Source of the DNA: Folioceros fuciformis
Lineage: Eukaryota
Assembly (NCBI GenBank): GCA_049999805.1
Contig: JBNGIO010006373.1
Coordinates: 278,735-298,734 of the forward strand
DNA length: 20,000 nt
Reading direction: 5' to 3'
The position numbers and the translations under genes are program-made. The notes beneath the pieces are model-generated. The model searched no databases. It was not told the DNA's origin and saw nothing but the letters and a program-made list of their open reading frames with translations. This document shows positions 1 through 20,000 of this stretch, piece by piece (position 1 is the first letter of the stretch; each line of letters starts with the position of its first letter).

Positions 1-6
1 AAGTAC

Positions 7-3000
7 CAATTGCTTGTCAAAAATGGTGACAGTGAGTAACATTGAGAATGCCCTCAAAGCAGCCAGCTGTGCATCACCCAATGCAGCCATTTCATTAGCG
101 TGCCTCATGGAGCGCAATGTATTCTCTGCCTCAGATGGTGGCAGAACTTGGGGGCCGTCCGATTGGGGCCACCACTCATACCCCAACTCACTCTCTAAAG
201 CGAAGGTATTGTACAGAAAGCTGTCCCCATATGCAGGATATAAATATGCCATTCGTTGCTCTGAATTCGGGTTCAGTAAAATATCAAACTCATTGTTCCT
301 CAAATAATCTGCAATCTGTCGGAATGGCCCTGCTGGTATTGGTCGTCTCACAAGGTCACCTTGAAGGTGATGATACAGGTCACTCATGAGCATAGTTTGC
401 AGTTGCTCACCATAGCTGAGAACAAACAATAGAGGAACTTCAGTGATGGACAGAAGCTCCCGACATTTTCCTTTCTGAACTTCAAATGTTTAGCAATGTA
501 AGTAAAAACCTGTTGAAGGACAATACCTATATCCTCGAGCAGAATACTGGCCTAAAAGTTCAACAAAAGGGGGAAGCTGGAAGACCTATGAGAAACAACA
601 CGAACTTATGTCAGATCCTTGAAAACTGTCAACAAGCCTTCAGAACATGTTCAGCCAAGTAACGCATACCTGCATCGCTGCCTGTCTTATCCTCCCAGCC
701 AGGGAGGAACTTAGTCCCCTGTCAGTACCAGATAGAATTTTACTCATTAATCCCACAACCATGACTCTTGTATCATCCTGCATACAGCAGAAAACAAGTA
801 GCACACACCCCTGATTGTTAGCACAGGCAAGTCACGTGGACAGGACGTCACTAAATAGGCAACAAGGGCCAGTACATCCCGACAGCATATAATGAGCGAG
901 TTTTAGTACCTTAGCATGTTGGATAGCATCTTTATCAAACAAAGTACCCGAATAGACATGCAACATGTTTCTGGTCTCCAAAAGGCCACGCCATTGTTTA
1001 ATAACATCCACAGCACCAGACTCCTTGCTGACAAAGGGTTTATTGTTGGTCTTGTTCTTCTCCTGACTCTCATCGGCCGTTTTTTCACTTTTGGAATCAG
1101 CGAGATACAGAAGGTGCTGCTGTAAGAAAATATCGTGCGCCAAAAGGTTAAATACAGTAGCCTCACACCGATAAAGGTGAGCATAGGAGAATGTTTCCTG
1201 GTTACTCATGCAGGCCCTAAAGGGCTCCCCGGAATCTATTCCGACAATGAGGTTGGACAAGGGTGTGTTTGAGCAACTGGACGAAACACAGCCAGCCAGA
1301 ATCTTCCAGAATCCTTCACGAGTCCTAAGATTCTCTATCACATGGAAATACTCCATGCCACCTTGCCAAAATGAGGCCATCAAGTGGAGTACATGGGCTA
1401 ATATCTTGGGGCGGCTGCAAGCACGCAGAGTATCCAGGCTATTAACCGCAACAAAAGCACCATGATAACAAACATCAAAATGCAGACTAATGCGACATAC
1501 CTATGTAACAGAGTCGCAGCTTTCGCCAGGTAGCCCCATAGCACATGAAGAACCTCACAATTGTCAAGAGAAAACTGCATATTGGATTTCAGATCCCTTT
1601 GGGAAGACAGCAGGGGTCCTTGCACCCCAGCAGAACCTGATCTGTCCTTCGAAGGCTCTGAAGGGAAGATCAAGAACTCCACCAGTGCAGGCTGAACAAG
1701 TGGAATTATAAGTGAAGAACGGTACACTAAATTCCTATCATGAATCGGCTTGCGGGCTGAAAATTCACTTCAAAGATTCTCAACTATGATAAGCGAGGAC
1801 TTCCAGTCATATTCTCAACTACCTCAAATACTGGGTAAAATACCTGAAATCTTATAGCGGTCGCAACCAAATCAGAAACAGCTTCAAACAGTGGATAGTT
1901 AGAGTATGCGTTTTCCTCAGCCAACAATTTGGCAACCATAAACCTAAGCGGTTTCCGCTGCAAAAGACAAACTAGTCATATCAGAAAAGCAGAATATTAT
2001 GTGCTGGTGAAAGGTGAAGATCGGGGGTAATCAAATTGCCAGTTCGACCAAGTAATTGCAAACCTGTTCAGCCAGTATGTAGGTTGCTATACTTATGGGA
2101 TGAGGGCGTGCCATGTGAGACGACATACAGAGGCTAGTCAATGCCTTTGCACTGGCCAATTGAAGGTCCTGTCACCACCATACATGCTAAAGTCAGAGAG
2201 CCCCGAAGATCAGGTCACCAGTTGCTCTAGAAAGGTAATTATTGCTTCTCAATTGCTCACCACATTGCGAGGGAAGTCTAAGTATGACGCTATGACTGCC
2301 ACAACAGGCATCGGACCAGCAGCACGGCGAAAGAGCGTATGCCACAACATCGACAAGCCCGGATGATCCTAGATTCCAAAACAGAACGTTGTTCAAACAT
2401 TCAAACTACAGACTACTAGCAGAAGATAGCTGCTCCATGACAGTTCAAATAGCGAGACTAGAACAAAATAAATGATCTTCACCTTGGACCTACAAGTAGA
2501 TAGCTATTTGCAGACAATCCAAGGATCACTGCGACCATACCTTAGAAGCTCGGCTGATCGTGATATTCAGAAAAACTTGGTGAATCAGCATCAATACCAT
2601 GCGAATAGCGTGTTGAAGACACTCCAGTTCTTTAGGGCGAACAGAGCGGTTGAAATGAAGGTCCTGAAAACATGACACAACCAAAAGATGATGAAAAGTG
2701 TACAACCTCAGATGCACATTACTTGAGGACAAAGTAGTGAGTAGCACCTCAAGGACTGGTGCGCCGATAGAAAGCACTTGCAGAAGGACATCATGAATCA
2801 TCACGTCATATAGTATTGAATCTAAAACACTGAATTCAAACTTTTGAAACTCTGGACGCCAAATAATCCCTGACAAAATATTATGAACCATCTGAAATGC
2901 CTGCACCACATCAAATCAATAAGCAGACGGCACTCAGAGAACTATTCCATGTTGCAGAATCTGAAAGTGCCAACCATCACAGCCGACAGAAAGTAAAATG

Positions 3001-6000
3001 GGAACCTTGGTAGTTATCTGCCACCGCTCATGTCTCTGTTGATACCTCCAATTGCCATGATTCACTAGGAGGTTGCGTACGACATTCATGACCAGCGAAG
3101 CAAGTGACTCTGAAAGTACTCCCCTTTCAAGTAATACGATACTCAAGTCTAGCACTGCAGAAATAGTTGGAGAAAATGTCAGACCCGAAAGTTGAAAGAT
3201 GCAAACCATAATGCCCTGGCACTACAAAGACGCACCGGCCAAAGTGAAAGGGTAACGCCCCACAGTCTGTTCTGTTCTCAGCAGTAAAACCTGCAAAAGG
3301 GTGCCCCCAATCACTGGCCCCCCAACACTGCAAGAGGCACAGACTATCAGGTTACAACAGGCTCCAGAACAGAACCATCTCAACAGCAAGGTCTACAGCA
3401 AAACATACGCGCCTGAGACTAATTTTGGTCCCAGAAGGCTGCAACAAACTAGTCCTGCTGACCTCCATTGCAACTTGGGCAGCACAACTGCAAGCAATTG
3501 ATGGCAGCACCGGTCAAGGAAAGTAAATAGCCTGCTTAGCAGGCTGCATGTGGCCAGCAAACACAGAAAGCATTAAAATCACCAACGGAATGCACAGGTT
3601 TTACCAAAGGCAAAATGATGAGAGGATCCGAAGGCAGGACGCAATTAACAGATCATCTCCAGAATTTTGCACAAGGTTGCTAATTACAGAGCAGATGATG
3701 CCCACAACATCAATCCTGTAGCCACGTAAATGCAATGTCATTAACCCCTACAGCAGTAGTCACACCAATCCAATCGCGGAGATGACTAGACAAACCATTT
3801 GATGCTGACTGAAATTTACCGGAGGTAGCTCTCCATAACCCCTTTTTCACGGCACGTTGCAGCAGCAATGGAATTGTCTAGCTCCAAAAGCAGATGTGCC
3901 AGCCCCTACATTCACAAGCTCCATATTCAACAACTTTGTACCAATTTCACAGACGGTTCTGTGATTGAAATATTCCACTGTGAGCAGGAATTACCTTATT
4001 TGAAGAAAGCATTTTGCTCAGTAGTTTCAAACTAGCCTCCACTTCTTGAAGGTCCTCAATATTTGCAGATCGGTGCAGCATCCTTAGAAGAAGGAGAACC
4101 ATGCCACTGTGACAGCACTGCAAGGGACATGCACTGATGCTCAGAAGTTCCAGGGATATTGTCACACTCAGCTCCATCGCCTTGCTATAGGGAAGTCTAA
4201 TCAGAACCCCAGGGTACCATTCAGCAACAGTGCAGCGTTTCCACATGATAGACCCTTACCTCCCACCGAACAAGACATAAACCAGAAGACGTGTCCCGCA
4301 ACACACGCCCTGAGCTACCAGCCGGAATAAGCAATCCTGGAGCATCTGGAAATTGTAAAGCTGTGGGAGTTTGAACAATATCTTCAACCGTGACACCGTC
4401 TTTCACGAGCGAACCAGGTGGAGGCTGATAGAAACATGTGATATGAACCAACTTGTATAGAAAATCCCACCTGAAGACCAAGACGGCATTCCAACATTGA
4501 AGAACTCTCTGCCAAATGGGCAGAAGTGCAGTTTTTCAAAAGTAACCATTCAGCAAAAGTTGTACATACTTACACACATTCAGCTGGCCAGGTTCCTTCA
4601 CACTGAGCTGCAAGTAGACGAATGAGAGGAACTGATTGGAATGGAAAATACTCTCTGAGAGAGAACAGGAGACTGCGGATGGGCCCATCAATTACACTTT
4701 CACGGTCCCAGAATTCAAGACACAGGGCCTCCTGTAACAATGCATGTTACTTGTCAAAATTTGCTTTTGTGACTTTTCTGGAAAGTAGCAACCAAGCACA
4801 ACAAAAACACTGAAATCAAGAATCTTCACCTGACCCCGATAGACCTCACATAGGATGTCAACCAGGGAATCAAAACCATCAGAATCTACCTGGATGAAAA
4901 ATGTAAGTGCATTAGTACATTCGAAAATTGCACAGAATCTTTGTAGGGCCCAGGACAATCTGCTCTGGAAATCCAACACCAAACAAAACGAGCCAATGTG
5001 ACATGTGACATGCTCAATGTGACACAGCAGCATGACGATATCTACTCACCTGACCAGCAAAATCGTACGCTGCTAGGAGAGCAGCTATCAGGGTTTTCAC
5101 TACATTCTTATATCCACTTCCTTGGTTCTGAAACAAAGCAGCAGCTCGCATAAACTGAGCACAGTGATCAATTCAAACTGTAACCTCACGAACCAGGAAT
5201 TGAAGTACTTAGCTTACATCAGATTCTTGCAATGGCTCGCTCTCCAGAAGTTTCAATAAGAAGTTGTAGCTCCCAGCTCGGTAGGCTTGCCGCACATACT
5301 GCGTGTGGTCTATCTCCTGCAGGACAAATAAGAACACAAAAATAACCTCAACATCTGTATTTGAAGGAGAGCATAACCCACTCATGAGGCATACTACAAC
5401 CGCAACCACATGAGTGATAGTTGTGGACGCGCGGACACAGAAAAATTGGATACTAACTGGAATTGGTGACTGGCCAGCAGTCTCTGGTAAAATGGTCACA
5501 AGACAGATAAAAGTTCCCCATCCCAACAACAGAGGTGCGTAGTCAGGGATGCTAGCAAAGTCCAGGCCCGCCATTATGGAATCCAGCTGCCCAAGATCTT
5601 CAACAGTGATCGAGTGCTCTCCTTGACTGGGAAACATGAAACCAGTATACAAAGTTTTGGTCACGATTAAGAAACTCATGATGAGGGACTGATTGAGCAG
5701 CATGTATCAGATGAAAACATATCTCAGACCTGAATGGAACTTCCCCATGAACCATTGTAAGCAGATTCTCCAGGTCGAGGGCTTCCAGAAGAATGAGGAG
5801 AGCTTGATGTCTCACATGCTTGACTAGCCTTTCTGCTTCCGGGGTGACTGACAACCTCTCCCCAGCAGCAGATTCGAACACGGATTCCTGGCAATGAGGA
5901 AGAACACGTTTTTCAATATCGCTCTACGAACATCAATATGCTTGCATTCTATTTCAAATGTCAGCGAAGGTACCTGAAAGATGGTAAGTAGCCCTTCCAA

Positions 6001-7425
6001 CCGCCTTGCTGCGCAGGTACACAAAGGCTCATAGTACAGTAGGAAAAGGATGTCCAAAAGAAGTGTTTGTTCTAGAGCCATCTCTTCTGCCCAAAGATCA
6101 GCATGCTCCCGCTCCTGGACAAATGTCCATCATGTCACAGAATTATGCCCCGCAACCATCCAGAGCAACTCAATGAGAAAAAATGGAGGTCTACCTGCAT
6201 TTAGTTGCAAGCTAAAGAAAAGTAGTTCGAGGATCTATACCAAATGCTGAGGCTGTGCGGCACAAAGTTGTACTTTCAAAACCTCAATCAATTTCCCTTC
6301 AAGGTCACTTGAGAGAAGTTTCTTCACTTCCTCGTCTATAACGCCACAACAGCTAGACCTCACTCCTTGTTCAGCCACTGCAGTACACGAAAGAGTAATT
6401 CATCGCTTAAGCGACAAAACCAAGACTTCTCAATGCTGTGGAAAAATACCCCAAGAAAACAATCTGCAAAAACTCACTTTGGAAAGCTAGAATAAGTCGA
6501 AGACTTTTCAGAAGACATTGTCTCTCCACAAAGTAGAACATCTCAACCTGCACACACGAACCTGAAGACCTTGAGCATCTCAGGCGTGGACATGCATGAG
6601 ACTGCTACAAATTACTTCTACATAGTAGGAATGGAGTCGGAGAGACAGATACATGCCAGCACTCGGGCAACGGCGACGCCTTACATTATGAAGAAGTTCA
6701 TTGTCCACAATCACAGTTCCATCTGCTGTGGACTCCAAAACCCTGCTGAGCAATAAATACGTCTGTACTTCGTCCAGAACCTGATCAGATCCACCACTCA
6801 TACGAAAACTTAGCCATCAACGCTGGACCACCCCGTTCCCTGAATGCACCCCAAGTTCCATACACACCAGGTGCTTGCTGACTTGCAATGCCACGCCCTT
6901 CCATTCCGGCTTGATTTCCAGCGTGTGGTCCCCGACCGCGATCTGGGCAGAGCTTAATGCTGATTCCGATGTGCTGCTCGGAGGCTTGAACCAAGCGACA
7001 CTGTTGAGAAGCCATTTCTGGTGGGAAGCTAGTTTACTAACCTGCAGGCCACCAAGCAAGCATGACGCTTCTCAATCCCGCGCATACATGTCCGAGAATC
7101 CCACAGATGCACGCACGACTAAATCCCACACAGCGACTATCAACTCAACAGACAGCAGTCATCCCAGAGCCCAGGACATTCCCATTCTCACGGCATAAAT
7201 CGTTAGCTCTGATTCAGGACACGGCACGGCGCGTACCAATGCGTCCAGGACCTCAGACTGTGCCCTGCCAGCTTCTCCAGAGCCCTCGTTTCCAGGTACC
7301 CCAGAGCTCTGCGAGGCTCCAATTTTGTCCAGAACGTGGAAGAGCGATTCGAAGGAATCCCACCAAAGGTCAGCATCTACTTTGAGCGTAGCCGCCTGCT
7401 CAATTGCTCTTGCAACGCTAGCCAT
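7..7425 (-). CDS. NUP188: Nucleoporin NUP188 homologue, multi-exon, 3' end outside the window (29 exons, ~1417 aa visible)
   Basis: ATG at 7425. Manual splicing gives one open, phase-consistent frame. Exons (minus strand): 7425-7237, 7041-6868, 6780-6685, 6547-6478, 6377-6241, 6114-5974, 5887-5730, 5626-5458, 5316-5218, 5127-5050, 4889-4830, 4731-4574, 4470-4260, 4117-3995, 3905-3820, 3715-3605, 3487-3413, 3327-3236, 3154-3006, 2900-2748, 2663-2541, 2368-2261, 2168-2064, 1957-1844, 1691-1501, 1414-910, 777-670, 585-527, 415-7. All introns are GT-AG except one candidate GC-AG. Peptides VDADLWWDSFESL, WFKPPS, LDEVQTYLL, ERQCLLK, LWAEE..LLDILFLLY, FWDRESVIDGPIR, EGTWPAECV, EQTVGRYPFT and SDLYHHLQG match plant NUP188 as recalled from the Arabidopsis protein; no database search was run. 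Confidence 0.92.
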
Positions 7426-8290
7426 AGAGTGACGCCCGATGCACACAGACGTGCTACACCCCCGACGAGCGAGTAAATTTAATCCACAACTCTAGCAGCA
7501 GGCCAGAATTTGGTGCTCAGCAAGTGCCATGTAATGCGGCCTTGCCAAAGGAAAGGTTGCCTGGAGCCAAGCGATGAATCTCCTCACCTTGACGACCTGT
7601 ACCAGATTCAGATTCAGATTCAGCTGCGGTGGATAGTTGAGCAACTCTCCGGGGATTTTTTTTAATGGACAAGATGAGGCAGCGGTGTCGTGCGCACACG
7701 ATCCGAGCGCTAGACCAGTCCACCATTACCTTGTCCTACTGCGCGTGCCTGACTCAGCCAAGCAATTCGCGAAAGACGGAAGGCGGGAAACGGACCTGTT
7801 GGCCCTAGTCTTGCCCTAACTCGGACATCTTCTCGAATACATTTCAAGTTCACCAGCGCGATATTGAATAAGTTAGTACTGGCCACTGACATTGTTCGAC
7901 TTCGTCCATTGTTGTCTTGCGATCCAGGACTTACAAACGGAACGGGAGCTGGCCCTCACAGGTGTGAAAGACTGTATGCAACGCGGCCAAGGATGCTAGG
8001 ACAAGCAACCCAAGGATACTTGTCTGTCCTAATTACAGCGCAGGACATGAGCGTCGTTGTTACACTTAGGGGCTGGATTCAGCCACTGTCACGGTGGCAG
8101 GTCGGTCCTAGCACGTGTGCTCCAGCCGGTCGTTCCATGACGGGCCGCACAGTTTCACACATCAAGTGGAGCAATGGTTTCACCATCATGATGATGTGGT
8201 TATTTATTTATATTATTCAATATAATAATGTGTACAATATTATCATTATTAGATAATTTAATAGCAGATATTGAAAGCATACCTTATCTC

Positions 8291-8474
8291 ATGGCTTCCT
8301 CCATCGCTTCACTCCCTCTTCCATGGCTTCACGCTTCTTCCATTGCTTCACTCCCTCCTTCCATGGCTTCACGCTTCTTCCATAGCTTCACTCCCTCGTG
8401 GCTTCTTCCATCGCTTCACTCCCTCGTCGCTTCTTCCATCGCTTCACTCCCTCGTGGCTTCTTCCATCGCTTCA
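8291..8474. repeat. Tandem array, ~6 copies of a 28-bp CT-rich core (tggcttcttccatcgcttcactccctcg), first copies extended
   Basis: Units are directly visible head-to-tail. They explain the repetitive ORFs in three frames (ASSIASLP / LLPSLHSL). Confidence 0.9.
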
Positions 8475-8781
8475 TTTTGTCGGCGTGCCATTGCACTACC
8501 ACATTCCCTTGGCCGTGGCGTACCTAGGCATTATGATTGCAATGGAATCTACATACATGTGCCTCTTGCAAGCAATCATGTTGGGTGTCCTTCAATGTAG
8601 CCATTGAAGCAACTGACTCATCATCATTGGCATTGATGTTGGGTTATCGAGCGTTGTTTAACAATTGCAATTGCAAGTTCAAGACAAGACAGTCGGGTTC
8701 TATGATTACTAGAAGTATATATATAGACATATGCTATATACTAGAAGCCCATCATTCTTTGATTAACAACTCATGGGCTCG

Positions 8782-8819
8782 TACAATGATACAATGTTCA
8801 TACAATGATACAATGTTCA
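8782..8819. repeat. Perfect tandem duplication of 19 bp (tacaatgatacaatgttca x2)
   Basis: 8782-8800 and 8801-8819 are identical. Confidence 0.9.
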
Positions 8820-8821
8820 AG

Positions 8822-9000
8822 AGAAGAATGCGTATTTTGAAAACCATATTCCACGCAGAGGAATGCGTGTTTTGAAAGCCATATTCCACGCAGAAGAATG
8901 CGTGTTTTGAAAGCCATATTTCACGCAGAAGAATGCGTGTTTTGAAAGCCATATTCCACGCAGAAGAATGCGTATTTTTAAAGCCATATATATTCCACGC
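8822..9000. repeat. Minisatellite, 5 copies of a 35-bp unit (agaagaatgcgtgttttgaaagccatattccacgc)
   Basis: Units start at 8822, 8857, 8892, 8927 and 8962; the last has a 4-bp insertion. There are no spacers. Confidence 0.93.
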
Positions 9001-9726
9001 TATTTGTGCCAACCTCCTCTATGCTCACAACTTAATGCTCACAACTCAAGATACTTCATTTGGGCCACTTAAACATAAAGTTGTTATGTCCTTACTTAAG
9101 CTTGCAGCTTGCAGGTAATTAAGGATCTCTTTGGATACAGAACATCTACTGTATATGTATGTGTATGTGTTCACCAATTTTGTGCAGTTTTTTTGTAGAC
9201 CTTACATAATACCTATATTTCATGGCTGTCGATGGCTCATATGCAAATTTTGTGTAGAAATTTGTCTGGAAATCATCTGGAAATTTTGATGTCATTCTTA
9301 GAACGAAAGCTTTGTTTCTGCCACGAGAAGGTATGGATTTATGGACAGAAGAATTTTCCTATCATCTAAGTTGGCGACAAGGACACGGGATGAGCTTGGC
9401 AACAATCCCACTTAAGTTGCAGTTGGAGGAAGATGAACAAGATGCATATATAGTGAACATGGCAACTTCTTTGGAAGGACAGGATAAAGAGGATGATGAA
9501 GATAAGTTGTGGGTTTTCATTATATGCAAAAATTGTGTATTAAAGAATGCACTGGCGTCAATTTGGAGGAGGATTCAATGAGAACAGATGTTACTAGAAC
9601 ATTAGCTGGAAGTTTTAGATAACATGAAAAATCACATTCTGAGTTTCAGCAAGATAATAAGATTCAACCTTATACAAAGTAGGCAGTTAGTAAACTCAAA
9701 TCTGTGTGTAATTATGAAAAGGGACT

Positions 9727-10324
9727 TGTCGTGCTGTGCCACTAAACATCACACTCACACATGGTTCATTAGTTAACAATACTCACACCACACCACATTT
9801 TACACACATTAAACATTGCATGATTGTGCTGTAGTTCTATAAGAGTGAAGCATTTGCTTCCTTCAGACACCACAAAATCTCCTCCACCTGCATCCACACT
9901 TCTCAAAGCTGTAACTTGGCTTCTCAAATCCTCGATAGGGTTACATGATCTTGCACACTGCGGACATACACACCTCAACCAGATTTCCAACAAGAGAATG
10001 CTCCCTCAAGAGAAAGCCTATTCCCAGAAAGCAAGAAAATACAAGCTTATAGCTGCAGCGAACACCACTAATTTAGACTTTATATTATATTGTATTTTCT
10101 AATCATCTTCACTAAATAATTGTTAATTACCACTAATGTCATTCATTAGCATCACTTAATTATTAACTAATTACTATTTGCATGCATCTAAGCGATAGCA
10201 CACAATCATGCTTGGCAGCTGTCGTGTTGTGTCGCTAAACATCGCACTCATGCATGGTTCATTAGTTAACAATATTTACACCACACCATATTACACACAC
10301 ATTAAACACTGCATGATGGTGCTG
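9727..10324. repeat. Two diverged 105-bp direct repeats (9727-9831 and 10220-10324), LTR-derived
   Basis: Both begin tgtcgtg, share atggttcattagttaacaata...caccacacca...acacacattaaaca.tgcatgat.gtgctg, and are colinear with scattered substitutions. Confidence 0.85.
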
Positions 10325-10326
10325 CA
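9830..10326 (-). repeat. Candidate 3' LTR (~497 bp) of the gypsy element
   Basis: On the minus strand it starts TGCAG immediately after the purine tract and ends ...CTACA at 9830, giving TG..CA with near-inverted termini. There is an internal ctataag TATA-like motif near 10050. No second copy is present in the window to confirm it. Confidence 0.5.
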
Positions 10327-10341
10327 ACTTTATCCCCCCTT
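10327..10341 (-). other. Polypurine tract (PPT) of the gypsy element
   Basis: Minus strand reads AAGGGGGGATAAAGT followed directly by TG, ~110 bp downstream of the pol stop at 10453. Confidence 0.7.
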
Positions 10342-10452
10342 GCTGGTTAGTACTTCACGAACACATATATGTTGCAGCACTGCTACAACATACTAAGAAT
10401 TCAAACATACAGATAACTCCTGAACACAACATCAATCATCCATCAACTTGTA

Positions 10453-10750
10453 TCACCTATTAATGAAGATTAAGTTGTTGGCGCATGACTTTGGCAACTT
10501 CGTACAATTTGGGCAAAACCAATCTTCTTGTGGTACTTCTTCCAAAGCTGGCTATAGACAAAACAGGTAATACCCTTAATTGCAATGATCACACAAGAGC
10601 ATGGTATCTTCTTCATCAGTGCGACCACAAATGCGGCATTCCAAGTCCTTGGGTGGTATCCAAGTGCTAGGTCGTAGCTCTAGATCCAAATCTGGCAAAT
10701 GACATGGAGCTAGGTTCTTCAAATGATCTTGCTAACTTTGTCCATCAGAT
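10453..10750 (-). pseudogene. Integrase C-terminal tail plus PHD zinc finger (finger at 10638-10504)
   Basis: Manual translation: DHLKNLAPCHLPDLDLELRPSTWIPPKDLECRICGRTDEEDTMLLCDHCN*GYYLFCL*PALEEVPQEDWFCPNC. This has C4HC3 PHD spacing with the conserved LLCD and W-x-C-x-x-C. The His ligand is mutated to Tyr (TAC) and there are two in-frame stops, so it is absent from the ORF track. Confidence 0.88.
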
Positions 10751-10751
10751 G

Positions 10752-11594
10752 AACTCGAAAATGCATCACTACCCACACAAGTGCTAAACACTCTCATTCA
10801 TAAGAACAATAGTTCGCCTGTGCTGCGTTCATACTGCGACTAGCATAAGCAATAGGGTGCTCTTCTCCATCCCCAAAAACTTGTGCTAGCACTACACCTA
10901 ATCCAAGCTTGCTGCAGTCAGTATACAACAAAAATTCCCTTGTAAAGTCTGGTCTCCATAAAACTGGACTGTTGCATAGCATGTTTTTCACCTCTAGTAA
11001 TGCCAACTCTTGTTCATGTCCCCAACACCATTCTTCAACAATAGTGTCAATGGCTTCACAATTGAACTCATGTTAGGTATGTACCTTCGATAATAACTTA
11101 CAAGTCCAAGAAATGTTCGCAACTTGGAAATGTCAGTTAGCCTAGGCAATTTTATAATGGCCTCCACTTTGGGCATGTAAGGTGAAATGCCCTCTGGAGT
11201 AATCTCACGTCCCAGGTACAACACCTTGTTGTACACAAATGTACACTTACGAGGATGACATTTAAGCCCCCATTCCTTCAACCTAGCAAGACTTTTTCAA
11301 ACACATGAATTTGCTCTTCAAAAGTCTTGGTGAAGATAATGATGTCATCCACATAACACCTTGCCTCAGGCACGTCTGCCAATGCACCATCATCATTCTC
11401 TTGAAACACCACAACAGAATTCTGTAGCCCAAATGGCATCCTTAGCCATTCATATAATGAATCTCTTCCCTAGAATGCCGCCTTGCACCAATCCTCCTCC
11501 ATGATGTCAATTTGGTTTGCCTAAGATCCAATGTGGAGAAGTAGCAAGCACTTCCAATGTCATCAAAGATTTCATAAGGAGTAGGCATTGGATA
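10752..11594 (-). pseudogene. Gypsy reverse transcriptase and partial RNase H
   Basis: YPMPTPYEIFDDIGSACYFSTLDL, MPFGLQN, CYVDDIIIF (YVDD at 11355-11344), KCTF..KVLYLG, LRTFLGLVSYYRRYIPN, PDFTREFLLYTDCSKLGLGVVLAQ and PIAYASRSM..AQANY. Several frameshifts and stops. Confidence 0.95.
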
Positions 11595-12405
11595 CCCATG
11601 CAATTTTCCAATCTCCCTCCAGACCCCTTACACATACTCATACTGAAAAAGTAGGGGCTAACTTTTGTTTGGCGCACCCACAGAACACAACCTGCAGAAT
11701 TTCTCCTTAGCAGCGATAAGCAAACCATCCCATCGATCCGTTGTAGGCAACCAAGCTTGAAAAAAGCACCATACCATAGCCTGACCTTTGGAGGGACACA
11801 CACTATTGTCCAAAGGAGATGGAGAGCGCATCGTTGCCAATAAACGAGTAACCCCATCCTAGGAGCCATCAATTCATGCTTATGGCTCCTCTACATCTTA
11901 ATCAGCTAATGATAGACATCTGCAGTACAAACATTAAAGAAGGAGGTAGAACCCTCATGGCAACCATTAGGGCATTTGGGCCAGCTATAAAGGTCAAGTC
12001 ACAAGGTGAGCTCCCAATTCTCTACAAGACAAAACTAGCACCGCCTCCTTGAGTTGAGTTCCAAGTGATGTCCCATGGCAACTCGTCCTCTGTTAACCAT
12101 CTATCCACTCGAGTAGAGCGGGATAGGACCATAAGAGGCCGTAGAGACCACTTGCTAATCACTCCTTCTTCTCTTCCATGTCCTTTTAAAAGAGCATTGG
12201 GTGAGGTCACTCTAAAGGACAAGGTAGCTCCCTAATTACCCGGGCTAGCAATGAAGGTTGCTCGGTCAAACTCCGGAAGGGTGCAATCCTCATCTAAGTC
12301 CTCATCCTCTAACTTGTCCTCTAGCGCATAGGCTCCACAAGTGTCTGCTTCCACCTCTGCTGGTATCATCAGAGCCTGTCTAGCACCCTCGTCCATGCCA
12401 CTCTA

Positions 12406-13296
12406 CAGCCATCGGAAAATGACTCTAAGATGGTGAGCAGGAATGCCAAATTCTTCCTTTAATTCTCGCTCCCGTGCATTTGGCTCTTCTAAATCATCTC
12501 CTTTGGAACTCATCACTCTCCCTGGTGAGTCAGCATATCCAAAAGCATAAGAGCCACTTGCACTTACAAAGGTTGGTTATGCTACCCTTGGTTTTAACAC
12601 TTCATTCACGGCAAAGTACGGCATACTTTCACGCTTCATGACTTCTTGAGGATGCTTGTCTCCGAACATGATGCCTTTCACTTGCACCATTTTTGGCACT
12701 GTGATATCCCTGCATGCCATCAATGCTTCTCTAAGCATCATGTTGTTCCATATGCACCTTAGTCGATGTGCACGTGACCCAAACTGCACAGCATGAAGAT
12801 ATACTTCCATGCCCACTACTCCTTTGATTTGTTTGAAGCTATCCTTCACAATTTGCCTCTTGTCAAACATTGCCAAAACGTTCTCAAGAATGTACCCACA
12901 TGACTCTTGCTGATATTGTTCAACCAACCTAATAATCCTTGTCGGCTCAAAGAATAGCATTGACCTTAGATCCAACAATCCGCTTCCTGCTCCTGCCAAT
13001 GACATGCCTTGACATTCCCACCCGGCAATGATCAAGTTTACTGACACTCCCAATCCCTAGATTTGCTCCCATCCTATATGCCTTACATCCGCAGGTAGTT
13101 GTTTTTGAAAGTTCCTCATCGCCCCCTTGTCTAATAAATCTGGATAACGATTCAACAGCTCCTACACACGTGCTGTTGCCACAACTTGAGCCTGCACATC
13201 TCTGTCACAATAGACATATTTTCTTATCTTCACACCACTTCACAACATTGCTTCCAGCCGTGAGCGTATGCCACCAAACAACTCCACCAGTGTTAT
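12406..13296 (-). pseudogene. C5-cytosine DNA methyltransferase domain embedded in gypsy pol
   Basis: One frame with in-frame stops. Motif I ITLVELFGGI (13296), motif II YVYCD, motif III LPADVRHI, motif IV LIIAGWECQGMSLAG (Cys 13014-13012), motif V GLLDLRSMLFFE, motif VI YILENV (12885), motif VIII QFGSRAHRLRCIW and motif IX-like EEPNARERE. Motif X is not clearly recognisable. Confidence 0.9.
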
Positions 13297-13581
13297 CCCT
13301 TTATCGGTGACATTCCACTTAATGATTCTTTGGTCCACTGAATGGTTGCTAGCAATCACACTTTGGTCTTGGCAGTATGATTGCGGTTGATACTCCACAT
13401 GCTCAACATCCTTTTGTTTGTACAGCATTAGCCTTCTCATTGCTTTCTGAAATGCAGGCCTACCTTGGATTTGTAAAGGTGCTATTGTTTGCCTTTATTG
13501 CTCCATTGCCGCCTCCACCAATAAACTCTCAAATGTAGCTTCTTCGACACTGTCTTCTTCTAGGTTGTACATTAATGCCAC

Positions 13582-13989
13582 TTACTCCCTCAGCTCCACA
13601 CTTGTTGTATGCACCTGATACACCGTGTGAGTCATCATTGCCGCCTGTTTCGGGTGCAACAATGACAATGGCACCAGTGCCAATGTTCCTACACCTTCTT
13701 CCCACTTTGGATAGAAGAACATTTGTTCTGTCCAATTGTCAACTCCTCCCCCGGGCAGGTACAATGCTTCACACCCTAACAAAAAATCGTAACCGGCCAC
13801 ATCAGTAGCCAAACAAGTTACCTTAATGAATGTAGCATTATCTATCCTCAACTTTAATGCTATGTTCAGCGGTTTGGCCGTCTCTCCTAACACAGACTTG
13901 GTCGTGCCAGCTACCGTATGTATGTAGTTAGAAGTACAGACCGCGTTGGTTATGGGTAACTTAGCTAGTGTGGTCATACCCTTTGGTAT
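13582..13989 (-). pseudogene. C-terminal part of retropepsin-like aspartic protease of gypsy pol
   Basis: IHTVAGTTKSVLG flap-like segment and YDFLLGCEAL (D-x-x-LG motif), in the same frame as the downstream DNMT. The catalytic D-S/T-G is lost at the junction near 13990. Confidence 0.7.
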
Positions 13990-14107
13990 TTAGTACCGAA
14001 GAGGTACAACTCTTCAGACACAAGCTATAAAAGCCCACCTCTTGTAATCAATTTTATCAATTAGTAAAGCACTATGTTTTGATCAAACGCTTCTGCAAAG
14101 CACGACA
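13990..14107 (+). repeat. 3' part of the copia 5' LTR
   Basis: Contains TATA-like ctataaaag (~14026-14034) and ends ...GCACGACA four bases before the PBS. The TG start is not present at the left junction. Confidence 0.65.
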
Positions 14108-14111
14108 AACT

Positions 14112-14123
14112 TGGTATCAGAGC
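14112..14123 (+). other. Primer binding site complementary to initiator tRNA-Met (TGGTATCAGAGC)
   Basis: Exact canonical plant LTR-retrotransposon PBS just after a CA terminus and upstream of gag. Confidence 0.92.
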
Positions 14124-15467
14124 ACAAGTTTGATTACTAAGTTCATCATGCATTATGATGTGAATCTAAATGTTCTTCTAATATGCAACGTCTTTCTTAT
14201 GCCTTTGGTATTTGTAATATGGAGCTATTTTATACTTATTCATAGTTTCTCTTATATTCAACCAAACATGTTTTTTTCTAATAAAATAGTTTGGCTTCTT
14301 CTATGATTAACTTTTATATTCATTAAAGTTTCATGTCTAATTACCACTCTCATTCTTCAATCTTATTCTTCCAAAACCTAAATCTCAATAGATTCAGCAA
14401 GTCAATCTTTCTCATTCCTCACATTTGCTACAACACGAAAAGCTTGCTATCAGAAGAAAGTTGATCATGTCTCAACACAGGAGATTCCACCAGGTAGGGC
14501 ACCCTCTTTTGGCGCCACTTTTGATCCCGAGATTTCGAAGGATTTGACGCTGGAGGTTTCTGGTCGTTCAGTGGTGGTTCTGGACGGCGCCGGTTTAGAT
14601 CTCTTACCAGAAAGGTTGCCTGGGCTGGATGCCCCTTCTGCATCTTGCGCACTTCAGATTGAAGGAGTTTTGGCCTAGATCGGTGGAGGTGAAATTGCAG
14701 GGGGGATCCGGCAGTTATGCGCATGTCCAACTTGCTGAGCAGCAAAACGGTTCCCCAACTGCCAACTTAAATCGAGTTTCTTATCGGGGGGCATTTCTGA
14801 CCCACCCAATGAAACTCAGTTGCAGTTTCTTTCACAAGGGTATGAAATGGTTCCCCCGTTTCTTACGGCGTTTCTGTCCTTTGATATCTTATTTTCCCGG
14901 CTTCCGAACAGACTTGGGGTATCTGATGGGGCCCACCTGGTGTGTTCCTCTGGATCTCCTGGCATACCTTTACAGCCCTCACCTGCAACTATTCAGTGCT
15001 CCTCGCCTCCTTATACGCAGCCTCTGGCGGTGGAGTGTCTAGTTTTTCCAGCTTTAGTCATCAAGCAAGAGCCCTTATCGCCGCACTTTCAACGTGACAA
15101 CCTTTGCCACTCAGCGTTACCTTTATCAGCAAGCTAGTGCTACTCCTCAAGAGCTATTTCAACTGGAGTGTCGTCATCTCCGTGATTATCTTAATCAGCT
15201 CTCTGAGTCGGTGCACTCAGTTGCCCAAGCAGTTCAACATCTTTCTACTGTTTATGGCCCTAGTAATCGTGGCATCGTTCACTAGGTTGCTTGACTTTCT
15301 GGACTTTTATTCGTATACCATTTGAGTTGATCCTCTTCAAGATTTGATATATCAATATATATATATTTGAAGACTACTTGGCTTCTCGTCATAACTTGAA
15401 GTTAGCAGAGTCCTTCTTGTATTTCTTTTCTGCTTCTATCTAATCACTATTGTTTGCTTCTATCACG

Positions 15468-18400
15468 ATGGCTTCCTCATCAAACACGCCCCCTACTCCT
15501 ATCATCAATTATGTGAATGTGACTTCTGAATTCAAAGAGAAAGACCGTTTTGACGGCACTAAGTTCGAGATATGGTCCAAACGTATGCGTTCTGTCTTGA
15601 ATACTAGAGATCTACTTGGCATAGTTGATGGATCTATTACCAAACCTAATGGGCCTTCACCTGCCCACAACTCTTGGTTGAAACAAGACAAGCTAGCTAT
15701 GCATATCCTTATCTCGGGCCTCGATGAAGTCACTCTTCATCATCTTGATGGTGCTACTACTGCTGCTGAGGCTTGGTGGCAGCTAGTCGATATTTTTCAA
15801 TCTACCAATGTTATGACATTAGTAACAGCGCGCAACGAATTTTATTCTCTCCGCATGAATAATAATGAGAGCATTGGTACTTATGTTGGCAAGTTTCATT
15901 ATCTTCGGGCCCAGCTTGCTGCCTTAGGCACTCCCTTATCGGAATTCGAAGCTTGTGTCCAACTGCTGGCCTCCTTTCCTGCCAGCTTTCAAGCATTTGT
16001 GTCCTCTCAGAATGGCACTGTTCGAGAGGCTCATCAGGCGATAAAGGCTGGCCGCACACCCAACATTTCCATCTCCGAAATTGCCGGCGCTCTCCTTCAA
16101 GAGGAGGCTTCCAAATACAACGACGGCACTTCAAAGCATGGTGGTGAACGAGTTATGTTCATTAGCAAAGGCCGTCAATGCCACCAGCTCCACCAGCGAC
16201 GTCGTCCTCCTCCACCTGATAGGTGGCCCTTCACTGCGCCTTCTCCGGCTCCTGGTCGTGAACCTTCGGCATCCAAACCTACTAGTTCCGGCCGCAAGCC
16301 CGGTACCTACAACTGGTGTCAAATTCCAGGCCACTGGGAGCCTGATTGTCGCAAGAAGAAAGCTGGCGAGCCTCGACGTCCATCCAAGACTGCCAATACG
16401 GCCTCGACCTCCAAGCAGAAACAGGCCGACATTGCCCTCACAATCTGCTTGGCAGCTTTTGAGTATAAGACCTCTTGGCTAATGGATTCCGCTGCCTCCG
16501 CGCATATATGCTGCCATCGTCATATGTTTTCTTATTATCTCCCTGCCAAAGATCAACGTTTTGTTCTTCTCAGCGACGACTCTGGCCTTACTATTGCGGG
16601 CACTGGCACTATTACTTTTACTCTTGAAGATGGTTATGTGTTTCTTCTAAGTGATCTGCTGCATGTTCCGCAAATGGCGAAGAATCTTATTTCTGTTCGA
16701 CACTTGGTGAAGGACAGTACATTCCGGCTAGAATTTGGAAGAGGCGATTGCCTCCTCACAAGATCTGTTGCTCCTGGTCGCGTGGTTGCCAGAGGTCGTC
16801 CGCGACATGATCTCTATGTCTTCTCCACCGTACGAGTGATCACGGCTTCCTCGACCCCAGCTTCCGCCATGGCAACTGCGGTTGACAAAGGGAGTTCTCG
16901 CAAAGGCGACTCCCTATTATGGCATTCTTGGCTTGGACATATTAATCATGCTAAGCTTCTCGAGATGTCTAAGCAGGATTTAGGGATAAGCTACCTCACT
17001 TTTCACAGACTCCACTATTATGTGAACCTTGTATATATGCTAAACAGCGTAGCTTCCCCCATCCTACTCTCCTTGCCCGTCATGCTACTCAGCCCTTGGA
17101 GTTGGTCCATGTTGATCTTTGTGGTCCACTTCCCGTCCTTTCACTTGGCGGCGCACTGCATTTTATGACTATTGTTGACGACTATAGTCGCTATACCTTT
17201 GCTATTCCACTCAAGTCGAAGAGTGACTCCTTCGGCTCCTTTGCTCCTTTTGTCACTATGGCCGAGCTGCAAACCGTTTGCAAGCTTCGGTGTATTAGAT
17301 TTGACAATGCAGGGGCATTAAATAACCGGCAATGTAAGAATTTTTGTCTTGAGAGGGGGATTCTCCGTCAATTTACGGTTCCCTACACTTCCCAGCAGAG
17401 TGGGGTTGTTGAAAAGGCCAACGGCGATTTGCTCGCCATGGCCCACGCTATGCTAGCCTGTGCTCAGCTCCCCAAACCCTTTTGGGCCGAAGCGATAAAT
17501 ACTGCAGTGTATCTCCGCAGCAGGGTACTTTCCAAGTCCGTTCCTGACCAGACACCCTTTGAGTCATGGCATGGATATAAGCGTCTTACTACTCATCTTC
17601 GGATTTTTGGCTACCCCGTCTATGCTAATATTCCTTCTTAGCTTCTCGACAAGCTTTCTGCTCGTGCTCGCAAGCTGGTATTTGTTGGCTATGGCGAGGA
17701 TTGTAAGGCTTATAAACTGGTTGACTTGGATACCCATGCTATTGTATATGCTCGCACTGTCACTTCTGATGAGGCTTGGTTAGCATTTGCTCGTTCTGAG
17801 TCCATGGATTCTACTTCGGCTCCTTCAGACGACACGGCTTCTTCCGACCCAGGTGACCTTATGCCTGAGTTTTTGACTCAGCCCTCTGTTTTCCCGGACT
17901 TTGGTCTTGCACCCACTGCTCCATCCTTGGCCTCTTCACCTCAAGCAGCACCTATCCCTATTGTTCCTGCTCGAGAGGGGGAAGATGAACACACCATTGT
18001 TGATCCTTATGAAAACAGAGAAGACTTTGGTGCTCTTAATCCACAAGACCCAGAGACTGTTCCTGCTCCACCTTGTCCTGTAATACTTGATCCAGCCCTT
18101 GAGCAAAGATATCCTTTGCGTCATCATCAACCGAGACACCTTTGGAATGAGATCCGCTTTGATTTAGAGTTCAATCAAGCTGCCTACACCACCACTGCTG
18201 CAGGTCACTTCAACGCCTTTAGTGTTGCCCCTTAAGAGGGAGATCCTCTCACTCTGCAAGAGGCATATTCGCAGCCCGATGCAGCTAAGTGGAAGTTCGC
18301 TATTGATGATGAATATAATTCTCTTATCAAAAATAATACTTGGACTCTAGTAAACTTGCCGAAAGGCAGAACTACTGTCAAATGCAAGTGGGTTCTCAAA

Positions 18401-19754
18401 ACTAAATTCCAAGAGGTTGAACCTCATATTCGCTACAAGGCGAGACTAGTGGCTAAGGGTTATACATAGAAAGAAGGAGTGGACTATCGGGGCGATAAGG
18501 TTTATTCACCTATAGTCAAGGCTGCTTCCGTGAGAATGCTCCTGGCTTTATGTGACGAGCTTAATCTGGAAATTTATCAGCTTGATGTTTTTACTACTTT
18601 CCTTTATGGTCATCTGCAAGAAGAGATCTATATGGATCAACCAGAAGACTACGAAGATAAGCAATATCCAAATAAGGTGTGTAAACTTATTCGTTCTATT
18701 TACGGACGAAAGCAAAGCCCACGTTTATGGTATGAGAGAATGGACTCTTACCTTAAGAAGATCGGTTTTATCCAAAGTGAAGCATACACCAATATCTATG
18801 TACTCCGCAAGGACAGCTCCTTTGTACTGGTTGCTCTTTATGTTGATGAATTAGTTATTCCTGGCAACAATATTGAACTAGTTAACAAGATTAAAGATGA
18901 CGTTAATAAAGAATTCGAGATAAGATTAAAGCAGACTTTCGTAAAGAATTCGAGATGAAGGATCTCGGCAAATTTAAATATATTCTTGGTATGCATGTAC
19001 ATAGAGATACCACTGGTGCTATCTATCTCCATCAAGGAAGATATGTAGTTGGTAAGTTAAAACGCTTCAATTTGGAGAATGCACGTGCGGCAGCCACACC
19101 TGGCGCCGTAGGTGTTAAGCTTTCATTTGCTACGTGTCCATAATCAGAACAGGAAAAGAAAGAGATGGAAAATATTCCTTATCGTATGGGAGTTGGTACT
19201 CTCATGTTCTTAAGTAATCAGACTAGACTTAATATCTCAAATATTGTAAATGCTATTGCTCAGTTCTCAGAGAATCCAAGAAAGGATCACAGGGTTGCTC
19301 TTACGTGCATCATGCGGTACCTCAAGGGTACGCCAAATTATGGCCTCTGCTTCAAGCCTAGCGGAAAGAAGCATATGCTGCTGACATGCTTTGTTGATGC
19401 AGATTGGGCTTCAGATGCAGACACCCGAAAAAGTATCTCAACATATTGCTTTCTTGTTGGCTCCACTGTTGTTAATTGGTCTTGTTGAAAACAAGCTGCA
19501 ATATCACTTTTGTCAACGGAATCGGAGTACAAAGCACTCACTGAAGCCACGAAAGAAGTTGAATGGGAAAGAAAGCTATGTGAAGATTTAGATATGAAGC
19601 AGGAAGGACCAACAATTCTTAACTGTGACAATATGTCAGCCATTGGTCTTGTCGCTAATCATGTCTTTCATGCGCGCGCGAAGCATATTGAGATTCAACA
19701 CCATTATATTCATGACGTTGCTCAGAGGGGAATTTTTAAGGTACAGAATGTACC
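15468..19754 (+). pseudogene. Copia gag-pol polyprotein with frameshifts and premature stops
   Basis: Gag: RFDGTKFEIWSKRM and degenerate zinc knuckle YNWCQIPGHWEPDC. Protease: WLMDSAASAH. Pre-integrase: LWHSWLGH. Frameshift near 16990. Integrase: LVHVDLCGP, IVDDYSRY, RFDNAG, QQSGVVEK. RT: CKWV, RYKARLVAKGY, LDVFTTFLYG, LYVDEL. RNase H: FVDADWASD, STESEY, CDNMSAI, KHIEIQHH. Stops include 17639, 18233, 19141 and 19486. Confidence 0.95.
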
Positions 19755-20000
19755 TGTGGGGTTAAAATATGGTAATCGGGGGTACCGCGAGGTCCACACA
19801 AGCCCTCTATGTTGTTGTAGCTCTGGGATTCGATCCCAAGGGAATGATTTGTGTTAAACTACACAGGTTAGCTTCTAAAGTCAATTAACACCTAAAGCTC
19901 GACTGACCCACACACACACGTCCAGTGCTCGGACCTTACCAAGCCCCCATACTTCTCACACCAGACGACCCCTCGACCCACCGGTCGCCCTAGGGACTAC
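19755..20000. mobile_element. Probable terminus of another LTR element inserted into the copia RNase H
   Basis: Copia homology stops after KVQNVP, before the expected ADxxTK motif, exactly where TGTGGGGTTAAAAT begins. The following sequence looks non-coding. Confidence 0.55.

Follow-up and report, generated by a model that had tools for sequence, protein, structure and literature searches.

Can one retrotransposon carry both a reader of histones and a writer of DNA methylation, and how would the two work together? The question is raised by a 20,000-nucleotide stretch of the genome of Folioceros fuciformis, called the window here, which holds a decayed copy of a Ty3/Gypsy element (family A of this genome). 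The original prediction placed a hidden PHD finger at the C-terminus of the element's integrase (INT), in the same element as a cytosine DNA methyltransferase (DNMT). The finger is the integrase C-terminal domain of a green-plant Ty3/Gypsy lineage that has a DNMT3-like domain in Pol. To this lineage our preferred explanation adds putative reading of histone H3 by the finger, tethering of integration and methylation of cDNA, and as a whole we consider it somewhat more probable than not.

The finger is encoded by 45 Cys-rich codons on the reverse strand (10638-10504), as read from the translation, with stop codons at 10578 and 10554. Cys codons are at 10638, 10629, 10593, 10584, 10560, 10515 and 10506. 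Tyr replaces the His ligand at 10569, and because of this replacement the finger has C4HC3 spacing and yet is not intact. The original prediction, a C4HC3 finger missed by open reading frame (ORF) calling, was thus correct in position, in the two stops and in the domain family, and wrong in the His ligand. The profile check that it proposed gave 44.5 bits to PF00628 (cut-off 24, E 1.6e-11) with the stops read as X. The window contains the spaced pattern once; none of 100 locally shuffled windows contains it. A full Cys4-His-Cys3 set in an open frame is absent from the window finger and is present in the copies L059, L061 and L055. The window finger is a genuine PHD finger that is dead in this copy. 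It was also said to end the pol frame just before the polypurine tract (PPT). In intact copies it does form the integrase C-terminus; in the window it is out of the RNase H frame, since the integrase is almost wholly missing and RNase H is joined out of frame to its tail, and the PPT is ~160 nt past the last Cys codon. As predicted, the finger occupies the site where chromoviruses have their chromodomain, the order in L059 being INT-PHD.

Table 1. Features of the decayed element in the window, with the domains of the intact ORF of L059 in the last line
Feature	Position	Strand	Basis or remark
repeat B2, element 3' end (CACGACA)	9727..9840	-	85% identical to B1
repeat A2	9841..10217	-	counterpart A1 is the 5' end of family copy L041
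repeat B1, 114 nt, ends CACGACA, then 2-nt GC spacer	10220..10333	-	repeat comparison
polypurine tract (G run), directly before B1	~10334-10341	-	sequence; same place in families C and D
PHD finger, decayed	10504..10638	-	PF00628
last ~30 integrase residues and linker to PHD	10639..10750	-	with finger, 57% identity to L059 residues 2301-2374
~1.5-kb integrase deletion junction	10736..10750	-	microhomology: RNase H side vs integrase tail
RNase H, shortened by deletion	10746..11033	-	PF17919 E 1.3e-29
reverse transcriptase, frameshifted, N-terminal part lost	11024..11606	-	PF00078 E 2.9e-8 (one frame piece)
~850 bp without match	11607..12459	.	where other copies have DNMT end and RT start
DNMT3-like cytosine methyltransferase domain, interrupted by stops and lacking its C-terminal end	12460..13338	-	PF00145 E 1e-6, 28.9 bits, cut-off 22
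aspartic protease C-terminal half and linker	13339..13947	-	tblastn to L059 residues 778 onward
L059 ORF domains	protease 744-840; DNA_methylase 1056-1106; RVT_1; RNase H; H2C2; rve; PHD 2330-2374		Pfam

The window copy is incomplete at several points (Table 1). Gag and the 5' repeat A1 are missing; in L050, a copy of this family, gag and protease are present upstream. In L041, L005 and L043, 1.4-1.6 kb of integrase lies between the two sides that are fused in the window. The segment 11607-12459 gave no match among the fetched loci or to Pfam, and 13950-15440 gave none to Pfam. At the 3' end, window positions 9840-10211 match L041:1197-1639, which is 3.7 kb upstream of the DNMT piece of L041.

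The finger and the DNMT belong to the same element, as the original prediction had it. A DNA search with the PHD region found 13 matches in the genome, including the window itself. L041, L005 and L043 are 87-90% identical to the window in nucleotide sequence and have an integrase with H2C2, core and a GPY/F-like motif; L041 also has reverse transcriptase (RT) and a DNMT piece upstream of the integrase-PHD, in order. A single ORF of the sister copy L059, 2386 aa long, runs Gag-PR-DNMT-RT-RH-INT-PHD, where PR is the protease and RH is RNase H. Its DNA_methylase match is slightly below the cut-off (21.3 bits against 22), its PHD match well above (44.8 bits against 24 for PF00628), its rve match has an E of 2.7e-11, and the ORF stops 10 residues past the finger. 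Four further copies are 96.8-99.8% identical to L059, so this family is young. The order DNMT-RT-RH-INT-PHD is colinear at 16 loci of the genome (L041, L055, L059, L060, L068, L070, L072, L116-L120 and L122-L125), which were picked from paired matches and do not give a rate.

Co-occurrence across copies, which had been proposed as a check, points the same way. Protein searches of the genome gave at least 130 DNMT and at least 137 PHD matches. Among the 106 merged DNMT loci and 110 PHD matches listed, a DNMT is followed by a PHD within 8 kb on the same strand in 25 cases, as against 3 in reversed order and 2 on opposite strands. Many of the gaps in the 25 pairs are near 3.1 kb, although two exceed 7 kb and one pair, on C2064, mixes families. 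Where enough contig is present, a PHD is found at 12 of 24 DNMT loci and a DNMT at 10 of 25 PHD loci, both values being depressed by decay and by unscored candidates. The genome has at least four families of the element, with intact young copies among them. Five near-identical copies of family D (L061, L062, L067, L074 and L075) each have an internal deletion of their own, with overlaps of 7-20 nt, in which RT and/or RNase H are gone. Judged by tblastn frames, these deletions keep the DNMT in frame with the downstream part of pol, and assembly artefacts are possible; the deletion lengths are multiples of three in 3 of the 5, a count that is unreliable at gapped ends.

The same combination recurs in other green organisms. 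A query with the DNMT region of L059 found 58 long proteins, of which 41 have DNMT, integrase and PHD in order, 37 of the 58 with the order RT-RH-DNMT-INT-PHD. A profile-free search of cluster representatives gave 150 matches. A DNMT is present in 65 of them, and 34 of these 65 continue in order with integrase and PHD; the 41-protein and 34-protein sets have six proteins in common. About half of the 150 representatives consist of RT-RH twice over, with neither DNMT nor PHD; they probably result from merged gene calls and served as outgroup only. Nine representatives have DNMT and integrase and no PHD, and seven of these end too early to judge. A query with the integrase-PHD region gave 10 proteins, nine of them with a PHD match and eight above cut-off. 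The named hosts in which the DNMT comes after RNase H are chlorophytes (Scenedesmus, Haematococcus, Chlamydomonas eustigma, Monoraphidium and Pseudoscourfieldia), and those in which it comes before RT are Closterium, whose proteins are the closest named relatives. The pair is not obligate, because four proteins with the DNMT before RT (P0213, P0290, P0066 and P0297) end without a PHD.

An integrase tree of 72 rows places all 50 rows of this element kind in one clade (SH-aLRT 99). Within it, a subclade of 17 (SH-aLRT 99) holds the four genome families, Closterium and the DNMT-first rows except P0183, and the position of the DNMT has shifted within the clade. The tree comes from a quick search without bootstrap, with outgroups only and no named reference clades, and leaves out P0297, whose integrase match is short. 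The known range of DNMT3-carrying Gypsy elements thereby grows from one alga to a clade of chlorophytes, streptophyte algae and a land plant, in which the PHD finger is the usual integrase-terminal reader. The land plant host has one DELLA-GRAS gene and a gene for radial spoke protein 3, two genes that together point to a land plant whose sperm are flagellated. The difference in DNMT site, after RNase H in the chlorophyte type and before RT in the streptophyte type, offers a natural contrast on the physical coupling of reader and writer. Many chlorophyte-type relatives (P0011, P0012, P0010 and others) run 300-400 residues beyond the PHD. P0011 has a weak Tudor-like match (PF21743, below cut-off) and a DPFAGxG motif that by eye resembles an adenine methyltransferase and would tie the clade to the DAM-LTR preprint.

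The residues of the two domains bear on what they may do. In the PDB, the DNMT of L059 matches DNMT3A, B or C in 29 of 29 cases, and in its sequence the domain is DNMT3-like. Pfam finds no ADD domain in the transposon DNMT. Of 105 relatives, 100 retain the EN-type motif VI and 99 the R-x-R motif VIII; motif IV keeps its Cys, as GWEC in 51 of 105 and GWPC in 24 of 105, and the DNMT motifs of P0010 and P0011 are degenerate. The best PDB matches of the finger are the first PHD finger (PHD1) of KDM5, UHRF1, WSTF, CHD4 and BAZ2B. We found 85 element fingers, 78 of which fit the pattern. An acidic residue, the equivalent of KDM5A D312, follows Cys3 in 70 of the 78, and Pro stands four before Trp in 62. 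None of the 78 has Trp two before His, which we take to be the aromatic-cage position. KDM5A PHD1 binds unmodified H3 by means of D312, essential for H3R2, together with L309, P331 and W335 (H3A1), and readers of this type have no aromatic cage (accessible text of bioRxiv 10.1101/715474). The element fingers resemble KDM5A/B PHD1 in keeping the equivalents of L309, D312, P331 and W335 and in having no cage; they differ at the D315 equivalent, where families A, C and D have Asn. By their sequence they would thus appear to have the residues of unmodified-H3 readers. When the L059 finger was modelled without alignment in a complex with the H3 tail encoded by this genome, the score was 0.30 against a mark of 0.34, which counts neither for nor against binding.

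Both the PHD finger and the DNMT are under purifying selection. In older copies dN/dS is 0.12 for PHD, 0.21 for DNMT, 0.11 for RT and 0.16 for INT (7-9 non-independent pairs); in decayed family A, again from non-independent pairs, it is 0.40, 0.70, 0.56 and 0.56, respectively. In three younger copies of family C the changes in the PHD are mainly non-synonymous, in tiny counts. In the integrase triad of L059 and P0005, 34 residues and not 35 were counted by eye between the second Asp and the Glu.

The element does not have two complete LTRs; its ends are split repeats in the order A-internal-PPT-B-A-B, with TG...CA termini and a 4-bp target site duplication (TSD). In L070/L071, a 470-nt repeat A opens the element with TGTCGTG, and the ORF and a G run are followed by B (111 nt), two bases, A, and a B that ends in CACGACA, with ATCT on both flanks. 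All three sites with both flanks readable have a TSD (ATCT, TGTA and GCAT). The latter two flank the solo A-B units L081 and L082, which have TG...CA ends, lie within Copia coding DNA, and look like ordinary solo LTRs. The A-ORF-B-A-B layout and the CA-GC-TG junction are common to families A, C and D, the repeats of A and D having sequences of their own. At the 5' end A stands alone in nine of nine full elements and is followed by ACTTC... and not by TGG. No tRNA primer site was found after A, nor a tRNA gene in the window. The split ends together with the 4-bp TSDs suggest a DDE integrase that acts on an unusual intermediate.

The junctions between the repeats suggest what this intermediate may be. 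The B1|A2 junction is constant (CA-GC/AC-TG), and the A2|B2 junction is variable (AAGG, GAAGG, GGAAGG, TGGGAGGG and one deletion). A constant B1|A2 with a variable A2|B2 fits the latter as a fresh circle junction with PPT remnants, and slippage in the G run could give the variation too. An A-B-A form, expected at the 5' end from cutting of the second attachment site of a simple two-LTR circle, is seen in none of nine 5' ends. L039, L043, L045 and L060 terminate right after B1, without A2-B2, either as products of one-LTR circles or by B1-B2 recombination. We slightly favour a model in which the repeats would be LTRs (B-GC-A by PPT priming) with an internal integrase attachment site, leading to integration via a cDNA circle. 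A 9251-nt contig in a second sequencing data set, possibly of RNA, covers the element, which is therefore present there as well, although this is no sign of its being transcribed; its B-A joint was considered as a sign of a circle and set aside, since the genomic B1-A2 order explains it. In family B, the 3' ends of L055, L117, L123 and L125 have two B-like repeats of ~90-170 nt with little or no spacer. Pipelines that require two matching LTRs would presumably miss elements with split repeats.

The split-repeat ends tie the element to KnitGypsy-Dnmt3 of Klebsormidium nitens, which has a DNMT3-related domain in the Gypsy Pol ORF and a DIRS-type repeat arrangement with Gypsy domains (de Mendoza et al., 2018, PMC5890265, legend of Fig. 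4c). The two have in common the DNMT3-related domain in Pol, the split repeats and a streptophyte host, and the present element is very probably a member of the same kind; it differs in its land plant host, in having at least four families and in its young intact copies. The word PHD does not occur in those parts of PMC5890265 and its supplements that are searchable as text, and the domain figure (Fig. 4c) may show one. Our named matches include no K. nitens sequence. The KnitGypsy DNMT had no activity in yeast, a result its authors judged inconclusive, and the accessible text of the 2018 report leaves the function of retrotransposon DNMTs open (PMC5890265). Intact natural DNMT domains from many lineages now make that function testable.

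PHD fingers in retrotransposons have been called widespread (accessible text of PMC6673714; PMC8557442; 10.1101/2021.11.30.470311), and Supplementary Table 6 of the last is reported to list 823 chromatin-transposon fusions. Gypsy-7a_cRei of Chlamydomonas reinhardtii has a PHD in its Gypsy polyprotein; targeted insertion was proposed for it, with intergenic insertions 2.6 times above chance (accessible text of PMC9940879). Unlike the present element, it has two near-complete LTRs, and its figure legend lists no DNMT (PMC9940879). REM1 of the same alga is grouped with PHD Gypsy elements (as cited in the accessible parts of PMC2774666, PMC8557442 and PMC6673714). EpiLTRs of Cymbomonas and Euglena combine a chromodomain, a cytosine methyltransferase and an adenine methyltransferase in an LTR retrotransposon, their DNMT being sister to DNMT4 and distinct from the streptophyte Gypsy-DNMT3 (available portion of bioRxiv 10.64898/2026.05.21.726589). 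The element resembles them in pairing a histone reader with a cytosine methyltransferase in one LTR retrotransposon. It is not an EpiLTR: it has a PHD and not a chromodomain, its DNMT is DNMT3-like and not DNMT4-like, and L059 ends 10 residues past the PHD.

Plant chromoviruses have a reader domain at the integrase C-terminus after a GPY/F-like motif (REXdb, PMC6317226), and neither 'PHD' nor 'methyltransferase' occurs in the accessible text of that source. The element differs from them in its split-repeat ends and in the chromodomain, no Chromo family being found by Pfam in L059, L061 or P0032. By analogy it may act like a chromovirus in which a PHD stands in for the chromodomain, and by the chromodomain test it is not one. 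Tyrosine-recombinase retrotransposons of the Ngaro/PAT type have A ... B-A-B repeats (review file of PMC5890265, in part); the element has the same layout and differs in having a DDE integrase, a protease and 4-bp TSDs. No tyrosine recombinase was found in L059, whose one ORF of at least 300 aa contains rve, and the element is not DIRS. For each part there is precedent in the accessible literature, for the PHD in Gypsy-7a_cRei and for reader plus writer in EpiLTRs. The novelty that the original prediction saw in the combination was therefore overrated, with a DNMT3-Gypsy (PMC5890265), a PHD-Gypsy with a targeting proposal (PMC9940879) and an LTR element with reader and methyltransferase (bioRxiv 10.64898/2026.05.21.726589) all in print, on the evidence of their accessible text. 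In the literature covered, which includes few subscription papers, theses and repeat databases, we found no text on DNMT3 and PHD in one Gypsy Pol or on such elements in land plants or chlorophytes. PMC3350952 and PMC11982613, in their accessible text, have nothing on PHD or DNMT in Gypsy.

How the two domains may serve the element can be put as a series of steps of unequal probability. The finger probably binds the unmodified N-terminus of H3, with H3K4me3 disfavoured, to judge from the pocket residues. Fused to the integrase, it may hold the integration complex on nucleosomes whose H3K4 is unmethylated and so bias insertions away from active promoters, a step to which we give an even chance. 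More tentatively, the protease might free the DNMT, which might then methylate CG sites in the cDNA of its own element, either ahead of insertion or at that step. In the layout with the DNMT before RT, the PHD and the DNMT very likely work side by side in one life cycle and not as one coupled reader-writer enzyme; since RT and RNase H stand between them in a polyprotein that has a protease, the DNMT and the INT-PHD are probably separate proteins. The most specific version is that of a green-lineage Gypsy clade, recently active in a seed-free land plant, that makes circular cDNA via an intra-LTR site, chooses H3K4-unmethylated chromatin with its PHD and arrives CG-methylated by its own DNMT3. 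This version is unlikely to hold in every part; if true, the element would reproduce by itself the host rule under which unmethylated H3K4 marks the sites of DNA methylation.

Insertion sites and base composition were examined for traces of these steps. Copia coding DNA lies within 1 kb of 8 of the 18 sites of family C; among control tiles the same holds for 25 of 74 when they come from arbitrary contigs (p 0.42) and for 3 of 56 when they come from large contigs (p 0.0003). Tiles from a single locus are not independent of each other, and the large-contig controls leave out 7 unusable stretches of 20. The test does not demonstrate targeting, because most sites are on short contigs and the outcome varies with the control. 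Ten element ends, from families A, C and D, were tested separately, and none adjoins Copia. At codon boundaries of the family C ORF, 42 CpG are seen where 178 are expected, compared with 27 and 41 in the Copia of the window; in L059:2209-9369 the observed/expected ratio of CpG is 0.34. Family D has 66 against 105 and 37 against 67, a deficit no stronger than that of the host DELLA gene (26 against 51), so that a strong deficit is found in one of the two young families, C and not D. Genome-wide, the stops in decayed DNMT matches are mostly TAG, which may fit deamination of methylated CAG.

Other readings of the same data were considered. The original prediction drew a loose parallel with the pairing of reader and catalytic domain in cellular DNMT3. 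Taken literally, this would place the DNMT and the INT-PHD in one polypeptide or complex, the finger directing or switching on methylation at H3K4-unmethylated nucleosomes near the insertion. The ADD domain plays such a directing and activating role in DNMT3A. The transposon DNMT is without ADD by Pfam, in most chlorophyte-type relatives (37/58) it is directly before the integrase, and the five internally deleted copies of family D have the DNMT and the downstream part of pol in one frame. These copies were, however, chosen partly for their long open frames. In this genome RT and RNase H stand between the domains, the DNMT has moved within the clade, and the PHD is lost in four relatives that keep the DNMT. 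The parallel is weakened by the separation of the domains and by these four relatives. A direct coupling of the ADD kind is less likely when the DNMT precedes RT and gains plausibility in the chlorophyte arrangement, in which DNMT and integrase are adjacent; as a general account we regard it as improbable.

It is about as improbable that the finger reads not the target chromosome but the element's own circularised cDNA, packed with fresh unmodified histones, and guides the integrase to the internal attachment site. The internal CA-GC-TG site and the variable A2|B2 junction fit a circular intermediate, the four copies that end in B1 (L039, L043, L045 and L060) look as if derived from a one-LTR circle, and the flank test did not demonstrate a target bias. 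However, no circle was observed, the B-only ends could come from B1-B2 recombination, and the 2.6-fold excess of intergenic insertions of the PHD-bearing Gypsy-7a_cRei fits reading of the target (accessible text of PMC9940879).

We think at least as doubtful an account in which neither domain does what its family suggests, the finger being kept for a non-histone role (protein or nucleic-acid binding, or integrase folding) and the DNMT binding DNA or RNA without catalysis. Motif IV has EC for PC in about half of the relatives, the DNMT motifs are degenerate in P0010 and P0011, and the KnitGypsy DNMT was inactive in yeast (PMC5890265, accessible text). Against this, the residues of the H3A1 and H3R2 pockets are conserved over dozens of 50%-identity clusters, and the EN-type motif VI and the R-x-R motif persist in 100 and 99, respectively, of 105 DNMT domains.

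That a host gene or a different element supplied the PHD through the join at 10750, as the rearranged state of the window copy (the 10750 deletion and the foreign 850 bp at 11607-12459) and the inversion of the PHD half relative to the DNMT half in L039 might suggest, is hardly credible, since L041, L005 and L043, at 87-90% identity to the window, join the RNase H and PHD sides via integrase and intact single ORFs carry both domains. The inversion is a rearrangement of L039 itself, and a foreign element spliced at 10750 is ruled out as the source of the PHD by the colinear copies. The original prediction had named intact relatives that end without a PHD as evidence against it; the intact ORF of L059 carries one. 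Both refuting conditions that it had set were checked, and neither overturned it.

The remainder of the window contains other elements and a host gene. A fragment of a second DNMT-Gypsy family (9275-9712, forward strand), made up of the protease end and the pre-DNMT linker and 70-74% identical to family B, adjoins the element end in opposite orientation. A decayed Ty1/Copia (15444-19900, forward strand), in which Pfam recognises gag, integrase and RT, contains a 35-nt duplication (18887-18956). A multi-exon host gene occupies 1-7491 on the reverse strand and starts ~2.2 kb from the element end; it presumably encodes a protein resembling nucleoporin Nup188. Pfam gave no match above cut-off on those host-gene exons that were submitted, and the ESM Atlas returned nothing at or above 0.9 for the one exon submitted. 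Between the host gene and the element are two minisatellites, at 8265-8483 (~28-nt unit) and 8822-8996 (~35-nt unit). Elsewhere, the genome has one DELLA-GRAS gene (L077) and a radial spoke protein 3 gene (G000:C6163:80916-82140).

Follow-up and report, generated by a model that had tools for sequence, protein, structure and literature searches.

A probable decayed Gypsy-DNMT3 retrotransposon with a DNMT3-like methyltransferase domain between its protease and reverse transcriptase

The window analyzed here, a stretch of 20,000 nt, carries between positions 10501 and 13989 of its minus strand a series of retroelement domains in the order partial protease, DNA methyltransferase (DNMT), reverse transcriptase (RT), RNase H, and PHD finger. 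On one side, outside the element, is a host gene with introns, coding for a nucleoporin of the Nup188/Nup192 type (1..7491, minus strand), recognized from a PDB match and the ORF list; on the other is an unrelated Ty1/copia element (15444..20000, plus strand) with gag, protease barrel, integrase, and RT, which runs off the window and is identified by its Pfam matches (Retrotran_gag_2, 94.5 bits; Pol_BBD, 71; rve, 34.1; RVT_2, 179.5). Nested repeats are abundant throughout. Pfam searches of the three plus frames of 7001–14200 gave no matches, nor did Rfam at its gathering threshold.

The C-terminal part of the protease, a linker, and the DNMT domain lie in a single frame (P0001; 12022..13989, minus strand). 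An earlier note, made from the sequence alone, had claimed that these share one frame without frameshifts from 13989 to about 12022, and translation bears this out: there are 656 codons and no frameshifts, with nine in-frame stops (13584, 13497, 13242, 13164, 13059, 12579, 12405, 12234, and 12024). Four of these are in the DNMT core and one is just after it (12405), so that no ORF capable of encoding the enzyme remains. P0004, a relative from a metagenome, can be aligned across 13983–12271 without a change of frame (606 columns, 30% identity, E = 1e-56).

The DNMT3-like C5-cytosine methyltransferase domain itself (12439..13359, minus strand) is supported by PF00145, phmmer, tblastn, and a PDB profile search, and has motifs I–IX in normal order. 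The Pfam DNA_methylase profile (PF00145), suggested in the note as a check, matches the translated frame above its cut-off (27.3 against 22 bits, E = 3.1e-6, aa 294–406), and the motifs that had been read from the letters can be located in the translation, on the minus strand: LFGG at 13281–13270, ADVR at 13092–13081, GWECQ at 13023–13009, LENV at 12888–12877, RAHRLR at 12774–12757, and ARERE at 12477–12463. Of the standard C5 methyltransferase motifs, I (F-x-G-x-G, SAM binding), VI (E-N-V), and VIII (R-x-R) follow one another as usual, and the same columns are conserved among relatives; the stretch that follows motif IX is shorter than theirs. A phmmer search with the domain against 1.84 billion representative sequences returned 860 proteins at E ≤ 1e-3, 374 at ≤ 1e-10, and 44 at ≤ 1e-30, the best at 7.6e-41, and tblastn with the relative P0160 aligns 323 columns of the segment at 32.5% identity. 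This similarity far exceeds chance, although the highest identity to any relative is 41–42%.

Among solved methyltransferases, sequence comparison places the domain in the DNMT3 subfamily, its predicted motifs not being rearranged as they are in DRM. In the PDB profile search, DNMT3A scored 74 bits (E = 7.6e-20) and the DNMT3A/B/C entries 64–74 bits, against 42 and 34 bits for DRM (over query positions 10–138 only) and 39 bits for M.HhaI. The host enzymes DNMT3A, 3B, and 3C (PDB 2qrv, 6kda, and 8tci) are thus its best solved relatives, with collinear motif order; unlike them, it has no adjoining PWWP or ADD domain, and it forms part of a polyprotein. A further difference is in motif IV: the catalytic Cys is present, but the residue before it is Glu in place of the canonical Pro, the alignment giving Glu-Cys-Gln against Pro-Cys-Asn in DNMT3C.

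Around this domain are the parts of a retroelement pol, all on the minus strand. The retroviral-type aspartic protease is represented by its C-terminal ~60% (13759..13935; positions 40–98 of a 99-position profile built from relatives, 51 bits); its N-terminal part, the expected location of the active site, went undetected with that profile. A tblastn alignment with P0160 covers the protease region over 13893–13666, and the matching region in relatives is Pfam gag-asp_proteas/Asp_protease_2. The RT (11197..11627) is split over three frames and was found by tblastn with P0160, P0165, and P0166 (E = 4.5e-54 over linked pieces); in a single frame, Pfam RVT_1 scores 27.8 bits, under its cut-off of 29.6. 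The RNase H (10737..11036) is of the Ty3/gypsy type (RT_RNaseH_2, 98.4 bits; RT_RNaseH, 75 bits), with 50% identity to P0160 over 100 columns by tblastn, and the combination of an RT with a gypsy-type RNase H points to a Ty3/gypsy element. A pre-PHD segment and PHD finger follow (10501..10725; Pfam PHD, 37.3 bits), for which tblastn gives 47% with residues 1461–1534 of P0006 and 43% with P0024.

In intact relatives the integrase comes after RNase H and the PHD finger after the integrase. The window copy has no integrase: neither rve nor Integrase_H2C2 was matched by Pfam on either strand of 7001–14200. From the end of RNase H to the start of the PHD finger is 87 nt in the window vs. 1530 nt, with the integrase between, in the metagenome locus L001; by this spacing, the integrase was lost with ~1.4 kb in an internal deletion whose junction is at 10725..10737. 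A search of the window for LTR pairs or other terminal repeats of the element came up empty, and reading 9980–10520 revealed no recognizable LTR end. Toward the 5′ end, repeat boundaries occur near 13926–14079, and the copia element or its flank occupies the expected 5′ part of the DNMT element.

The relatives fall into two domain orders. Typing of 158 proteins, with profiles from four Pfam-annotated relatives, yielded 106 with retroelement domains and 52 methyltransferase-only fragments. In 83 of the 106 the methyltransferase follows RNase H (type 1); in 21, the window frame included, it follows the protease or precedes the RT (type 2). From protease through RNase H, the window and the proteins P0160, P0092, P0165, and P0166 are collinear. 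In P0092 (2188 aa), Pfam finds zf-CCHC, protease, DNA_methylase, RVT_1, RNase H, and integrase in that order in one protein; a 1369-aa ORF of L001 carries the protease-methyltransferase-RT junction; and six metagenome loci have the complete order protease-methyltransferase-RT-RNase H-integrase-PHD. LTR pairs are present in two of the metagenome relatives (L031, 342 bp; L006, 307 bp). At the nucleotide level, blastn of the whole window against 50 metagenome loci gave no matches. The type-2 proteins with named hosts are from Klebsormidium nitens (GAQ93235.1), Closterium NIES-53, -54, -65, and -68, and Mesostigma viride.

Trees of the methyltransferase agree with this division. In a 150-row tree, a branch with SH-aLRT support of 99 separates the window and all 25 type-2 rows from the whole set of 83 type-1 rows, and in a more careful tree of 56 rows the type-2 side is supported at 98/94. 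Within it the window is on a long branch (1.08) that the tree does not place more closely, and is not in the Klebsormidium subclade. It adds a new, deep branch to the streptophyte Gypsy-DNMT3 lineage. The note's main proposal, a Ty3/gypsy element whose pol includes a C5 methyltransferase that shares the protease frame and precedes the RT, is supported by collinearity with intact relatives, and the kinship it suggested with the Klebsormidium DNMT-gypsy by the type-2 side of the tree and the shared domain order. We put at roughly 85% the probability that 10501–13989 is a decayed fragment of a Ty3/gypsy LTR retrotransposon of this lineage.

Two other origins for the arrangement can be imagined. 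A gypsy element might have picked up part of a host DNMT3 gene in a single event confined to this genome: DNMT3 genes form a family in streptophyte hosts, and retrotransposons are described as capturing host domains (PMC5890265). The note had named such a capture as what would refute it, and it is contradicted on several counts, making it very improbable. The identical protease-methyltransferase-RT junction occurs elsewhere in intact ORFs (P0092 and L001); the linker upstream of the methyltransferase also aligns (with P0004, over query residues 3–564); the starred clade of the tree unites the window with retroelement DNMTs; and the methyltransferase segment recurs in the sample in several diverged copies. 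The order DNMT-then-RT could conceivably also be accidental, a type-1 RNase H-DNMT fragment having come to lie nested in or in tandem with the RT of another element. Nested repeats do fill the window, and methyltransferase after RNase H is the majority architecture among the typed proteins. The domain preceding the methyltransferase in the same frame is however protease, not RNase H, the window is collinear from protease to RNase H with type-2 proteins encoded by single ORFs, and its methyltransferase is on the type-2 side of the tree, so that a chance juxtaposition is scarcely credible.

The kind of element is already known: it is the Gypsy-DNMT3 of streptophyte green algae, published as KnitGypsy-Dnmt3 (de Mendoza 2018). 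This Klebsormidium nitens element (PMC5890265; GAQ93235.1, here P0088) likewise has a Dnmt3-type, non-rearranged methyltransferase in a gypsy Pol ORF, has the order zinc knuckle-protease-methyltransferase, and is on the same side of the tree. It is a distant relative only (tblastn, 32.9% identity over 307 columns), and its motif IV reads Pro-Cys, against Glu-Cys in the window; a figure legend gives it DIRS-like repeats (PMC5890265), in contrast to the plain direct LTRs of the metagenome relatives examined; and the window copy, unlike it, is dead and without integrase. Type-1 gypsy elements, such as the “pol” of Scenedesmus sp. PABB004 (KAF8056149.1, P0024), have a homologous methyltransferase (~35% identity), and their integrase is followed by a homologous PHD finger (43–47% to the window segment), but their methyltransferase is between RNase H and integrase rather than between protease and RT, and the starred branch separates the two. 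SymbioDIRS-Dnmt3 and SymbioLINE-Dnmt of Symbiodinium are also retrotransposon-encoded cytosine methyltransferases (PMC5890265), set apart here by their description: they belong to other retrotransposon classes and are considered independent acquisitions in that paper.

That the window copy is dead, as had been noted, is clear from its in-frame stops, the frameshifts in its RT, its 5′ truncation inside the protease, and the loss of ~1.4 kb with the integrase; with this combination of damage, no protein can be made from it. The family Gag-Pol polyprotein consists of gag (with zinc knuckle), protease, DNMT3-like methyltransferase, RT, RNase H, integrase, and PHD finger. The window copy lost its LTR, gag, and the active-site half of its protease at about 13935–14080, beside the copia element; its integrase went by the internal deletion, and stops and frameshifts have accrued.

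In intact members the methyltransferase would be translated within the polyprotein, and such an element may have packaged its own methyltransferase. The catalytic Cys is kept in all 24 type-2 and all 83 type-1 relatives, as is the Glu of ENV, and the Arg residues of RxR in 23–24 of 24 and 82–83 of 83, respectively. Retention of these and of the SAM-binding F-x-G across ~107 diverged relatives is typical of a constrained enzyme, and intact members may well encode a working SAM-dependent C5 enzyme. Its target could be the cDNA of the element itself or the insertion site. The PHD finger behind the integrase might read histone tails for targeting, by analogy with the chromodomain of chromoviruses, gypsy elements in which a chromodomain follows the integrase. 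In both cases a chromatin-reader module would be at the integrase C-terminus, a PHD finger (PF00628) here and a chromodomain there.

It is also conceivable, if rather unlikely, that the DNMT-like domain of this family does not act as a DNA methyltransferase in vivo, being instead a binding module, a modifier of RNA or of cDNA hybrids, or dependent on host partners, in which case “self-methylation” would be the wrong term. The Pro before the catalytic Cys is replaced by Glu in most members (17 of 24 type-2 and 51 of 83 type-1 relatives, the rest having Pro), and no methylation was detected when the KnitGypsy-Dnmt3 domain was expressed in yeast, a result its authors deem inconclusive (PMC5890265). 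Activity, substrate, and timing in this lineage accordingly have to be inferred. Against such a reading are the conserved residues just described and the SymbioDIRS-Dnmt3 domains, Dnmt3-like and reported to carry out de novo CG methylation in yeast (PMC5890265).

Any novelty of the element would rest on a land-plant host. Retrotransposons that encode the kind of enzyme with which hosts silence them are rare, and bear on how elements manipulate, or hide in, host chromatin. Their published range is Klebsormidium (“streptophytes”) and dinoflagellates (PMC5890265), and according to one review, land plants such as tracheophytes lack DNA methylases encoded by transposons (PMC6338049). No report of a retrotransposon DNMT in a land plant was found in the article texts searched. 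The family is in any case much larger than described: it comprises 860 representative clusters, shows two domain orders, and has a PHD finger behind the integrase.

There is about an even chance that the host is a streptophyte alga rather than a land plant, the element then lying within the published host range and adding only another species. All 10 of the named type-2 sources checked are Klebsormidium, Closterium, or Mesostigma, with no land plant among 30 proteins checked. The nucleoporin exons are distant from the plant chain in the PDB (9sob_B, named by its depositors “Nucleoporin (DUF3414)”): exon 1–489 matches chain residues 1228–1349 at E = 1.2e-12, with ~38% identity as counted by eye, and exon 835–1500 matches residues 1018–1147 only weakly (E = 0.16, 14.6 bits). 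Searches of named proteins yielded no close relative of the host gene or of the copia element: exon 1–489 had 762 candidates, none scoring, and the copia gag-pol gave matches at only 22–23% identity. Pfam found nothing in the three minus frames of 1–7200, and matches to the host gene in a protein atlas, all bacterial look-alikes below 0.9, were disregarded. On the other side, 15 of the 16 named matches to the copia RT are from seed plants or ferns (the other is fungal), at 31–54% identity and often over short stretches; over most of the query, identity is at most 47%, too distant to place the host. The window has a GC content of 38–53%, and the introns of the neighboring gene are short and numerous, which would set this DNA apart from the charophytes bearing the named relatives, whose genomes are GC-rich.

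The neighboring gene does resemble a plant nucleoporin, and a land-plant host can be proposed tentatively, in which case a multi-copy Gypsy-DNMT3 lineage, combining a writer of DNMT3 type with a PHD reader, would have survived into embryophytes; transfer into an embryophyte, the alternative offered in the note, gained no support in the analysis. Were the host an embryophyte, the printed statement of absence from land plants (PMC6338049) would be contradicted, and both the range of the lineage and the loss scenario would need revision; low-GC metagenome contigs rich in decayed type-2 copies would then hint at a wide spread among non-seed plants. Were it an alga, the element would count as a further decayed example of a kind already known.

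The same sample contains other, diverged copies of the DNMT segment. At ≥80% likeness, 535 contigs in run X1 and 506 in X2 were matched to 10000–14200, and only 92 of the 535 in X1 are at least 99% alike; five X1 and seven X2 contigs differ from the window at position 13135, which lies within the methyltransferase. Runs X1–X3 may be the sample from which the window was itself assembled, so that these extra copies are not independent of its genome. In X4, a run presumed to be RNA, four contigs were matched, all of them partial and less than 95% alike.

The minus-strand frame at 13989-12022 runs for 656 codons, free of frameshifts but with nine in-frame stops, and scores 27.3 bits on Pfam PF00145 (C5 cytosine methylase), where the curated cut-off is 22. 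The earlier note had proposed, from a series of motifs, a gypsy retrotransposon with a C5 methyltransferase (MT) inside pol; all of these motifs are found in normal order (LFGG at 13281, ADVR at 13092, GWECQ, motif IV, at 13023-13009, LENV at 12888, RAHRLR at 12774, and ARERE at 12477), and the assignment of the domain is right. In a single-sequence search its top solved relative is DNMT3C. A profile of seven MT domains from type 2 elements, those with MT between protease and reverse transcriptase (RT), scores 64-74 bits against DNMT3A/B/C in the PDB (best E 7.6e-20), 34-42 bits against part of the DRM domain only, and 39 bits against M.HhaI; on this basis the type 2 domain is Dnmt3-like, without rearrangement. 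The Klebsormidium element domain is described likewise by de Mendoza et al. (PMC5890265).

Downstream of MT on the same strand are an RT at 11627-11197, split across three frames; a gypsy-type RNase H at 11036-10737 (RT_RNaseH_2, 98.4 bits); and a PHD finger within 10725-10501 (Pfam PHD, 37.3 bits). The gypsy RT predicted to follow MT is thus in place. The retroviral-type protease proposed upstream, in the same frame, is present in part. The first 110 residues of the frame match type 2 proteins across their protease (there Pfam gag-asp_proteas or Asp_protease_2), but only the C-terminal part is detectable (profile positions 40-98 of 99, at 13935-13759, 51 bits), so in this copy the active-site half has decayed or been lost. 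By tblastn, the window is collinear with type 2 proteins from protease through RNase H; the plus strand of 7001-14200 gave no matches.

A HMMER search of 1.84 billion representative proteins with the MT domain yielded 860 matches at E<=1e-3, of which 44 reach 1e-30 or below; the top one has E 7.6e-41 and 38-41% identity. Four Pfam-annotated relatives served as seeds for profiles with which domain order was typed in 158 proteins: the window's frame, 150 matches listed, and seven cluster members. Of the 158, 83 are type 1 (protease-RT-RNase H-MT-integrase-PHD), 21 including the window are type 2 (MT after protease or before RT), 52 are MT-only pieces, and two have no MT. Pfam confirms the type 1 order in the relatives P0006 and P0024, a Scenedesmus “pol” protein, and the type 2 order in P0092, a single protein of 2188 aa (zinc knuckle, aspartic protease, DNA_methylase, RVT_1, RNase H, integrase). 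Named type 2 sources are Klebsormidium nitens (GAQ93235.1), four Closterium strains, and Mesostigma viride, all streptophyte algae; the “pol” proteins of Scenedesmus sp. PABB004 belong to type 1. Among the relatives P0002-P0172, both orders end in integrase-PHD. In the literature searched, type 1 and the PHD finger are undescribed.

The two orders correspond to a division among the MT sequences. In a quick maximum-likelihood tree (150 MT rows, LG+G4), the rows divide at a branch of SH-aLRT 99: 115 lie on one side (every one of the 83 type 1 rows, and 32 untyped) and 35 on the other (every one of the 25 type 2 rows, and 10 untyped, the window included). In a more careful tree of 56 rows, from which type 2 loci with a frameshift-split MT were left out, the type 2 side is supported at 98/94; the window falls inside it without a supported position, on a branch of 1.08. 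These trees comprise the MTs of the window and its relatives, and do not bear on the origin of the domain. One metagenome locus, L036, has type 2 order, yet its MT is placed on the type 1 side with weak support and a long branch, which could represent either a third arrangement or a long-branch artefact. It has an open frame of 1795 aa from MT through PHD; this MT-RT-RNase H-integrase-PHD frame lies at 3566-8038 (+) on a GC-rich contig (64%).

Fifty such loci came from one metagenome scan; none matches the window at the nucleotide level, and protein identity to it is at most 39%. Protease-MT-RT-RNase H-integrase-PHD is found on a single strand in six of them (L001, L003, L008, L017, L022, and L031), and L001 has an open frame of 1369 aa spanning gag-protease-MT. 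L031 and L006 are LTR elements of roughly 9 kb. Their direct terminal repeats measure 342 bp (92% identity) and 307 bp (94% identity), respectively, and the two starts of each pair are separated by ~8.7 kb. Stops mark many of the remaining loci as decayed copies. Seven contigs carrying decayed type 2 copies (L010, L011, L017, L019, L026, L027, and L031) are low in GC, at 35-42% over 13-20 kb; genomes of the named algal hosts, unlike these, are GC-rich.

Over 24 type 2 and 83 type 1 relatives, catalytic positions are shown to be strongly conserved: the motif IV Cys and the Glu of ENV are present in all 24 and all 83, and both Arg of RxR in 23-24 and 82-83. Most of the family has Glu-Cys-Gln at motif IV in place of Pro-Cys-Gln. 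The canonical Pro before the Cys is replaced by Glu in 17/24 type 2 and 51/83 type 1 relatives as well as in the window, the remainder having Pro, so “GWECQ” is a family trait rather than decay. In intact elements, the MT would be translated inside Gag-Pol and might then act on the element's cDNA or its insertion site. The PHD finger, which lies C-terminal to the integrase, may read histone tails and so contribute to targeting. In the same study (PMC5890265), SymbioDIRS-Dnmt3 carried out de novo CG methylation in yeast; for KnitGypsy-Dnmt3 no methylation was found there, a result its authors call inconclusive, but which counts against taking MT activity in this family for granted.

The window copy itself is dead, as had been proposed. 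Nine stops interrupt the protease-DNMT frame, four of them within the MT core; the segment past MT motif IX is shortened; there are at least four frame changes between 11627 and 10501; and integrase, gag, a detectable protease active site, and LTRs are lacking. RNase H and PHD are 87 nt apart, vs. 1530 nt in L001, where integrase lies between them, so some 1.4 kb including integrase has been lost. L011 (10136-12427, +) retains protease-MT-PHD only, without RT, RNase H, or integrase; internal deletions sparing the PHD end therefore recur in the family. Contigs compared with the window show repeat boundaries at ~13926-14079, past which lies the copia element; together these are consistent with later insertions having truncated the 5' end. 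CpG observed/expected is 0.40 and TpG/CpA 1.38 across the element, as expected after prolonged cytosine methylation and deamination. Immediately 3' of the PHD finger, 10076-10333 is a short repeat of very high copy number, which may be an LTR remnant of the element or an unrelated small repeat; joints and loose ends are numerous there, and summed word depth reaches 1287 within 10141-10281. There is also a 114-nt direct repeat pair at 9727-9840 and 10220-10333 (85%).

Two DNA runs of one sample, X1 and X2, contain 0.81 and 0.65 of the sampled words of the window; they may be its own source, and summed depths are not copy numbers. At 80% likeness, 535 X1 and 506 X2 contigs fall on 10000-14200; for X1, 92 are at >=99%, 111 at 95-99%, 187 at 90-95%, and 145 below 90%. 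Position 13135, in MT, has a different letter in five X1 and seven X2 contigs; X2 record 14 (12963-13259) has 28 differing letters and 11 gaps, and X1 record 5 (11959-12459) 86 differing letters. Diverged contigs thus fall in MT or the linker past it, making the MT segment part of an old, multi-copy family in this genome. In a further run, X3, most differences between the window and contigs on 10000-14200 are G>A (237 places, vs. 67 C>T), with no such change at these places in X1 or X2. X3 resembles a bisulfite-type library made from the same sample, whose raw reads could give the methylation state of the family.

The element is real, and of an already known kind: KnitGypsy-Dnmt3 is described in K. 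nitens (PMC5890265), and a 2026 preprint mentions “streptophytes (Gypsy-DNMT3)” (10.64898/2026.05.21.726589). The main texts searched hold no report of one from a land plant, and novelty hinges on a land-plant host.

For this, the data in the window give about even odds. An intron-bearing gene occupies 1-7491 (-); the exon at 1-489 has a match (E 1.2e-12) in a PDB chain of 1965 residues named “Nucleoporin (DUF3414)” by its depositors. Within that family the gene may be NUP188, as the earlier note reads it. The plant-type nucleoporin match, moderate GC, and short introns are compatible with a non-seed land plant, and also with some algae. CpG across 1-7491 is depleted as in the repeats (observed/expected 0.51, TpG/CpA 1.33), which hints that host gene bodies are CG-methylated. 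An unrelated Ty1/copia element (gag, protease barrel, integrase, SH3-like, RVT_2) runs from 15444 (+) off the window end at 20000, with frames broken between domains and best relatives 40-47% identical over most of RT; word-based protein searches gave no close named relative of it or of the nucleoporin exon. Two tandem arrays lie at 8265-8483 (period 28, 3.6 copies, 95% matches) and 8822-8996 (period 35, 4.8 copies, 93% matches).
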